Source: Escherichia phage ECO07P1. From it: 64,000 nt of DNA. The stretch lies in the sequence record OP172784, one strand, 5' to 3'. Positions 1 to 64,000 of this stretch are shown piece by piece. Positions within the stretch are counted from its first letter, which is position 1, and the number at the start of each line of letters is the position of its first letter. The notes below the pieces were generated by a model, which did not search any database, had not been told where the DNA came from, and saw nothing but the letters and a program-made list of their open reading frames with translations. The position numbers and the translations under genes were made by a program.

Positions 1-516
1 TATAGCAGCAGACATCAGTACAATTTTAATATCCCTTTTAAACGGAATATCATTTCCAAACTGCTCGTACATAGTTGTATTAAAATGAGGTTGAAAATAT
101 GGAAGAATCTGTTCAACTATTTGAAACATATCGTCTTCGTAGCGAGTAAAGATACTCAATTCATAAATCATTTTAATAGGAGATGGATTATACTGCGATA
201 CTACAGAAGTTGCGCCTTTTTGCAGTAAATTCTGATTTAAAATGTTTGTTTTAAATGGAGCATTATAGCTAAAATCAACTAAATGTAAATTTATACGAGG
301 TAGAATAGTTTCAACTTTAGCTACATCTTCTTGCGAATTTATCGATGTCCATTTATTTAATTTCATCATGAAGTGTTCCTTTGATGCATACGTAATAGGA
401 ACACGTATAAACTTATCACCAGATTCTAACTGACGTTTGATTTGGATATTTGAAAACAAATCGCCCATCAAGGTAGCATATCGTCTAAAAGACGAATTAT
501 AAAAATAACCAAACAT
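1..516 (-). CDS. 15: tail sheath stabilizer/terminator gp15, N-terminal 172 codons (gene runs off window start)
   Basis: Minus-strand ORF from ATG (complement of 514-516, SD aggag) to position 1; N-terminus MFGYFYNSSFRRYATLMG matches remembered T4 gp15; follows gp14. Confidence 0.85.
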   Translation of the reverse strand, partial: MFGYFYNSSFRRYATLMGDLFSNIQIKRQLESGDKFIRVPITYASKEHFMMKLNKWTSINSQEDVAKVETILPRINLHLVDFSYNAPFKTNILNQNLLQKGATSVVSQYNPSPIKMIYELSIFTRYEDDMFQIVEQILPYFQPHFNTTMYEQFGNDIPFKRDIKIVLMSAAI

Positions 517-557
517 GATTTCTCCTAATCTGGGCTTTAATTAGTTTATAATATTTA

Positions 558-2259
<1,702 letters not shown>

Positions 2260-2271
2260 TTAAAATCCTTT

Positions 2272-2286
2272 GGGGCCTTGCGGCCC
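2272..2286 (-). other. intergenic GC hairpin (5-bp stem, GCAA loop on the minus transcript) between wac and gene 13
   Basis: gggcc-ttgc-ggccc palindrome in the 30-nt gap; no U-tract follows on the minus transcript. Confidence 0.3.
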
Positions 2287-2289
2287 ATG

Positions 2290-3753
2290 TTATGCTGGTG
2301 ATAAAAAGGTAGAAAGCAATACCCATTCGCCGTCTTTACGAACGTAAGCTTGGCCATCTTTTGGAGCTTCAGGAATATAACCTGCTTCTTGTAGAGCTTG
2401 AACATCACCTTGCAGAGAAGATATACTGCCTTTGGCTGTATTCACTTCTTGTGTAACTGATGCAATGTTGGTTTCGTTAGCTTTTATTGAATTGGTTAAT
2501 CCACGTTCTTCGACAGTTGAACCGTTTGGATTAGTTCCATTTACTAAAGTATTTAACGCTACAACTTGCCCTTTAATTCCTGTGCTGTTATTACCAATCT
2601 CTACTTGTAGGTTTTGAACATCATTATTCAAGCCTGAAACAGAAGTTTCAATTGTAGAAACTCGGTTTAAAAGAGACCCAGGAGGAGAAGGTTGTCCACC
2701 GCTAGAATCAGTTCCAACAATTTGGTTTAACCATGAAACATTCGCTCTTAAACCGGATGAAGTGTTTTCACCTACAATTCCGTTTAGAGCTTCGATTGAA
2801 GTTGTATTATCTTTAATTTGTCCTTTAATACTCGAAGGAATATCATCTGAACCGATAGAAGTTTCTATAGCGGTTAAACGCTGTTTAATACCTCCACTTT
2901 GATTTAGCTCTAAATTAATAGATGCAATATTATCAGTGTTTGTATTAACACTCGTGATAATCGAATTATTTCCTGGATATCCTATTGAGGTCTTAATAGC
3001 ACTAATGTCAGATTCAAATGTTGTCTGTTTAGTGTCAATTTCATTTAAACGACTATAAACGTTTTGTGAAAATGATGGCGGTTTCGGTCCAAGCTCTTCA
3101 CGAAGATTACCAACTTCAATAGTCAAAGAACCTACATCAGATTCAATAAATTTTGTTTCTAATTCGCTTAAACGTATTCCCTGTGAAGTAATGGCATCAG
3201 TATTATTAATAATGCGATGCTTCATTCCACTACTAGGATTTCCTACAACAGGAAGACCATTAATATCTTGACCTGCGTATTGTCCAAGTTCACGCTTTAT
3301 CCACAGTAAATCATTTCTGATTGTTCTGTATACAGAGTTGGCCTCAGAGTTAAATGGACCAATATCAGCAAGAATACTGTCAACCGTACTATTAGTTCCA
3401 TTTAATATTTCTGTATGTTCACTGGTTAGCGTTTTGAGGTCAGAAATATCCTTTTTATTGATACCTATTTGGGCCAAAGCTTCAATATCACCAGATACAT
3501 CTAAGATGCCCTGAATTGTTTTAATATCACTATTTGCGGTTTCTAAAGATGTTTTAAGTATTCCAATATTTTTATCAAGAACTTCAACATTTCTTAGTAC
3601 AGAAACTGTAGGTCTATTCATTGAACCTTCGCTTCCATACTGCGTGTCAGCTCCTAATATTTCTTCGCCGTTTTTAATCCAGGAAATGCGGCTCTGGCCC
3701 TCTGCAGGAGAGCCGTCAACGAATGGTAAGTCATTCAGTACAATATCTGTCAT
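2290..3753 (-). CDS. wac: fibritin (whisker antigen control)
   Basis: 487 aa; coiled-coil heptads; C-terminal foldon [27 protein letters not shown]. Confidence 0.95.
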
Positions 3754-5333
3754 TCTTTTACCTTAATTATGTAGTTTAAAGAAATGTTCCATGGACGTGT
3801 TTCATTTCCAATTAATTCAGGACGATTTAGTGTATATTTGGAATTTCGTTGTGATGCTGGGTCAATTTCATATCCGTCATTGGTGAAGTATGAATGGTTA
3901 TCCCAGTCAAGTCCTTTACGTGTACCAACAAAATTTGATCTACGAGTATTACCGAATGCCCCAGAATCATCAGCCTCACCAAATCCGCCAGCGTGTTTAT
4001 GATAAGACATCTGCTGTTTTTGTACTTCACCGACATATCCACCGGTACAACCTACACCTAATCTAGGCTTACCAAATTGGTCATTACCATTAACATTTGG
4101 ATTCGTTAAGTGAGAGCCACGACCAGAGCCACGAACAAAAAGACCACGCATGTCAGGCAATCCAGGATTTGATGAGCTTCCGCCATATCTTGTTCCAATT
4201 CTAGAAGCATATAATGGGCAATCTGACGCAGAAACAGTTCCACCATGACAGAAGCGCCAAGCATCACTAGGAAGACTATCTGCCGCCCACATCATAATAG
4301 CTCCGACAGGAATAGTTCTATCTATTTCATTCTGCGTTACAACACGCTTACCTTGAATATAACCACCGGTCATGTTAACTGTTCCGGTAATATTTGCTCC
4401 GCCTGAAGCTATTGTAAGCGTATTATTAATACGAAGTGTTCCATTAATCGTTTGACCACCTCTTTGGTGGATAACGTCAGCATTCCAAGCTAGTGCTGAT
4501 GAAGCATCACCTCCGCTCTGTGAACCGGCGGTTGTAGTTAATTTAACCACGCCTCTCATTGACGTTGTAGAACCACGACCATTAAGAGTTGCGCCAGTAA
4601 CCGCAACAGAAGCATTATTTGAGTTAACTTCTGATTGTGTTCCTAATTTAATTACGCCTTTATATTCTTCAGTAGCAGTAGAATTCATTAGCGTATAAGG
4701 AGAAATTGCATAGCCTTCTCTTAAGGTTCCTTGACGAACTTGAGCTACTGTCGCTAATTGAACAACGCCTTGGTCCGATTCGGTAGCTGTGGTTTCAGAA
4801 GGAGCGATTTGCGCAATTAGTTTAATAGCTAACTGCTGCGTTTTTAATGGAGTCATTGCAGTAGTATCATCTGCGCCAGCTAATGCTTGCGGTAGAGATG
4901 AAATTTTAATAACACCATTCGAGGATTCAGTTGAAACACGAGTTTCAAACGCATTATTAAGAGCAACAGTAAATTTAGCTGGAGTTATAGAAGATTCGTT
5001 ATTAACTCCGGCAATGGCTTCATCATTGGTTGAATATCTTGTTAATCCGTAAACAGTTTCAGTTGCATTTGGATAAGATAATCTTGTTGCCAACGTTGCT
5101 GGTGTAACTGCTTTGGTATTATTAGTTCCATCTATAACTTCCTGTTCAGTGGCAAGAAATAAAATTCCCTTTGTTGTTGACGATGCATCAGGAACTCCAT
5201 TTACGCCAGCAGGAGAAATGGCTGCTATAGCAGCCTGAACATCAGTAATCTCTGGTGGAAAATTCGTATCGGTAGGATCAAATTTTACATAACGAGATTC
5301 ATTAGAAACGTGTTGATATGTATTATTACTCAT
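3750..5333 (-). CDS. 12: short tail fiber gp12
   Basis: 527 aa; length and synteny as T4 gp12. Confidence 0.9.
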
Positions 5334-5989
5334 GCTGTTCTCTCAAAATGATAAAATACTGTAGGAGTATGCTGATTATCTAAAGTTACCGTTTGTGCGC
5401 CTAATAAATTCCATGTACCGTAGCCAGGTTTAGACTCAGAAATAATTTCCTGCGAAATAGTTATTCCATATGTAGAATATGTGCTTAATACATGTTTTTG
5501 ATTATCTAAATAAGTAACTTCTAATTTACTACCATCTGTTGGATGGTCTTTATATGAGTTGATAGCAGTAAATGACGCAATAGCTTCTTGAAGGGCAACA
5601 CGAACTTTGGCGACAAACTCAATAGCTGTCATTCCAGTTGTTGCTGAAACTGGAAGACCGAATACTAATACAGTAACAGGAGAACCAGGAGGAAGCGAAT
5701 CATCTGTTACAGTTCCCGAAAATGCCCAATAATCAGTTTGAGAAACACCCTCAGGAGAAACACCAGTTTTATTAGTAATAATTGTACCAACGTCTTTTAT
5801 AGAAAAATTATGAACATCATTAATAGCTGATTCTACGTTTGGTTCATAAAATCCTTTCGCTAATTGAGAAATTGTCACTGACCCAACTGATTGACGATTC
5901 ATTACATCGATGTCACCAGTTTTAGGTCTAAAACCAAGAAAATCGGCTAAGCGGGAAATAACTCCCGCTTTATTATTAAGTAAACTCAT
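5330..5989 (-). CDS. 11: baseplate wedge/short-fiber attachment protein gp11
   Basis: Start set at [10 protein letters not shown] (219 aa) overlapping the gp10 stop as TAATG; track ORF begins 18 nt upstream. Confidence 0.85.
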
Positions 5990-7797
5990 TATGCAATCCT
6001 TATCCAACGATAAACTGTAATATATGGTTGAATGTTAGTTATTGATGTTGGCGGAGTGTGAGTAGAGTTAGTAGATGCTTTAGCTTCACGGTATTTCGTG
6101 TAAACTGGACCGGATTCATCTGGATCGTATTGACATCCACCAACAATGACTGATCCATTTTCATCAACTATTAGAACTTCTTCATCTGTTTCAGTTGCAG
6201 GAAGATTAGCATTTTCCAATGTAACAGAAGTAGAACCGCCTGTTCCACCTGCAGTATGTGAAGGATTTCCACCCGAATCTAAATCGTTGTTATTTAGAGC
6301 AAAGTTAGGGTCCGAAATATCTTCATTCCATCCAACTAAAACTTTTCCTTGCCCAAATAATTTCCATGAGCCGAATCCCATATATGTAACAGGGTTATTT
6401 GGATTAACAGCGTTTTCATATATAGTTCCAATAGGATAAATCGTATCAAAGATATTTGAAACAGCATTAAATTCGCGTTGATAGGATTGAACTGCTTCTA
6501 CATTTGGCCAACCAATTTTATCGAAGTCTGTTAAATTTACATCACCTGAAATATCTACTCCCGGTCCTTGCGATACATAGAGATTATCAGTTTCATCAAT
6601 AATCTCATCTTTTGTTAATAATGTACCTAAATCATTATTAAACCAGGTGATATTGATAATGTCACCATGCTCAAATACTCTATCGAAATGTAAAATTTCC
6701 GGTATGCCGTTTTCGTCAGTTTCAACTGAATAGTCGGTATGAGACTGTTCCCAAGTTCCACCTAAAACAGAGCATTCTACTTCATCGTCTGAATCGGCAC
6801 CAACACAATGAAATAATGGCATTCCAACTGTTCCAGCCAATTCTTGTAAAATTCCATTAAAACGAACCTCAAGAGAATTAGGATTAATAGGTTCACCTGG
6901 AATTAATCCAAAAGCTGAAAATGGAATTGATTTCATTGTTGATAAATCAGTAACGTAAATGCTTCCTTCTAAAGAAGTTTTTGACGTTAATTTTGAATCT
7001 AACAGTCTAATTTGGCGTCTTGTATATGAACTTCTCCATTGTGATACACCATCCATAAATGTTTCAATTTGAACAGTGTCGCCAATATTACAAGGCTGTC
7101 TTAATCGAATATTAAATCCATCAAGAGGAACTAATTCGCCTTCATTTTCGCCCGGAGAGCCAAAATCACTGTTTTCACTAAATACATCGCCGTAATACAA
7201 TTCGTTACCACGATGTTTTACTCTGATGTTATTTACATTATAACTAGTTCCACGGAAAACATCTAAAAAGTCTGTTTGTCCTTGGACTTCGACTAAAAAT
7301 TCTTTACGAGCTACATTACTAATGTCTGAACTGGTAATTTTGTCAATTTGTTTATTTTTGACATATTCCCAACGTCCTGGGGCGCAATACACTAATTCCA
7401 AATCGCTGAATTGAACATTAATTTCAACTGGTACTGCAGAACCTTTAATCGTATCGCCGGAAGCAGCTACTAGCGTAACTGGGTTAACGTTCCATGTAGC
7501 AAATACGTCTCTAGCTCTAATTACTTTGTTGTAATCATTGACAGTTCCTTTTGGAAGATTTATAGTTACTCTTCCAGAAGAGGTATTAATAGCGTATGAT
7601 TTTCCCCATTCGGCTTTTAGTGTTTGGCCAGATGAAGCATCATAAGTTTTCCAGGCACCGGCTGAATATGGAACATCTCCATCACCGAGCTCGTAATAAA
7701 GCTCATCAAAGTTTTCATTTATTTTTATACCACCTTTACGCAGGTAGTCACCGGTACCATCATCAACAACATTACCGATATTAATATTTTGTTTCAT
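5989..7797 (-). CDS. 10: baseplate wedge protein gp10
   Basis: 602 aa; length and synteny. Confidence 0.9.
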
Positions 7798-8663
7798 TAT
7801 TGAGCCACCCCGATTTTCTGCGTAGCGATAACTTTAACTGCTGCTCTCATACCGACAGTTGAAGAACTTATAGTCGCCGTTACATAATTTTCTTTAATAC
7901 TAAATGCAATATTAGCGATTTCGTCTTCTTCGGTTTCATTCCCAACTCGCATGACAGCATATTCAGAAGAAATGACCTCTGAATTAACAGTATCCACAAG
8001 AATATTTATTTCTGCCGTTTTAATTTTTCTTCCATCTACTGATTGGCATGTAACTAACAATTTAGCCATGTTATATTCAGTACGATGAAATAGTGGAATA
8101 TCAACTGATCCGGATGTAGAAATATTCCATGTACCTTCAGCAGGTGATTCCTTTTGACCAAACATACTTTCAATAGAATAATTCCACACCGATGTAGAAT
8201 TATCAGATGAAATACAACGTAAAGTTACTTTACTATATGGGCTAGTTACTACTAAATTACCTGAAACACCTTTAATTGAATCAATGGCTTGAATTGTTAA
8301 AGGATTAGTAACTGATATTGATCCATTTGAGTTAATAAATTCAACACAATCACCAAGTTCGCCTCTTTCAATGATAACTTTAACACCTACAGTAGAGGTA
8401 TCAATATCATGTCTAGTGCCAACTTTCACTGGAGTTGCGTACTCTGCAATAGAGTGTTTTTGATAATATCCAGTAGCATGGATAATTTGACCATCTGCTC
8501 CAGTGCCATTTGCTACTGCCATTTTGCGCTGATCGCCAAACGCATTATAAATTGCGTTAAAATCACTATTAATTTTATTACCACCGTCGAATAAGATATC
8601 ACCAGTAGAAGCGTTACCAATTTCGCCGGTATCAATCAATTTCTTTGGTTCTTGAATGAACAT
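7797..8663 (-). CDS. 9: baseplate wedge protein gp9 (long tail fiber socket)
   Basis: 288 aa; length and synteny. Confidence 0.9.
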   Translation of the reverse strand: MFIQEPKKLIDTGEIGNASTGDILFDGGNKINSDFNAIYNAFGDQRKMAVANGTGADGQIIHATGYYQKHSIAEYATPVKVGTRHDIDTSTVGVKVIIERGELGDCVEFINSNGSISVTNPLTIQAIDSIKGVSGNLVVTSPYSKVTLRCISSDNSTSVWNYSIESMFGQKESPAEGTWNISTSGSVDIPLFHRTEYNMAKLLVTCQSVDGRKIKTAEINILVDTVNSEVISSEYAVMRVGNETEEDEIANIAFSIKENYVTATISSSTVGMRAAVKVIATQKIGVAQ

Positions 8664-8687
8664 AGCGGTTTCCTTATGAGTTTATAG

Positions 8688-8695
8688 TATTTATA
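8688..8695 (-). promoter_or_regulatory. late promoter TATAAATA for gene 9
   Basis: Exact TATAAATA on minus strand about 25 nt upstream of the gene 9 ATG. Confidence 0.55.
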
Positions 8696-8696
8696 A

Positions 8697-8721
8697 AGAA
8701 AAAGGGAGCCCATGGGCTCCC
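8697..8721 (-). terminator. hairpin plus U-tract after gene 8 (minus strand)
   Basis: gggagcc-catg-ggctccc stem-loop followed by TTTTTC on the minus strand. Confidence 0.5.
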
Positions 8722-8726
8722 TCAAT

Positions 8727-9731
8727 TTAAAATGTAAACAGAATATTGATTTCTTCTGTTTGATCCATTGCCATGATAATAGGTGGCCTATTTTCCATAT
8801 AAATCATTTCGCCCGAATGCCTCATTAAATCTTCCGGATCATAATAATCCTTTTCAGCTTTAACGTTTGGGTCATTTGGATGAGCTTTAGCTTCAAGAGG
8901 ATTCGTGATTATTGATATTTGTCTAAATCCTTTATTTCCTGGCAATGCAGCTTCAGGAAAATAAACTGAATCTAAATATGCTTTAAAACGGATAGTATTT
9001 GCCTTAACCCGATAAATTAATCCAAAATCATCTTGTTGCCAAGTGAGATTATCTTCATACCCCCATCTAGTCGGGTCTTCTTTTAATTCCTCAGGCCAAG
9101 GAACCACAATATATTCATTCGTGCATCTATTTATAGATACATCGGGCGGAATCTCAAAAAGATATTCCCATACATATCCGTCTCCAGGTTCAATTGTTCC
9201 TTCCGCGTCTCCTCGACCTTCAGGAGGAGTCATTGACCTAGCAGAAGGAGTCCATTTTCCACCTAACTTAAGGCATTCATCTTTATCAGTTAAAGATGCT
9301 ATTGAACACATTCCGGTATCAGGAACATCTAAACAACGATATACTAACCAGCCTGCGCCTGATTCGGTAGCATTGTAAGGAGCTGAGTTACACACTACAA
9401 TATCGTTAATTCTAAATGTGTATGGATCCGGATATCTAGTATCTCCCCAATCTCGACGAGGAATAACTGCATCAAGCATAGATGGAAGAACCTTCACGGT
9501 TCCCATCATATGAGTCCACATGTCAGTTACACCTAATACAGAATCGGTGGGATAAGGTGGGGCAAATCCCACCTCATTTTCATTTGATGACCATGGTTCT
9601 GATCTTCCAAATGTGATAAAGATAGTGTTTTTATCCGGACCACTTCCAATTGAATTATAAAAATTCAACATTTTTTCTGTTCTAAATTTTGAAGTAACTA
9701 TCGCACGATAGATAACACTTGAATCATTCAT
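8727..9731 (-). CDS. 8: baseplate wedge protein gp8
   Basis: 334 aa; length and synteny. Confidence 0.9.
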   Translation of the reverse strand: MNDSSVIYRAIVTSKFRTEKMLNFYNSIGSGPDKNTIFITFGRSEPWSSNENEVGFAPPYPTDSVLGVTDMWTHMMGTVKVLPSMLDAVIPRRDWGDTRYPDPYTFRINDIVVCNSAPYNATESGAGWLVYRCLDVPDTGMCSIASLTDKDECLKLGGKWTPSARSMTPPEGRGDAEGTIEPGDGYVWEYLFEIPPDVSINRCTNEYIVVPWPEELKEDPTRWGYEDNLTWQQDDFGLIYRVKANTIRFKAYLDSVYFPEAALPGNKGFRQISIITNPLEAKAHPNDPNVKAEKDYYDPEDLMRHSGEMIYMENRPPIIMAMDQTEEINILFTF

Positions 9732-12700
9732 CTATTTTAACCTGTGTTGGATTTTCAGGGTCTCTTGGATTTCCTATATTATCTTTTAGACGTTTATTAA
9801 CTAAATCTCTAAATTGTGCAAATGTTGTTCCAGATGCGTCAAATAGAGGACTCATTAATTTACGTCGTTCAGATGGCAATTGACCTTGAAATATTGAATT
9901 ATTATTTTCAGCATTATAGTCATCAGGAAGAGGATATTTTACACCAGCCATTGGGCCAGGTTCATAAATTGCTTCGCCTGTTACCGAATCATGCTCAATT
10001 TCACCGGTTGGAGTCAATTTAGCTACTCTATCAGCATATTCAGTAGGCAATCCAGAATCCCATTTATAGTTTTTGTATTTATTAATTATAGTCTCTGTGT
10101 GTTTAAGAGTTAAACCAACATTAATAAACATTGTTAAAAGAGTAATTGCTATAAATCCAAATCCTACCGGATGAACAAAACGAATAACGTCAGATTTCCA
10201 GCGGGAAGAAGGTAAATTGGATTTAATTTTCATTACATAATATGATCGACTTCTATTAATATAGTCTATATTATTTTGAAGCAAATCCTTTCCTTTAACC
10301 CCGCGAATAATTTCGCCTTCAAAACTAGGGAGTCTTTCTGCTTTAACTTCTTGACCGGCAATTAATCTTCCTAAAAGATTATGAATAGTTACAGTCCATT
10401 GCAATTTACCATTAGAATAGCTTCTTTCTATATAAGTAACATTACATCTTCCTGTAGCTGTATAAATTGTTTGTCCTACTAAGTCTTCAGTCAAAGAATC
10501 AGATTGAACGATTATATCATATTCAGTACCAGCCCCAGATTCAATTTCAATTTCAACTTCTTCATTATAAAGAACTTTAAAAAGAAATTTGTATGATGCT
10601 TCAATTCCTTTAGTGGAATAAAAATCATAGCTGCGTGATTCGAAAAATCTTGCAACAGCATCGCGTTTGTCAGCATTCAAATAAATGTTTCTTTTATATA
10701 TCTCTGACCACAAATATTCCCATGCATGCTCTTCTCGTGGATATTTGTTACGAATTAAATTTCGTAAATTGTTATACTGAGTTCCATATCCATCAGAGAG
10801 ATACTGAATATATGCTTCACAAAATGCCTCAAAATTCGAATCCTGTAACAAATAAGAATCAGGCATCATTGTGCCAATCAATGGTCTTAAATCAGGGTCA
10901 GCTAATCCACGCTCTTCTTCGGGCGACCAAGGAGTTTCATGCTCTTGGTTTTGTAAAAATGCTTTTAAAAATACTTCAGTTGGCTTCCAAATAATTTCGA
11001 CAGTGTCTCTAACACGATAGTTAAAATCATAGTAAGAAATTATTTCACCGGAGGCTTTATAGAAAAGCATCCCAGATGCATATTTTTTAAATCCAGTGAA
11101 TTTAACATTTGGCATTACTATAGTGCAATCGCCATCATCCCAGTATTCATGAACTAATCTATCTGGTGATGTTTCAGGAATATTTTCTATAACTTTAGTG
11201 TATTTTAAATCAGCATAAACTACTACAACCCTGTCAGAGTTGTTTATCCAACAGCGTGTGTTAGATTTTTTAGACCAGTTAAAGAATGGTTCAGCGTAGT
11301 ATTTCATCGGCTGAGGAGTAAAAGTTTCCCAATCAGACTTTTCATCTGCTATAAATGCCATCATATGATAATGCTTATCAGCTAACCATTCACGAGGAAA
11401 TTCATATTTAACAGCACCGATTAACTGATATTTTGCTGCAGTTTCAGGGTCATTAACAACATTATCACTTAAAAATTTAAAATTACTCGATGATAGAGAA
11501 ACTAATTTACCATCAGTTGACATATTCGCATACCCTGGTTGAATACGTCTTCTTTCTTCTTCAGTGTTGCCAAAAACTCTTTTCCATGTTTTTGTGTCAT
11601 GATTTAAAACATATATTCCTTTATCAGCAGAATCAATTATTTTTGATGTTCTAGGATTAGCATTTAATGTTTCAACTTCACCAATAATAAGAGCAAAAAC
11701 TTTATCACCGACAGAATCCATTTTATAGCATACTGCTTTAGGATTTCCAGTTATAGTCATAGTATCAGGTTCAAAAAGCCTTTCCGAATATGTCGGAGAT
11801 AATGGATCAGAATCTATAGGTGCATTACTCGTTTTTATGTATCTAACTTTATCTCTGGCGACAACGTAAATGTAATCATCGGTGCAAGTAATAGCTTCTG
11901 CAATACGGTATACATTAGCTGGTAAAGTCGCGTAAGTGGCAAAAATTTCTACATCAAATCCTAGATGTAATTGGTCACCGAGTTTAGCGAATGTTATATC
12001 CTGAGAACTAAATCTGACATCATCAGCTGACCATCTAACATCAGTCGATTTGCGGCCATAGAAAATCTTGTCGTATCCTAGAACGTATGTTGTGTTCGCA
12101 GATTGGTAATATACTGTCTTAGATAAAGGATATCCTACGCGGTCATTGAAGAGCTTTACAGCTTTCCAGGTTTGTCCTTTATCATTGGATACTTTAACTA
12201 CAGGTTGATAACGCTCAAAAAGATATAGAATCCCTTCTGATTCCATCAAATAAACTCGGTTAATATCCTTACATACTTGCTGAATAGAACCTTGTATTTC
12301 ATGATACTCATTTTCACCAATAATAAAATTACTTATTGATGAAACGTCAACATATGATGGGCTGAACTGAAATGATTCATTCATTAATGCAGCCATTATA
12401 GTGTCATTATTAAAATTAACATAATCAGAATTATTAAGAGTAAATTTTTCCTGAATGAATTTATTAGCTAATTGCATTTCAATCATGTTTTGAAATGTAT
12501 AAGCATTTGTAGCAAAAGTTTCAAACTCTTCGGTATAAATCCAATCAGACTGCTCAAAATCTTGTGCAGCTGTAGCTACTCTAATAACGTATGATGTCAA
12601 TGGGTCAGCATCATCAAAAAAGAAGCTGTTATTTGCAGTATATCCTAAGTTAATCCATCTGTATTGATTACTCGGGAGATTTTTCCCCGAGTTTGTTTTT

Positions 12701-12822
12701 GTCTCAGCGATTTCTACAAAATAGTAGAAATTAGCACCAACGTCATCCCAGCGTACTTGCACCTGATTTGCGGATAACTTGGAAATTCTGAGACTAGTGA
12801 CTGAAGGTGCTTTTACTGTCAT
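9724..12822 (-). CDS. 7: baseplate wedge protein gp7
   Basis: 1032 aa; length and synteny. Confidence 0.9.
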   Translation of the reverse strand: MTVKAPSVTSLRISKLSANQVQVRWDDVGANFYYFVEIAETKTNSGKNLPSNQYRWINLGYTANNSFFFDDADPLTSYVIRVATAAQDFEQSDWIYTEEFETFATNAYTFQNMIEMQLANKFIQEKFTLNNSDYVNFNNDTIMAALMNESFQFSPSYVDVSSISNFIIGENEYHEIQGSIQQVCKDINRVYLMESEGILYLFERYQPVVKVSNDKGQTWKAVKLFNDRVGYPLSKTVYYQSANTTYVLGYDKIFYGRKSTDVRWSADDVRFSSQDITFAKLGDQLHLGFDVEIFATYATLPANVYRIAEAITCTDDYIYVVARDKVRYIKTSNAPIDSDPLSPTYSERLFEPDTMTITGNPKAVCYKMDSVGDKVFALIIGEVETLNANPRTSKIIDSADKGIYVLNHDTKTWKRVFGNTEEERRRIQPGYANMSTDGKLVSLSSSNFKFLSDNVVNDPETAAKYQLIGAVKYEFPREWLADKHYHMMAFIADEKSDWETFTPQPMKYYAEPFFNWSKKSNTRCWINNSDRVVVVYADLKYTKVIENIPETSPDRLVHEYWDDGDCTIVMPNVKFTGFKKYASGMLFYKASGEIISYYDFNYRVRDTVEIIWKPTEVFLKAFLQNQEHETPWSPEEERGLADPDLRPLIGTMMPDSYLLQDSNFEAFCEAYIQYLSDGYGTQYNNLRNLIRNKYPREEHAWEYLWSEIYKRNIYLNADKRDAVARFFESRSYDFYSTKGIEASYKFLFKVLYNEEVEIEIESGAGTEYDIIVQSDSLTEDLVGQTIYTATGRCNVTYIERSYSNGKLQWTVTIHNLLGRLIAGQEVKAERLPSFEGEIIRGVKGKDLLQNNIDYINRSRSYYVMKIKSNLPSSRWKSDVIRFVHPVGFGFIAITLLTMFINVGLTLKHTETIINKYKNYKWDSGLPTEYADRVAKLTPTGEIEHDSVTGEAIYEPGPMAGVKYPLPDDYNAENNNSIFQGQLPSERRKLMSPLFDASGTTFAQFRDLVNKRLKDNIGNPRDPENPTQVKIDE

Positions 12823-14801
12823 TGTGATATAGGCTCCAAATCGATAGTTAAGTATTGTGGACGTAAGTCATTTTCAAATACAATCAGTGAACCATCGCGA
12901 GTAAAGATAACATCATCTGTTGGGTCAGAATATAATTCAATAGTCTGAACTTCAAATTTTTCAGATGTTAAATTAATTTTAGCGATATTCCAATAAATCA
13001 CATCAGCTGGATAATTTATTTCACCGATAACATAGTATTTGTCGCGTCCATCAGAATTTGCTAATTTGTTAAAATCGTTGCCTGTATACGGCTGAATATT
13101 TTCATTTTCTGTAACATCACCAGAAGCAAATGGACCAATAATAACTTTACCAATTCCTTTAGAATCTCGGTCTGTTGATACTATGCGAACGTCATATAAT
13201 ACATCTTCTTCTAAACCAGTATCAGGATTTACAACCTTTCGTCCAGAATTAAATGAAAACGTATTAGATTCCATAGAACGGTCTTTTATTTGATTATTGT
13301 ATTTAATACCTGCTTCAGGTGTTTTATAGAAGTTTTGTACTTCACGTACTATTTGAATTGTCGCCGATGAGCCAATGATAGAATGATCTGCATCATCTAC
13401 ATATGTCAACATCTTAGATTTAGCGAAAGATGAGTTAAAAATTTCTACATCTTCGGTATAATAACGATCAATTTTATCAATTATTTGACCTTCGAGCCAC
13501 TGTTCGGATTCTTGCAGCTTATTTAAAGCATATGTGACTTTTAAATTAGTCTTAATAAAAAGATAATTAGGAGAAATAATTGATGGCGTAATAGGAGCTA
13601 AATTATAGTCTTTGAGATAATTTTTAATATCTTCGCGTTGTACAGTAGTTAAATACAACCCTGATTTAGGTTTAGCAGCAATAAATGCATAACCAGGTTT
13701 AGTAGAATCAGTGAAAGTCTGAACTGCTTGAATAATAGAACCAAATCTCTCTGAAACGAATGTATCATAGTCAGTCGCAGTTACGCAGCGTTGCTGGGTT
13801 TCACGTTTAATAGTACCCAATTCGCGAATACGTTCAATATCTTCTGGGTCACCGCCGCCATCTGCCCCAACAAAATCTGGGTCATCGTTTGGATTTTCAT
13901 TAATGTTGATGACAGTTATATTTGTTAATGTATCTGCGTATGAAAATCCGACTGCGCCATTCGCATCGGCACCGTTAGTACTGATGTACTCAATAACAAT
14001 CGTAGAGTTCTGGGTAGGTTTAAGACCTCCAATGTAATTAGCGGTCAATGCTCCTTCTGCCGCATTAACAGAAATCTCACCTTCACCAAAATAAAATTCA
14101 GTATTTCCATCAATAGTTTCACGCATGTAGTAAATTGTTGATGTAGAACCAGCATGAACCATTGACTTTCTTGTCCAGTTAATCCATTCTGCTCCATCAA
14201 CATACAGCTTAACTTGGTTTCTATCTATATTTTTGTCATAAATGATAATAGGTGTTAATTTATCATAAATGATTTCAGTTCTTACTATACGTCCCTGGGC
14301 TAATTTTAAACGCGGAAAATATTGGTTATTTTTATCGCGAATAGCAATAACATCTTCGGTAGAGACAAAGTTATATGGATTAACAGAAGTATCTTTTGCA
14401 TATGCTAAAAAGCGAGTACCACGAGGAATAGTAATGTAATTTCTATTCAATGCATCTGTACACGTTAGCATAATTTCAGTTTGAGCAGCTGATTTTGAAG
14501 TAGGTAAATATCCATTATCTTGTGCAGCTTGAACTACTGAACTACGCAAATTAGCAGTACGCATAAAGCTTTCATACACGGCAGCATTACCAAACTGCTG
14601 AATGTATAATGTGTTATAAGCCAAAAGGTCACACAGAACGTTTAATCTTGAGCCTTCAAAATCATAATCCAAAAATTCATTTTGACCATTAAGCCATTCA
14701 ATGAGGTTTTGTTTTATTTCAGCAAATGTACCCCCGACGAATATCTCGGGAATAGCATTTGCTGTTCTTGTTAATTGATAATTTACAGGGGTATTTGCCA
14801 T
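12819..14801 (-). CDS. 6: baseplate wedge protein gp6
   Basis: 660 aa; length and synteny. Confidence 0.9.
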   Translation of the reverse strand: MANTPVNYQLTRTANAIPEIFVGGTFAEIKQNLIEWLNGQNEFLDYDFEGSRLNVLCDLLAYNTLYIQQFGNAAVYESFMRTANLRSSVVQAAQDNGYLPTSKSAAQTEIMLTCTDALNRNYITIPRGTRFLAYAKDTSVNPYNFVSTEDVIAIRDKNNQYFPRLKLAQGRIVRTEIIYDKLTPIIIYDKNIDRNQVKLYVDGAEWINWTRKSMVHAGSTSTIYYMRETIDGNTEFYFGEGEISVNAAEGALTANYIGGLKPTQNSTIVIEYISTNGADANGAVGFSYADTLTNITVININENPNDDPDFVGADGGGDPEDIERIRELGTIKRETQQRCVTATDYDTFVSERFGSIIQAVQTFTDSTKPGYAFIAAKPKSGLYLTTVQREDIKNYLKDYNLAPITPSIISPNYLFIKTNLKVTYALNKLQESEQWLEGQIIDKIDRYYTEDVEIFNSSFAKSKMLTYVDDADHSIIGSSATIQIVREVQNFYKTPEAGIKYNNQIKDRSMESNTFSFNSGRKVVNPDTGLEEDVLYDVRIVSTDRDSKGIGKVIIGPFASGDVTENENIQPYTGNDFNKLANSDGRDKYYVIGEINYPADVIYWNIAKINLTSEKFEVQTIELYSDPTDDVIFTRDGSLIVFENDLRPQYLTIDLEPISQ

Positions 14802-14809
14802 TTTAAATC

Positions 14810-15103
14810 CTATTTAATGAATACTTTAGATGATGCCTGAGCCACAGTATCACCGCATGATATTGGATCAGCCATTTGAACAGCTTTCTTTCCAGTGACA
14901 TATACCTTAGAAGTTCTAGGTTGTGTCACTCCGCCATGTGTTTCATATGGCTTTTTAATTTCTGTATGTTCTGTAATTGGATCACCTGCTACGAGAACAG
15001 CAATTCCTCCAGTGAATACTTTACTTTGTGTAGCATTCACAACTGTTGGAGGCCACGCTTCATGGCCGGCAGTAACACACTTATCATAGCTTAATCCTGA
15101 CAT
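14810..15103 (-). CDS. 5.4: PAAR-repeat spike tip protein gp5.4
   Basis: 97 aa; position immediately downstream of gene 5/5.1. Confidence 0.85.
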
Positions 15104-15661
15104 TTATGGCCTCTCATACACGTAGCTTCTCAATTTATTAGCCCAGCGACTCCAATTTCCAACTATAGTTTTTGTATAATTTTTAACAAGAGTTTTTCTT
15201 ATTGGAGCAGGAGGATCAGTTGGTTCAGTAGTATCAGAAGATGACCTAGAATTACTGCCAGAACCTCCAGATTCACCTTGTTCTTGGTAGTCATATATTA
15301 ATGTTACTTCGTAAGTGAATGTCTTCTGGAGGTTCTGAGGAGCTTTCCATAGATATAACTGAGTATTAGAATCAGTTGGAAGGTCTTCCCATGAAGCAGC
15401 GGTTTTAAATTCATTATCTAAACGATATTTCAACGCATCATTTCCAAATCCAAATACAGATTCATACGTTCCATATAAACGATTTTCTTCTACTAAAACC
15501 CCAGGAGTTTTTTCGTAACTAGTTATATTTATAGATACTAACGTTTCACCCGTTTCTAATTGAGCGGTAAAGGTGACGTCGATAGAAGAACCTTCCATGG
15601 ATTCTCCTAAATCAGCGCTCATTGGAAGTATATTAGCCAATGTCAATCCTCGATCCATCAA
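15104..15661 (-). CDS. 5.1: gene 5.1 protein
   Basis: 185-aa ORF between gene 5 and 5.4. Confidence 0.7.
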
Positions 15662-17360
15662 TTGTGTATTGACCAGATGAAATAGAACTCATAGATGCCA
15701 TTTTTTCTGTCCAATCACCACCAACGTCCCAATCAACTGTCCCAGCAACTTTCCAAGAAAGATTTCCATTTACTGTATTAGTTTGATTTCCTTCAACTAA
15801 AGTAGTAGCATCCCCTTTAACTGTAATGTCAGCATTACCTTCAACTACAATAGTAACATTACCTTTAACTAGGATAGTTCCATTACCTTCAACTGTCTTA
15901 GTTTCATCGCCACGCACAAATATTGTGTTGCTTCCATCTATTTGGTGAAGACGATTATCCATGTTGTAATAAATTTCTGATCCACCGACGTTAGTCTTTT
16001 TATCACCGGCTACCAAAAAATTACCATCGGCATTTGTTATATCATACAAATTATCAATAGTTTTTCTTGTTCTTCTTCCTGATGGTGATACTTCCTCATA
16101 CGTTCCAGTCGGATGAACTAATCTGTATCGTTCTTGCCCAGGGGTATCGTCAAATTCCTGAATATGACCGCTTTCAGTTTCCATTGTGTGAACATACGGA
16201 TATTCACCTTTATATGAAGAAACAGGTTCTTTGAATAAAATTCTTGAATCATTCGGAATAGGAGGGTCAGCCGGGTCAGAAGACTTTGCTACAGTAGCAG
16301 CCATTGCTGACAAAGACCTGGCTGGCGTTTTCACTTCAATACCGTATGATTCCAAATTCCCTGTAAGAATAATCATGGTAACACGGGATGCACGGCCTTT
16401 TGTTTGTTGATACCACAATGAATCACGGCCGGCTTTATATGCTTTTTCCCAATCTCCGGCTAACATAGCAGTTAACATTGTGTTAAATTTAGCTACGCCG
16501 CCAACGCCCATCTGAAATGCCATATTTTCTAATGCCATTTGACGAGAACGATTAACTGCTTTCCAAACTGGGCCAACTTTAGAATGTGATTTAATGTCAC
16601 GTTGCATATCAGCTAAATCACGTTCAAATAAAGTTACCGCTTCTTCCATTGTAATAGAACCTGGATTTCCGGTAATTTCACGTCCAACTTGTTTTGATAA
16701 AACTTTATTAATTTGGGTCATATCACGAACTGGCTGCTTCATGATAAGATGACCAATACCAATTGTCGGATATCCTTCAGTATCCCAATAAACTTTTAGT
16801 CTTAATCCTTCATCACGGCGAAGCATTTCAGCCATTGACATATTTGGATTATCATCAGTTGGAATCTCTGATAGCGGTCTATCATCGGGATTTATTGCAG
16901 TATCTAAATTACTGTCTTGGATAATGTTAGAAGACGAATCATATCCTACTTCTCCGCCTTGGTTTAATACGTTAGTATCATTTCCTAGACGTCTAGGATA
17001 CTGTCCAGTCGGGTCAGAAAATCCTTCAAGTCTATTAGGCTTTTCGCGAACTATTCCACCATACGTGCCAAGGACAATTCCGTTAGTTTTCCATTTGTCT
17101 AAAAAATGACCATAAACTCTAGTTCCTTCTACCGGACCAGTAACGGAGCCTCCAATTCCAGACATTGCTGCAGAAGTTATAGGTTGAATAACTGACATCC
17201 ATGGCAATTTATCGGTTGGAATACCCATTACGTCGCCTTGCGCTCTTTGGGGTGGATGCAGACCAACTACACGAACACGAACACGACCTAATTTTAATGG
17301 GTCCATTCTATCTTCAACAACACCAACAAACCAATTAAGGTTATTACTTATCATTTCCAT
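15633..17360 (-). CDS. 5: baseplate hub/cell-puncturing protein gp5 with lysozyme domain
   Basis: 575 aa; internal lysozyme-like segment resembling the gene e product. Confidence 0.95.
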   Translation of the reverse strand: MEMISNNLNWFVGVVEDRMDPLKLGRVRVRVVGLHPPQRAQGDVMGIPTDKLPWMSVIQPITSAAMSGIGGSVTGPVEGTRVYGHFLDKWKTNGIVLGTYGGIVREKPNRLEGFSDPTGQYPRRLGNDTNVLNQGGEVGYDSSSNIIQDSNLDTAINPDDRPLSEIPTDDNPNMSMAEMLRRDEGLRLKVYWDTEGYPTIGIGHLIMKQPVRDMTQINKVLSKQVGREITGNPGSITMEEAVTLFERDLADMQRDIKSHSKVGPVWKAVNRSRQMALENMAFQMGVGGVAKFNTMLTAMLAGDWEKAYKAGRDSLWYQQTKGRASRVTMIILTGNLESYGIEVKTPARSLSAMAATVAKSSDPADPPIPNDSRILFKEPVSSYKGEYPYVHTMETESGHIQEFDDTPGQERYRLVHPTGTYEEVSPSGRRTRKTIDNLYDITNADGNFLVAGDKKTNVGGSEIYYNMDNRLHQIDGSNTIFVRGDETKTVEGNGTILVKGNVTIVVEGNADITVKGDATTLVEGNQTNTVNGNLSWKVAGTVDWDVGGDWTEKMASMSSISSGQYTIDGSRIDIG

Positions 17361-17934
17361 AAGATTTCTCCATTATACGTATAAGGTCGTTCATAAATGA
17401 ATTGATGTCTGATTTTGCTATTATTTTTATTTGACGAAGTTTTTCATTTTCAAGAACAGCAGCTTCATACGTATCGACCGCAGCAAGTGCTCCTTCATAT
17501 TGAGGATATTTTCTGGCTTTATCGCCTTTGTCATACCAAACATATGGGTTATCATCATATGATATTAAATTATAAAATTTTTCACCGTTCTCATTCACAT
17601 GATATACTATTTGGTCTCCACCTATGTTTTTGTATTTTTGTATAGATGCTTGATAAGCAGCTTCTTGCGAAGTAATCCATCCATAATACGGATCATAATT
17701 ATCATTACACATCAATAAAACCCAATACAACTGCGGATTTCCATATATAGCATTTGCTAATTCTTCCGGGCGTGGTGAACCTTTAATATAATAAGTACGT
17801 AAGCGATATCCCGCAAGAGCGCGTTTGAAATAGTCTTTATAGTTTCTAAAAATATCTGTCATAGGAATAGTCGGCGCGTTTTTATTCACCGTTTTGGCCG
17901 CATATTCAATCGGATCAAAAAATGTAAAGAGCAT
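17344..17934 (-). CDS. 53: baseplate wedge protein gp53
   Basis: 196 aa; divergent from gene 4 as in T4. Confidence 0.9.
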   Translation of the reverse strand: MLFTFFDPIEYAAKTVNKNAPTIPMTDIFRNYKDYFKRALAGYRLRTYYIKGSPRPEELANAIYGNPQLYWVLLMCNDNYDPYYGWITSQEAAYQASIQKYKNIGGDQIVYHVNENGEKFYNLISYDDNPYVWYDKGDKARKYPQYEGALAAVDTYEAAVLENEKLRQIKIIAKSDINSFMNDLIRIMEKSYGNDK

Positions 17935-17947
17935 GGGCCCTCCTGTT

Positions 17948-17955
17948 TATAAATA
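17948..17955 (+). promoter_or_regulatory. late promoter TATAAATA for gene 4
   Basis: Plus-strand TATAAATA 27 nt upstream of the gene 4 ATG. Confidence 0.5.
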
Positions 17956-17962
17956 TATTATC

Positions 17963-17970
17963 TATTTATA
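17963..17970 (-). promoter_or_regulatory. late promoter TATAAATA for gene 53
   Basis: Minus-strand TATAAATA in the 47-bp divergent gap. Confidence 0.5.
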
Positions 17971-17981
17971 AGGAGAATCCA

Positions 17982-18434
17982 ATGGCATATTCTGGAAAAT
18001 GGGTTCCTAAAAATATATCAAAATATAGAGGTGACCCTAAAAAAATTACGTATAGATCAAATTGGGAAAAATTCTTTTTTGAATGGTTAGATAAAAATCC
18101 AGAAATTATTGCATGGGGTAGTGAAACAGCAGTAATTCCTTATTTTTGTAATGCAGAAGGGAAAAAACGTAGATACTTCATGGATATTTGGATGAAAGAT
18201 TCTTCTGGGCAAGAATTTTTTATTGAAATAAAACCTAAAAAAGAAACACAACCACCAGTTAAACCAGCACATCTAACAACTGCGGCGAAGAAAAGATTTA
18301 TGAATGAAATTTATACATATTCCGTTAATACCGACAAATGGAAAGCAGCACAATCTTTAGCTGAAAAGCGTGGAATAAAATTTAGAATTCTAACAGAAGA
18401 TGGATTACGAGCTCTTGGCTTTAAGGGGGCATAA
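17982..18434 (+). CDS. 4: head completion protein gp4
   Basis: 150 aa; length and synteny. Confidence 0.9.
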
Positions 18435-19258
18435 TGGCTATTTTTCAAATAATTAATGAAAGCACTCCCCAAGTTCCAAAGGTTAAGCAATCATTAAACG
18501 AAAAGAAATGGATTCAGATAGGTCTTGAATACAAAAAGGCCAAAGCAAAAGGAATGACAGGAAAGCAATTTGCTGAAGAAAGAGGAATCAAATACTCTAC
18601 GTTTACTTCGGCAATGTCAAAATATGCTTCAGGAATTAAAACAGCTGAAAAGATTCAAAATCTTGAATCAAAACCAATGAATAAACTCAATAAGCAAGAA
18701 AGACAACTGCTTATGATAAATTCATTCAGGCAAACGTTGCGTGATAAAATTCGTAATGAAGGTGCAGCAATTAATAATAAAACCAGAAAGTGGTTTGCTG
18801 AAACTATTAAGCAGGTAAAAGGACATAAAGTTGTTCGCCCGCAGCCGGGACGAATATATGCTTTTGCTTACGATGCTAAACACAAAGAAACTCTTCCTTA
18901 TTGGGATAAATTTCCTTTGATAATTTACCTTGGTTTAGGTAAACATAATTTAATGTACGGATTGAACTTGCACTATATTCCACCTAAAGCTCGTCAGCAA
19001 TTTCTAGAAGAGCTTTTAAAGCAATATTCAAATACACCTACTATTACTAATAAAACGAAATTAAAAATTGATTGGAGTCAAGTGAAAGGATTTAGGGGTG
19101 CAGACCAAATGATTAAGGCATATATACCTGGTAATATCATGGGTAGTCTTGTTGAAATCGCCCCGAAAGACTGGGCGAACGTTGTGTTAATGCCACTTCA
19201 GCAGTTCGTTTCAAAAGGAAAACGTTTCTCTGCAAACAAAGTCTGGTCAAATATCTAA
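18434..19258 (+). CDS. 2: DNA end protector protein gp2
   Basis: 274 aa; ATGG overlap with the gene 4 stop. Confidence 0.9.
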
Positions 19259-19364
19259 TTCTATTATCTTCCATTCTTTTCTATTGTTTGTTCTAATTGG
19301 AATTGAATGGAAGGGACTTAGACCCATTATACCACCAACACTTATAAAGCATTATGAGGAATAT

Positions 19365-19895
19365 ATGTCGCAAGCATTGCAACAAATTTTTAACCAAGCA
19401 AATACAACTAACTTTGTAGTATCAATACCGCATAGTAATACTACATCTGCTTTTACTTTAAATGCTCAGTCAGTTCCTATTCCGGGAATTAGGATACCTG
19501 TTACTGATACCGTGACTGGGCCGTTTGGACTAGGCCGAGCACAGCGTCCAGGAGTTACATTTGAGTACGATCCACTCATCGTGAGATTTATAGTTGATGA
19601 AGAGCTTAAGTCATGGATAGGAATGTATGAATGGATGCTAGGAACTAGTAACTATCTTACAGGCGAAAATACTGCCCAAAAAACAGGTCCTGAATACATT
19701 ACGCTTTACATTTTAGATAATAGTAAAACTGAAATCGTGATGTCAATAAATTTTTATAAGCCTTGGGTTTCTGACCTGTCTGAAGTAGAATTTAGCTACA
19801 CGGAAGATTCAGACCCAGCTTTAGTATGTACAGCAACGATTCCTTATACGTATTTTCAAGTAGAAAAAGATGGCAAAATTATAGCAGAAGTTTAA
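19365..19895 (+). CDS. 3: tail completion/sheath stabilizer gp3
   Basis: Start at MSQALQQIF (176 aa) with SD gagga; track ORF extends 27 codons upstream. Confidence 0.85.
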   Translation: MSQALQQIFNQANTTNFVVSIPHSNTTSAFTLNAQSVPIPGIRIPVTDTVTGPFGLGRAQRPGVTFEYDPLIVRFIVDEELKSWIGMYEWMLGTSNYLTGENTAQKTGPEYITLYILDNSKTEIVMSINFYKPWVSDLSEVEFSYTEDSDPALVCTATIPYTYFQVEKDGKIIAEV

Positions 19896-19944
19896 TGCTT
19901 CAGTTTCATGTGTTATAATCTTAACTAAATTTGAGGAGAAACAT

Positions 19945-20669
19945 ATGAAACTAATCTTTTTAAGTGGTGTAAAGCGTAGTGGAAAAGATACTACTGCAGA
20001 TTTTATCATGGAAAATTATTCTGCAGTTAAATATCAACTTGCTGGTCCTATTAAGGATGCATTGGCTTATGCATGGGGTGTATTTGCAGCAAACACTGAC
20101 TATCCTTGCTTAACTCGTAAAGAGTTTGAAGGAATTGACTATGATCGTGAGACTAATTTAAATCTGACTAAATTAGAAGTAATTACGATTATGGAACAAG
20201 CATTTTGCTATCTTAATGGTAAAAGCCCAATTAAAGGTGTGTTTGTTTTTGATGACGAAGGACAAGAATCAGTTAATTCCGTAGCATTTAACAAGATTAT
20301 TGACGTTATAAATAATATTGAAGATCAATGGTCAGTCCGTCGTCTGATGCAAGCCCTAGGTACGGATTTGATTGTTAATAACTTCGACCGCATGTATTGG
20401 GTAAAATTATTTGCTTTAGATTATCTTGATAAATTTAACTCAGGTTATGATTATTATATCGTTCCTGATACTCGTCAAGATCATGAAATGGATGCGGCTA
20501 GGGCGATGGGTGCTACAGTAATTCATGTAGTTCGTCCTGGTCAAAAATCCAATGATACTCATATTACAGAAGCTGGATTGCCAATTCGTGATGGCGATTT
20601 AGTAATTACAAACGATGGTTCTCTTGAAGAACTTTTTTCTAAAATTAAAAATACACTAAAGGTACTATA

Positions 20670-20670
<1 letters not shown>
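19945..20670 (+). CDS. 1: deoxynucleoside monophosphate kinase gp1
   Basis: 241 aa; P-loop GVKRSGKDT. Confidence 0.95.
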
Positions 20671-21367
<697 letters not shown>

Positions 21368-21379
21368 TTTCACAAAGTT

Positions 21380-21410
21380 GTTTACACGGGGTTTTAGTTG
21401 TGATACTATT
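21380..21410 (+). promoter_or_regulatory. early promoter (GTTTAC -35, extended -10)
   Basis: tcacaaagttGTTTAC, 17-18 bp spacer, tgTGATACTAT. Confidence 0.6.
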
Positions 21411-21445
21411 ACCCTATCAAAACAAATGAGTGATTGGAGAATAAA

Positions 21446-21718
21446 ATGAAAACATTTAAAGAATTTATCAATGAAGCTGCTTTTAACGAAAAAGTAAAAA
21501 TTAGCAAAGCTGTCAAGACTATGATTGATAACATCAATTACCTATATGGTATTGATTTAACTGACTATGTAACAGTTGGTAACAAACGTAACTATTTCGT
21601 GTTTGACATCTCTGAACTTGACCAGAATCAAATTAACAACATTGAGCGTTTTGCTAATGATAAGGGTCTTCGTCATGAGTCAGCGGGTTATAAAAAATAC
21701 GCAATTTATTTAAAATGA
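21446..21718 (+). CDS. internal protein with N-terminal capsid-targeting sequence (ipI locus, copy 1)
   Basis: N-terminus MKTFKEFINEA resembles the T4 CTS MKTYQEFIAE with L/I-x-E cleavage site; SD ggaga. Confidence 0.7.
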   Translation: MKTFKEFINEAAFNEKVKISKAVKTMIDNINYLYGIDLTDYVTVGNKRNYFVFDISELDQNQINNIERFANDKGLRHESAGYKKYAIYLK

Positions 21719-21750
21719 GTTTACTTTTAAATAGGGTTGTGGTACTATTA
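21719..21750 (+). promoter_or_regulatory. early promoter
   Basis: GTTTAC ... tgTGGTACTAT; -35 overlaps the upstream stop codon. Confidence 0.6.
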
Positions 21751-21778
21751 TCTCATCAAAATTAATTAGGAAAATAAA

Positions 21779-22087
21779 ATGAAAACATTTAAAGAATTTA
21801 TCAATGAAGCGGCTGCACCAAAGACATTCATTATTTATACTCAAGCGGGTCTTGATGATGAGTATGCGGAAGCAATTCTGAGGTCACTTGCTAAGAACGG
21901 TGTTGAAGTAATTGCTTCGGACTTTAAGAAAGGGGCTTCCGAGATGTTTATTTCTATAACTAAAGGATCTAAAGCTAAAATCAAATCATCATTCGGTGTT
22001 GCTCGTACCGATCAAATCGACAATCATGACTTTAAACAAACTGGTGCTAAACGACAGAATACAATTGCATCACGCGGAATAAAATAG
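21779..22087 (+). CDS. internal protein with CTS (ipI locus, copy 2)
   Basis: N-terminus MKTFKEFINEAAAPK; 102 aa. Confidence 0.7.
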   Translation: MKTFKEFINEAAAPKTFIIYTQAGLDDEYAEAILRSLAKNGVEVIASDFKKGASEMFISITKGSKAKIKSSFGVARTDQIDNHDFKQTGAKRQNTIASRGIK

Positions 22088-22099
22088 TTTATAAAAACC

Positions 22100-22130
22100 G
22101 TTTACTTTTAGATAGGGTAGTGATACTATT
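22100..22130 (+). promoter_or_regulatory. early promoter with inverted repeat bracketing the -10
   Basis: GTTTAC ... atagggt-aGTGATACTATT-accctat. Confidence 0.6.
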
Positions 22131-22157
22131 ACCCTATCAACTACTGAGGAGAATAAA

Positions 22158-22382
22158 ATGAAAACATGTAAAAAATTTATTGTAGAAGCTAAAAGACACG
22201 AAGACGAACTGCCTTTTGTTTCAAAAACCTTTGATGGAACATTGGCTGATTTTAAAAAAATTCCTAATGATAAACTTGCTAAATTGGTTGGTTCTATTAG
22301 TGAAAAAGATGGCAAGGTCACATTTTCTGCTCAAGGCGTTGCCAATCTCAAGAAACTTTTGAAAGCCGCTGGTGTTGAATAA
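22158..22382 (+). CDS. small protein with CTS-like N-terminus (ipI locus, copy 3)
   Basis: N-terminus MKTCKKFIVEA; 74 aa; SD gaggag. Confidence 0.6.
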   Translation: MKTCKKFIVEAKRHEDELPFVSKTFDGTLADFKKIPNDKLAKLVGSISEKDGKVTFSAQGVANLKKLLKAAGVE

Positions 22383-22385
22383 ATT

Positions 22386-22416
22386 GTTTACATAGGGTTT
22401 TAGTTGTGATACTATT
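22386..22416 (+). promoter_or_regulatory. early promoter with inverted repeat bracketing the -10
   Basis: GTTTAC ... atagggt ... GTGATACTATT accctat. Confidence 0.6.
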
Positions 22417-22443
22417 ACCCTATCAACTACTGAGGAGAATAAA

Positions 22444-22626
22444 ATGAAACGTTGTGAATTAATTCGAAATGTTGCTATTGCAATTTCTGCTTCTGCTTTT
22501 AGTTTTTCAATGTTTGTTGGATTTATATGCGGATTATTGACTACAGCAGAAAATGTTTTTTCACTTGTAGTAGCATTTTTAATTGGTTTAATTGCTATCG
22601 TTATGGATAAAATTTCTAAAGGTTAA
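22444..22626 (+). CDS. small hydrophobic membrane protein
   Basis: 60 aa, mostly hydrophobic; SD gaggag. Confidence 0.55.
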   Translation: MKRCELIRNVAIAISASAFSFSMFVGFICGLLTTAENVFSLVVAFLIGLIAIVMDKISKG

Positions 22627-22628
22627 TA

Positions 22629-22916
22629 ATGATTCTTTATGCGAAAGTATCGTCCGTTGAAAATGGATATAAATATGATCAAGATGCGGCTAAAGCCTTG
22701 ATTGATGATTATGGCATTTTAACATGTTTTGAAGTTGAAAAGGTTTACATTGACCGTTCATCTTCTCAAGTTAAATTAGTAAAGGAAGACCGTAAATTTA
22801 ATACAGTAAATTTTGATTTCTTTATTGAAACAGAAAAAGGTCCTCTTGAATATGATATTTTCAAGAATCCTTTGGGTCTTGAATGCATCGTAAACATGTA
22901 TTATCATAAATGGTAA
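22629..22916 (+). CDS. hypothetical protein
   Basis: 95 aa; ATGA-type overlap with upstream stop. Confidence 0.55.
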   Translation: MILYAKVSSVENGYKYDQDAAKALIDDYGILTCFEVEKVYIDRSSSQVKLVKEDRKFNTVNFDFFIETEKGPLEYDIFKNPLGLECIVNMYYHKW

Positions 22917-23013
22917 ATATGCTTTAAGAATTATTTGTTATTATTAACTCATATCACACTGATTAATACCCTCTATCATCAAGGGTTCTTGCTTGAGAGC
23001 CTTTGTTAATAAT

Positions 23014-23086
23014 TGGGAATTAGCCAAGTTGGTAAGGCACTGGATTTTGATTCCAGGATGCAAAGGTTCGAGTCCTTTATTCCCAG
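23014..23086 (+). tRNA. tRNA-Gln (anticodon UUG)
   Basis: Manual cloverleaf: acceptor tgggaat/attccca, anticodon loop ttTTGat, T-loop GTTCGAG. Confidence 0.85.
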
Positions 23087-23087
23087 C

Positions 23088-23174
23088 GCGAGAATGGTCA
23101 AATTGGTAAAGGCACAGCACTTAAAATGCTGCGGAATGATTTCCTTGTGGGTTCGAGTCCCACTTCTCGCACCA
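23088..23174 (+). tRNA. tRNA-Leu (anticodon UAA)
   Basis: Acceptor gcgagaa/ttctcgc, anticodon loop ctTAAaa, long variable arm, encoded CCA. Confidence 0.85.
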
Positions 23175-23179
23175 AATTT

Positions 23180-23253
<74 letters not shown>

Positions 23254-23263
23254 ATTTAATTTA

Positions 23264-23337
23264 CTCCGTGTAGCTCAGTTTGGTAGAGCGTCTGCTTTGG
23301 GAGCAGAATGTCGCAGGTTCAAATCCTGCCGCGGAGA
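23264..23337 (+). tRNA. tRNA-Pro (anticodon UGG)
   Basis: Anticodon stem tctgc/gcaga, loop ttTGGga; T-loop GTTCAAA. Confidence 0.8.
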
Positions 23338-23339
23338 CT

Positions 23340-23429
23340 GGAGGCGTGGCAGAGTGGTTTAATGCACCGGTCTTGAAAACCGGCAGTCGCTCCGGCGACT
23401 CATAGGTTCAAATCCTATCGCCTCCGCCA
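23340..23429 (+). tRNA. tRNA-Ser (anticodon UGA)
   Basis: Acceptor ggaggcg/cgcctcc, loop ctTGAaa, long variable arm, CCA. Confidence 0.85.
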
Positions 23430-23434
23430 GTTTT

Positions 23435-23510
23435 GCTGATTTAGCTTAGTAGGTAGAGCAACTCACTTGTAATGAGAAGGTCGGCGGTTCGATTCCGTCA
23501 ATCAGCACCA
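23435..23510 (+). tRNA. tRNA-Thr (anticodon UGU)
   Basis: Acceptor gctgatt/aatcagc, loop ctTGTaa, T-loop GTTCGAT, CCA. Confidence 0.8.
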
Positions 23511-23511
23511 A

Positions 23512-23586
23512 GGCCCTGTAGCTGGAAGGTTCAAGCAAGCGACTCATAATCGCCAGATGGTGGTTCAATTCCACCCAGGGCCACCA
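23512..23586 (+). tRNA. tRNA with CAU anticodon (Ile2-type or Met; T4 tRNA-Ile has CAU)
   Basis: Acceptor ggccctg/cagggcc, loop ctCATaa, T-arm ggtgg-ttcaatt-ccacc, CCA. Confidence 0.75.
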
Positions 23587-23599
23587 AATTAAGAATTAA

Positions 23600-23686
23600 G
23601 GGGAGTTATCCCGTAGAGGTAGCGGTGTGGACTGTAAATCCATTGTCATTGCGACTCGGGTGGTTCGACTCCATCACTCCCCACCA
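23600..23686 (+). tRNA. tRNA-Tyr (anticodon GUA)
   Basis: Acceptor ggggagt/actcccc, anticodon stem gtgga/tccat, loop ctGTAaa, long variable arm, CCA. Confidence 0.8.
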
Positions 23687-23690
23687 ATTT

Positions 23691-23765
23691 GGATGTGTAG
23701 CTCAATGGCAGAGCGATCGCCTGTTAAGCGATTGGTTATAGGTTCGAATCCTATCACGTCCGCCA
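23691..23765 (+). tRNA. tRNA-Asn (anticodon GUU)
   Basis: Anticodon stem atcgc/gcgat, loop ctGTTaa, T-arm atagg-ttcgaat-cctat, CCA. Confidence 0.8.
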
Positions 23766-23769
23766 AATC

Positions 23770-23845
23770 CGAGGCATAGCTCAGAAGGAAGAGCAAGGAC
23801 CTTCTAAGTCCTAGGTCGTAGGTTCGATCCCTACTGCCTCGACCA
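23770..23845 (+). tRNA. tRNA-Arg (anticodon UCU)
   Basis: Acceptor cgaggca/tgcctcg, anticodon stem aggac/gtcct, loop ctTCTaa, CCA. Confidence 0.85.
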
Positions 23846-23861
23846 ATTAAGTGAGGAAAAT

Positions 23862-24212
23862 ATGAAAGGTAATGTTTATTTAGTAGTTCATGATTTAACA
23901 TTCTATTTTAATCATAATGACACTGTTATTTCTGAACGCGTAATTAATTTGCTTTATCAGCACGCAGATTATGTTTATGTCGAAAACGAATACGGTCATT
24001 GGCAATTTCTCAAAAATCGTTCATTTGGTTTAGATGGTTACGAATACTTTGAACGTAAAGACCTTTTAGATAAAATTCCATTATCTACACAATATCAAAA
24101 TCACAAGTCTTTACATAAATGCCGTCCAATTCGAAATGTTGAATCTGCGTATGAAGCAATTGATTTGTGGCGTAAACGCCGTGAACAGATTGATGCTTTA
24201 AAAGAATATTAA
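23862..24212 (+). CDS. hypothetical protein
   Basis: 116-aa ORF right after the tRNA array; SD gaggaaaa. Confidence 0.6.
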   Translation: MKGNVYLVVHDLTFYFNHNDTVISERVINLLYQHADYVYVENEYGHWQFLKNRSFGLDGYEYFERKDLLDKIPLSTQYQNHKSLHKCRPIRNVESAYEAIDLWRKRREQIDALKEY

Positions 24213-24214
24213 GA

Positions 24215-24553
24215 AACCGGGTCGCTACCGGTAAGTCGTCGGACTGATGTTCCCTGGGTAAGGACTGGCATTAACAAATCTTTACGATTTGTTAATGTCC
24301 CCTTACATCACAGCAGAAACGGCGCACCGAATTATCGATTCGAGGAAATATCTTTGCCGTAAGCCGAGTAGCGTTTTTGACGGAACGTTCGGATATGGTC
24401 GAGATATGGCCTTTTAAAAATATTAAGTAGCGTCAACTGCTTAATAACCGGGTTCGAATCCCGGCGTTTCGTACAAACACTTGCCTTAGCAGGTGGAACC
24501 CCGACAAGGTTGCCGCAAGGCTTAGCCCCGACCGAAAGGTTGGGGCTTTTTAG
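24215..24553 (+). ncRNA. structured noncoding RNA region (position of T4 stable RNA species 1/2, rnaC/rnaD)
   Basis: About 340 nt, GC-richer, no ORF; several hairpins and a tRNA-like T-arm ccggg-ttcgaat-cccgg; ends in a terminator. Confidence 0.45.
24525..24553 (+). terminator. rho-independent terminator
   Basis: gccccgacc-gaaa-ggttggggc followed by TTTTT. Confidence 0.55.
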
Positions 24554-24641
24554 TTTGAATCACTCGGATAACGCTGTTACGGATAATAACAAAGTAATAA
24601 ATAATTAATAACCAACCGATAGATTATTTCAAGGATTTTAA

Positions 24642-25205
24642 ATGAAAACTTATGCCGAATTTTTAACCGAAGCAGCAAAATTACCATCTGAAGCAGAACT
24701 TACTAAAGTATTCTTCCAATTGGACCCAAAAGACCGTGGCGATTTTCTTAAGTGGAAAGCTAAAGCTATTGAAATGTATAACATTGATAATAGTTCTTTT
24801 ACGATGAGTCAAGAAAATAAATTCAATAAAGCATTTTTCAAAATTTCTAAGAAACTGGCATCTGGCGCTCAGGTTCCTAAATCTGCCTTAGCTACTCCTG
24901 AACGTGCGCCTGTTAAAATTTCTAAGAATATGTTCGACACTAAAAAATACGTTAATGCTTTGAATAAAGCTCTTGATGCATTGGATGATGCAAAGAAGGC
25001 AGCCCGTGATCTTCAAGACGTGTACATCGATTTTGATCGTAAAACTAAAGGTTCTATTTCAAATAGCGAACGCAATAGTGTAAGCGTTTATTCTGATAGC
25101 CTTGACGTTCTTGGCGATGCGTATACTGAAATTAAAAATCGTATTAACACCGCATCTAAACTAAAAGCTGCCGCAGAAGCTATAATAGCTAAACTAGATA
25201 AATAA
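24642..25205 (+). CDS. 187-aa protein with capsid-targeting sequence (candidate internal protein)
   Basis: N-terminus MKTYAEFLTEAA (CTS-like); lysine-rich helical remainder. Confidence 0.7.
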   Translation: MKTYAEFLTEAAKLPSEAELTKVFFQLDPKDRGDFLKWKAKAIEMYNIDNSSFTMSQENKFNKAFFKISKKLASGAQVPKSALATPERAPVKISKNMFDTKKYVNALNKALDALDDAKKAARDLQDVYIDFDRKTKGSISNSERNSVSVYSDSLDVLGDAYTEIKNRINTASKLKAAAEAIIAKLDK

Positions 25206-25213
25206 TTTTAAAT

Positions 25214-25238
25214 CCCTATCTAAATGATAGGGCTTTTT
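25214..25238 (+). terminator. rho-independent terminator
   Basis: ccctatc-taaat-gataggg then CTTTTT. Confidence 0.6.
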
Positions 25239-25372
25239 GGTATCTAGGCCTTTCTGGACCTCTCTAAGAATCATTTAGTTTCTACCCTTTATAATATATT
25301 ATCCTATCCTTTAATTGCCCCTCCCTGTCCTAGAATTCCCTAAAACTTTTTAAAAAATTTTTTCACAAAACT

Positions 25373-25403
25373 GTTTACATCCCCGTTCTTCCATGGTACT
25401 ATA
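25373..25403 (+). promoter_or_regulatory. early promoter with A/T UP element
   Basis: aaaaaattttttcacaaaactGTTTACA, 18-bp spacer, tGGTACTAT; cassette recurs at 41757. Confidence 0.6.
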
Positions 25404-25446
25404 CAACTATCAACTACTGATACAGAAAAACAACTTGGAGAATGAA

Positions 25447-25710
25447 ATGGATAATTACGGCGAACTGTTCAACTTCTTTATGAAATGCGTTTCAGAAGAT
25501 TTCGGTCGTACAGTGAATGATATTAAAGTCATCGGTCCTGACCATCCGATGTTTGAAACTTACGCAGTAATGGGTAATGAAGACGGTCAGTGGTATACTG
25601 TAAAAGTTGTGATTAATATGTTCACTGCTGAAGGTTATGTTAAACTGTCTTCTAAAGTTTACCACGATAACGATGAAATCGCAGAAGAATATTTCAATAA
25701 TATGAAATAA
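25447..25710 (+). CDS. hypothetical protein
   Basis: 87 aa from ATG with SD ggag; track ORF extends upstream into the promoter. Confidence 0.6.
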   Translation: MDNYGELFNFFMKCVSEDFGRTVNDIKVIGPDHPMFETYAVMGNEDGQWYTVKVVINMFTAEGYVKLSSKVYHDNDEIAEEYFNNMK

Positions 25711-25778
25711 GTGTGTACAAACACCAAGGATGGTGTTATTATAGACTTATCAAAACAATCACAGAAGCGGAGAAATAA

Positions 25779-25955
25779 ATGACTACTTTAACTATTTGGT
25801 TTGACGAAAATGAAGAAACATACTGTGTGAACATTGATGAAAGTCCAATGCCAGAATTTGAATCTTCAGATAAAAACTCGGTTGTATCTTGGGCTGAAGG
25901 TTATAAAGCAGCAAAAGGCGATGTTGAAATAGTTTACAAACTATCCGGAGTATAA
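25779..25955 (+). CDS. hypothetical small protein (58 aa)
   Basis: ORF below track threshold; SD ggag 7 nt upstream. Confidence 0.4.
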   Translation: MTTLTIWFDENEETYCVNIDESPMPEFESSDKNSVVSWAEGYKAAKGDVEIVYKLSGV

Positions 25956-25998
25956 TACTCTCATGGATTTTAAATCTTAATTAACCTAAGGAAATACT

Positions 25999-26592
25999 AT
26001 GAACACACTGAAGAAAATTGTTGATTTTATTCGCACTAAACTTGGTTCTGCAATGGCTAAAAATCTATCTGTTGAAGAACAGTATACTGCTGCAGCAGCA
26101 AAACTGCTTGATAAAATTAAAGACCTAAAAACTGCTTCTGTTAAATCTATTAATGAAGAAAAACGTATTCGTGAACTTATTGTTGAAAAGAATAAACAGG
26201 CTGAATCAAAAGAGCGTGAAATTCGCAAGCTTCTTTCCGAAGGTCAAGATGTAACAATGCATGCTAAACTTGGCTTGCTATATCGTCGAACAGCTGAACA
26301 GCTGACTACTAAAGCTGATGGGTATGCTGAAATGCGAATTGAAATCGCCAAGAAAGTAGTTGAGTTAGATGATGCTCGTCAAGAACTTGCAGTTAAATTG
26401 GAATATATCCGTGAAACTCGTGCGGCAAATGCCCTTGGAATTAGTACTGCTGATGATGTAGTTGAAATCGCAGCGCTAACTAAGGTTGATATTGAAGATA
26501 CTCTTGCTCGAGTTGAAACCTTTAACGGTAATATTTCCGGGGTTGAAACCACCTCTGCCGATGTCCAGGAATATATTAATTCTCTGAAATAA
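25999..26592 (+). CDS. alpha-helical coiled-coil protein, function unknown
   Basis: 197 aa, heptad-rich and charged. Confidence 0.65.
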
Positions 26593-26597
26593 TGATA

Positions 26598-26620
26598 AGG
26601 GGCTTCGGCCCCTATTACTT
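26598..26620 (+). terminator. terminator hairpin with GCTTCGGC loop
   Basis: aggggcttcggcccct then T-rich tail. Confidence 0.5.
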
Positions 26621-26633
26621 GGAGTAAATAGGA

Positions 26634-27242
26634 ATGAAAATGCAAAGTGATTTCAATTCAATGTTTGAAGAGTTCCAAAGACAGGTTGATGTTCCAGACC
26701 AATTACTAAATGCTCTTAAACGTATGGCAGAAGGACGTAATTATTATTGGGGGTCTTCATATGAAACTGATGAAAGTCTTTCTGGAAGATTTTCTAGAGG
26801 TAAAAAGTCTTTAATACGTCCTGGAATACTCATTAAAAGTATTGAATCAATTCATTCATTGACGTGTGATTTTGATGTTGAATTTACTGATTTCATTTCT
26901 CCTGAATGGACAGTTTGTTATTTAAATGACGATTATGATTATCTTGGCGTTTATAGTTTAAGTGACGCATGGTTTAAACGTAATTTACAAAAGTCAAATT
27001 TGTTCTATATTGATACTACGGTAAAATTTCAGGGAAAGAAATATTTCTTTACTCTTATAGTTGACTCTGAAACAAAATATGAAAATAAGCGTATTCTTAG
27101 TAAAAAGAATATCTTAACTATCGTTGATGATCTTTTTGATAAATTCGTGGAAAATCCTAATTTTGAAAGCGATTTATTATTAGAAAAATTTGTTAAGGAA
27201 TGTAGAGAATATGTCAAAGCCATCACTATACCTTCCAAGTAA
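26634..27242 (+). CDS. hypothetical protein sharing the C-terminal FVKECR motif with the downstream membrane-protein family
   Basis: 202 aa; ends EKFVKECREYVK overlapping the next gene start. Confidence 0.65.
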   Translation: MKMQSDFNSMFEEFQRQVDVPDQLLNALKRMAEGRNYYWGSSYETDESLSGRFSRGKKSLIRPGILIKSIESIHSLTCDFDVEFTDFISPEWTVCYLNDDYDYLGVYSLSDAWFKRNLQKSNLFYIDTTVKFQGKKYFFTLIVDSETKYENKRILSKKNILTIVDDLFDKFVENPNFESDLLLEKFVKECREYVKAITIPSK

Positions 27243-27603
27243 ACCTGTGAAGTATGAACTAAAGCGTCAGCTAATTCCTACTGATGTATTAATAGGTCCT
27301 GTGACAGCTATATCATTTGTAATTCTATTGATTGTTGGAATGGTTATAGACTTTATGACTGATATTGAATCTGGCGTAATATTTTTGTTAATATTAATTC
27401 TTCCATTAGTAGTTCCATTTTTATTGGTACCTGTAAATTGGGTAGGATATTGGTATCAAGGAAGGCATTATCGTAAACGTGTACGTGAATGGAAAGCTCA
27501 GTGTAAAAAGATTAAAAAGGAACACCAGCTTAAACTAAATATGTATGAATTTAATGAAATTATGAAATTTGTTAAGGAATCACGATGCAAAAGCCAAAAC
27601 TAA
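27211..27603 (+). CDS. two-TM membrane protein, family member 1
   Basis: 130 aa; two hydrophobic helices, basic tail; C-terminus EIMKFVKESRC. Confidence 0.65.
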   Translation: MSKPSLYLPSKPVKYELKRQLIPTDVLIGPVTAISFVILLIVGMVIDFMTDIESGVIFLLILILPLVVPFLLVPVNWVGYWYQGRHYRKRVREWKAQCKKIKKEHQLKLNMYEFNEIMKFVKESRCKSQN

Positions 27604-27959
27604 ATAAAGTCAAATATTCTTTTTCTGAGTCATTTTTAATTTTTGCTGTGGCGTTGGCTGCAGCTCTTGCTGGTAGTCTTATTGGATTAATGATTGACTG
27701 TATTATTTTAAACATCCGCAGTAACGTCAGCGGTATAGTAGATATAATAGAAGTTTGGAGTGAACTTCATTATACTATAGCAATTTCATTATTTTCATTC
27801 TTTAGTATCATTTTATATTTTCATTATGATAATTTTAAAATAAATTGGCAAAGAAAAAAGGATTACAAAATACAATTAAAAGAATATAATAACTACATGT
27901 CTTATATTGAAAATGAATCAATGGAAGAGTTTGTGAGTGATTGCAGGAAAATCAAATGA
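27585..27959 (+). CDS. two-TM membrane protein, family member 2
   Basis: 124 aa; C-terminus EEFVSDCRKIK; stop overlaps next start (ATGA). Confidence 0.65.
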   Translation: MQKPKLNKVKYSFSESFLIFAVALAAALAGSLIGLMIDCIILNIRSNVSGIVDIIEVWSELHYTIAISLFSFFSIILYFHYDNFKINWQRKKDYKIQLKEYNNYMSYIENESMEEFVSDCRKIK

Positions 27960-28444
27960 TTTTAAAAACTCGCTGGTATGATTTAGATGACGGGGATGAT
28001 GGCATTTCAGTTGATAGAGTTGACTGGAATGGCTGTTCCGAAGATATGAAAAATTTGCTGATTAGGGAGTTTAGAATGGGATATCAACCAGTTAAGCCAT
28101 CTACTGCAACAGATGATAAGTTTGTATGTATTCAAAATGGCCGCGCTAAGTTAACGAACGCTGATTGGTTCACAGATAAGAAGGTTATTCTGTGGTATAT
28201 CATTAGTTTTCCTGTGACATCATTTGTATTTTGCTTCTTTGGAGAAAGTCCAGTAGGCAGAACGGGAGATTGGATTCTTTTAACCATACTTGTTAATATT
28301 TTTACAGCAGCAATATTATCTGGGATATGGTACATGTTCATTGAAATGCCATGGCGGTTACGTAGGCAGCAAAAGATTTTTGATGAAAAGAAATATACTC
28401 AAAATTTAAATAACTTTATCACTGAATGCAGGAAATTAAAATGA
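27956..28444 (+). CDS. two-TM membrane protein, family member 3
   Basis: 162 aa from MILKTRWY; C-terminus NNFITECRKLK; ATGA overlap with nudE. Confidence 0.65.
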   Translation: MILKTRWYDLDDGDDGISVDRVDWNGCSEDMKNLLIREFRMGYQPVKPSTATDDKFVCIQNGRAKLTNADWFTDKKVILWYIISFPVTSFVFCFFGESPVGRTGDWILLTILVNIFTAAILSGIWYMFIEMPWRLRRQQKIFDEKKYTQNLNNFITECRKLK

Positions 28445-28881
28445 AAACATTATCAGCTGGTATTATCTTTATGACAGAAGATAAAGATTTATTTATGGGA
28501 CGAGTTACTGGTTCTCGTAAGCCCGGAATGATGGCACATCGCTGGGATATTCCAAAGGGCCGCGTAGAAAGTTTTGATTTGAATGCACTGGAAGCTGCAA
28601 AAAGAGAATGCTCAGAAGAGACTGGTTTTAGCAATTATAATCCAGACCTTCTAGAAGACCTAGGTGTATTTAAATATTCTAGTAATAAAGACTTACAGTT
28701 ATTTTATTATACGATTCCAGTAGAGCATGAGATGTTTAGAAATTGCCATTGCGAGTCTTATTTTGAAAATAAAGATGGCGTTATGATTCCAGAGATGGAT
28801 GCTTTTGCTCTTATTCCTCGTACTCAGTGGCAATATGTGATGGGTCCTTCACTTTACCGAATAATGAACAACCTCTTTTAA
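28441..28881 (+). CDS. nudE: Nudix hydrolase NudE
   Basis: Nudix box (RECSEETGF); immediately upstream of e as in T4. Confidence 0.85.
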   Translation: MKTLSAGIIFMTEDKDLFMGRVTGSRKPGMMAHRWDIPKGRVESFDLNALEAAKRECSEETGFSNYNPDLLEDLGVFKYSSNKDLQLFYYTIPVEHEMFRNCHCESYFENKDGVMIPEMDAFALIPRTQWQYVMGPSLYRIMNNLF

Positions 28882-29684
<803 letters not shown>

Positions 29685-29685
29685 T

Positions 29686-29716
29686 GTTTACTTCCTCCAA
29701 GGACTTTGATACTATA
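29686..29716 (+). promoter_or_regulatory. early promoter for denV
   Basis: GTTTAC, 18 bp, tGATACTAT; SD ggagg then ATG. Confidence 0.6.
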
Positions 29717-29742
29717 CATTCATCAACTACTTGGAGGAAATT

Positions 29743-30156
29743 ATGACTCGTATCAATTTAACACTTGTTTCTGAACTGACCGACCAACATCTTATGGCTG
29801 AGTATCGTGAATTACCACGCGTATTTGGTGCAGTCCGTAAACATGTTCAAAACGGTAAACGTGTAAAGGATTTTAAAATCTCTCCAACATTTATCTTAGG
29901 CACAGGTCACGTAACATTCTTTTACGACAAACTCGAATTTTTACGTTTACGTCAAATCGAGCTAATCGCTGAATGCTTGAAACGTGGTTTCAAAATCAAG
30001 GACACGACTGTCCAGGATATTTCCGACATCCCTGTCGAATTTCGTAATAATTATGTCCCGTCCGAAGCGTCCATTGCGATAAGTCAAGCTCGCTTAGATG
30101 AAAAAATTGCTCAACGCCCTACTTGGTACAAATACTATGGTAAATCAATTTACTAA
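29743..30156 (+). CDS. denV: endonuclease V (pyrimidine dimer DNA glycosylase)
   Basis: 137 aa; [31 protein letters not shown] matches remembered T4 endo V. Confidence 0.95.
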
Positions 30157-30162
30157 GGAAAA

Positions 30163-30421
30163 ATGAAAATGTATCAAGAATTTATCGCTGAAGCAGATGC
30201 CAAAGGCCCCAAATTTAAAGTTAAAGCTTTCGTTGGTGATGCGGAAGACTTTGGCTCATTAAAACGTAATGGGTATTTTTCCTAGGCGGCGATGGTAGAG
30301 AAATAAACACCTATGCAAAACGTAGTGAATTGCTTATGTTGCTGCAAGTCCTAAAGTAGATGTTGACGATATTGGATACGATTTTAACAACTTCGGAATT
30401 ATTTCTGGCGGTGAAGCTTAA
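30163..30421 (+). pseudogene. decayed CTS-type internal-protein gene (frame broken at least twice)
   Basis: ATG with SD aaggaaaa encodes MKMYQEFIAEADAKGPK..., stop after 40 codons; coding-like sequence continues in two other frames. Confidence 0.4.
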
Positions 30422-30424
30422 ACG

Positions 30425-30455
30425 GTTTACGCTTAAGTATTAATATGGTATAATT
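30425..30455 (+). promoter_or_regulatory. early promoter for ipIII
   Basis: GTTTAC, 18 bp, tGGTATAAT. Confidence 0.6.
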
Positions 30456-30484
30456 ACTCTATCAAAACAAACAAGGAAACAAAA

Positions 30485-31063
30485 ATGAAAACGTATAAAG
30501 AATTTATTGCTGAAGCTTCTGTGGAAAAGGCCAAAGGCATTAATAAGGACGAGTGGAACTATCGTGGTGGAAACGGCTTTGACCCTAAAACTGCTCCACT
30601 TGAACGATATCTAGCCACAAAAGCTTCTGACTTTAAAGCTTTCGCTTGGGAAGGACTTCGCTGGCGTACCGATCTAAATATTGAAGTTGATGGGCTTAAA
30701 TTTGGCCATATTCAAGATGTTGTTGCTAGTAACTTGGATGCAGCTTTTGTTAAAGCTGACGGTGACCTTCGTCGCTGGAATTTAAAACTATTCTCTAAAC
30801 AGAAAGGCCCGGTGTTTGTGCCTAAAGCTGGTAAATGGGTTATTGATAATAAATTAGCTAAGGCTGTCAACTACGCTGGTCTTGAATTCGCCAAGCACAA
30901 ATCATCATGGAAAGGTCTGGATGCAATGGCTTTCCGTAAAGAATTTGCTGATGTTATGGCTAAAGGCGGCTTTAAGGCAGAAATAGATACCTCTAAAGGT
31001 ACGTTTAAGGACGCTAATGTTCAGTACGCTTATGCCGTTGCTAACGCAGCCCGTGGTAATTAA
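30485..31063 (+). CDS. ipIII: internal protein III
   Basis: 192 aa; CTS MKTYKEFIAEA; size as T4 IPIII. Confidence 0.8.
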   Translation: MKTYKEFIAEASVEKAKGINKDEWNYRGGNGFDPKTAPLERYLATKASDFKAFAWEGLRWRTDLNIEVDGLKFGHIQDVVASNLDAAFVKADGDLRRWNLKLFSKQKGPVFVPKAGKWVIDNKLAKAVNYAGLEFAKHKSSWKGLDAMAFRKEFADVMAKGGFKAEIDTSKGTFKDANVQYAYAVANAARGN

Positions 31064-31104
31064 TAAGGCCGATACTTAGGCTTATTTACATTTAAAGGAA
31101 ACAT

Positions 31105-31407
31105 ATGAAAACATATCAAGAATTTATTACTGAAGCTCGAGTGAGTGCAGGTAAATTAGAATCCGCTATAAATAAAAAGGCCCATTCATTTCATGATTTG
31201 TCCGATAAAGACCGTAAGAAACTTATAAGCCTTTATATTGACAAAGAGCGTATTCTCGCTCTTCCTGGCGCTAATGAAGGTAAACAGGCCAAGCCTTTGA
31301 ATGCTGTCGAAAAGAAAATTGATAACTTTGCTTCTAAATTCGGTATGTCTATGGATGACCTTCAGCAAGCGGCTATCGAAGCAGCTAAAGTAATTAAAGG
31401 TAAATAA
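31105..31407 (+). CDS. ipII: internal protein II
   Basis: 100 aa; CTS MKTYQEFITEA; size as T4 IPII. Confidence 0.8.
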   Translation: MKTYQEFITEARVSAGKLESAINKKAHSFHDLSDKDRKKLISLYIDKERILALPGANEGKQAKPLNAVEKKIDNFASKFGMSMDDLQQAAIEAAKVIKGK

Positions 31408-31550
31408 CATGGGAACAACCTGGACCTCATGATTCTATGAGGGATTCCCGCCAACCTGTAATAAGGGTCGAGCCCAAGTGCGGTAATGGGTAAACACAGA
31501 AATGGACAATTCATGCGCCACGGAATGGCCCAACCTAAAAGAGAAACTAA

Positions 31551-32090
31551 ATGAGAACATTTTTAACTGGTCCTTATCTATCCCTGATGAATGCTTTTAC
31601 ACACCATTCTGATGCTAGAGTAGAAGAAATTTGTAAGAATGATTATGTCCCACCATTTGAAGACTTACTCAAACAGTATTGCACACTTCGACTAGATGGT
31701 GGACGTCAATCCGGTAAATCAACTGCAGTAACTAATTTTGCCGCTAATTGGTTGTATGATGGCGGAACAGTTATTGTTCTTTCTAATACTTCAGCTTACG
31801 CTAAAATTTCTGCAAATAACATTAAAAAGGAATTTTCGCGTTATTCTAATGATGATATACGTTTTCGTTTATTTACTGATTCTGTCCGTAGTTTTATCGG
31901 TAATAAAGGAAGCAAGTTCAGAGGTTTATCGCTTTCGCGGATTTTGTATATAATCGATGAGCCTGTTAAATCTCCTGATATGGATAAAATTTACGATATT
32001 CATATTGAAACTGTGCACCACTGTTGCAATAGTAAATGCTGCATTGGTGGTATTATTCGTCCACAGTTTTTCATAATCGGAATGCAATGA
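31551..32090 (+). CDS. P-loop NTPase-like protein
   Basis: 179 aa; Walker A-like GGRQSGKST and Walker B-like ILYIIDEP. Confidence 0.6.
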   Translation: MRTFLTGPYLSLMNAFTHHSDARVEEICKNDYVPPFEDLLKQYCTLRLDGGRQSGKSTAVTNFAANWLYDGGTVIVLSNTSAYAKISANNIKKEFSRYSNDDIRFRLFTDSVRSFIGNKGSKFRGLSLSRILYIIDEPVKSPDMDKIYDIHIETVHHCCNSKCCIGGIIRPQFFIIGMQ

Positions 32091-32269
32091 TGACAGACAC
32101 GCAACTTTTCGAATATCTTTATTTTTCGCCAAAAACTGTTAAAAATAAATTGGTGAATCATTTTGAAATTTTGGCAAATAACAACGTCTTGAGCGAATTT
32201 TATCCTAAGCAATACAAATTACAAAAAAGGCGTATTCAAAGGATGCAGAGTTTTGTGCACTGCTCCTAA
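32087..32269 (+). CDS. hypothetical small protein
   Basis: 60 aa from ATG overlapping upstream stop (ATGATGA); weak SD. Confidence 0.4.
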   Translation: MMTDTQLFEYLYFSPKTVKNKLVNHFEILANNNVLSEFYPKQYKLQKRRIQRMQSFVHCS

Positions 32270-32425
32270 TGCAAGATTAATGAATAAAATTCCATATTTT
32301 ACCATGGAATTTATTGATGGGCCTTTTAAAGGACTAATCACGCAGAGTTTAATGGCATATGATTCTGAGCCATTTTTAATTAAAGAACAATCTTGGATAA
32401 ATTTATTTTCTAATTGAGAGGTTAT

Positions 32426-32788
32426 ATGAAAGCATATCAAATTCTTGAAGGCACGCATAAAGGTACTATTTATTTTGAAGATGGTATTCAAGCACGAATT
32501 ATTGTCTCTAAAACTTTTAAAGAGGACTCTTTTGTAGACCCAGAAATTTTCTATGGTTTGCATGCCCGTGAAATTGAAATTGAAACACAACCTACAGTTA
32601 AAATTGAAGGTGGTCAACACCTGAACGTTAACGTTCTGCGTCGCGAAACTCTGGAAGATGCAGTTAAGCATCCGGAAAAATATCCGCAGCTAACCATCCG
32701 TGTATCCGGTTATGCAGTTCGCTTTAACTCTCTGACTCCGGAACAGCAGCGCGACGTTATCGCTCGTACCTTTACTGAGAGTCTGTAA
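32426..32788 (+). CDS. autonomous glycyl-radical cofactor (GrcA/YfiD-like; T4 Y06I-type)
   Basis: 120 aa; C-terminal about 59 aa ([60 protein letters not shown]) match remembered E. coli GrcA including the RVSGY glycyl-radical motif. Confidence 0.85.
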
Positions 32789-33009
32789 TGGCAAAGATAA
32801 TTATTGAAGGTTCTAAAGATGTGCTAAATGCTTTCGCCGAATGGTTTAGTAATTCAGGCGAACAGCAATTTAATGAAGCGTGGAATATGGGTGATATTGA
32901 TGGAATTTATCCTACGACAGAAATTTCTGTTCAAGGATATGGAATTCATGAGCCTATTCGTTTAGTTGAATATGATTTAGGTACTGGTGAGGAAGTAAAA
33001 TATGATTGA
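32788..33009 (+). CDS. hypothetical protein
   Basis: 73 aa; overlapping start/stop with neighbours. Confidence 0.55.
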   Translation: MAKIIIEGSKDVLNAFAEWFSNSGEQQFNEAWNMGDIDGIYPTTEISVQGYGIHEPIRLVEYDLGTGEEVKYD

Positions 33010-33268
33010 AGATATTAAGGGTTATAAGCCACATACTGAAGAGAAAATCGGTAAAGTGAATGCTATTAAAGACGCTGAAGTTCGTTTAGGACTTATCTTT
33101 GGTGCTTTATACGATGAATTCTGGGAAGCACTAGATAATTGTGAAGACTGTGAATTCGCGAAGAATTATGCTGAAAGCCTTGATCAGTTAACTATTGCTA
33201 AAACTAAACTCAAAGAAGCCAGTATGTGGGCTTGTCGTGCTGTGTTCCAACCAGAGGAAAAATACTAA
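33002..33268 (+). CDS. hypothetical small helical protein
   Basis: 88 aa; stop overlaps next start (TAATG). Confidence 0.55.
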
Positions 33269-33546
33269 TGGCTCAATTAAGCGCAGGGTTTGGTTATGAG
33301 TATTATACTGCCCCTCGTCGTGTATCTGTTGCTCCTAAGAAAATTCAAAGTCTTGATGACTTCCAGGAAGTAGTTCGTAACGCTTTCCAGGACTATGCAC
33401 GTTATCTTAAAGAAGATTCACAGGACTGTCTCGAAGAAGATGAAATTGCTTACTATGAGCAGCGTCTTGAACAGCTTAAAAACCTACATGAGGTTCGTGC
33501 AGAAGTTACAAAGTCTATGAATAAATTGATTAGATTTAAAGAATAA
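33268..33546 (+). CDS. hypothetical small helical protein
   Basis: 92 aa from MAQLSAGF; track ORF begins upstream. Confidence 0.55.
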
Positions 33547-33548
33547 CT

Positions 33549-33579
33549 GTTTACTTTTCCTCTTGACTGTGGTATAATT
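33549..33579 (+). promoter_or_regulatory. early promoter for regB
   Basis: GTTTAC, 18 bp, tGGTATAAT; SD gaggag. Confidence 0.6.
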
Positions 33580-33605
33580 TTTCTATCAGTTAAGAGGAGA
33601 ATAAC

Positions 33606-34067
33606 ATGACTATCAACACAGAAGTTTTTATCCGTCGAAATAAGCTCCGTCGTCACTTTGAGTCGGAGTTTCGTCAAATTAACAATGAGATTCGTGAGGC
33701 ATCAAAAGCAACAGGAGTCTCATCGTTTCATCTAAAATATTCTCAGCATCTTCTTGATCGTGCAATTCAGCGGGAGATTGATGAGACATATGTTTTTGAA
33801 TTATTCCACAAAATAAAAGACCATGTTTTAGAAGTTAATGAATTCCTGAGTATGCCTCCACGCCCTGATATTGACGAAGATTTTATTGATGGTGTTGAAT
33901 ATCGTCCTGGACGTTTAGAAATCACAGATGGAAATCTTTGGCTTGGATTTACAGTTTGTAAACCTAATGCGAAGTTCAAAGACCCGTCGCTTCAATGTAG
34001 GATGGCAATTATCAACAGTCGTCGTTTACCAGGAAAGGCTTCTAAAGCAGTAATTAAAACTCAATGA
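33606..34067 (+). CDS. regB: site-specific RNA endonuclease RegB
   Basis: 153 aa; size and synteny as T4 RegB. Confidence 0.8.
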   Translation: MTINTEVFIRRNKLRRHFESEFRQINNEIREASKATGVSSFHLKYSQHLLDRAIQREIDETYVFELFHKIKDHVLEVNEFLSMPPRPDIDEDFIDGVEYRPGRLEITDGNLWLGFTVCKPNAKFKDPSLQCRMAIINSRRLPGKASKAVIKTQ

Positions 34068-34074
34068 GGTAAGC

Positions 34075-34620
34075 ATGAGAAAAGCACTACTCGCTGGTCT
34101 ATTGGCCATTTCTATGATGGCACATAGCTCCGAGCATACTTTCAGTAATGTCCAACTCGATAACATGCGTTACGCGTATCAATTCGGGGAACAATTTTCT
34201 AAGGATGGAAAATATAAAACACATAAAAATATCCACAAGAGCGGATTAGGTCATATAATGGCTGCTATTTTATGGCAAGAAAGCTCTGCCGGAGTTAATT
34301 TAAAATCTAAACCAAAGCATCATGCCTATGGAATGTTCCAAAATTATTTGCCGACCATGCGAGCAAGAGTTAAGGAACTTGGTTATAATATGACCGATGC
34401 CGAAATAAAAAGAATGTTGAATAAACGGTCCAATTCAGCTTCCTGGGCGTACATTGAACTTTCTTATTGGTTAAATATACATAAGGGTGATATAAGAAAG
34501 GCAATATCCTCTTATAATTCGGGATGGAATGTTAAAGCAGGTTCTAAATATGCTTCTGAAGTCCTAGAAAAGGCTAACTACCTTAAAAATAATAAACTGT
34601 TGGAAATAGTAAATGACTAA
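34075..34620 (+). CDS. secreted lytic transglycosylase (SLT)-like protein
   Basis: 181 aa; signal peptide MRKALLAGLLAISMMAHS; SLT-like motifs WQESSAG and SYNSG. Confidence 0.65.
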   Translation: MRKALLAGLLAISMMAHSSEHTFSNVQLDNMRYAYQFGEQFSKDGKYKTHKNIHKSGLGHIMAAILWQESSAGVNLKSKPKHHAYGMFQNYLPTMRARVKELGYNMTDAEIKRMLNKRSNSASWAYIELSYWLNIHKGDIRKAISSYNSGWNVKAGSKYASEVLEKANYLKNNKLLEIVND

Positions 34621-34954
34621 AATTTTGGTTTTATGTGTAGGATTAATTTCATTTTCTGCGTTAGCAAATACATCATACACTGAAATTAGAGAGTATGCAA
34701 ACCGTACTGCCGCGGATTATTGTGGGAAAAATAAAGCATGCCAAGCTGAATTTGCACAGAAATTAATATATGCATATAAAGACGGAGAAAGAGATAAATC
34801 AAGCAGATATAAAAATGATACTTTATTAAAACGATATGCTAAAAAGTGGAATACTTTAGAATGTTCAGTTGCGGAGGAGAAAGATAAAGCCGCTTGTCAT
34901 TCAATGGTTGACCGTTTGGTAGATTCTTATAATCGAGGATTGAGTACTAGATGA
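34613..34954 (+). CDS. small secreted protein (at the position of T4 vs)
   Basis: 113 aa with signal-peptide-like N-terminus; several Cys. Confidence 0.55.
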   Translation: MTKILVLCVGLISFSALANTSYTEIREYANRTAADYCGKNKACQAEFAQKLIYAYKDGERDKSSRYKNDTLLKRYAKKWNTLECSVAEEKDKAACHSMVDRLVDSYNRGLSTR

Positions 34955-35430
34955 TTGTAAAATATATCAAGGGCGATATTGTCGCCCTATTTCTTCAAGG
35001 AAATATTATTGCGCACGGGTGCAATTGTTTTCATACTATGGGTTCAGGTGTAGCGGGTCAATTAGCAAGGGCCTATCCTAAAATTTTAGAAATAGATAAA
35101 ACCACTACCGAGTACGGTTCTCGTGATAAATTAGGCGATATGTCTATTGTTTTTAAGCATAGTCCTACGGGATTTGGTATATGCTATAACCTGTATACGC
35201 AATACGAACCGGGTCCTAATCTTGATTATGGTGCTTTAGTAAATTGCATGATAGAATTAAATCTACAGGCAGAAACCCTTTTGTTTAAACCAGTAATTTA
35301 CATTCCACGCATAGGTTGCGGTATTGCTGGAGGCGATTGGGATAAGGTTTCTAAATTAATCGACATGTTTACTCCTGATATTGATTTAATAGTGGTGGAT
35401 TATGAAAGCACATTACCCGCATCCGTTTGA
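34951..35430 (+). CDS. macro-domain (ADP-ribose binding/processing) protein
   Basis: 159 aa; KGDIV...AHGCNCFHTMGSGVAGQL and IPRIGCGIAGG resemble macro-domain motifs. Confidence 0.65.
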   Translation: MIVKYIKGDIVALFLQGNIIAHGCNCFHTMGSGVAGQLARAYPKILEIDKTTTEYGSRDKLGDMSIVFKHSPTGFGICYNLYTQYEPGPNLDYGALVNCMIELNLQAETLLFKPVIYIPRIGCGIAGGDWDKVSKLIDMFTPDIDLIVVDYESTLPASV

Positions 35431-35614
35431 CCCTAAAAATAAAGCGGAAATTATTCGTCAATGGGAACGCATTTGCCGTACTAAATGCCCAATTAATAGT
35501 CCACATGATGTAGATAAAGACTATATTGGAACATTCGTTGAATATACCTTTATTGATAAGAAAGGTCGTAAACAACATGTAGAAGAATATTGCTTAAAGG
35601 TTACATGGTTATGA
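35402..35614 (+). CDS. hypothetical protein
   Basis: 70-aa ORF, Cys-containing. Confidence 0.5.
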   Translation: MKAHYPHPFDPKNKAEIIRQWERICRTKCPINSPHDVDKDYIGTFVEYTFIDKKGRKQHVEEYCLKVTWL

Positions 35615-35796
35615 GTCTGAGTAAAGAACAAAAAGACAGACTGTTTTCTCTTATTCACGAAGTTATGGATAAAAATAGTGAATTGGAAAAAGTTTGCGAT
35701 GAATGCGGTCCTTTTAATACCGACGAATACGAAGAACTGTGTAAAGATTTCGACGATAAAGAACAAGAACTTATTGATTATATAAATTCCTTATGA
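35611..35796 (+). CDS. small helical protein, EQ-family paralog
   Basis: 61 aa from MSLSKEQKDRLFSLIHEV; ATGA overlap. Confidence 0.5.
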   Translation: MSLSKEQKDRLFSLIHEVMDKNSELEKVCDECGPFNTDEYEELCKDFDDKEQELIDYINSL

Positions 35797-35981
35797 TTAC
35801 TCGCGAACAAAAGAATGAAATACGATTTTTAATCAGCGAAATTACTAGTTTAGAACGAGATTTATCTTTTGAATTGGCTTCGGATTATGGAGATGCTGAA
35901 ACATACTACGAATTAGTAAAATCTATCGATAAAGCTGAAAATGATTTAGAAACATATTTAGAAAATTTAACTAAGGACTAA
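35793..35981 (+). CDS. small helical protein, EQ-family paralog
   Basis: 62 aa, MITREQKNEIRFLISEI; ATGA overlap. Confidence 0.5.
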   Translation: MITREQKNEIRFLISEITSLERDLSFELASDYGDAETYYELVKSIDKAENDLETYLENLTKD

Positions 35982-35982
35982 G

Positions 35983-36564
35983 ATGGCGAGTTTAATTTTT
36001 ACTTATGCAGCAATGAATGCTGGAAAATCTGCTTCTCTTTTGACTGCTGCGCATAATTATAAAGAACGTGGAATGAGTGTATTAGTTCTTAAGCCTGCTA
36101 TTGATACTCGCGATTCTGTCTGTGAAGTCGTTTCTCGCATTGGAATTAAGCAGGAAGCGAATATTATTACGGATGATATGGATATTTTTGAGTTCTATAA
36201 ATGGGCTGAAGCACAAAAAGATATTCATTGCGTATTTGTAGATGAAGCCCAATTTTTAAAAACTGAACAGGTGCATCAATTAAGTCGAATTGTTGATACA
36301 TATAATGTTCCTGTTATGGCTTATGGTCTAAGGACTGATTTCGCTGGAAAATTATTTGAAGGTTCTAAGGAACTTTTGGCGATTGCAGATAAACTTATTG
36401 AACTGAAGGCAGTTTGTCATTGCGGTAAAAAAGCGATTATGACAGCTCGATTAATGGAAGATGGAACACCAGTTAAAGAAGGTAATCAAATCTGTATTGG
36501 TGATGAAATTTATGTTTCTTTGTGTAGAAAACATTGGAACGAATTAACTAAAAAGCTCGGTTAG
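35983..36564 (+). CDS. tk: thymidine kinase
   Basis: 193 aa; P-loop AMNAGKSASLL; C-terminal Zn-binding Cys pairs. Confidence 0.95.
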   Translation: MASLIFTYAAMNAGKSASLLTAAHNYKERGMSVLVLKPAIDTRDSVCEVVSRIGIKQEANIITDDMDIFEFYKWAEAQKDIHCVFVDEAQFLKTEQVHQLSRIVDTYNVPVMAYGLRTDFAGKLFEGSKELLAIADKLIELKAVCHCGKKAIMTARLMEDGTPVKEGNQICIGDEIYVSLCRKHWNELTKKLG

Positions 36565-36573
36565 TGCAAAAGT

Positions 36574-36581
36574 TATAAATA
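36574..36581 (+). promoter_or_regulatory. candidate late promoter TATAAATA upstream of rI.-1/rI
   Basis: Exact TATAAATA about 25 nt upstream of the 36607 ATG. Confidence 0.4.
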
Positions 36582-36606
36582 GGTTTATCTAACTAAAGGG
36601 GTATAT

Positions 36607-36819
36607 ATGCTACAATTAACTGAAAAGCAACTTCGCAATCTTACTGTTCTTCAATTAGATGAAATTCGTAGGGAAGTTGGAAATATCATTTCAGCTTTGC
36701 GTCGAGAAGTATCGCTCAACCAATCTCCGGCAGACTATACTAGATTGCGAAATTTTGAAAAATACCTTGATAAAGTTAAGGCCGTACATCGGCATAAAGT
36801 AAATACAGGACAAAAATGA
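36607..36819 (+). CDS. rI.-1: hypothetical protein at the rI.-1 position
   Basis: 70-aa ORF directly upstream of rI. Confidence 0.6.
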
Positions 36820-36831
36820 TAGGAGGCCTTT

Positions 36832-37125
36832 ATGGCCTTAAAAGCAGCGGCACTATTCGCCATGCTAGGATTAGCGTTTGTTTTATCTCCGCCGATTGAA
36901 GCGAATGTCGATCCTCATTTTGATAAATTTATGGAATCTGGTATTAGACATGTTTATACGCTTTTTGAAAATAAAAGCGTAGAATCATCTAAACAGTTCT
37001 ATAGTTTCATGCGAACGACCTATAAAAATGACCCGTGTTCTTCTGATTTTGAATGTATAGAACGAGGCGCGGAGATGGCACAATCATACGCTAGAATTAT
37101 GAACATTAAATTGGAGACTGAATGA
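36832..37125 (+). CDS. rI: lysis inhibition regulator rI (periplasmic antiholin)
   Basis: 97 aa; MALKAAALFAMLGLAFVLSPPIEANVDPHFDKF matches remembered T4 RI. Confidence 0.9.
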   Translation: MALKAAALFAMLGLAFVLSPPIEANVDPHFDKFMESGIRHVYTLFENKSVESSKQFYSFMRTTYKNDPCSSDFECIERGAEMAQSYARIMNIKLETE

Positions 37126-37508
37126 AATTCAGCGACTTTTCACAAAGTGGAAAACCTTCAAAGGCAGATGAATACTTAGGTTTATTAATGGCTGCGCAAG
37201 CTTATTTTCATTCTGCGCATTTTGAAACTAAAAGTTATGCTAGACACAAAGCATACGATTTTATTTTTTCCGAGTTGCCAGATTTGATTGATAAATTTGG
37301 TGAGCAATATTTGGGGTATTCTGGTAGAAAATACACACCTTCAATTCCAGATGCTAGTAAACTTCCTACCGACACAATTAAAATGATTGATCGTATACTA
37401 GACCAATCTAACAGCATTTACAAAGAAATGCCTCCAGCCATTCAAAGCACGATAGATGATATTACTGGAATGTTTTATCAAAGTAAGTATCTTCTTTCCC
37501 TCGAATAA
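37122..37508 (+). CDS. rI.1: hypothetical protein at the rI.1 position
   Basis: 128 aa; ATGA overlap with rI. Confidence 0.65.
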
Positions 37509-37512
37509 CATT

Positions 37513-37536
37513 AGTCTCCTTCGGGAGACTTTTTTC
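37513..37536 (+). terminator. rho-independent terminator
   Basis: agtctcc-ttcg-ggagact then TTTTTT. Confidence 0.65.
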
Positions 37537-37545
37537 ATTTTACCG

Positions 37546-37576
37546 GTTTACTTTCCATTTGAGCTGTGATACTATA
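37546..37576 (+). promoter_or_regulatory. early promoter
   Basis: GTTTAC, 18 bp, tGTGATACTAT; SD gaggag. Confidence 0.6.
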
Positions 37577-37603
37577 CAACCATCGGATAAAGAGGAGAAC
37601 ATC

Positions 37604-37792
37604 ATGAAAATTGAAGCACTTAATCAAGAAGGAAATATCTACGTCATCATTAATGGTGATTTTTTCGTCGACATGGATGAAGTTACCAGTGAAGAGCTTG
37701 TAGAACTTCTTAAGAAACGTTATGATATGTGTGATGAAGCTGCAACTCATATGGCGTGTGCAATGTTCTCTCTTTCATATGTGGTGGAATAA
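37604..37792 (+). CDS. hypothetical small protein
   Basis: 62 aa from [10 protein letters not shown]. Confidence 0.55.
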
Positions 37793-37995
37793 TGATTAGT
37801 ATAGAACAAGCAGATAAAATTAAAGAATTGATAGCTTTAATTCGCAAAGCAGACGAGGAACTTAGTGACTTTGCTTGGTTTTCGGCAGGCATTGCAAATA
37901 AAGGCGCTGAAGAACTTGAAGCTAAAGTTGATAATGCTGTAGAAGCTTTAGATATGTTTCTTGATGAAATTATCGATCACAATACGAGAGTTTAA
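37792..37995 (+). CDS. small helical protein, EQ-family paralog
   Basis: 67 aa, [17 protein letters not shown]; TAATG overlap. Confidence 0.5.
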   Translation: MISIEQADKIKELIALIRKADEELSDFAWFSAGIANKGAEELEAKVDNAVEALDMFLDEIIDHNTRV

Positions 37996-37997
37996 GT

Positions 37998-38192
37998 ATG
38001 CTAACACGTGAACAGTTTGAAAAAATCATTAAATTAGCACGTGATATTGAAATAGATTCATACCAATTGGCAGTTGAGCATTGTGAAGGATATTCATACG
38101 ATGGTATAGAAGCGGCTAAAAAGGATTTGGATAAATCCAAAGCTAAGTTAGTTCAATATCTTGAAATGATTAGGTGGAATAATGAAAACTGA
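37998..38192 (+). CDS. small helical protein, EQ-family paralog
   Basis: 64 aa, MLTREQFEKIIKLARDI. Confidence 0.5.
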   Translation: MLTREQFEKIIKLARDIEIDSYQLAVEHCEGYSYDGIEAAKKDLDKSKAKLVQYLEMIRWNNEN

Positions 38193-38355
38193 AAAGCAGA
38201 TGTTTTTAATGAAGCTAATTGAAGAATATGCTAATGCAGTTTCTGACTACGATTATTCTTCTCGTGAAAGAGGTACAGCTTTCGCAAAGGAAGAAATGAA
38301 AATCATGGTTGATGCTCACACAAAACTCCAGAATTTTATTGAAAACGTCATTTAA
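38182..38355 (+). CDS. small helical protein (57 aa), EQ-family-like
   Basis: MKTEKQMFLMKLIEEY; junction ggtggaataATGa identical to that of the 37792 gene. Confidence 0.4.
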   Translation: MKTEKQMFLMKLIEEYANAVSDYDYSSRERGTAFAKEEMKIMVDAHTKLQNFIENVI

Positions 38356-38357
38356 CG

Positions 38358-38400
38358 GTTTATAAGTTGGCAAGGTTATGGTATAGTAATCTTGCCAACT
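38358..38400 (+). promoter_or_regulatory. early promoter with perfect 10-bp inverted repeat bracketing the -10
   Basis: GTTTAT, 18 bp, TATAGT; arms agttggcaag (38365-38374) and cttgccaact (38391-38400). Confidence 0.5.
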
Positions 38401-38415
38401 GCCAGGGAGAAGAGA

Positions 38416-38520
38416 ATGAAAGTTTTGTTTGTTGTGTATGTGATGATTCAATATTATCATCCGATGTTTACTTATAATCTGGTGAACAACATTATTGATA
38501 TTATTCAAAGGAGTATGTAA
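38416..38520 (+). CDS. possible 34-aa hydrophobic peptide
   Basis: ATG with SD gggagaagaga; MKVLFVVYVMIQYYHPMF... Confidence 0.3.
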   Translation: MKVLFVVYVMIQYYHPMFTYNLVNNIIDIIQRSM

Positions 38521-38522
38521 TT

Positions 38523-39080
38523 GTGAGTGAGTCGAAGAGAATCAATATGAAACGATTAGTATTAGAAGTTAGTCCGCTTTTTGGTGAATTGGCTATAGAA
38601 AAAGTAAATAACATGTATCGTTTGACGCAAGAAGACGATATGCTATATTTTACGCCTAGTGAAATCATTCATTTAACCCAAATTGAAAATCCTTATACTG
38701 ATAAAATTGTAAGCATTAATGATGAGCATAAAATTCATTTTTATTCTTTATGCCCAGGATTTAATATTGAAAGCGAGTCAATATGCTTATCAATTAATAA
38801 TTGGGATAATTTTATAACTTACATTAAATATTTTTATTATTCTAATGAAAGAAAACATAGTTTAAAATGGCTTAAAAATTGCAATGCTATTATTACTAAC
38901 GCTTGCGATCAGAATGATGAAACTGTTTTAAGTGTATCAAAATGTTATGAAGAAGGAGATGTCTTAACTATTCGTCAAATTGATGATTTTCGAGCGCATA
39001 TTGTCACATTTACCAAAGATGAAGCTATTGCGTTAAAGACTTATCTTGATTCTGTCATTCCAACTATGATTTCAAAGTGA
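38523..39080 (+). CDS. hypothetical protein, paralog A
   Basis: 185 aa, GTG start 10 nt after SD aaggag; C-terminus EAIALKTYLDSVIPTMISK. Confidence 0.6.
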   Translation: MSESKRINMKRLVLEVSPLFGELAIEKVNNMYRLTQEDDMLYFTPSEIIHLTQIENPYTDKIVSINDEHKIHFYSLCPGFNIESESICLSINNWDNFITYIKYFYYSNERKHSLKWLKNCNAIITNACDQNDETVLSVSKCYEEGDVLTIRQIDDFRAHIVTFTKDEAIALKTYLDSVIPTMISK

Positions 39081-39610
39081 GGAAATATGTGTTTATTTCA
39101 AGTGAAAGCGGTTTAATTCGTGTTGAATTTAAAAATGACATCTTCCTTATTCAAGGAGATGATATTATTAAAATGAGTTATGACGAAATCAAGAAAATTT
39201 GCCGTGCTCTTGAAAGTCATGGAAAAGTAAATGCTACTATCGATATAGGTGATTTATGGGTGACACTTTATGAAGTATCCGAAGGATTTAACATTGAAGA
39301 TGAAAACAACATCTTAGCTATTGATAAAAGAAGTGATTTGTTTGATGTGTTAAAAGTTTATGAACAGTCAAACGGTGGAAGAAAAGCTGCATTGATTTAT
39401 CAAAAACCACATTCATGTGGAACTGCTTCAATCATTTCAAATATTGAAGATGAAACTGATACTTATATGTGTGTTTTAAAGGCTGGCGGTGATCGTCATC
39501 CGGATTTTATTTCTATTCGTCAAAACAATGGAGAAATTTCATTATCAAAATCAGAAGCTGAAGCTATGATTAAGTATTTAACAACTGTTACACCTTCAAT
39601 GAAAGGATAG
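39077..39610 (+). CDS. hypothetical protein, paralog B
   Basis: 177 aa; C-terminus EAEAMIKYLTTVTPSMKG and GFNIEDEN resemble the upstream gene. Confidence 0.6.
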   Translation: MRKYVFISSESGLIRVEFKNDIFLIQGDDIIKMSYDEIKKICRALESHGKVNATIDIGDLWVTLYEVSEGFNIEDENNILAIDKRSDLFDVLKVYEQSNGGRKAALIYQKPHSCGTASIISNIEDETDTYMCVLKAGGDRHPDFISIRQNNGEISLSKSEAEAMIKYLTTVTPSMKG

Positions 39611-39612
39611 TT

Positions 39613-40074
39613 ATGATTATTAATGAAAGCTCTTGGCACTATAAATTATTCAAAATGTTTAATGATGAATGGAAACGACCTAAGACACTGTGCGCGTATT
39701 TTTGGTCTATTGTTATTCCTACATTTTTCGTTTCTTTTTTCGGATGTACTATACTCGCAGGTCTAACTATCATCTGCGCAGAAATTATGCAGAAATGGCT
39801 TATTTTTGGTAGTTTATGGACTCTTATTCCATCAGCATTTATACTTGCCATTTTGCTTGTTTTACTTATTATTGGTTCATTTGTTATTCCTGCACAACTG
39901 CGTGAAAAATATAAAGATTATAAATGGAAAAAGGATTATGCTTTACATGTAGAAAATATTGATAGGGCGTATAAAGGTTTACCTCCTATTCAACCCAAGA
40001 AATCTATTATCGTCGAATTTTTAAAAACGCGTAAAGCTAAAGTATGTCCTGTTATTGAATATAAGGCTGAATGA
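39613..40074 (+). CDS. membrane protein
   Basis: 153 aa; two long hydrophobic segments. Confidence 0.6.
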   Translation: MIINESSWHYKLFKMFNDEWKRPKTLCAYFWSIVIPTFFVSFFGCTILAGLTIICAEIMQKWLIFGSLWTLIPSAFILAILLVLLIIGSFVIPAQLREKYKDYKWKKDYALHVENIDRAYKGLPPIQPKKSIIVEFLKTRKAKVCPVIEYKAE

Positions 40075-41084
40075 TGAAAACTGTAGTTAAGTCTTATTTT
40101 GGTAGTCATCTTTATGGAACTTCTACTCCAGAATCTGATGTAGATTTTAAAGAAATCTTTGTTCCTCCTGCTCGCGATATTCTTATCGGAAATGTTAAAG
40201 AGCATATGAGTAAAAATACTAACAACACATCATCTAAAAACACTAAAGATGATATTGACCATGAACTATACAGTCTTAAGTATTTCTTTAAATTAGCAAC
40301 AGATGGTGAAACCGTAGCATTGGATATGCTCCACACTCCACCTGAACTGGTAGTTAAATCTGATTTGCCTGATGTATGGAAGTTTATTCAAGACAATCGT
40401 TCTCGTTTTTATACGACTAACATGAAATCCTATTTAGGATATGTCCGCAAGCAAGCTTCTAAATATGGTGTTAAGGGTTCTCGTTTGGCCGCATTACGTG
40501 ATGTATTGAAAGTAGTTAATCAAATCCCCGATCAGTGGGTTGATTACCGAGAAGATGGAACACAAGGACAACGTCGTACTAAAATTGCAGATATTAAGCA
40601 TCGTCTTCCAGAAAACGAGTTCTGCGAATGGGTATTCCATAATCATGAGAAAACGGGCCCGCAAACGTTCTATACTGTGTTGGGTCGTAAATATCAAACA
40701 ACGCTTTCTCTTATTGAGCTTAAGCAGTCTTTGAATAAACTTGATGCTGAATATGGTGAACGTGCTCGTAAAGCTGAAGCTAATGAGGGCATTGACTGGA
40801 AAGCACTGAGTCATGCTTGCCGAGGTGGACTCCAACTATTGGAAATTTACAAAACTGGTGACTTAGTCTATCCACTCCAAGACGCTCCATTTATTCTCGA
40901 CGTGAAGTTGGGTAAACATCCATTTAAAACTGTTCAAGAGTTTTTGGAAGATGTGGTCGATCAAGTAGAAGCAGCATCCATTGAAGCTTCTAAGAACGGT
41001 ATGCAGCAAAAAGTAGACATGGGTTTCTGGGATGACTTCCTTGAGAGGGTTTATCTTGAAAACCACCGAAGTTATTATAAATGA
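40071..41084 (+). CDS. Pol-beta-superfamily nucleotidyltransferase-like protein
   Basis: 337 aa; N-terminal G-S-x9-D-x-D motif (FGSHLYGTSTPESDVDF) and downstream acidic residue (ALDMLH). Confidence 0.65.
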   Translation: MMKTVVKSYFGSHLYGTSTPESDVDFKEIFVPPARDILIGNVKEHMSKNTNNTSSKNTKDDIDHELYSLKYFFKLATDGETVALDMLHTPPELVVKSDLPDVWKFIQDNRSRFYTTNMKSYLGYVRKQASKYGVKGSRLAALRDVLKVVNQIPDQWVDYREDGTQGQRRTKIADIKHRLPENEFCEWVFHNHEKTGPQTFYTVLGRKYQTTLSLIELKQSLNKLDAEYGERARKAEANEGIDWKALSHACRGGLQLLEIYKTGDLVYPLQDAPFILDVKLGKHPFKTVQEFLEDVVDQVEAASIEASKNGMQQKVDMGFWDDFLERVYLENHRSYYK

Positions 41085-41086
41085 TA

Positions 41087-41112
41087 GGGAGCCTTCGGGC
41101 TCCCTTTTTTGT
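41087..41112 (+). terminator. rho-independent terminator
   Basis: gggagcc-ttcg-ggctccc then TTTTTT. Confidence 0.65.
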
Positions 41113-41133
41113 TTAAAATGACGTCACAAAGTT

Positions 41134-41164
41134 GTTTACTTCTATCGCAAAGCATATTATAATA
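41134..41164 (+). promoter_or_regulatory. early promoter
   Basis: tcacaaagttGTTTAC, 18 bp, TATAAT. Confidence 0.55.
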
Positions 41165-41209
41165 TATGTGTAGTTAATTAATTGCTCTTTAAAAATTGAG
41201 GAGAATACA

Positions 41210-41695
41210 ATGCATATTTTAATGCAATGCCTTGGCAACAAAATTAATGATTTTAATCATAAGCGTGTTAATGATTACATTAAAGACAAACTTGAGATTA
41301 AAGACATACTTTTTAGAGGACTTACAATAGAGGAAGTGCTATCTTATAAGTTTGAAGTTAATAGGAGAATCAAATTTAAAAGAATAACTTCCTTTAGCAG
41401 TGAGTCTCATATAGCTGAAACGTTTGCTGCAGAACGCTATATGACTAATATTTTAGTAGTGTTAAAAAATGCAAACGTTTTTGACTATTCGACTGCTATG
41501 ATTGACATTTTAGAAAATTTAATCGCAATTGAAGAATCTGGCCAAACTGACGATGATAAGCTTAACAAGCTTTATGATAATCTTTGCATGGTAGATTATG
41601 AAAGAGAGTTTTTACTGCCAATTAATTCTGAGTTAATAGTTAAAAACATATATTTTGATAGCAAAAAGAACATGCATATAGTAGAAATGGAATAA
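41210..41695 (+). CDS. hypothetical protein
   Basis: 161 aa; SD gaggag. Confidence 0.6.
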   Translation: MHILMQCLGNKINDFNHKRVNDYIKDKLEIKDILFRGLTIEEVLSYKFEVNRRIKFKRITSFSSESHIAETFAAERYMTNILVVLKNANVFDYSTAMIDILENLIAIEESGQTDDDKLNKLYDNLCMVDYEREFLLPINSELIVKNIYFDSKKNMHIVEME

Positions 41696-41706
41696 ATCAA
41701 CACAAA

Positions 41707-41733
41707 GGGGACCCTAGAGGTCCCCTTTTTATT
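41707..41733 (+). terminator. rho-independent terminator
   Basis: ggggacc-ctaga-ggtcccc then TTTTTATTT. Confidence 0.65.
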
Positions 41734-41756
41734 TCAAAAAATTTTTTCACAAAACG

Positions 41757-41787
41757 GTTTACAAGCATAAAGCTTTATGGTACTATA
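41757..41787 (+). promoter_or_regulatory. early promoter (duplicate of the 25373 cassette)
   Basis: aaaaaattttttcacaaaacgGTTTACA, 18 bp, tGGTACTAT; 34-nt -10/leader identical to 25393-25426. Confidence 0.6.
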
Positions 41788-41823
41788 CAACTATCAACTA
41801 CTGATACAGATTTGGAGAATAAA

Positions 41824-42792
41824 ATGAAAACTGTAACTATCAATAAGGGTATCTACTTCGGTAAAGAAATCTCTGGAACTTTTGAGCTCTTAGGCGAATG
41901 GTTCCCAGATAATGCTCCGGTAGATGCACAAGGAGATGGTAAAGTTTTTGTTGAAATTGACGGTAAACGTCGCGGTGTTTGGGTTTACAAATCAGATATT
42001 TCATATGATGGTGTAAAAGTTGAAGAAGTTAAAGAATCATATGAAGATATGAAAACCCGCATTAATAAAAGATTTAATGTTATGGGAATGATGACGAATG
42101 GTATTATTAATGGAAATATTCGTTCATTAATTATCTCTGGCGCAGCAGGTATTGGTAAAACGTATTCTTTAGATAAAGCTTTAAATAAAGCAAATGATAA
42201 TGGATACATTGAATATAAAAGCATTAATGGTAAAATCTCTGGTATTGGTCTTTATGAGCAGCTTTGGAATAATCGTGAAGAGAACTCTGTCCTTTTGATT
42301 GATGATGTGGATGTTTTCTCTGATATGGACATTCTTAATCTTCTAAAAGCTGCTCTGGACACTGGAGAGACCCGTAAAGTCTGCTGGAGCACTGCATCTT
42401 CTTACTTAGAAGAAAAAGGCATTGACCGTGAGTTTGAATTTAAAGGAACGATTGTTTTTATCACAAACGTTGACATTGACCGCGAATTAGACCGTGGTAC
42501 TAAACTTGCTCCACACTTACAAGCATTGGTGTCCCGCTCAGTTTATTTGGATTTGGGTGTTCACACTAATGAAGAAATTATGGTCAGGGTTGAAGATGTT
42601 ATTCTTTCAACTGACATGATGCAAAAGCGCGGTCTTTCTGATGAAGAAACTTATAAAGCATTATCATGGATGAAAGTCAATGTTAATCGTTTACGCAATG
42701 TTTCACTGCGTACTGCTCTTTATCTTGCTGACTTTATTATGACCGACAAAAACGGTTGGGAAGAAATTGCTGAGGTTACTCTTCTGAAATAA
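41824..42792 (+). CDS. AAA+/P-loop ATPase
   Basis: 322 aa; Walker A GAAGIGKT, Walker B VLLIDDVD. Confidence 0.7.
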   Translation: MKTVTINKGIYFGKEISGTFELLGEWFPDNAPVDAQGDGKVFVEIDGKRRGVWVYKSDISYDGVKVEEVKESYEDMKTRINKRFNVMGMMTNGIINGNIRSLIISGAAGIGKTYSLDKALNKANDNGYIEYKSINGKISGIGLYEQLWNNREENSVLLIDDVDVFSDMDILNLLKAALDTGETRKVCWSTASSYLEEKGIDREFEFKGTIVFITNVDIDRELDRGTKLAPHLQALVSRSVYLDLGVHTNEEIMVRVEDVILSTDMMQKRGLSDEETYKALSWMKVNVNRLRNVSLRTALYLADFIMTDKNGWEEIAEVTLLK

Positions 42793-42893
42793 TTCATAAG
42801 AGGACTTCTATGACAAAAAGGCAGTTCAGAAATAGATTATATGGACTGCCATCAAAAAGATGACTAGAATTAAACTGGTGAATGGAGGTAGTG

Positions 42894-43196
42894 ATGTTAT
42901 ACTCAAAGGCTCGTGAAATTTACGAAACTAAGATTAAAGAAGCTGTATTTCAATTCGCAACGACAATGCGATGGACAAATGACTGGGAGTATTCAAAAAA
43001 TCATAAGAAGCCCATGGTGACAAGAAAGGCTCATATGTTAGTGTTAATAGACCGTGAGCAGATTAAAGCCCGAGAAGCCCTCCAGAATCATAAAAAGGCT
43101 GCCTTTGAATGGTTTATGGATAACACTGCTCCTGAGACTAAGAAAGCAGTGAGCGCATGGTTCAGTGGAAAAAATTGTGAAAGAAGTTTCTTTTAG
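42894..43196 (+). CDS. hypothetical protein
   Basis: 100 aa from second ATG (SD ggagg 8 nt upstream). Confidence 0.5.
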   Translation: MLYSKAREIYETKIKEAVFQFATTMRWTNDWEYSKNHKKPMVTRKAHMLVLIDREQIKAREALQNHKKAAFEWFMDNTAPETKKAVSAWFSGKNCERSFF

Positions 43197-43198
43197 TG

Positions 43199-43229
43199 GT
43201 TTACAAGACTGTTCCTCTGTGGTACTATA
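43199..43229 (+). promoter_or_regulatory. early promoter
   Basis: GTTTAC, 18 bp, tGTGGTACTATACAACTATCAACTAC leader; SD ggagg. Confidence 0.6.
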
Positions 43230-43256
43230 CAACTATCAACTACGGAGGAACAGAAA

Positions 43257-43784
43257 ATGAACGCTAAAGATATTTTCAACTTGGTAAATTACAATGATGG
43301 TAAATTTAAATCTGAAGCACAAAGCAAGTTCTTTAACGACATCTCAATCGGAGGTGAAATCACTGTTGATGGAGGACAAATTTACAAATCCCGTTGGAAT
43401 TGGATCGTTATTATTGATGAGATTGGTATTGTAGAAATTTACAAGAATACGAATAAAAATCGTACATTACATTGGTCTCGTGATACTAACGAACAGTACA
43501 AAAAGGATAAAGCATCTAAATTATCTCGTGTAACTCAAGAAGATATTGAGTTTATCAAGAAAGATATTTTAATGTATGATAACTTAATTGCTGAAGAACA
43601 AGCTGTTATTGATAAATTTGATGAGATTAAAGCTTCTCGTGAAATTCCTGATTTTATGAAAGAATCAGTAAATGAACGATACTCTCTCATTTCAGAGCGT
43701 ATTGAAACTTACAAAAAGCAAAGAGCTGAACGCCAAAATACTCTTCGGAAGTTTGAAGAACGGTTAAAGACGGTACTCGCATAA
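43257..43784 (+). CDS. hypothetical protein
   Basis: 175 aa; charged helical C-terminus. Confidence 0.6.
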   Translation: MNAKDIFNLVNYNDGKFKSEAQSKFFNDISIGGEITVDGGQIYKSRWNWIVIIDEIGIVEIYKNTNKNRTLHWSRDTNEQYKKDKASKLSRVTQEDIEFIKKDILMYDNLIAEEQAVIDKFDEIKASREIPDFMKESVNERYSLISERIETYKKQRAERQNTLRKFEERLKTVLA

Positions 43785-43839
43785 CCGCTTTATACCAAGG
43801 ATGGTATAATGGTTCTAAGCCCTTTTAATTGAGATTATT

Positions 43840-44247
43840 ATGAAACAGTTGATAATTAAAAGATTGAATTTATTGATATGTTGTTTATGTGTAGTAGTTG
43901 CATACGGTTATTACGCAATTAATGATTATATGCATTATAAAGATTATGATGTTACTGTAGTTAATACCATTACAGGAACACAAGGAAAAGGGTCTAGTTT
44001 ATCGTTTATTGCCGTATATGAACTTAAAGACGGTTATAGATTTAGTGAATATATTTCCCCAGAGATGTATTCTTCAATAGAAAAAGGTGATAATATTACT
44101 GTAAGTTTACGTCCTTTCGACGTAAAACAGACAATGTTTGATAATATTGTTTGGTTCTTTGGGATGGTATTAGTTCAATCCGTGTGTGGCGCTTATGTAG
44201 TCTGTTCAATCATATTCTGTGTATTTAGTAAAATTGAAATTGAGTGA
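43840..44247 (+). CDS. membrane protein
   Basis: 135 aa; N- and C-terminal hydrophobic helices. Confidence 0.55.
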   Translation: MKQLIIKRLNLLICCLCVVVAYGYYAINDYMHYKDYDVTVVNTITGTQGKGSSLSFIAVYELKDGYRFSEYISPEMYSSIEKGDNITVSLRPFDVKQTMFDNIVWFFGMVLVQSVCGAYVVCSIIFCVFSKIEIE

Positions 44248-44254
44248 GGAAAAT

Positions 44255-45145
44255 ATGTCAGTGGTAATTAATAATGTCAATGCAGTAATTAAATCTTTAG
44301 TTAATAAAAAAATGATGAATGAATGGACTGTATTTCGTCGTGGAGAGCCAGATAAATTTTTTCATAGATTTAACCCAACTTTGGATTTGAATGTTATCGA
44401 CAAAGATGTTCATGCAGAAATTTTAGATAAGTTTAAAGTTGATATTGGATTTGGATTAGAAAAACATTTACAGCGAACAAGCGGATCTGGAATGAGTTTA
44501 TCTAATCGCATTATGAAAGCCCTTAATAAAATTGGAGCATTGTCTCGTATTAATGCGAGTGAAATTCTTCGTAATTATAATAAAGGATATGACCTTTATG
44601 GTCGACTAATGCCGAAATTATCATTCGATCAAATGATTGCGGATTTGTGGGAAAATCAACGACGATTATTAGCATTAGGCGCTCGATTAGCTAAAGGTCT
44701 AGATAAACAAATGATTTTTAAGACCAATAATACAGAAGACCTTAAATGCTTTAAATTTAGTATTCGTGGAGATGATTATTACATCAGAGCTCACTCTACA
44801 GATTATGTCAATATGGGGCATCATCTCTGTTTAGCTTTTGAAGTTTTAAAAGAAGCTGGAACATTAGAATATTCATCTGGTGCTAAATGCCCTATTGGTT
44901 CAAGTTGTATTTTAATTTATCGCCCGGATGAATTCAGTTCAACTAAATTGCCTACAAAACCTGTACCGGTTCGTAGTAACGAAAAACATTCTGAACAAAT
45001 TGATTATTTTAATAAGCAGATTGAAGAGCTGAATATTTCTATTCAACAATATGACGATGAAATTTTCAGACTATCTGGATTGAGTAGTAAAGCTAAATCT
45101 GAGCGTGAAAAGTTAATTAAAATTGTTGATTTACTTAAATCTTAA
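44255..45145 (+). CDS. hypothetical protein with C-terminal coiled coil
   Basis: 296 aa from ATG with SD gaggaaa; last 45 aa heptad-rich. Confidence 0.6.
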   Translation: MSVVINNVNAVIKSLVNKKMMNEWTVFRRGEPDKFFHRFNPTLDLNVIDKDVHAEILDKFKVDIGFGLEKHLQRTSGSGMSLSNRIMKALNKIGALSRINASEILRNYNKGYDLYGRLMPKLSFDQMIADLWENQRRLLALGARLAKGLDKQMIFKTNNTEDLKCFKFSIRGDDYYIRAHSTDYVNMGHHLCLAFEVLKEAGTLEYSSGAKCPIGSSCILIYRPDEFSSTKLPTKPVPVRSNEKHSEQIDYFNKQIEELNISIQQYDDEIFRLSGLSSKAKSEREKLIKIVDLLKS

Positions 45146-45153
45146 GGAACACT

Positions 45154-46182
45154 ATGAAAACTCGTTCTCAAATTGAAGATATGGTTCGTAATGCCAGCTA
45201 TACTCGTGATGTTATGACATTTTTGTGTGAAAATAATTTAGACCCTGATAAAGTTAATCGTGTTATTCATCACTTTAAGTATACGAATAGCAGTGAATGG
45301 GTGCGTAATTTTAGTAAAGCAGGGTATATTACACAAATGACGGCTCGTGAGCAGCTCACCGATTTCTGTAAAACTATTGATTATAAAAATCCTCTATTTG
45401 TTCAAGGCGTTGGTCAAAGTAAGGTCGATTTATCATCTGGATTTTTTAATCCAAATCATTATCGTATTGAATGGAGATTTATTGCTCTGTTCCGTAAACA
45501 ATTAAAGCAAATTTTGTCTACTGCTAGTCGATTAAAAGGCTCTGATATTAACTTAAAGAACCTGAAATTTGATGGTTATACTCTTCAGATGGAAGTAAGA
45601 CCATTAAAAGAAAATAATAGAACTGCACGAATTAGCTTTAAACCTAATACAAAAAATTCTCTTTCAATTTGCGAATGCCTTAAATCACAGTTAACAGAAG
45701 CATTTAAGTATATGGATGTTGTTGCCGCTGTTCAGTCTAAGATTTTACCTCGTTTTGAGCGAAATTGGGAACATACAACAACGTATGAACTTGATATGAT
45801 CGTTTCATTTAAATACGATTTTTTGAGAAAGGACGAAGTCACGCAAGAGAAAAAGCAGGAAGTGCAAGATAACTTAAATTTAAATTTATCCAATTACTCA
45901 TCAAACGATCCTAAATTTTGGATGTATAGTTCAGGTAATAAGGATGCATGGAAATTCAATAAAGTGAATTTTCTTCCTGATGAAAATCCGAGTCTTAAAC
46001 CTGTTGAAAAATGGCATGCTGATGCGATTGAGAAGTCTCTTAAGGCAGTAGATGATGAACTCGTTAAAGCAACTAATGAAGTGTTAGAAGCTGAAAAGAT
46101 GCTAGAAAAAGCTCAAGAAAAAGTCAAAAATCTTACGAAGCAACGTTCTAAACTGAACAATGCACTAAATGCACTAAACTAG
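45154..46182 (+). CDS. hypothetical protein with C-terminal coiled coil
   Basis: 342 aa; C-terminus LEAEKMLEKAQEKVKNLTKQRSKLNNALN. Confidence 0.6.
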   Translation: MKTRSQIEDMVRNASYTRDVMTFLCENNLDPDKVNRVIHHFKYTNSSEWVRNFSKAGYITQMTAREQLTDFCKTIDYKNPLFVQGVGQSKVDLSSGFFNPNHYRIEWRFIALFRKQLKQILSTASRLKGSDINLKNLKFDGYTLQMEVRPLKENNRTARISFKPNTKNSLSICECLKSQLTEAFKYMDVVAAVQSKILPRFERNWEHTTTYELDMIVSFKYDFLRKDEVTQEKKQEVQDNLNLNLSNYSSNDPKFWMYSSGNKDAWKFNKVNFLPDENPSLKPVEKWHADAIEKSLKAVDDELVKATNEVLEAEKMLEKAQEKVKNLTKQRSKLNNALNALN

Positions 46183-46212
46183 TTTACTTTGCCACAAGGA
46201 TGTGGTATAATG
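46182..46212 (+). promoter_or_regulatory. early promoter
   Basis: GTTTAC overlapping upstream stop, 18 bp, tGGTATAAT; SD gaggag. Confidence 0.6.
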
Positions 46213-46239
46213 TTCTTACTTTCTACTGAGGAGATTAAT

Positions 46240-47166
46240 ATGACTCGTAAACATTATATTGATTATTTTGATAGTCTTATTACTAAACATCGTAATTATC
46301 AGATAGGACACAGAGCAGTAATCAATAATATTCTTCGTGATTTTTTAGACTATATTGGGTGGGAAAACCATATTTGTAAAGATACACAAAATGCATATTC
46401 ACATTCTCTTGGTTCTTTGCTAGAGTGGTTCAAACGTTCCCGATTACTATCTTCTGTGATAGCTCGTGATAACATTAAAAACTTTATGAAGCCGAGCTTT
46501 ATTAAATCTGAGACATCTATAACTGATTTGGTTGAATTTACTATTGTTAACGATGTTAAAAAGACCCGTTTGGCTGATTGGTTATCTACCATTCCTGAAA
46601 CTAAATTTGCTGATAAATTTGCTTGTCAATTCAATGACCAAGTGAATATGCTTTTTAAGCATGCTCGCAAACTATTTACCGCAGGCGATGATCGTACAAA
46701 TAAAGTTCATGTTAAAGATTGGGTTACTGCAGTATTCAAACCAACCGGTAATGGTAACGCATCATTATCAATTGATATCCAGGTTCCTTATTATTACTCA
46801 CGTAATCTCGGCACCATGACAGCTAGAGAAATTAATAAGCATAACAAAACTATTCGTTCGTTGTCTTATAAACTCTGCACGATGGTGGAGATGATGGACG
46901 TAGTGGAAATGTATGATGAAACCGAAGATAATAGTTCAATGTTATACAGTTCACGCATTTTAATTAAACTGAAGAATCCTAATACATATAAGCCAGTTGT
47001 AAAAGAACCTAAAGTAGAAAAGGTTGATAACTTGAGCGAAGAACGTGAATACCTCAAATCTCGACTAGTTGAAGTTGAAGCCCAGATTGCCGAACACACC
47101 AAATTGTTAAAAGCTCTTAATGCAAAAGCAAATGGTTTACGCAATGCTATTGAGGTATTGAAATGA
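46240..47166 (+). CDS. hypothetical protein with C-terminal coiled coil
   Basis: 308 aa from MTRKHYIDYF; C-terminus EEREYLKSRLVEVEAQIAEHTKLLKALN. Confidence 0.6.
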   Translation: MTRKHYIDYFDSLITKHRNYQIGHRAVINNILRDFLDYIGWENHICKDTQNAYSHSLGSLLEWFKRSRLLSSVIARDNIKNFMKPSFIKSETSITDLVEFTIVNDVKKTRLADWLSTIPETKFADKFACQFNDQVNMLFKHARKLFTAGDDRTNKVHVKDWVTAVFKPTGNGNASLSIDIQVPYYYSRNLGTMTAREINKHNKTIRSLSYKLCTMVEMMDVVEMYDETEDNSSMLYSSRILIKLKNPNTYKPVVKEPKVEKVDNLSEEREYLKSRLVEVEAQIAEHTKLLKALNAKANGLRNAIEVLK

Positions 47167-47480
47167 AAAAGCGTCTATTAGAAGATATTGCAGCTTCAAG
47201 TAATTCCAGTCTAATTAAAATTATTATGGCTGGTGAAGAAGACGATATGGAAATGCGTGGAAAGATTCATGGTTGCGATGATTTAGACTTTAAACCTCCA
47301 GCCTGGGATGCCATTATGGTTATGGTTGAACGCCGCGAAAGGGCTTCTAAGAATGTTCCGAACTGCCCAAAATGTGGTACTGAACAGGTTCAATTAATTC
47401 ATTGGCAGACTAGTAATCTTCGTTATAAATGTCGTCATTGCAAACACCGATTTAACCGAGAAGAAAATGACCAAGCGTAA
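47163..47480 (+). CDS. zinc-ribbon protein
   Basis: 105 aa; CPKCG...CRHCKH four-Cys ribbon. Confidence 0.6.
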
Positions 47481-47709
47481 AGAATATATGGAGATTGCTG
47501 AAAAGGCAGTCCGTGAATTAGCAATAGCGTATTATAATGAACATGGTAAATTTCCTGATAGATACAGCGTGCTTAAATCTGCTTTAACTCGTTCATATAA
47601 AAATATGCTATCAGAAGTAAGTGATATTATATACAAACATAAAGAACAAACGGGCCAAAGTCTTGATTACGACGAGACTTTTAAACAAGTACTAGGAATT
47701 AAGGAATAA
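47467..47709 (+). CDS. hypothetical protein
   Basis: 80-aa ORF. Confidence 0.5.
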
Positions 47710-47710
47710 T

Positions 47711-47974
47711 ATGTTTAAAGTATATGGTTATGATAGCAACATCCACAAATGTGTGTATTGCGATAATGCAAAACGTCTCTTGACTGTGAAGAAACAGCCG
47801 TTTGAATTTATCAACATTATGCCTGAAAAAGGTGTTTTTGATGATGAGAAAATTGCTGAGCTTCTGACGAAACTAGGTCGTGATACTCAAATCGGATTGA
47901 CGATGCCTCAGGTATTTGCTCCTGATGGAAGTCATATTGGTGGATTTGACCAATTGCGGGAATACTTTAAATGA
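47711..47974 (+). CDS. nrdC: glutaredoxin/thioredoxin NrdC
   Basis: 87 aa; CVYC active site; matches remembered T4 NrdC. Confidence 0.9.
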   Translation: MFKVYGYDSNIHKCVYCDNAKRLLTVKKQPFEFINIMPEKGVFDDEKIAELLTKLGRDTQIGLTMPQVFAPDGSHIGGFDQLREYFK

Positions 47975-48186
47975 TGCTTGAAGGAACTGATTATATCCAT
48001 GACTACCGCGGAAGCGCGGTATATGTGGGTGATGAGGTTGCAGTTTATTATGGATATGGAACTTTGATGACAGCAAAGGTTATTCAAATTAAAAATGGCC
48101 GCGCTAAACTCGAAGTTTATTATTCTAATGGTGAAAAGTCTATTTCTAAATGGAAATATGGCGATTGCATGGTCAAACTGGGGTAA
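47971..48186 (+). CDS. hypothetical protein
   Basis: 71-aa ORF; ATGA overlap with nrdC. Confidence 0.5.
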   Translation: MMLEGTDYIHDYRGSAVYVGDEVAVYYGYGTLMTAKVIQIKNGRAKLEVYYSNGEKSISKWKYGDCMVKLG

Positions 48187-48188
48187 AT

Positions 48189-48497
48189 ATGATTTACGAT
48201 GTTGATGCAGTTCTGAGTGAAATCATCGAAGACCATGATGCATTTTCAGAAAACTATGATTTCGATTTTTCGGATTATCTTAAACCTATCGAAATAGAAG
48301 ACTGGGTACAAGATGGCAAATGCCAATATCGGCAGTGTGTTTATTTTAGTCCAAAACATAACGTTCATGTGTCTGTAAATGAATCTCGCTCAGGTTCTTA
48401 CCATTCTGACTGGTATTATGCAGTTCCGACTGTTGAACTAGTTGAGCCCCGTGAACGTGTAGTAACTCAGACAATACGAGAATGGATTACGCTATAA
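48189..48497 (+). CDS. hypothetical protein
   Basis: 102 aa from MIYDVDAV. Confidence 0.5.
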   Translation: MIYDVDAVLSEIIEDHDAFSENYDFDFSDYLKPIEIEDWVQDGKCQYRQCVYFSPKHNVHVSVNESRSGSYHSDWYYAVPTVELVEPRERVVTQTIREWITL

Positions 48498-48620
48498 AAC
48501 CTTGGTGGGCGGCTAGATGGGAAACAGTAGAGCCAGAGCCGGAAGAACCGGTTTACACTGATGAAGAAACAGTATATAATGAACCAACGATAAATGACTT
48601 AATTGATATGGAGATGGGAC

Positions 48621-49067
48621 ATGATTACAGTAGATAAGTGGTTTAGAATTAATCGTGCTGATATAGGGCTGTGTAATTACTGGCCGGAACTTAGTGCAGG
48701 TACTGTCTTTAAAGTTCGTGAACTTGCAAAAGAATGTGAAGATGATATAGAACCTGATACTGGAATTATTGAAATTGAACTTTCTGGCGGAAAGGTTATT
48801 AACATTTACGATAAGCCAATTACGTATTGGTGCTTGTGGAATACTGAATCAGTAGAAAATGGCGAAATTGAAGAAATCGTAGAACGAGTTGATCAAGCTA
48901 TTCATAAACCTAAAGCCGCTTTTCAAGGTGAACGTATTTCATATGCATTAGCTAAATTAGCTGCACAAGAAAATAACGATGGTTATGAAGGAAATTTGAT
49001 GCAAGCTGCGGCAGAATATATTGAATGGCTTGAAACTCAAATTTCTTTTTCTGACCGAGCGTTTTAA
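48621..49067 (+). CDS. hypothetical protein (position of T4 pin/49.x genes)
   Basis: 148 aa from MITVDKWF; track ORF begins at a TTG upstream. Confidence 0.5.
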   Translation: MITVDKWFRINRADIGLCNYWPELSAGTVFKVRELAKECEDDIEPDTGIIEIELSGGKVINIYDKPITYWCLWNTESVENGEIEEIVERVDQAIHKPKAAFQGERISYALAKLAAQENNDGYEGNLMQAAAEYIEWLETQISFSDRAF

Positions 49068-49116
49068 TACTTGAAAATAATAAATACCCTTATCTATTCA
49101 AGGTAAGGGTTTTATT

Positions 49117-49590
49117 ATGTTATTGACTGGCAAATTGTACAAAGAAGAAAAACAAAAATTTTATGATGCACAAAACGGTAAATGCTTAATTTGCCAACGA
49201 GAACTAAATCCTGATGTTCAAGCTAATCACCTTGACCATGACCATGAATTAAATGGACCGAAAGCTGGAAAGGTGCGTGGATTGCTCTGTAATCTTTGCA
49301 ATGCTGCGGAAGGTCAAATGAAGCATAAATTTAATCGTTCTGGCTTAAAGGGACAAGGTGTTGATTATCTTGAATGGTTAGAAAATTTACTTACTTATTT
49401 AAAATCCGATTACACCCAAAATAATATTCACCCTAACTTTGTTGGAGATAAATCAAAGGAATTTTCTCGTTTAGGAAAAGAGGAAATGATGGCTGAGATG
49501 CTTCAAAGAGGATTTGAATATAATGAATCTGACACTAAAACACAATTAATAGCTTCATTTAAGAAGCAGCTTAGAAAGAGTTTAAAATGA
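49117..49590 (+). CDS. 49: Holliday-junction resolvase endonuclease VII
   Basis: 157 aa; MLLTGKLYKEEKQKFYDAQNGKCLICQ...HLDHDH matches remembered T4 gp49. Confidence 0.95.
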   Translation: MLLTGKLYKEEKQKFYDAQNGKCLICQRELNPDVQANHLDHDHELNGPKAGKVRGLLCNLCNAAEGQMKHKFNRSGLKGQGVDYLEWLENLLTYLKSDYTQNNIHPNFVGDKSKEFSRLGKEEMMAEMLQRGFEYNESDTKTQLIASFKKQLRKSLK

Positions 49591-51404
49591 CAATTGAAAA
49601 AGAAATTGAAGGATTGATTCATAAAACTAATAAAGACCTTTTAAACGAGAATGCTAATAAAGATTCTCGTGTTTTTCCAACTCAACGGGACCTTATGGCT
49701 GGTATTGTGTCTAAACACATTGCCAAAAATATGGTCCCGTCTTTTATTATGAAAGCGCATGAAAGCGGAATTATTCATTTCCATGATATTGATTATTCCC
49801 CTGCTCTTCCATTTACTAATTGCTGTTTAGTAGATTTAAAAGGAATGCTTGAGAACGGATTTAAGCTCGGTAATGCACAGATTGAAACTCCTAAATCAAT
49901 CGGTGTTGCTACTGCAATTATGGCACAAATTACTGCACAGGTTGCTTCCCATCAATACGGTGGAACGACTTTTGCGAATGTAGACAAAGTACTTTCTCCT
50001 TATGTTAAACGCACATATGCGAAACATATTGAGGACGCAGAAAAATGGCAAGTCGCTGATGCGTTGAATTATGCCCAATCTAAAACAGAAAAAGACGTAT
50101 ACGATGCATTCCAAGCTTATGAATATGAAGTAAATACTCTCTTTAGTTCAAACGGACAAACGCCTTTTGTAACAATTACATTTGGTACGGGAACTGACTG
50201 GACTGAACGAATGATTCAGAAAGCAATTCTGAAAAATCGTATTAAAGGTCTTGGTCGTGACGGGATAACTCCTATTTTCCCTAAACTTGTTATGTTCGTT
50301 GAAGAAGGTGTTAATCTTTATAAAGACGATCCGAACTATGATATTAAGCAGCTTGCTCTAGAGTGTGCAAGCAAAAGAATGTATCCTGACATCATTTCGG
50401 CTAAGAACAATAAAGCTATCACTGGTTCATCTATTCCTGTTTCTCCAATGGGTTGTCGTAGTTTCTTGGGCGTATGGAAAGATTCGACTGGTAATGAAAT
50501 TCTTGATGGACGTAATAATCTTGGTGTTGTAACACTGAATCTTCCTCGCATTGCGCTAGATTCTTATATTGGAACACAGTTCAATGAACAGAAATTTGTT
50601 GAGCTATTTAATGAACGAATGGATCTGTGTTTTGAAGCCTTGATGTGTAGAATTAGTTCCTTAAAAGGAGTTAAAGCAACTGTAGCTCCTATTCTTTACC
50701 AAGAAGGTGCATTCGGGGTTCGTCTTAAACCTGATGACGATATAATTGAGTTATTTAAAAACGGTAGAAGTTCAGTGTCCCTAGGATACATTGGTATTCA
50801 CGAATTGAATATTCTTGTCGGTCGTGATATTGGACAAGAAATTTTAACTAAAATGAATACTCGTCTTAAGCAGTGGACTGAAAGAACCGGATTTGCTTTT
50901 AGTTTGTATTCTACTCCTGCTGAAAACCTGTGCTATCGCTTCTGTAAACTTGATACCGAAAAATATGGAAGTGTAAAAGATGTTACTGATAAAGGCTGGT
51001 ACACTAACAGTTTCCACGTTTCAGTAGAAGAAAATATTACTCCATTTGAAAAGATTTCTCGCGAAGCCCCATATCATTTCATTGCAACAGGCGGTCACAT
51101 TTCTTATGTTGAACTTCCTGATATGAAAAATAACTTAAAAGGCCTTGAGGCTGTATGGGATTATGCTGCACAACATTTAGATTATTTTGGTGTTAATATG
51201 CCAGTAGATAAATGTTTTACGTGTGGAAGTACCCATGAAATGACTCCTACTGAAAACGGATTTGTTTGTTCTATTTGTGGAGAAACTGATCCTAAAAAGA
51301 TGAACACCATAAGAAGAACATGTGGCTATTTAGGAAATCCGAACGAGCGCGGATTTAATCTTGGCAAAAATAAAGAAATCATGCATAGGGTTAAACACCA
51401 ATGA
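49587..51404 (+). CDS. nrdD: anaerobic ribonucleoside-triphosphate reductase NrdD (no intron)
   Basis: 605 aa continuous ORF; C-terminal Cys cluster and glycyl-radical region. Confidence 0.9.
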   Translation: MTIEKEIEGLIHKTNKDLLNENANKDSRVFPTQRDLMAGIVSKHIAKNMVPSFIMKAHESGIIHFHDIDYSPALPFTNCCLVDLKGMLENGFKLGNAQIETPKSIGVATAIMAQITAQVASHQYGGTTFANVDKVLSPYVKRTYAKHIEDAEKWQVADALNYAQSKTEKDVYDAFQAYEYEVNTLFSSNGQTPFVTITFGTGTDWTERMIQKAILKNRIKGLGRDGITPIFPKLVMFVEEGVNLYKDDPNYDIKQLALECASKRMYPDIISAKNNKAITGSSIPVSPMGCRSFLGVWKDSTGNEILDGRNNLGVVTLNLPRIALDSYIGTQFNEQKFVELFNERMDLCFEALMCRISSLKGVKATVAPILYQEGAFGVRLKPDDDIIELFKNGRSSVSLGYIGIHELNILVGRDIGQEILTKMNTRLKQWTERTGFAFSLYSTPAENLCYRFCKLDTEKYGSVKDVTDKGWYTNSFHVSVEENITPFEKISREAPYHFIATGGHISYVELPDMKNNLKGLEAVWDYAAQHLDYFGVNMPVDKCFTCGSTHEMTPTENGFVCSICGETDPKKMNTIRRTCGYLGNPNERGFNLGKNKEIMHRVKHQ

Positions 51405-51871
51405 ATTATGATAGATTTTATCCTTGCGATTTTGTGAATGGCCCTGGATGCAGGGTCGTTCTTTTCGTTACAGGTTGTTTGCATAAATGCGAAGGGTGTT
51501 ATAATAAATCAACATGGAATGCTAGAAATGGCGTTCCATTCACTGGTAAAACACTAGAACAATTAATTGAATGTTTGAATAATGATTATATAGAAGGATT
51601 AACTATAACTGGAGGAGACCCTCTTTATCCTGATAACCGAGATGATGTTCATTGCATTGTTCAAACGGTAAAAAATCTTTATCCGAATAAAAGCATTTGG
51701 TTGTGGACAGGGTACAAGTTTGAAGATATTAAACAACTAGAAATGCTTAAATATGTTGATGTTATTATTGATGGGAAGTATGAGAAAAATCTTCCGACCA
51801 AAAAGCTGTGGCGAGGTTCAGATAATCAGCGACTTTGGTCAAATACCGATGGGGTGTGGAAACATGATTAA
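51401..51871 (+). CDS. nrdG: anaerobic RNR activating protein NrdG
   Basis: 156 aa; radical-SAM cluster CLHKCEGC. Confidence 0.9.
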   Translation: MNYDRFYPCDFVNGPGCRVVLFVTGCLHKCEGCYNKSTWNARNGVPFTGKTLEQLIECLNNDYIEGLTITGGDPLYPDNRDDVHCIVQTVKNLYPNKSIWLWTGYKFEDIKQLEMLKYVDVIIDGKYEKNLPTKKLWRGSDNQRLWSNTDGVWKHD

Positions 51872-51985
51872 ACTGAATTATATTATTGATACTATAAATG
51901 ATATGATTTTTCATTTTGGTCCAGAATTTTATTCGCAGTATAGTTTAGTACTTATCAATGCTTGGTTAATCAATTAAGGGTAAAT

Positions 51986-52201
51986 ATGTATAAATTTCGT
52001 AAAGGTTTAGCTGATTTTCTTACAACTGTAACGTTCTTTTTGTTTATGGCAGTTGGTGCTATTTTTCTTATTCCTTTTATTGCTATATTTTTCGTGATTA
52101 GCTTAATTTCTCCAGAAAAAGGCTTATCTTCTAGCGAGTTCAATGAGCGTCTGGATAAAATTACTAACAAACTGAATTCTGTTCTTGACAAAAAGGCTTA
52201 A
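51986..52201 (+). CDS. small membrane protein
   Basis: 71 aa from ATG with SD aaggg; central hydrophobic helix. Confidence 0.5.
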   Translation: MYKFRKGLADFLTTVTFFLFMAVGAIFLIPFIAIFFVISLISPEKGLSSSEFNERLDKITNKLNSVLDKKA

Positions 52202-52203
52202 TT

Positions 52204-52515
52204 ATGATTAGTTTTGAGCGGTATGTGGTAGAGAGTTGGAAGGGTTTTGATATGTTCGGTAATGACTATTATTTCTATGAATGTAGTCTAAATCCTAGTT
52301 TTTGGGCTGGACGAGAACGAGAACTCGAAGAAATTAATAACCGTGCTGAATTGTTAGGTGAATTACCTACGGTGTATTTTACCTTTGACGCATCTGGATT
52401 TGTTATCCAGGTTTATTTTCCTGAAGAAAATTCTGGCGATGATTCTGTTAACCCGCCATACTGGGCTTATCAAGGAATTATTTCTCGTGGAACAAAACTC
52501 GAACTTAAAGAATAA
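52204..52515 (+). CDS. hypothetical protein
   Basis: 103-aa ORF. Confidence 0.55.
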   Translation: MISFERYVVESWKGFDMFGNDYYFYECSLNPSFWAGRERELEEINNRAELLGELPTVYFTFDASGFVIQVYFPEENSGDDSVNPPYWAYQGIISRGTKLELKE

Positions 52516-52516
52516 G

Positions 52517-52810
52517 ATTGAAGTCTATGGAATTCCAGATGAAGTAGGTCGTTGTCCTGGATGTCAATCAGTTACAAAACTTCTAAAGGAGCTCAATGCT
52601 CCTTTTACTTTCTATAAAGTTCTTACAAATAATGGTAAGATTGAGTATGATCGCCCACTGATTGTATCTCTTGCTAAACGCGCTGGATTCACATCTCTTA
52701 ACATTCGTTATCCAGTCATTTTCATCAATGATTCTAGACAAAAGAACATTAAACACTTCAAAGAAACTCTCATTTCACTTGGATATGATAGAGATATCAT
52801 AGAAGACTAA
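52517..52810 (+). CDS. glutaredoxin/NrdH-like thioredoxin-fold protein (start codon uncertain)
   Basis: Domain begins KIEVYGIPDEVGRCPGCQ (CxxC); no in-frame ATG/GTG/TTG from the domain N-terminus to the stop; 52517 is an ATT codon. Confidence 0.5.
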   Translation: MEVYGIPDEVGRCPGCQSVTKLLKELNAPFTFYKVLTNNGKIEYDRPLIVSLAKRAGFTSLNIRYPVIFINDSRQKNIKHFKETLISLGYDRDIIED

Positions 52811-52812
52811 GA

Positions 52813-52836
52813 CGGGCCCTCTGGGCCTTTCTTTCT
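52813..52836 (+). terminator. rho-independent terminator
   Basis: gggccc-tct-gggcc then TTTCTTTCT. Confidence 0.55.
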
Positions 52837-52907
52837 CACATTCTGTATATTACCATTCTAACTATCATTCACTTCTTATCATTCCCTAAAATAATTTTCA
52901 CAAAGTT

Positions 52908-52939
52908 GTTTACAAGAAGTTCAAACTGTGGTATTATTA
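52908..52939 (+). promoter_or_regulatory. early promoter
   Basis: tcacaaagttGTTTAC, 19 bp, tGGTATTAT. Confidence 0.55.
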
Positions 52940-52967
52940 ACATATGAATTGCCTTTGAGGATTTGAT

Positions 52968-53144
52968 ATGGTTGATAAAGAGATTAAAAGGAAACAGTAT
53001 TATCGTGTTAACGGACATATTGTTATTGTTACAGCAGTAGATGATCTAGATGTTCATTATACTGTACTTAAATGGAACAAACACATGATTTGTGACCGTG
53101 CTGTATTTAGTTCAGTTGCTAAGGAAATTAAACTCCATGGGTAA
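52968..53144 (+). CDS. hypothetical small protein (58 aa)
   Basis: Below track threshold; SD gagga; stop overlaps next start. Confidence 0.4.
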   Translation: MVDKEIKRKQYYRVNGHIVIVTAVDDLDVHYTVLKWNKHMICDRAVFSSVAKEIKLHG

Positions 53145-53430
53145 AACGTATCGTCGTAAAGATTTAAAAGTGCGTGATTATGACTATTTCGGAAAGCGTA
53201 AAGCTCCTGATGGTGTAAGTCATAAAGATATGGTTGAAAACATTTTTCGCTCTGATAAATGGCGTAGAATGAAAGGCATTGATTCAGAAGTTAAAGATGA
53301 GCTAAACCGTCAATTGCGTAGTGAAGTAAGAAAGTTGAAAAAATCAGTTTACATTGACGATGATTTTGATTATAATACTTCTCAACGAGTTGCTAAACGT
53401 AAATCAAACGAGTGCTATCGTTACAGCTGA
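53137..53430 (+). CDS. small basic protein
   Basis: 97 aa from MGKTYRRKDLK; Lys/Arg-rich. Confidence 0.5.
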   Translation: MGKTYRRKDLKVRDYDYFGKRKAPDGVSHKDMVENIFRSDKWRRMKGIDSEVKDELNRQLRSEVRKLKKSVYIDDDFDYNTSQRVAKRKSNECYRYS

Positions 53431-53437
53431 GGAAAAT

Positions 53438-53638
53438 ATGAATCCTGAATCTAAATTATCGCAACGAATTGCCGAAGCTCGTCGTCAGTTCTTTGAAAAT
53501 ATGATAGCCCAGGGTATTGATGACGAAGTTTTTCTAAACTGGTTTTGGAATCACAAATATTCAAGTTGCTCAGGAGCAATATTAATATCAGCTGCAATGA
53601 TGTATGAAGGCTGGAAAGGTGCCAAACAGTTTAGCTAA
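53438..53638 (+). CDS. hypothetical small protein
   Basis: 66 aa from ATG with SD gaggaaa. Confidence 0.5.
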   Translation: MNPESKLSQRIAEARRQFFENMIAQGIDDEVFLNWFWNHKYSSCSGAILISAAMMYEGWKGAKQFS

Positions 53639-53647
53639 GGGCTTCGG

Positions 53648-53666
53648 CCCTTTTTGGATAATAAAA
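53648..53666 (+). terminator. rho-independent terminator (GCTTCGGC loop)
   Basis: agggcttcggccct then TTTTT. Confidence 0.65.
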
Positions 53667-53690
53667 TTTTAACGCAATTGAGGATAATGT

Positions 53691-54017
53691 ATGACTATTC
53701 AAATTAAAAACGCCATCAATTCTTATGCATATGATAAAGTAGTTTCTCTGCTAGAAAAAGGCGATATTGTAACTCCTCAAATTTTGGATAAATGGGAAAA
53801 AGAGCTTCATCAGACGATGAAACAGAATGATCAGAAGATTGGACGAAATACTGTCCGTGAATTGTTGGTTCAATATATCCTGTCAGAATTTGATGTTAAA
53901 GCTTTTGGTGTAGAATCTAAAGCTTATCAAAAACATGAAATTTCCGATAAAACTATTCGTCGTATGAAAAATCAACGCAAGAAAAAATTTGCTGACCTGA
54001 AAATTACTAAGGCATAA
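53691..54017 (+). CDS. hypothetical protein
   Basis: 108-aa ORF. Confidence 0.55.
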   Translation: MTIQIKNAINSYAYDKVVSLLEKGDIVTPQILDKWEKELHQTMKQNDQKIGRNTVRELLVQYILSEFDVKAFGVESKAYQKHEISDKTIRRMKNQRKKKFADLKITKA

Positions 54018-54019
54018 TT

Positions 54020-54235
54020 ATGAACGAAGCTCTTATTAACGATTTACGTCTTGCCGGATATGAAGTAAATATAAACGGCGTTGGTTTAACTCAAATTGAA
54101 GGAAATGGATTCATCCTTGAGTATGAATTTAGCCAATGGTGGTTATATGCTAATTATGGCGAATTAATTGAATATGTCGATCAATTTGATTCACTAGATG
54201 CAGCTCTCGAAGCGGCTAACTTAATGAATGCGTGA
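54020..54235 (+). CDS. hypothetical protein
   Basis: 71-aa ORF, acidic. Confidence 0.5.
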   Translation: MNEALINDLRLAGYEVNINGVGLTQIEGNGFILEYEFSQWWLYANYGELIEYVDQFDSLDAALEAANLMNA

Positions 54236-54251
54236 AATTGATTCATCCTCT

Positions 54252-54281
54252 ATGCTTTAAGATAGATCTTCAAATATTATG
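54252..54281 (+). promoter_or_regulatory. candidate MotA-dependent middle promoter for gene 55
   Basis: MotA-box-like aTGCTTtA near -30 and TATTAT -10. Confidence 0.4.
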
Positions 54282-54317
54282 ATATAATAGATCTATGAAT
54301 TGAGCTAAGAGGTGAAA

Positions 54318-54875
54318 ATGTCAGAAACTAAGCCTAAATATAATTACGTAAACAATAAAGAGCTTTTACAAGCTATTATTGATTGGAAAACAGAATTAGC
54401 AAATAATAAAGACCCAAATAAAGTAGTTCGTCAGAATGATACTATCGGATTGGCCATTATGCTTATTGCAGAAGGCTTATCTAAACGTTTCAACTTTTCA
54501 GGATACACCCAATCTTGGAAACAAGAAATGATTGCAGATGGTATAGAAGCTTCTATTAAGGGGCTTCATAATTTTGATGAAACGAAATATAAAAACCCAC
54601 ATGCGTATATAACTCAAGCTTGTTTTAATGCATTCGTCCAACGTATTAAAAAAGAACGTAAGGAAGTTGCAAAGAAATATAGTTACTTCGTTCACAATGT
54701 CTATGACAGTCGTGACGACGATATGGTTGCGTTAGTAGATGAAACTTTTATTCAAGACATCTACGATAAAATGACGCATTACGAAGAATCAACCTATAGA
54801 ACACCGGGGGCTGAAAAGAAAAGTGTTGTAGACGATTCTCCTAGTTTGGATTTTTTATATGAGGCTAACGATTAA
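54318..54875 (+). CDS. 55: late-transcription sigma factor gp55
   Basis: 185 aa from [17 protein letters not shown]; matches remembered T4 gp55. Confidence 0.95.
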
Positions 54876-55077
54876 CCTCTCCGGATTCTTGGAAGAAATA
54901 CCTGAAGTTGAAGCTATTCCCTATTTACTTAAAATGTATCTCAGGGAAGTTTTAGCTCTTGACATTGATATTGATCCAGAAAATCCGTATGATACCGCTT
55001 TTAAATCTAATGGTGTAGAATTAAACTATCGGTATCATTTAACAGATGATGATTTTTATTTTATATTAGAGAAATAA
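54859..55077 (+). CDS. hypothetical protein
   Basis: 72-aa ORF overlapping gene 55 end; no clear SD. Confidence 0.45.
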
Positions 55078-55078
55078 T

Positions 55079-55396
55079 ATGACTGATAAACCCGAAATTA
55101 ATGATGAAGTGGAAAAGCTTATTTCTTCTATTGAAGAAAAGAACCGTCTTGAAGCAGAAAGAAAAGCAAATAAGTTATTGTCTAAAAATAAACGCGAACT
55201 GAACCGTCTTTATAAACACGCTCAGATTGCAGCTGAAAACAATAATTTTGCTCAATACGAATATGCTATCAAGAAAAGTCGGGATATTCTAAAACAGCCA
55301 TATAACGATGAACTCATTAGTATTCTTTGGAAGACTACTAGATCGCAGATTGAGGATATGATTGATGCTTACACACGTAAAATTCAAGCGTCTTAA
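55079..55396 (+). CDS. hypothetical protein
   Basis: 105 aa; ATGA-type overlap. Confidence 0.55.
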   Translation: MTDKPEINDEVEKLISSIEEKNRLEAERKANKLLSKNKRELNRLYKHAQIAAENNNFAQYEYAIKKSRDILKQPYNDELISILWKTTRSQIEDMIDAYTRKIQAS

Positions 55397-55568
55397 AATT
55401 AATGCAGGATTTACTGAATCTTTGAACGGTCATCTTTGTGTGAAAATTTCTGAAAAAGAATACCATGATAGTTCAATTAAAGAAGTTAATCCTCCTATTG
55501 TAAGAGCAGACCCTAATATGAAAGTGTGGGTTGATTCTTATCAAGTCAAAAAATGGTGGCAACTGTGA
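55365..55568 (+). CDS. hypothetical protein
   Basis: 67 aa from ATG with SD gagga. Confidence 0.5.
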   Translation: MLTHVKFKRLKINAGFTESLNGHLCVKISEKEYHDSSIKEVNPPIVRADPNMKVWVDSYQVKKWWQL

Positions 55569-55571
55569 AAG

Positions 55572-55745
55572 ATGAACACCCAGACTTCTGAAATAGATTA
55601 TAATAAAATTCGTTCCTCTAAAGTAGAAATGATGAGACGCTTTAAAGAGTCTCATGATAAAGCTAAAGCAGAAGGAACTATAACGTATAAGCGCATAAAA
55701 TTTAGAAGCTCTAATGAGCCTCTGTATGGTGTATTATGCGGATAG
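55572..55745 (+). CDS. hypothetical small protein (57 aa)
   Basis: Below track threshold; weak SD; followed by hairpin. Confidence 0.3.
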   Translation: MNTQTSEIDYNKIRSSKVEMMRRFKESHDKAKAEGTITYKRIKFRSSNEPLYGVLCG

Positions 55746-55766
55746 GAGCTTCGGCTCCTATATTGC
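55743..55766 (+). terminator. terminator-like hairpin (GCTTCGGC loop)
   Basis: taggagcttcggctccta; weak T-tract. Confidence 0.45.
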
Positions 55767-55789
55767 TTTATAAATTTTTTTGTAAAATA
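55763..55789 (+). promoter_or_regulatory. MotA-dependent middle promoter for a-gt
   Basis: tTGCTTtA MotA box, 12 bp, TAAAAT. Confidence 0.5.
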
Positions 55790-55812
55790 AACCAAAACAA
55801 TGAGGATATTAA

Positions 55813-57015
55813 ATGAAAGTATGCATTTTTCTGGCTCGGGGTCTTGAAGGTTGCGGTGTAACTAAATTTTCTCTTGAGCAGCGTGATTGGTTTATTAAAA
55901 ATGGTCATGAAGTAACTTTGGTTTATGCTAAAGATAAATCATTTACTCGTACAAGTTCTCATGACCACAAATCATTTTCAATTCCAGTTATTTTAGCTAA
56001 AGAATACGATAAAACGCTTAAGCTGGTAAATGATTGTGATATTCTAGTTATCAATTCAGTTCCTGCTACTTCAGTCGAAGAAGACACAATTAATAACTAT
56101 AAAAAAATTATTGATAACATTAAACCTTCGGTTCGTGTTGTAGTTTATCAGCATGACCATTCTTCTCTTTCTTTGCGTCGAAATTTGGGATTAGAAGAAA
56201 CTGTTCGTCGAGCTGATGTTATTTTTAGCCATTCTGATAATGGCGATTTTAATAAAGTTCTGATGAAAGAGTGGTATCCAGAAACTGTTTCTCTGTTTGA
56301 TGATATTGAAGAAGCACCGACCGTATACAACTTTCAGCCTCCTATGGATATTGCGAAGGTTCGGTCAACTTATTGGAAAGATGTTTCTGAAATTAACATG
56401 AATATCAACCGTTGGATTGGTCGTACGACTACATGGAAAGGTTTTTATCAGATGTTTGATTTTCATGAAAAATTCTTAAAACCTGCTGGTAAATCCACTG
56501 TATTGGAAGGTCTTGAACGTTCCCCTGCTTTTATTGCAATTAAGGAAAAAGGTATTCCGTATGAATATTATGGTAATCGTGAGATTGATAAAATGAATCT
56601 CACGCCGAATCAACCGGCACAAATCCTAGATTGTTATATTAATAGCGAAATGCTTGAACGAATGAGTAAATCTGGCTTTGGATATCAGTTGAGTAAACTT
56701 AACCAGAAATACTTACAACGTTCACTCGAATATACTCATCTTGAATTAGGTGCTTGTGGTACAATTCCTGTTTTCTGGAAATCAACAGGTGATAATTTGA
56801 AATTCCGTGTTGATAATACTCCTTTGACCTCGCATGATAGCGGTATCATTTGGTTTGATGAAAATGACATGGAATCAACATTTGAGCGTATTAAAGAACT
56901 GTCATCTGACCGAGCTCTTTATGACCGTGAACGCGAAAAAGCTTATGAATTTTTGTATCAGCATCAAGATTCAAGCTTCTGCTTTAAAGAACAGTTTGAC
57001 ATTATTACAAAATAA
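55813..57015 (+). CDS. a-gt: DNA alpha-glucosyltransferase
   Basis: 400 aa; matches remembered T4 AGT. Confidence 0.95.
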   Translation: MKVCIFLARGLEGCGVTKFSLEQRDWFIKNGHEVTLVYAKDKSFTRTSSHDHKSFSIPVILAKEYDKTLKLVNDCDILVINSVPATSVEEDTINNYKKIIDNIKPSVRVVVYQHDHSSLSLRRNLGLEETVRRADVIFSHSDNGDFNKVLMKEWYPETVSLFDDIEEAPTVYNFQPPMDIAKVRSTYWKDVSEINMNINRWIGRTTTWKGFYQMFDFHEKFLKPAGKSTVLEGLERSPAFIAIKEKGIPYEYYGNREIDKMNLTPNQPAQILDCYINSEMLERMSKSGFGYQLSKLNQKYLQRSLEYTHLELGACGTIPVFWKSTGDNLKFRVDNTPLTSHDSGIIWFDENDMESTFERIKELSSDRALYDREREKAYEFLYQHQDSSFCFKEQFDIITK

Positions 57016-57037
57016 AGGGCTTCGGCCCTTTAGCTTT
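57015..57037 (+). terminator. rho-independent terminator (GCTTCGGC loop)
   Basis: aagggcttcggccctt then tagcttt. Confidence 0.55.
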
Positions 57038-57054
57038 ATACGGAGTTTGATATA

Positions 57055-57195
57055 ATGATATTTCTTGGATATGTGATACTTTTTCTTGCATTTTATCTAT
57101 TCACCAAAGCATGCTGGATTGGGTTCTTTAGCACTCCAGATGGGTTTATTTCAATAATTTTATTTTGCATTTCAATGACGGTTCTTGATATATGA
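57055..57195 (+). CDS. possible 46-aa hydrophobic peptide
   Basis: ATG with SD ggag; MIFLGYVILFLAFYLF...; stop overlaps gene 47 start (ATGA). Confidence 0.35.
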   Translation: MIFLGYVILFLAFYLFTKACWIGFFSTPDGFISIILFCISMTVLDI

Positions 57196-58211
57196 AAATT
57201 TTAAATTTAGGTGATTGGCATTTAGGTGTTAAAGCCGATGATGAGTGGGTTCAATCAATCCAGTTGGATGGAATTAAGCAGGCGATAGAATATTCTAAGA
57301 AAAATGGAATTACTACATGGATTCAATACGGTGATATTTTTGATGTGCGAAAAGCAATCACGCATAAAACTATGGAGTTCGCACGTGAAATAGTTCAAAT
57401 GCTTGATGATGCTGGTATTACCCTACATACTGTTGTAGGAAACCATGATATGCACTTTAAAAATACTTTAACTCCAAATGCTTCTACTGAGCTTTTAGCT
57501 AAATATCCTAATGTTAAAGTATATGATAAGCCTACTACAGTAGATTTTGACGGATGTTTGATTGATTTAATTCCTTGGATGTGTGAAGAAAATACTGGTG
57601 AAATTCTTGAACACATCAAAACTTCATCTGCTTCTTTTTGTGTTGGTCACTGGGAACTGAATGGATTTTATTTTTATAAAGGAATGAAATCTCACGGTCT
57701 TGAACCTGATTTCCTTAAGACTTATAAAGAAGTGTGGTCTGGTCACTTCCATACTATCTCTGAGGCTGCTAACGTCAGATATATTGGGACACCATGGACA
57801 CTAACTGCAGGTGACGAGAATGACCCTCGTGGGTTCTGGATGTTTGATACAGAAACAGAACGAATGGAATTTATTCCAAACAACACTACCTGGCATCGTC
57901 GAATTCAATATCCATTTAAAGGAAAAATTGACTATAAAGATTTTACAAATCTGTCAGTACGTGTTATAGTAACTGAGGTAGACAAAAATCTGACAAAGTT
58001 CGAATCTGAACTAGAAAAAGTTGTGCATTCATTACGAGTTGTGTCAAAGATTGATAACTCTGTCGAGTCAGATGATAGTGAAGAAGTTGAAGTTCAATCT
58101 CTTCAGACGTTGATGGAAGAATACATTAATGCAATTCCAGACATCACTGATTCTGACCGTGAAGCACTTATTCAATATGCAAATCAGTTATATGTAGAGG
58201 CAACACAATGA
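57192..58211 (+). CDS. 47: recombination endonuclease subunit gp47 (Mre11-like)
   Basis: 339 aa; phosphoesterase motifs (GDWH, GNHD). Confidence 0.95.
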   Translation: MKILNLGDWHLGVKADDEWVQSIQLDGIKQAIEYSKKNGITTWIQYGDIFDVRKAITHKTMEFAREIVQMLDDAGITLHTVVGNHDMHFKNTLTPNASTELLAKYPNVKVYDKPTTVDFDGCLIDLIPWMCEENTGEILEHIKTSSASFCVGHWELNGFYFYKGMKSHGLEPDFLKTYKEVWSGHFHTISEAANVRYIGTPWTLTAGDENDPRGFWMFDTETERMEFIPNNTTWHRRIQYPFKGKIDYKDFTNLSVRVIVTEVDKNLTKFESELEKVVHSLRVVSKIDNSVESDDSEEVEVQSLQTLMEEYINAIPDITDSDREALIQYANQLYVEATQ

Positions 58212-58471
58212 CTTTTGATGAATTTAAAAATGTTATGATGAGTCAGCATTTTGAATGTGAAGTAAAAGATGATATTGGGCATAAAGAAATTATTGAATAT
58301 TGGTTTGAACCGCTAGAGGTTGAAGATAATTGTATTAAAAAGGTCACGGTCTGCACTGACTGGGCTGTATCTTTTAACTTCAACATTTTAGATAATGACA
58401 CACCTAAATCATTACAAGATATGGCTGTATCTTGTATTAAGGATGCATACTGTGAAGTTTTCGACATTTGA
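58208..58471 (+). CDS. hypothetical protein
   Basis: 87 aa; ATGA overlap with gene 47. Confidence 0.5.
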   Translation: MTFDEFKNVMMSQHFECEVKDDIGHKEIIEYWFEPLEVEDNCIKKVTVCTDWAVSFNFNILDNDTPKSLQDMAVSCIKDAYCEVFDI

Positions 58472-58658
58472 CATTAACGATGAATTCATAGCAAATATTG
58501 ATTACACCGAAGAAGATTCTAGATATGTTGGAATAATTTATATCACATCAAAAGCAGCACAAGGTGTTGTTTGCATGGCTGAATTTGATGAATACTTTTT
58601 AGATTATGATGATATGATAGAATGGTCTAAAAGATACATTAAAAGGAATCTTTTGTGA
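58443..58658 (+). CDS. hypothetical protein (start uncertain; GTG at 58452 also possible)
   Basis: ORF between 47 and 46. Confidence 0.45.
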   Translation: MHTVKFSTFDINDEFIANIDYTEEDSRYVGIIYITSKAAQGVVCMAEFDEYFLDYDDMIEWSKRYIKRNLL

Positions 58659-60337
58659 AGAATTTTAAACTAAATCGAGTTAGGTATCAAAATATAATGT
58701 CAGTAGGTGGAAATCCTATTGACATTCAACTAGATAAGGTTCAAAAAACTCTTATTACTGGACGAAATGGCGGTGGTAAGTCTACTATGCTAGAAGCCAT
58801 CACATTTGGGCTTTTTGGCAAGCCATTTCGTGATGTAAAGAAAGGTCAATTAATAAACAGCACAAATAAAAAAGAACTTTTAGTTGAACTGTGGATGGAA
58901 TATGATGAGAAAAAGTACTATATCAAAAGAGGACAAAAACCAAACGTTTTCGAAATCACCGTTAACGGTACACGTCTTAATGAATCTGCCAGCAGTAAAG
59001 ATTTCCAAGCAGAATTTGAACAGCTTATCGGAATGTCATATGCCAGTTTCAAGCAGATTGTTGTCCTTGGTACAGCAGGGTATACCCCTTTCATGGGTTT
59101 GTCGACCCCTGCGCGAAGAAAGCTTGTGGAAGACCTGCTTGAGGTAGGAACATTAGCTGAAATGGATAAGCTTAATAAAGCACTAATACGTGAATTAAAT
59201 TCACAAAACCAAGTGCTTGATGTTAAAAAAGATAGTATTATCCAGCAAATTAAAATATATAATGATAACGTTGAACGCCAGAAAAAATTAACTGGTGATA
59301 ACCTTACTCGTCTACAGAATATGTATGATGATTTGGCGAAGGAAGCTAGAACGTTAAAATCGGAAATAGAAGAAGCTAATGAAAGATTAGTTAATATTGT
59401 TTTAGATGAAGACCCGACTGATGCATTTAATAAAATCGGTCAAGAAGCATTTTTAATTAAATCAAAAATTGACTCATATAATAAAGTCATTAATATGTAT
59501 CACGAAGGTGGATTATGTCCAACCTGTTTGTCACAATTAAGTTCCGGTGATAAAGTTGTTTCTAAAATTAAAGATAAAGTTTCTGAATGTACGCATTCAT
59601 TTGAACAGCTTTCAACACATCGTGATAATTTAAAAGTTCTTGTTGACGAATACCGAGATAATATTAAAACCCAGCAGACGTTGGCGAATGATATTCGCAA
59701 TAAAAAGCAATCTCTAATCACGACGGTAGATAAAGCTAAAAAAGTTAAAGCGGCTATAGAAAAAGCATCATCTGAGTTTATTGACCATGCTGATGAAATA
59801 GCACTGCTTCAAGAAGAACTTGATAAAATTGTTAAGACAAAAACTAATTTAGTAATGGAAAAATACCATAGAGGAATTTTGACTGATATGCTCAAAGATT
59901 CTGGTATTAAAGGTGCTATTATTAAAAAGTACATTCCATTATTTAATAAGCAAATTAACCATTATCTTAAAATAATGGAAGCGGATTATGTGTTTACATT
60001 AGATGAAGAATTTAATGAGACAATTAAATCCCGTGGTCGTGAAGATTTTAGTTATGCTTCATTTAGTCAAGGTGAAAAAGCACGAATTGATATTGCTCTT
60101 TTATTTACTTGGCGTGATATTGCTGAAAAAGTTTCAGGTGTTAAAATAAACACACTAATTCTCGATGAAGTTTTTGATTCAGCAACTGATGTTGAAGGTG
60201 TAAAAGCTATTTCAACTATTTTAGATAGTTTAAAAAATACTAATGTTTTTGTTATTTCACACAGAGACCATGACCCGCAAGCATATGGTCAGCATCTTCA
60301 AATGAAGAAAGTTGGTCGATTTACTGTAATGGTTTAA
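58655..60337 (+). CDS. 46: recombination endonuclease subunit gp46 (Rad50/SbcC-like)
   Basis: 560 aa, GTG start; Walker A GRNGGGKST, zinc hook CPTC. Confidence 0.95.
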   Translation: MKNFKLNRVRYQNIMSVGGNPIDIQLDKVQKTLITGRNGGGKSTMLEAITFGLFGKPFRDVKKGQLINSTNKKELLVELWMEYDEKKYYIKRGQKPNVFEITVNGTRLNESASSKDFQAEFEQLIGMSYASFKQIVVLGTAGYTPFMGLSTPARRKLVEDLLEVGTLAEMDKLNKALIRELNSQNQVLDVKKDSIIQQIKIYNDNVERQKKLTGDNLTRLQNMYDDLAKEARTLKSEIEEANERLVNIVLDEDPTDAFNKIGQEAFLIKSKIDSYNKVINMYHEGGLCPTCLSQLSSGDKVVSKIKDKVSECTHSFEQLSTHRDNLKVLVDEYRDNIKTQQTLANDIRNKKQSLITTVDKAKKVKAAIEKASSEFIDHADEIALLQEELDKIVKTKTNLVMEKYHRGILTDMLKDSGIKGAIIKKYIPLFNKQINHYLKIMEADYVFTLDEEFNETIKSRGREDFSYASFSQGEKARIDIALLFTWRDIAEKVSGVKINTLILDEVFDSATDVEGVKAISTILDSLKNTNVFVISHRDHDPQAYGQHLQMKKVGRFTVMV

Positions 60338-60350
60338 TTTATAAGAGATT

Positions 60351-60376
60351 ATGCTTTAATTTATTAGAGTATAATC
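60351..60376 (+). promoter_or_regulatory. MotA-dependent middle promoter
   Basis: aTGCTTtA, 12 bp, TATAAT. Confidence 0.5.
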
Positions 60377-60392
60377 TCTATGGAGGAAAAAC

Positions 60393-60581
60393 ATGGAATA
60401 TTCAACTGGACAGCATCTATTAACTATTCCTGAAATAAAACGATATATTCTGAGAAATAATTTTTCTAATGAAGAGCATATAGTTACTGAATCTATGCTT
60501 AAGAATGCATTTAAATCAGAATATACGAAAATAATGTCCAACAGAAATGAAGCTTGGACTGTTACTGATTATTATGACTAA
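60393..60581 (+). CDS. hypothetical protein
   Basis: 62 aa; SD ggagg. Confidence 0.55.
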   Translation: MEYSTGQHLLTIPEIKRYILRNNFSNEEHIVTESMLKNAFKSEYTKIMSNRNEAWTVTDYYD

Positions 60582-60590
60582 AGGTGTATT

Positions 60591-60980
60591 ATGACTAAAA
60601 TTACTGTGAATTATACTGTTGATGTAAAAGATATTCAGCCAAAACACGTGCGTTCTGAATCAAATCCACAAAACCAAAATAAAATTCGTCGAGCATGGGT
60701 TTTGTCTCTTTCTGATAACGCAATGGAAGTTATTCAGAGCAAAATTAAATCTGCACCTGCTCGTCATGCGTATTATGAAGCTATCGATCGTGAAGTGAGT
60801 GATAAATGGATTGAACTGATGCGCAAACATACGGCAGAATCTCTAAATGCTGGTGCTAAATTTATTATGACTTCATGTGGTGAACGCCTTGAAGATGGTT
60901 ATTGCGGTAATGCAGATGAACGTCTAATTGTTGCTGCTCAAATTGTTGCGGAAACAATTGCTGCTGATTTTAATCGTTAA
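60591..60980 (+). CDS. rpbA: RNA polymerase binding protein RpbA
   Basis: 129 aa; size and synteny. Confidence 0.85.
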
Positions 60981-61007
60981 TTGCTTTATTAAATTAGTTA
61001 TAAAATT
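60981..61007 (+). promoter_or_regulatory. MotA-dependent middle promoter for gene 45
   Basis: tTGCTTtA MotA box and TATAAAAT -10. Confidence 0.55.
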
Positions 61008-61035
61008 AAATCTCATTTGAATTGAAGGAAATTAC

Positions 61036-61722
61036 ATGAAACTGTCTAAAGATACTACTGCTCTGCTCAAAAATTTCGCTACTATTAACTCTGGTATTAT
61101 GCTTAAATCTGGTCAATTTATTATGACTCGCGCGGTTAATGGTACAACTTATGCGGAAGCAAATATTTCTGACACTATTGATTTTGATGTAGCGATTTAC
61201 GATTTGAACGGTTTTCTTGGTATTCTGTCTCTCGTTAATGATGATGCAGAAATTTCCCAGTCAGAAGATGGTAATATTAAAATTGCTGATGCCCGTTCAA
61301 CAATTTTTTGGCCAGCAGCCGATCCGAGTACAGTAGTTGCTCCTAATAAACCAATTCCATTCCCGGTAGCATCTGTTGTTACTGAAATTAAAGCTGAAGA
61401 CCTTCAACAGCTGTTGCGTGTATCTCGTGGTCTGCAGATTGATACAATTGCTATCACAGTAAAAGAAGGTAAAATCGTAATTAATGGTTTTAATAAAGTG
61501 GAAGATTCTGCTTTGACCCGTGTTAAATATTCTTTGACTCTTGGTGATTATGATGGTGAAAATACATTTAATTTCATTATCAATATGGCAAATATGAAAA
61601 TGCAACCAGGAAATTATAAACTTCTGCTCTGGGCAAAAGGTAAACAAGGTGCTGCTAAATTTGAAGGTGAACATGCGAATTATGTAGTAGCTCTTGAAGC
61701 TGATTCTACCCACGATTTTTAA
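61036..61722 (+). CDS. 45: sliding clamp gp45
   Basis: 228 aa; size and synteny. Confidence 0.95.
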   Translation: MKLSKDTTALLKNFATINSGIMLKSGQFIMTRAVNGTTYAEANISDTIDFDVAIYDLNGFLGILSLVNDDAEISQSEDGNIKIADARSTIFWPAADPSTVVAPNKPIPFPVASVVTEIKAEDLQQLLRVSRGLQIDTIAITVKEGKIVINGFNKVEDSALTRVKYSLTLGDYDGENTFNFIINMANMKMQPGNYKLLLWAKGKQGAAKFEGEHANYVVALEADSTHDF

Positions 61723-61724
61723 TA

Positions 61725-61745
61725 AAGGGCTTCGGCCCTTTATAA
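61725..61745 (+). terminator. terminator hairpin (GCTTCGGC loop)
   Basis: aagggcttcggccctt, identical to the hairpin at 57015. Confidence 0.55.
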
Positions 61746-61773
61746 TTTACACTAAAACTTGAATGAGGAAATT

Positions 61774-62733
61774 ATGATTACTGTAAATGAAAAAGAACAC
61801 ATTCTTGAACAGAAATATCGTCCATCTACTATCGATGAATGTATTCTTCCCGCCTTTGATAAAGAAACCTTTAAATCTATTACAAGTAAAGGTAAGATTC
61901 CACATATTATTCTTCATTCTCCTTCTCCAGGAACAGGTAAAACAACTGTAGCAAAAGCATTGTGTCATGATGTAAATGCTGATATGATGTTTGTGAATGG
62001 GTCAGATTGTAAAATTGATTTCGTTCGTGGTCCTTTGACTAATTTTGCTAGTGCAGCTTCATTTGATGGTCGTCAAAAAGTAATCGTTATTGATGAATTT
62101 GACCGTTCAGGGTTAGCAGAGTCTCAGCGACATCTTCGTTCCTTTATGGAAGCTTATAGTTCAAACTGTAGTATTATTATTACTGCTAACAATATTGATG
62201 GTATTATTAAACCGCTTCAGTCACGCTGCCGAGTTATTACGTTCGGTCAACCGACCGATGAAGATAAAATTGAAATGATGAAGCAGATGATTCGTCGATT
62301 GACTGAAATCTGTAAGCATGAAGGAATTGCTATAGCTGATATGAAAGTTGTAGCAGCTTTGGTTAAAAAGAATTTTCCTGATTTTCGTAAAACTATTGGT
62401 GAGCTCGATAGTTATTCATCTAAAGGTGTTTTGGATGCTGGTATTTTATCACTGGTTACTAACGATCGTGGTGCTATTGATGATGTTCTTGAGTCTCTCA
62501 AAAATAAAGATGTTAAACAACTCAGAGCTTTAGCACCAAAATATGCGGCTGATTATTCGTGGTTCGTTGGTAAACTTGCCGAAGAAATTTATACACGCGT
62601 AACTCCGCAAAGTATTATTCGTATGTATGAAATTGTTGGTGAAAATAACCAGTATCATGGAATTGCGGCTAATACGGAATTACATTTAGCATATCTTTTC
62701 ATTCAATTGGCATGCGAAATGCAGTGGAAGTGA
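61774..62733 (+). CDS. 44: clamp loader large subunit gp44
   Basis: 319 aa from [13 protein letters not shown]; Walker [10 protein letters not shown]. Confidence 0.95.
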
Positions 62734-62734
62734 T

Positions 62735-63298
62735 ATGAGCTTATTTGAAGATGATATTCAATTAAACGAACACCAAGTTGCTTGGTATTCAAAAGATTGG
62801 ACAGCTGTCCAATCTGCTGCTGATTCTTTTAAAGAAAAAGCTGAAAATGAATTTTTTGAAATAATTGGAGCTATTAATAATAAAACTAATTGCTCTATTG
62901 CTCAAAAAGATTATTCAAAATACATGGTTGAGAATGCATTATCACAATTTCCTGAGTGCATGCCAGCTGTATATGCTATGAATTTAATTGGATCAGGCTT
63001 AAGTGATGAAGCTCATTTTAATTATCTAATGGCTGCAGTTCCTCGTGGTAAAAGATATGGTAAATGGGCAAAACTAGTTGAAGATTCCACCGAAGTATTG
63101 ATTATTAAGTTACTTGCTAAGCGGTATCAAGTTAATACAAATGATGCAATTAACTATAAATCAATTCTTACTAAAAATGGAAAACTACCTTTAGTATTAA
63201 AAGAACTTAAAGGATTAGTCACGGATGATTTTTTGAAAGAAGTGACTAAGAACGTAAAAGAACAGAAACAACTCAAAAAACTAGCATTGGAATGGTAA
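62735..63298 (+). CDS. 62: clamp loader small subunit gp62
   Basis: 187 aa; size and synteny. Confidence 0.9.
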
Positions 63299-63299
63299 A

Positions 63300-63668
63300 A
63301 TGATTGAAATTACTCTTAAAAAACCTGAAGATTTTCTGAAAGTAAAAGAAACTTTGACTCGCATGGGAATTGCTAATAATAAAGATAAAGTTCTGTATCA
63401 GTCCTGTCATATTCTTCAGAAAAAAGGACTATACTATATCGTTCATTTTAAAGAAATGCTTCGTATGGATGGCCGTCAGGTTGAAATGACAGAAGAAGAT
63501 GAAGTTCGTCGTGATTCGATTGCATGGCTGTTAGAAGATTGGGGACTGATTGAAATCGCTCCCAGTCAAAGAACTTTTATGAAAGATTTAACTAATAACT
63601 TCCGAGTTATTTCTTTTAAACAAAAACATGAATGGAAACTCGTTCCTAAATATACGATTGGTAATTAA
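63300..63668 (+). CDS. regA: translational repressor RegA
   Basis: 122 aa; size and synteny. Confidence 0.9.
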   Translation: MIEITLKKPEDFLKVKETLTRMGIANNKDKVLYQSCHILQKKGLYYIVHFKEMLRMDGRQVEMTEEDEVRRDSIAWLLEDWGLIEIAPSQRTFMKDLTNNFRVISFKQKHEWKLVPKYTIGN

Positions 63669-63670
63669 GC

Positions 63671-63693
63671 AAGGGGCTTCGGCCCCTTATTTG
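63671..63693 (+). terminator. terminator hairpin (GCTTCGGC loop)
   Basis: aaggggcttcggcccctt then atttgg. Confidence 0.5.
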
Positions 63694-63746
63694 GAGTATA
63701 ATATATCAAGAGCCTAATAACTCGGGCTATAAACTAAGGAATATCT

Positions 63747-64000
63747 ATGAAAGAATTTTATATCTCTATCGAAACAGTCGGAAATAACATTGTTGAACGT
63801 TATATTGATGAAAACGGAAAGGAACGTACTCGTGAAGTAGAATATCTTCCAACTATGTTTAGGCATTGTAAGGAAGAGTCAAAATACAAAGACATCTATG
63901 GTAAAAACTGCGCTCCTCAAAAATTTCCATCAATGAAAGATGCTCGAGATTGGATGAAGCGAATGGAAGACATCGGTCTCGAAGCTCTCGGTATGAACGA
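63747..64000 (+). CDS. 43: DNA polymerase gp43, N-terminal 84 codons (continues past window end)
   Basis: ATG with SD aagga; MKEFYISIETVGNNIVERYIDENGKERTREVEY resembles T4-family gp43 N-terminus. Confidence 0.9.
   Translation, partial: MKEFYISIETVGNNIVERYIDENGKERTREVEYLPTMFRHCKEESKYKDIYGKNCAPQKFPSMKDARDWMKRMEDIGLEALGMN

Follow-up and report, generated by a model that had tools for sequence, protein, structure and literature searches.

Bacteriophage T4 is the reference lytic phage, and functions have yet to be assigned to most genes of its nrdC-mobD region. It has been reported that nrdC.1-6 can be deleted from T4 (PMC9825161), and that T4 nrdC.5 restores infection of cells carrying Dsr1, a SIR2 defence (Srikant et al. 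2022, eLife, PMC9391042). Our literature searches on the mechanism of Dsr1 inhibition or on DUF7235, the Pfam family matched by NrdC.5, returned nothing beyond that study. Other genes of the same non-essential early region also counteract host defences: gp49.2 is an anti-OLD gene (PMC13096335), nrdC.1 is anti-Septu, and bas37_0203, which corresponds to NrdC.8, is anti-Druantia III (bioRxiv 10.1101/2025.11.20.689424). Gp49.2, NrdC.1 and NrdC.8 are small proteins without a known domain and have orthologs in the DNA analysed here, but they have no sequence relationship to NrdC.3, NrdC.4, NrdC.5 or NrdC.6 and are much shorter (80-175 aa). T4 NrdC.6, NrdC.4 and NrdC.3 are recorded as hypothetical proteins (PF26899 and PF26897; phrog_2257 and phrog_1435). 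Outside the T4 group, the phage protein DSAD1 (SPbeta group) binds and thereby inhibits DSR2, a defence based on a SIR2-domain NADase. It serves here purely as a working analogy; it comes from another phage group and has another target, and no homology is claimed.

The window, which is the whole stretch of 64,000 nucleotides analysed from Escherichia phage ECO07P1 (OP172784), belongs to a T4-like phage (Tequatrovirus), as megablast matched it to 665 T4-like phage records at 80-97% identity. Three consecutive open reading frames on the + strand (296, 342 and 308 aa) begin at the starts given in an earlier sequence-only reading and contain the peptides quoted there; they are the known T4 accessory genes nrdC.6, nrdC.5 and nrdC.3. 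The nrdC.6 ortholog (44255-45145, stop included) starts with an ATG preceded by a GAGG ribosome-binding site. Its product matches phrog_2257 over residues 1-296 (E 1.6e-151), is 97.3% identical to NrdC.6 of T4 GT7 and agrees in synteny with the protein annotated as NrdC.6 in phage NR1; the precomputed label of all its 105 homologs is PF26899. The nrdC.5 ortholog (45154-46182, + strand, stop included) encodes a protein that matches Pfam DUF7235 (PF23882) with 427 bits (cutoff 30), residues 1-342 aligning to positions 1-307 of the model, and phrog_2351 with an E value of 1e-170. In gene order it has nrdC.6 on one side and nrdC.4/3 on the other, an arrangement also present in NR1 and Bas37, and it is 94.6% identical to NrdC.5 of T4 GT7 over residues 1-333. 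It is thus the ortholog of T4 NrdC.5 by position, identity and a full-length domain match, but its linker and last residues differ slightly from those of the T4 protein, and the Dsr1 phenotype comes from the T4 allele only. The third gene (46240-47166, + strand, stop included) is a mosaic allele of nrdC.3, as its identity profile along the gene indicates. Its product matches phrog_1435 (E 8e-113); it shares 62% identity with T4 NrdC.3 and 88-93% with the other allele group. PF26897 is the precomputed label of nearly all NrdC.3 homologs, and the one that lacks it, P0091, is a suspected chimera. The gene is directly upstream of nrdC.2, and the stop of the one overlaps the start of the other. Each of the three proteins is a conserved single-copy T4 gene product, an outcome that the sequence-only reading had counted against itself if each had a known unrelated function; a published function exists for nrdC.5 only.

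That reading had also suggested comparing presence and absence across related phages. The three genes are indeed those of the window, but three is not the full set, since T4 and most of its relatives have a fourth member, nrdC.4, between nrdC.5 and nrdC.3, and the annotated NR1 locus has NrdC.6, NrdC.5, NrdC.4 and NrdC.3 in consecutive order. In the window nrdC.4 was lost by recombination at an 8-nt match, ACTCGTAA, common to the 5' ends of nrdC.4 and nrdC.3. A three-way DNA alignment showed that the window tracks the upstream region and start of NR1 nrdC.4 through this match and follows NR1 nrdC.3 thereafter. The deletion scar (46240-46250, + strand; ATGACTCGTAA) consists of an nrdC.4-type start continued by nrdC.3 sequence, and the promoter, ribosome-binding site and first codons of the window nrdC.3 are derived from nrdC.4. 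A promoter and hairpin scan found an early-promoter-like site at 46183-46211 on the + strand (TTTACT, 17 nt, TATAAT, with TG), which encloses a 7-bp stem-loop. The sequence of this site differs only slightly from that between nrdC.5 and nrdC.4 in NR1, and in relatives it is the promoter of nrdC.4. The locus is the remnant of a four-gene tandem array (nrdC.6, nrdC.5, nrdC.4, nrdC.3) in the non-essential early region.

The N-terminal domains of the three proteins had been called unrelated, and ordinary comparison is in line with that: pairwise BLASTP among NrdC.6, NrdC.5 and NrdC.3 of the window gave no significant match, Pfam keeps the three as separate families, and phrog_1435 unites NrdC.3 and NrdC.4 only, so that neither Pfam nor PHROGs joins all four. 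NrdC.4 matched the window NrdC.3 in BLASTP with an E value of 3e-5. Profile comparison by hhalign with narrow alignments gave weak colinear matches only, and a signal emerged only after the family alignments had been widened to take in divergent sequences of Mosigvirus-like, Gaprivervirus and Dhakavirus loci. The widened profiles matched for NrdC.4 and NrdC.3 (E 2.7e-12, probability 97.6%, 210 columns), NrdC.5 and NrdC.3 (E 8.3e-5, 243 colinear columns, residues 36-342 against 50-308, nearly full length), NrdC.5 and NrdC.4 (E 3.3e-4, 130 columns) and NrdC.6 and NrdC.5 (E 6e-3, 59 columns). Observed pairwise scores of 40, 36 and 28 were reached in none of 40 block shuffles (null means 15.5-17, sd 2-3). 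For NrdC.4 with NrdC.3, NrdC.5 with NrdC.3 and NrdC.5 with NrdC.4, as for the merged comparison given next, every one of 40-60 block shuffles scored below the observed value. NrdC.6 matched a merged NrdC.3/4/5 profile with an E value of 1e-5, a probability of 82% and a score of 46.3, which none of 60 block shuffles reached (15.8 +/- 2.1), and its pairwise scores with NrdC.3 and NrdC.4 were marginally above the shuffle null. When the family profiles were run against all open reading frames of the window, the best cross-matches were other family members. Furthermore, phrog_26858 was weakly matched from both NrdC.4 and NrdC.5-like proteins. NrdC.3, NrdC.4, NrdC.5 and NrdC.6 are diverged tandem copies of one protein of roughly 300 residues, and NrdC.6, NrdC.4 and NrdC.3, which are widespread in the T4 group, are diverged copies of NrdC.5, the sole member with a known role. 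By profile comparison, NrdC.6 appears to be tied to the others through one core segment of about 70 residues and weak tail matches. No earlier record of this family link was found; the genes themselves were known.

All members appear to share one layout, and in this respect the shared architecture proposed for the three proteins was borne out. A fast-evolving, variable N-terminal helical segment is followed by a conserved helical core of about 70-90 residues, a predicted ββαββ module, a disordered Pro/Glu/Lys-rich linker of variable length, and a heptad helix of 45-56 residues that closes the protein. The core carries motifs like ..F.+.+.LS...AR[DE]..+[ND]F.K and F..F..Q...+L..A.+L..G(D). It was delimited at 44495-44704 in nrdC.6 (aa 81-150, against the merged profile), 45301-45543 in nrdC.5 (aa 50-130, against NrdC.3 and NrdC.4) and 46405-46695 in nrdC.3 (aa 56-152, against NrdC.4 and NrdC.5), all on the + strand. 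The AlphaFold2 model of NrdC.6 (pLDDT 78.7) has helices over residues 3-151, strands at 166-171 and 174-179, a helix at 187-200, strands at 205-211 and 217-222, and disorder at 227-243. The NrdC.5 model, built from a merged NrdC.5 and NrdC.3 alignment, has the same order of elements at low confidence (pLDDT 45.7), so a common ββαββ module is suggested by one good model together with sequence patterns. A Foldseek search of BFVD with the NrdC.6 model brought up none of the NrdC.3, NrdC.4 or NrdC.5 representatives.

No sign of an enzyme was found in these bodies. Apart from DUF7235 on NrdC.5, Pfam gave no enzymatic or other known domain in any of the three proteins, no relative emerged when the three family profiles were searched against PDB sequences, and fold comparison yielded neither a specific fold match nor a PDB relative. 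Most of the residues that NrdC.5 and NrdC.3 have invariantly in common are hydrophobic, and no catalytic motif or conserved catalytic residue was detected in the Pfam, PDB sequence, fold or invariant-residue analyses. The idea of effector domains in the sense of recognisable catalytic domains therefore found nothing to stand on in the Pfam, PDB and fold searches. A profile search of 1.84 billion representative proteins gave 17 matches, all of them NrdC.5-like proteins, NrdC.3 proteins or fragments, and no new bridging family was among them.

The C-terminal tails, described earlier as similar heptad-rich helices, are real and conserved. They were located on the + strand at 44984-45142 in nrdC.6 (aa 244-296, predicted as helix-break-helix), 46012-46179 in nrdC.5 (aa 287-342, one helix of eight heptads) and 47026-47163 in nrdC.3 (aa 263-308). 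In the heptad analysis, a single uninterrupted register was fitted per tail, and positions a/d were scored for hydrophobicity against the other positions. Hydrophobic residues occupied 94% of the a/d positions and 20% of the others in NrdC.5 (287-342), 83% and 29% in NrdC.3 (266-308), and, on the two sides of an SGL break in NrdC.6, 100% and 14% (246-274) and 80% and 21% (278-296). The tails span 4-8 contiguous heptads with hydrophobic a/d positions (80-100% against 14-29%) and contain no proline. With a home-made heptad score over 28-residue windows, they ranked first (NrdC.5), third (NrdC.3) and eighth (NrdC.6) among the 76 open reading frames of at least 100 aa in the window, and all fell within the top 1% of such 28-residue segments. 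Composition-preserving shuffles of the last 50 residues reached the observed score in 0 of 500 cases for NrdC.5, 8 of 500 for NrdC.3 and 10 of 500 for NrdC.6. AlphaFold2 modelled the NrdC.5 tail as a single helix (287-341, pLDDT 68-88) and that of NrdC.6 as two (242-272 and 278-295, pLDDT about 73-91 by 10-residue block), and the NrdC.5 tail gave marginal matches to the Pfam coiled-coil families DUF4164 (E 0.009) and CENP-F_leu_zip (E 0.014). Heptad periodicity is by itself no proof of a coiled coil, and the NrdC.6 tail was modelled as an intramolecular hairpin. A conserved role of the tail, for example in oligomerisation, is plausible, and the predicted coiled coil offers a starting point for work on mechanism.

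The best reading of these results, which we consider probable, is that the tandem paralogs form a family of anti-defence proteins which would bind their targets without enzymatic activity and oligomerise by way of the tail. NrdC.3-6 would act as stoichiometric inhibitors or decoys of host immune proteins, with the variable body supplying target specificity (for NrdC.5, the SIR2-domain NADase Dsr1), and the conserved tail may oligomerise the protein or dock it to one shared partner, which could add avidity against oligomeric immune sensors. Because their paralog nrdC.5 disarms a bacterial immune protein, NrdC.6 and NrdC.3 are good anti-defence candidates, although kinship with an anti-defence protein does not guarantee the same role. 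Paralogy with NrdC.5 and the counter-defence neighbours together lead to the testable hypothesis that NrdC.6, NrdC.4 and NrdC.3 each disarm a different host immune system.

It is also conceivable, if rather unlikely, that the proteins are true paralogs which serve as early modulators of host or phage physiology (e.g. transcription, nucleotide metabolism or DNA handling) unrelated to defence, and that the effect of NrdC.5 on Dsr1 is indirect, for example by trigger removal or NAD+ sparing. The published evidence for nrdC.5 is a genetic rescue phenotype (PMC9391042), the genes sit among nrdC and nrdD of nucleotide metabolism, a P-loop NTPase (NrdC.10) and a nucleotidyltransferase (NrdC.11), and the good conservation of core motif and tail is what a fixed partner would lead one to expect. 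However, the genes are dispensable in the laboratory and often lost, truncated or mosaic in nature, where remnants and hybrids occur in the array as well. They are moreover confined to a narrow phage group and surrounded by several experimentally supported anti-defence genes, and no metabolic or nucleic-acid-binding domain was detected in them.

Very unlikely, in our judgement, is a convergent or compositional origin of the tail similarity, in which the tails would be neither homologous nor functionally equivalent. Amphipathic helices rich in Lys, Glu and Leu are common in AT-rich phage genomes, and coiled-coil segments yield spurious similarity. The tail-only matches are weak (for NrdC.6 and NrdC.3, E 0.019, with the score reached in 1 of 40 shuffles), and a heptad-rich tail is also present in the neighbouring unrelated NrdC.8. 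When the whole proteins are aligned colinearly, the tails nevertheless coincide in position, and those of NrdC.5, NrdC.4 and NrdC.3 end at the same heptad position, with NrdC.6 ending one position later through one extra terminal residue. All four share the ending L-x-x-A-[LI]-x-x-L-[KN] and the terminal pattern L-x-x-A/I-hydrophobic-x-hydrophobic-hydrophobic-K/N. Furthermore, in three families out of four no segment is better conserved than the tail, and in NrdC.3 the mosaic N-terminus alone surpasses it. NrdC.6 is 62% identical to divergent family members in the tail and 18% in the N-terminal 80 residues, and NrdC.3 is 78% identical to a divergent allele in the tail and 48% in the central module. 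Given homologous bodies, it is simpler to suppose that the tails, too, descend from a common ancestor.

Natural hybrids bear on how the family arose. Salmonella phage Manna carries an in-frame hybrid of NrdC.6 (1-270) and NrdC.4 (251-333), Manna_094, and P0056 is an in-frame hybrid of NrdC.5 and NrdC.3. These are deletion products at short matches between adjacent paralogs (QQxxDEI, FNxxVN and ACTCGTAA). Three further proteins (P0202, P0207 and P0091) have an apparent foreign N-terminus joined to a tail, and all come from short contigs. The P0202 contig, the one that was examined, is 803 nt long and drops in GC content at the junction (0.42 before, 0.34 after), and no phage match was obtained for the N-terminal part; the three were rejected as domain swaps and are probably chimeric assemblies. 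The earlier idea of a modular family, in which unrelated, swappable N-terminal effector domains were shuffled onto a common oligomerisation tail, could call on the silent BLASTP comparisons, the separate Pfam families and the NrdC.6 body on an NrdC.4 tail in Manna_094, but it is largely refuted and the least credible of the alternatives, since the profile matches run colinearly through the bodies and not the tails alone, far above the shuffle controls, about 70 residues of core and the predicted order of secondary-structure elements are shared, no effector-type domain was found, and both the hybrids and the foreign N-termini have the explanations just given. Duplication in tandem followed by divergence, not domain shuffling, gave rise to the family, and the locus illustrates how accessory genes of phages evolve: copies arise side by side, their bodies diverge fast, alleles become mosaic, and neighbours are lost or fused where they have short stretches in common.

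The reading as tandem anti-defence binders can be carried further, to a version that we regard as speculative and improbable. The four paralogs would then form one diversifying counter-defence toolkit in which each body neutralises a different immune sensor, Dsr1 being merely the first one identified, and the register-matched tails of co-expressed paralogs form homo- or hetero-oligomers or dock one shared partner. Neighbouring genes would often recombine unequally, and the resulting new combinations of body and tail, such as the NrdC.6::NrdC.4 hybrid of Manna, would create new specificities.

Two observations concern possible outlying relatives. NrdC.8, whose gene lies at 43257-43784 on the + strand and matches the Bas37 gene at the bas37_0203 position (phmmer E 7e-113), was considered as a short family member and rejected, as it has no profile similarity to NrdC.3-6. 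In more distant T4-like phages, proteins of about 300 aa from Acinetobacter phages Acj9 (p122, E5EPQ6) and Acj61 (E5E4A2), Pectobacterium phage PM2 and Enterobacter phage IME523 resemble the NrdC.6 model in structure over their full length (TM 0.41-0.47, Foldseek E 2e-7 to 3e-4); they are 10-16% identical to NrdC.6 and not significant in profile comparison, so their membership in the family is only suggestive. Acj9 p122 is located between gene 49 and nrdC.10, and it also ends in a heptad helix.

The three consecutive reading frames on the plus strand between 44255 and 47166 are a real feature and represent known T4 genes, namely the orthologs of nrdC.6 (44255-45145; 296 aa; phrog_2257), nrdC.5 (45154-46182; 342 aa; phrog_2351, with a 427-bit match to Pfam DUF7235) and nrdC.3 (46240-47166; 308 aa; phrog_1435). 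NrdC.6, NrdC.5 and NrdC.3 are found at the corresponding positions of the annotated relative vB_Eco_NR1, and a GAGG ribosome-binding site precedes the ATG of nrdC.6, the first of the three, at 44255. The window is AT-rich (GC content about 35%), and 665 records of T4-like phages match it with nucleotide identities of 80-97%. Compared with T4 strain GT7, the window proteins NrdC.6, NrdC.5 and NrdC.3 are 97.3%, 94.6% and 62% identical, respectively; two NrdC.3 alleles exist, and T4 has the one that is not in the window.

The similar C-terminal heptad tails proposed in the sequence-only reading were confirmed. The terminal helix of each of the three proteins is free of proline and fitted by one unbroken heptad register. 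Hydrophobic residues occupy 94% of the a/d positions, against 20% of the others, over the eight heptads of NrdC.5 (residues 287-342), and 83% against 29% in NrdC.3 (residues 266-308), while in NrdC.6 the tail consists of residues 246-274 and 278-296 around an SGL break (100% and 80% against 14% and 21%). The tail of NrdC.4 from NR1, the fourth member of the group, behaves in the same way. The final residue falls on the same heptad position in NrdC.5, NrdC.4 and NrdC.3 and one position further in NrdC.6, because the latter has one additional terminal residue, and all four proteins end in the pattern L-x-x-A/I-hydrophobic-x-hydrophobic-hydrophobic-K/N. By a home-made heptad score, the tails of NrdC.5, NrdC.3 and NrdC.6 ranked 1st, 3rd and 8th among the 76 ORFs of the window, and shuffling of the last 50 residues reached the observed score in 0-10 of 500 trials. 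The tails of NrdC.6 and NrdC.5 were confident helices in AF2 models, and coiled-coil Pfam matches of NrdC.5 were only marginal. The tail is conserved best, or as well as any other segment, in three of the four families, and divergence is fastest in the N-terminal 50-80 residues and a central module.

The same reading took the N-terminal domains to be unrelated and possibly swappable effector domains, and this part did not hold, as the bodies are diverged paralogs. BLASTP gave no match between the window proteins; NrdC.4 matched NrdC.3 (E 3e-5), and these two already share one PHROGs family. Profiles were compared that combined the collected homologs with divergent sequences of Mosigvirus-like, Gaprivervirus and Dhakavirus loci. 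These linked NrdC.3 to both NrdC.4 (E 2.7e-12, probability 97.6%) and NrdC.5 (E 8.3e-5, with 243 colinear columns that extend from residue 36 of NrdC.5 to its C-terminus), and NrdC.5 in turn to NrdC.4 (E 3.3e-4) and NrdC.6 (E 6e-3). When alignment columns were shuffled in blocks of seven, the null scores were 15.5-17 +/- 2-3, and the observed scores of 40, 36 and 28 were reached in none of 40 shuffles. The merged NrdC.3/4/5 profile matched NrdC.6 with a score of 46.3 (E 1e-5, probability 82%), which none of 60 shuffles reached (null 15.8 +/- 2.1). When the family profiles were run against every window ORF, the top non-self matches were fellow family members. The conserved helical core reads MKALNKIGALSRINASEILRNYNKG ... 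NQRRLLALGARLAKGLD in NrdC.6, VRNFSKAGYITQMTAREQLTDFCKT ... FRKQLKQILSTASRLKGSD in NrdC.5, LEWFKRSRLLSSVIARDNIKNFMKP ... FNDQVNMLFKHARKLFTAGDD in NrdC.3 and KKTFKESRLLSYLVNRDILGNFGKE ... FRLFKKQILKSASKLCYGD in NrdC.4. NrdC.3, NrdC.4, NrdC.5 and NrdC.6 are thus paralogs. This four-gene link is not recorded in Pfam and PHROGs as used here; it is a useful and testable lead, and no new kind of system.

The NrdC.6 model, built from a 58-sequence alignment (pLDDT 78.7), comprises a helical N-domain (residues 3-151), a ββαββ module (166-222), a disordered linker (227-243) and the helix-break-helix tail. The NrdC.5 model was poor (pLDDT 45.7) except for a 55-residue terminal helix; its order of elements matches NrdC.6, the linker being about 65 residues long. 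Searches of the PDB found neither a specific fold match for the NrdC.6 model nor a solved relative of the families. In BFVD, the NrdC.6 model matched NrdC.6 relatives and proteins of about 300 aa from Acinetobacter, Pectobacterium and Enterobacter T4-like phages. One of these structural neighbours, p122 of Acinetobacter phage Acj9 (325 aa; minus strand, 36836-37813 of comparison locus L017), is syntenic, lying between gene 49 and nrdC.10, and has a heptad helix at its C-terminal end, so the family may reach the Acinetobacter T4-like phages; sequence comparison of p122 with the family gave no significant link.

In NR1, T4, Bas37 and most Tequatrovirus loci, nrdC.6, nrdC.5, nrdC.4 and nrdC.3 stand in a row, each encoding about 300 aa, and nrdC.4 is absent from the window. 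A three-way DNA alignment shows the window tracking NR1 through the end of nrdC.5, the nrdC.4 promoter, the ribosome-binding site and ATGACTCGTAA, and then switching to nrdC.3. The gene was therefore lost by recombination at the 8-nt ACTCGTAA, which nrdC.4 and nrdC.3 have in common at their 5' ends, and a deletion scar remains; promoter and hairpin scans placed the former nrdC.4 promoter, a promoter-like site with an internal stem-loop, at 46183-46211.

Among 50,697 phage records searched by tblastn, NrdC.6, NrdC.3, NrdC.5 and NrdC.4 occurred in 741, 653, 581 and 554, respectively, all of them enterobacterial T4-like phages, and 1.84 billion representative proteins searched with a profile yielded only 17 hits. 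The window's nrdC.3 is mosaic: against the other allele (locus L009), it is 95-98% identical in nucleotides up to about 46450, drops abruptly to about 60% and returns to 82-87% at the tail end, which points to intragenic recombination breakpoints. Rearrangements between neighbours are common at the array. In Salmonella phage Manna, the 345-aa Manna_094 (5215-6252 of locus L013) is an in-frame fusion NrdC.6(1-270)::NrdC.4(251-333), joining an NrdC.6 body to the linker and tail of NrdC.4 at a QQxxDEI stretch common to both partners, and stands in place of nrdC.6, nrdC.5 and nrdC.4. Another homolog, P0056, is an NrdC.5::NrdC.3 hybrid with the junction FNxxVN, and in the 378-aa NrdC.6 of Shigella phage Sf25 (P0092) residues 177-259, spanning the central module, linker and tail start, are duplicated in tandem within the protein. 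Phage ACG-C40 has lost nrdC.5 to nrdC.3, and in phage Pinarejo nrdC.6 is lost and its tail alone remains. Tail segments of NrdC.3 or NrdC.5 also turned up in P0091, P0202 and P0207, from short metagenome contigs (L016), where the N-terminal parts are unrelated (a fragment of an alpha/beta-hydrolase, an unknown protein and one with a membrane anchor). These were discounted as probable assembly chimeras, because the one contig examined, of 803 nt, switches GC content at the junction.

For function, T4 nrdC.5 supplied in trans allows a deletion mutant to plate again on cells with the SIR2-domain defence Dsr1 (PMC9391042), and T4 tolerates deletion of nrdC.1-6 (PMC9825161). Among the neighbours, gp49.2 counters OLD (PMC13096335), and nrdC.1 and bas37_0203 of phage Bas37 counter Septu and Druantia III, respectively (bioRxiv 10.1101/2025.11.20.689424). 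We identified bas37_0203 as an NrdC.8 ortholog, whose window counterpart (175 aa) lies at 43257-43784. Orthologs of NrdC.1 (47467-47709) and gp49.2 (48150-48497) lie just downstream of the array, so that counter-defence genes form a series in the window that extends from nrdC.8 to 49.2. Neither Pfam searches nor the invariant residues pointed to a catalytic domain or to a constellation of conserved polar residues. Most probably, the array is a tandem family whose members act on host immune proteins as non-enzymatic inhibitors or decoys, and NrdC.6 and NrdC.3 would then also have an anti-defence role. Array members may bind immune proteins directly, the fast-evolving body would be the site of target specificity, and the tail may serve a shared oligomerisation or docking function, through which the proteins might form oligomers. 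The analysis itself establishes the gene identities, the paralogy, the properties of the tails and the scar of the deletion; the rest of this reading is inferred. NrdC.8 also has a heptad-rich terminal helix; profile comparison found no similarity between it and NrdC.3-6.

Just upstream of the array lie NrdC.11 (40071-41084), which has a Pfam match (E 7e-11) to the RlaP family of nucleotidyltransferases, and NrdC.10 (41824-42792), whose P-loop/STAND NTPase matches are weak and below gathering scores. Between them, a 161-aa ORF (41210-41695; flanking elements at 41086-41105, 41135-41163 and 41704-41728), which had no Pfam match, has terminator-like hairpins on both sides and an early-promoter-like site ahead and is not in the NR1 arrangement, so that it looks like an inserted cassette; its homolog in phage ACG-C40 bears the putative annotation 'ModB'.
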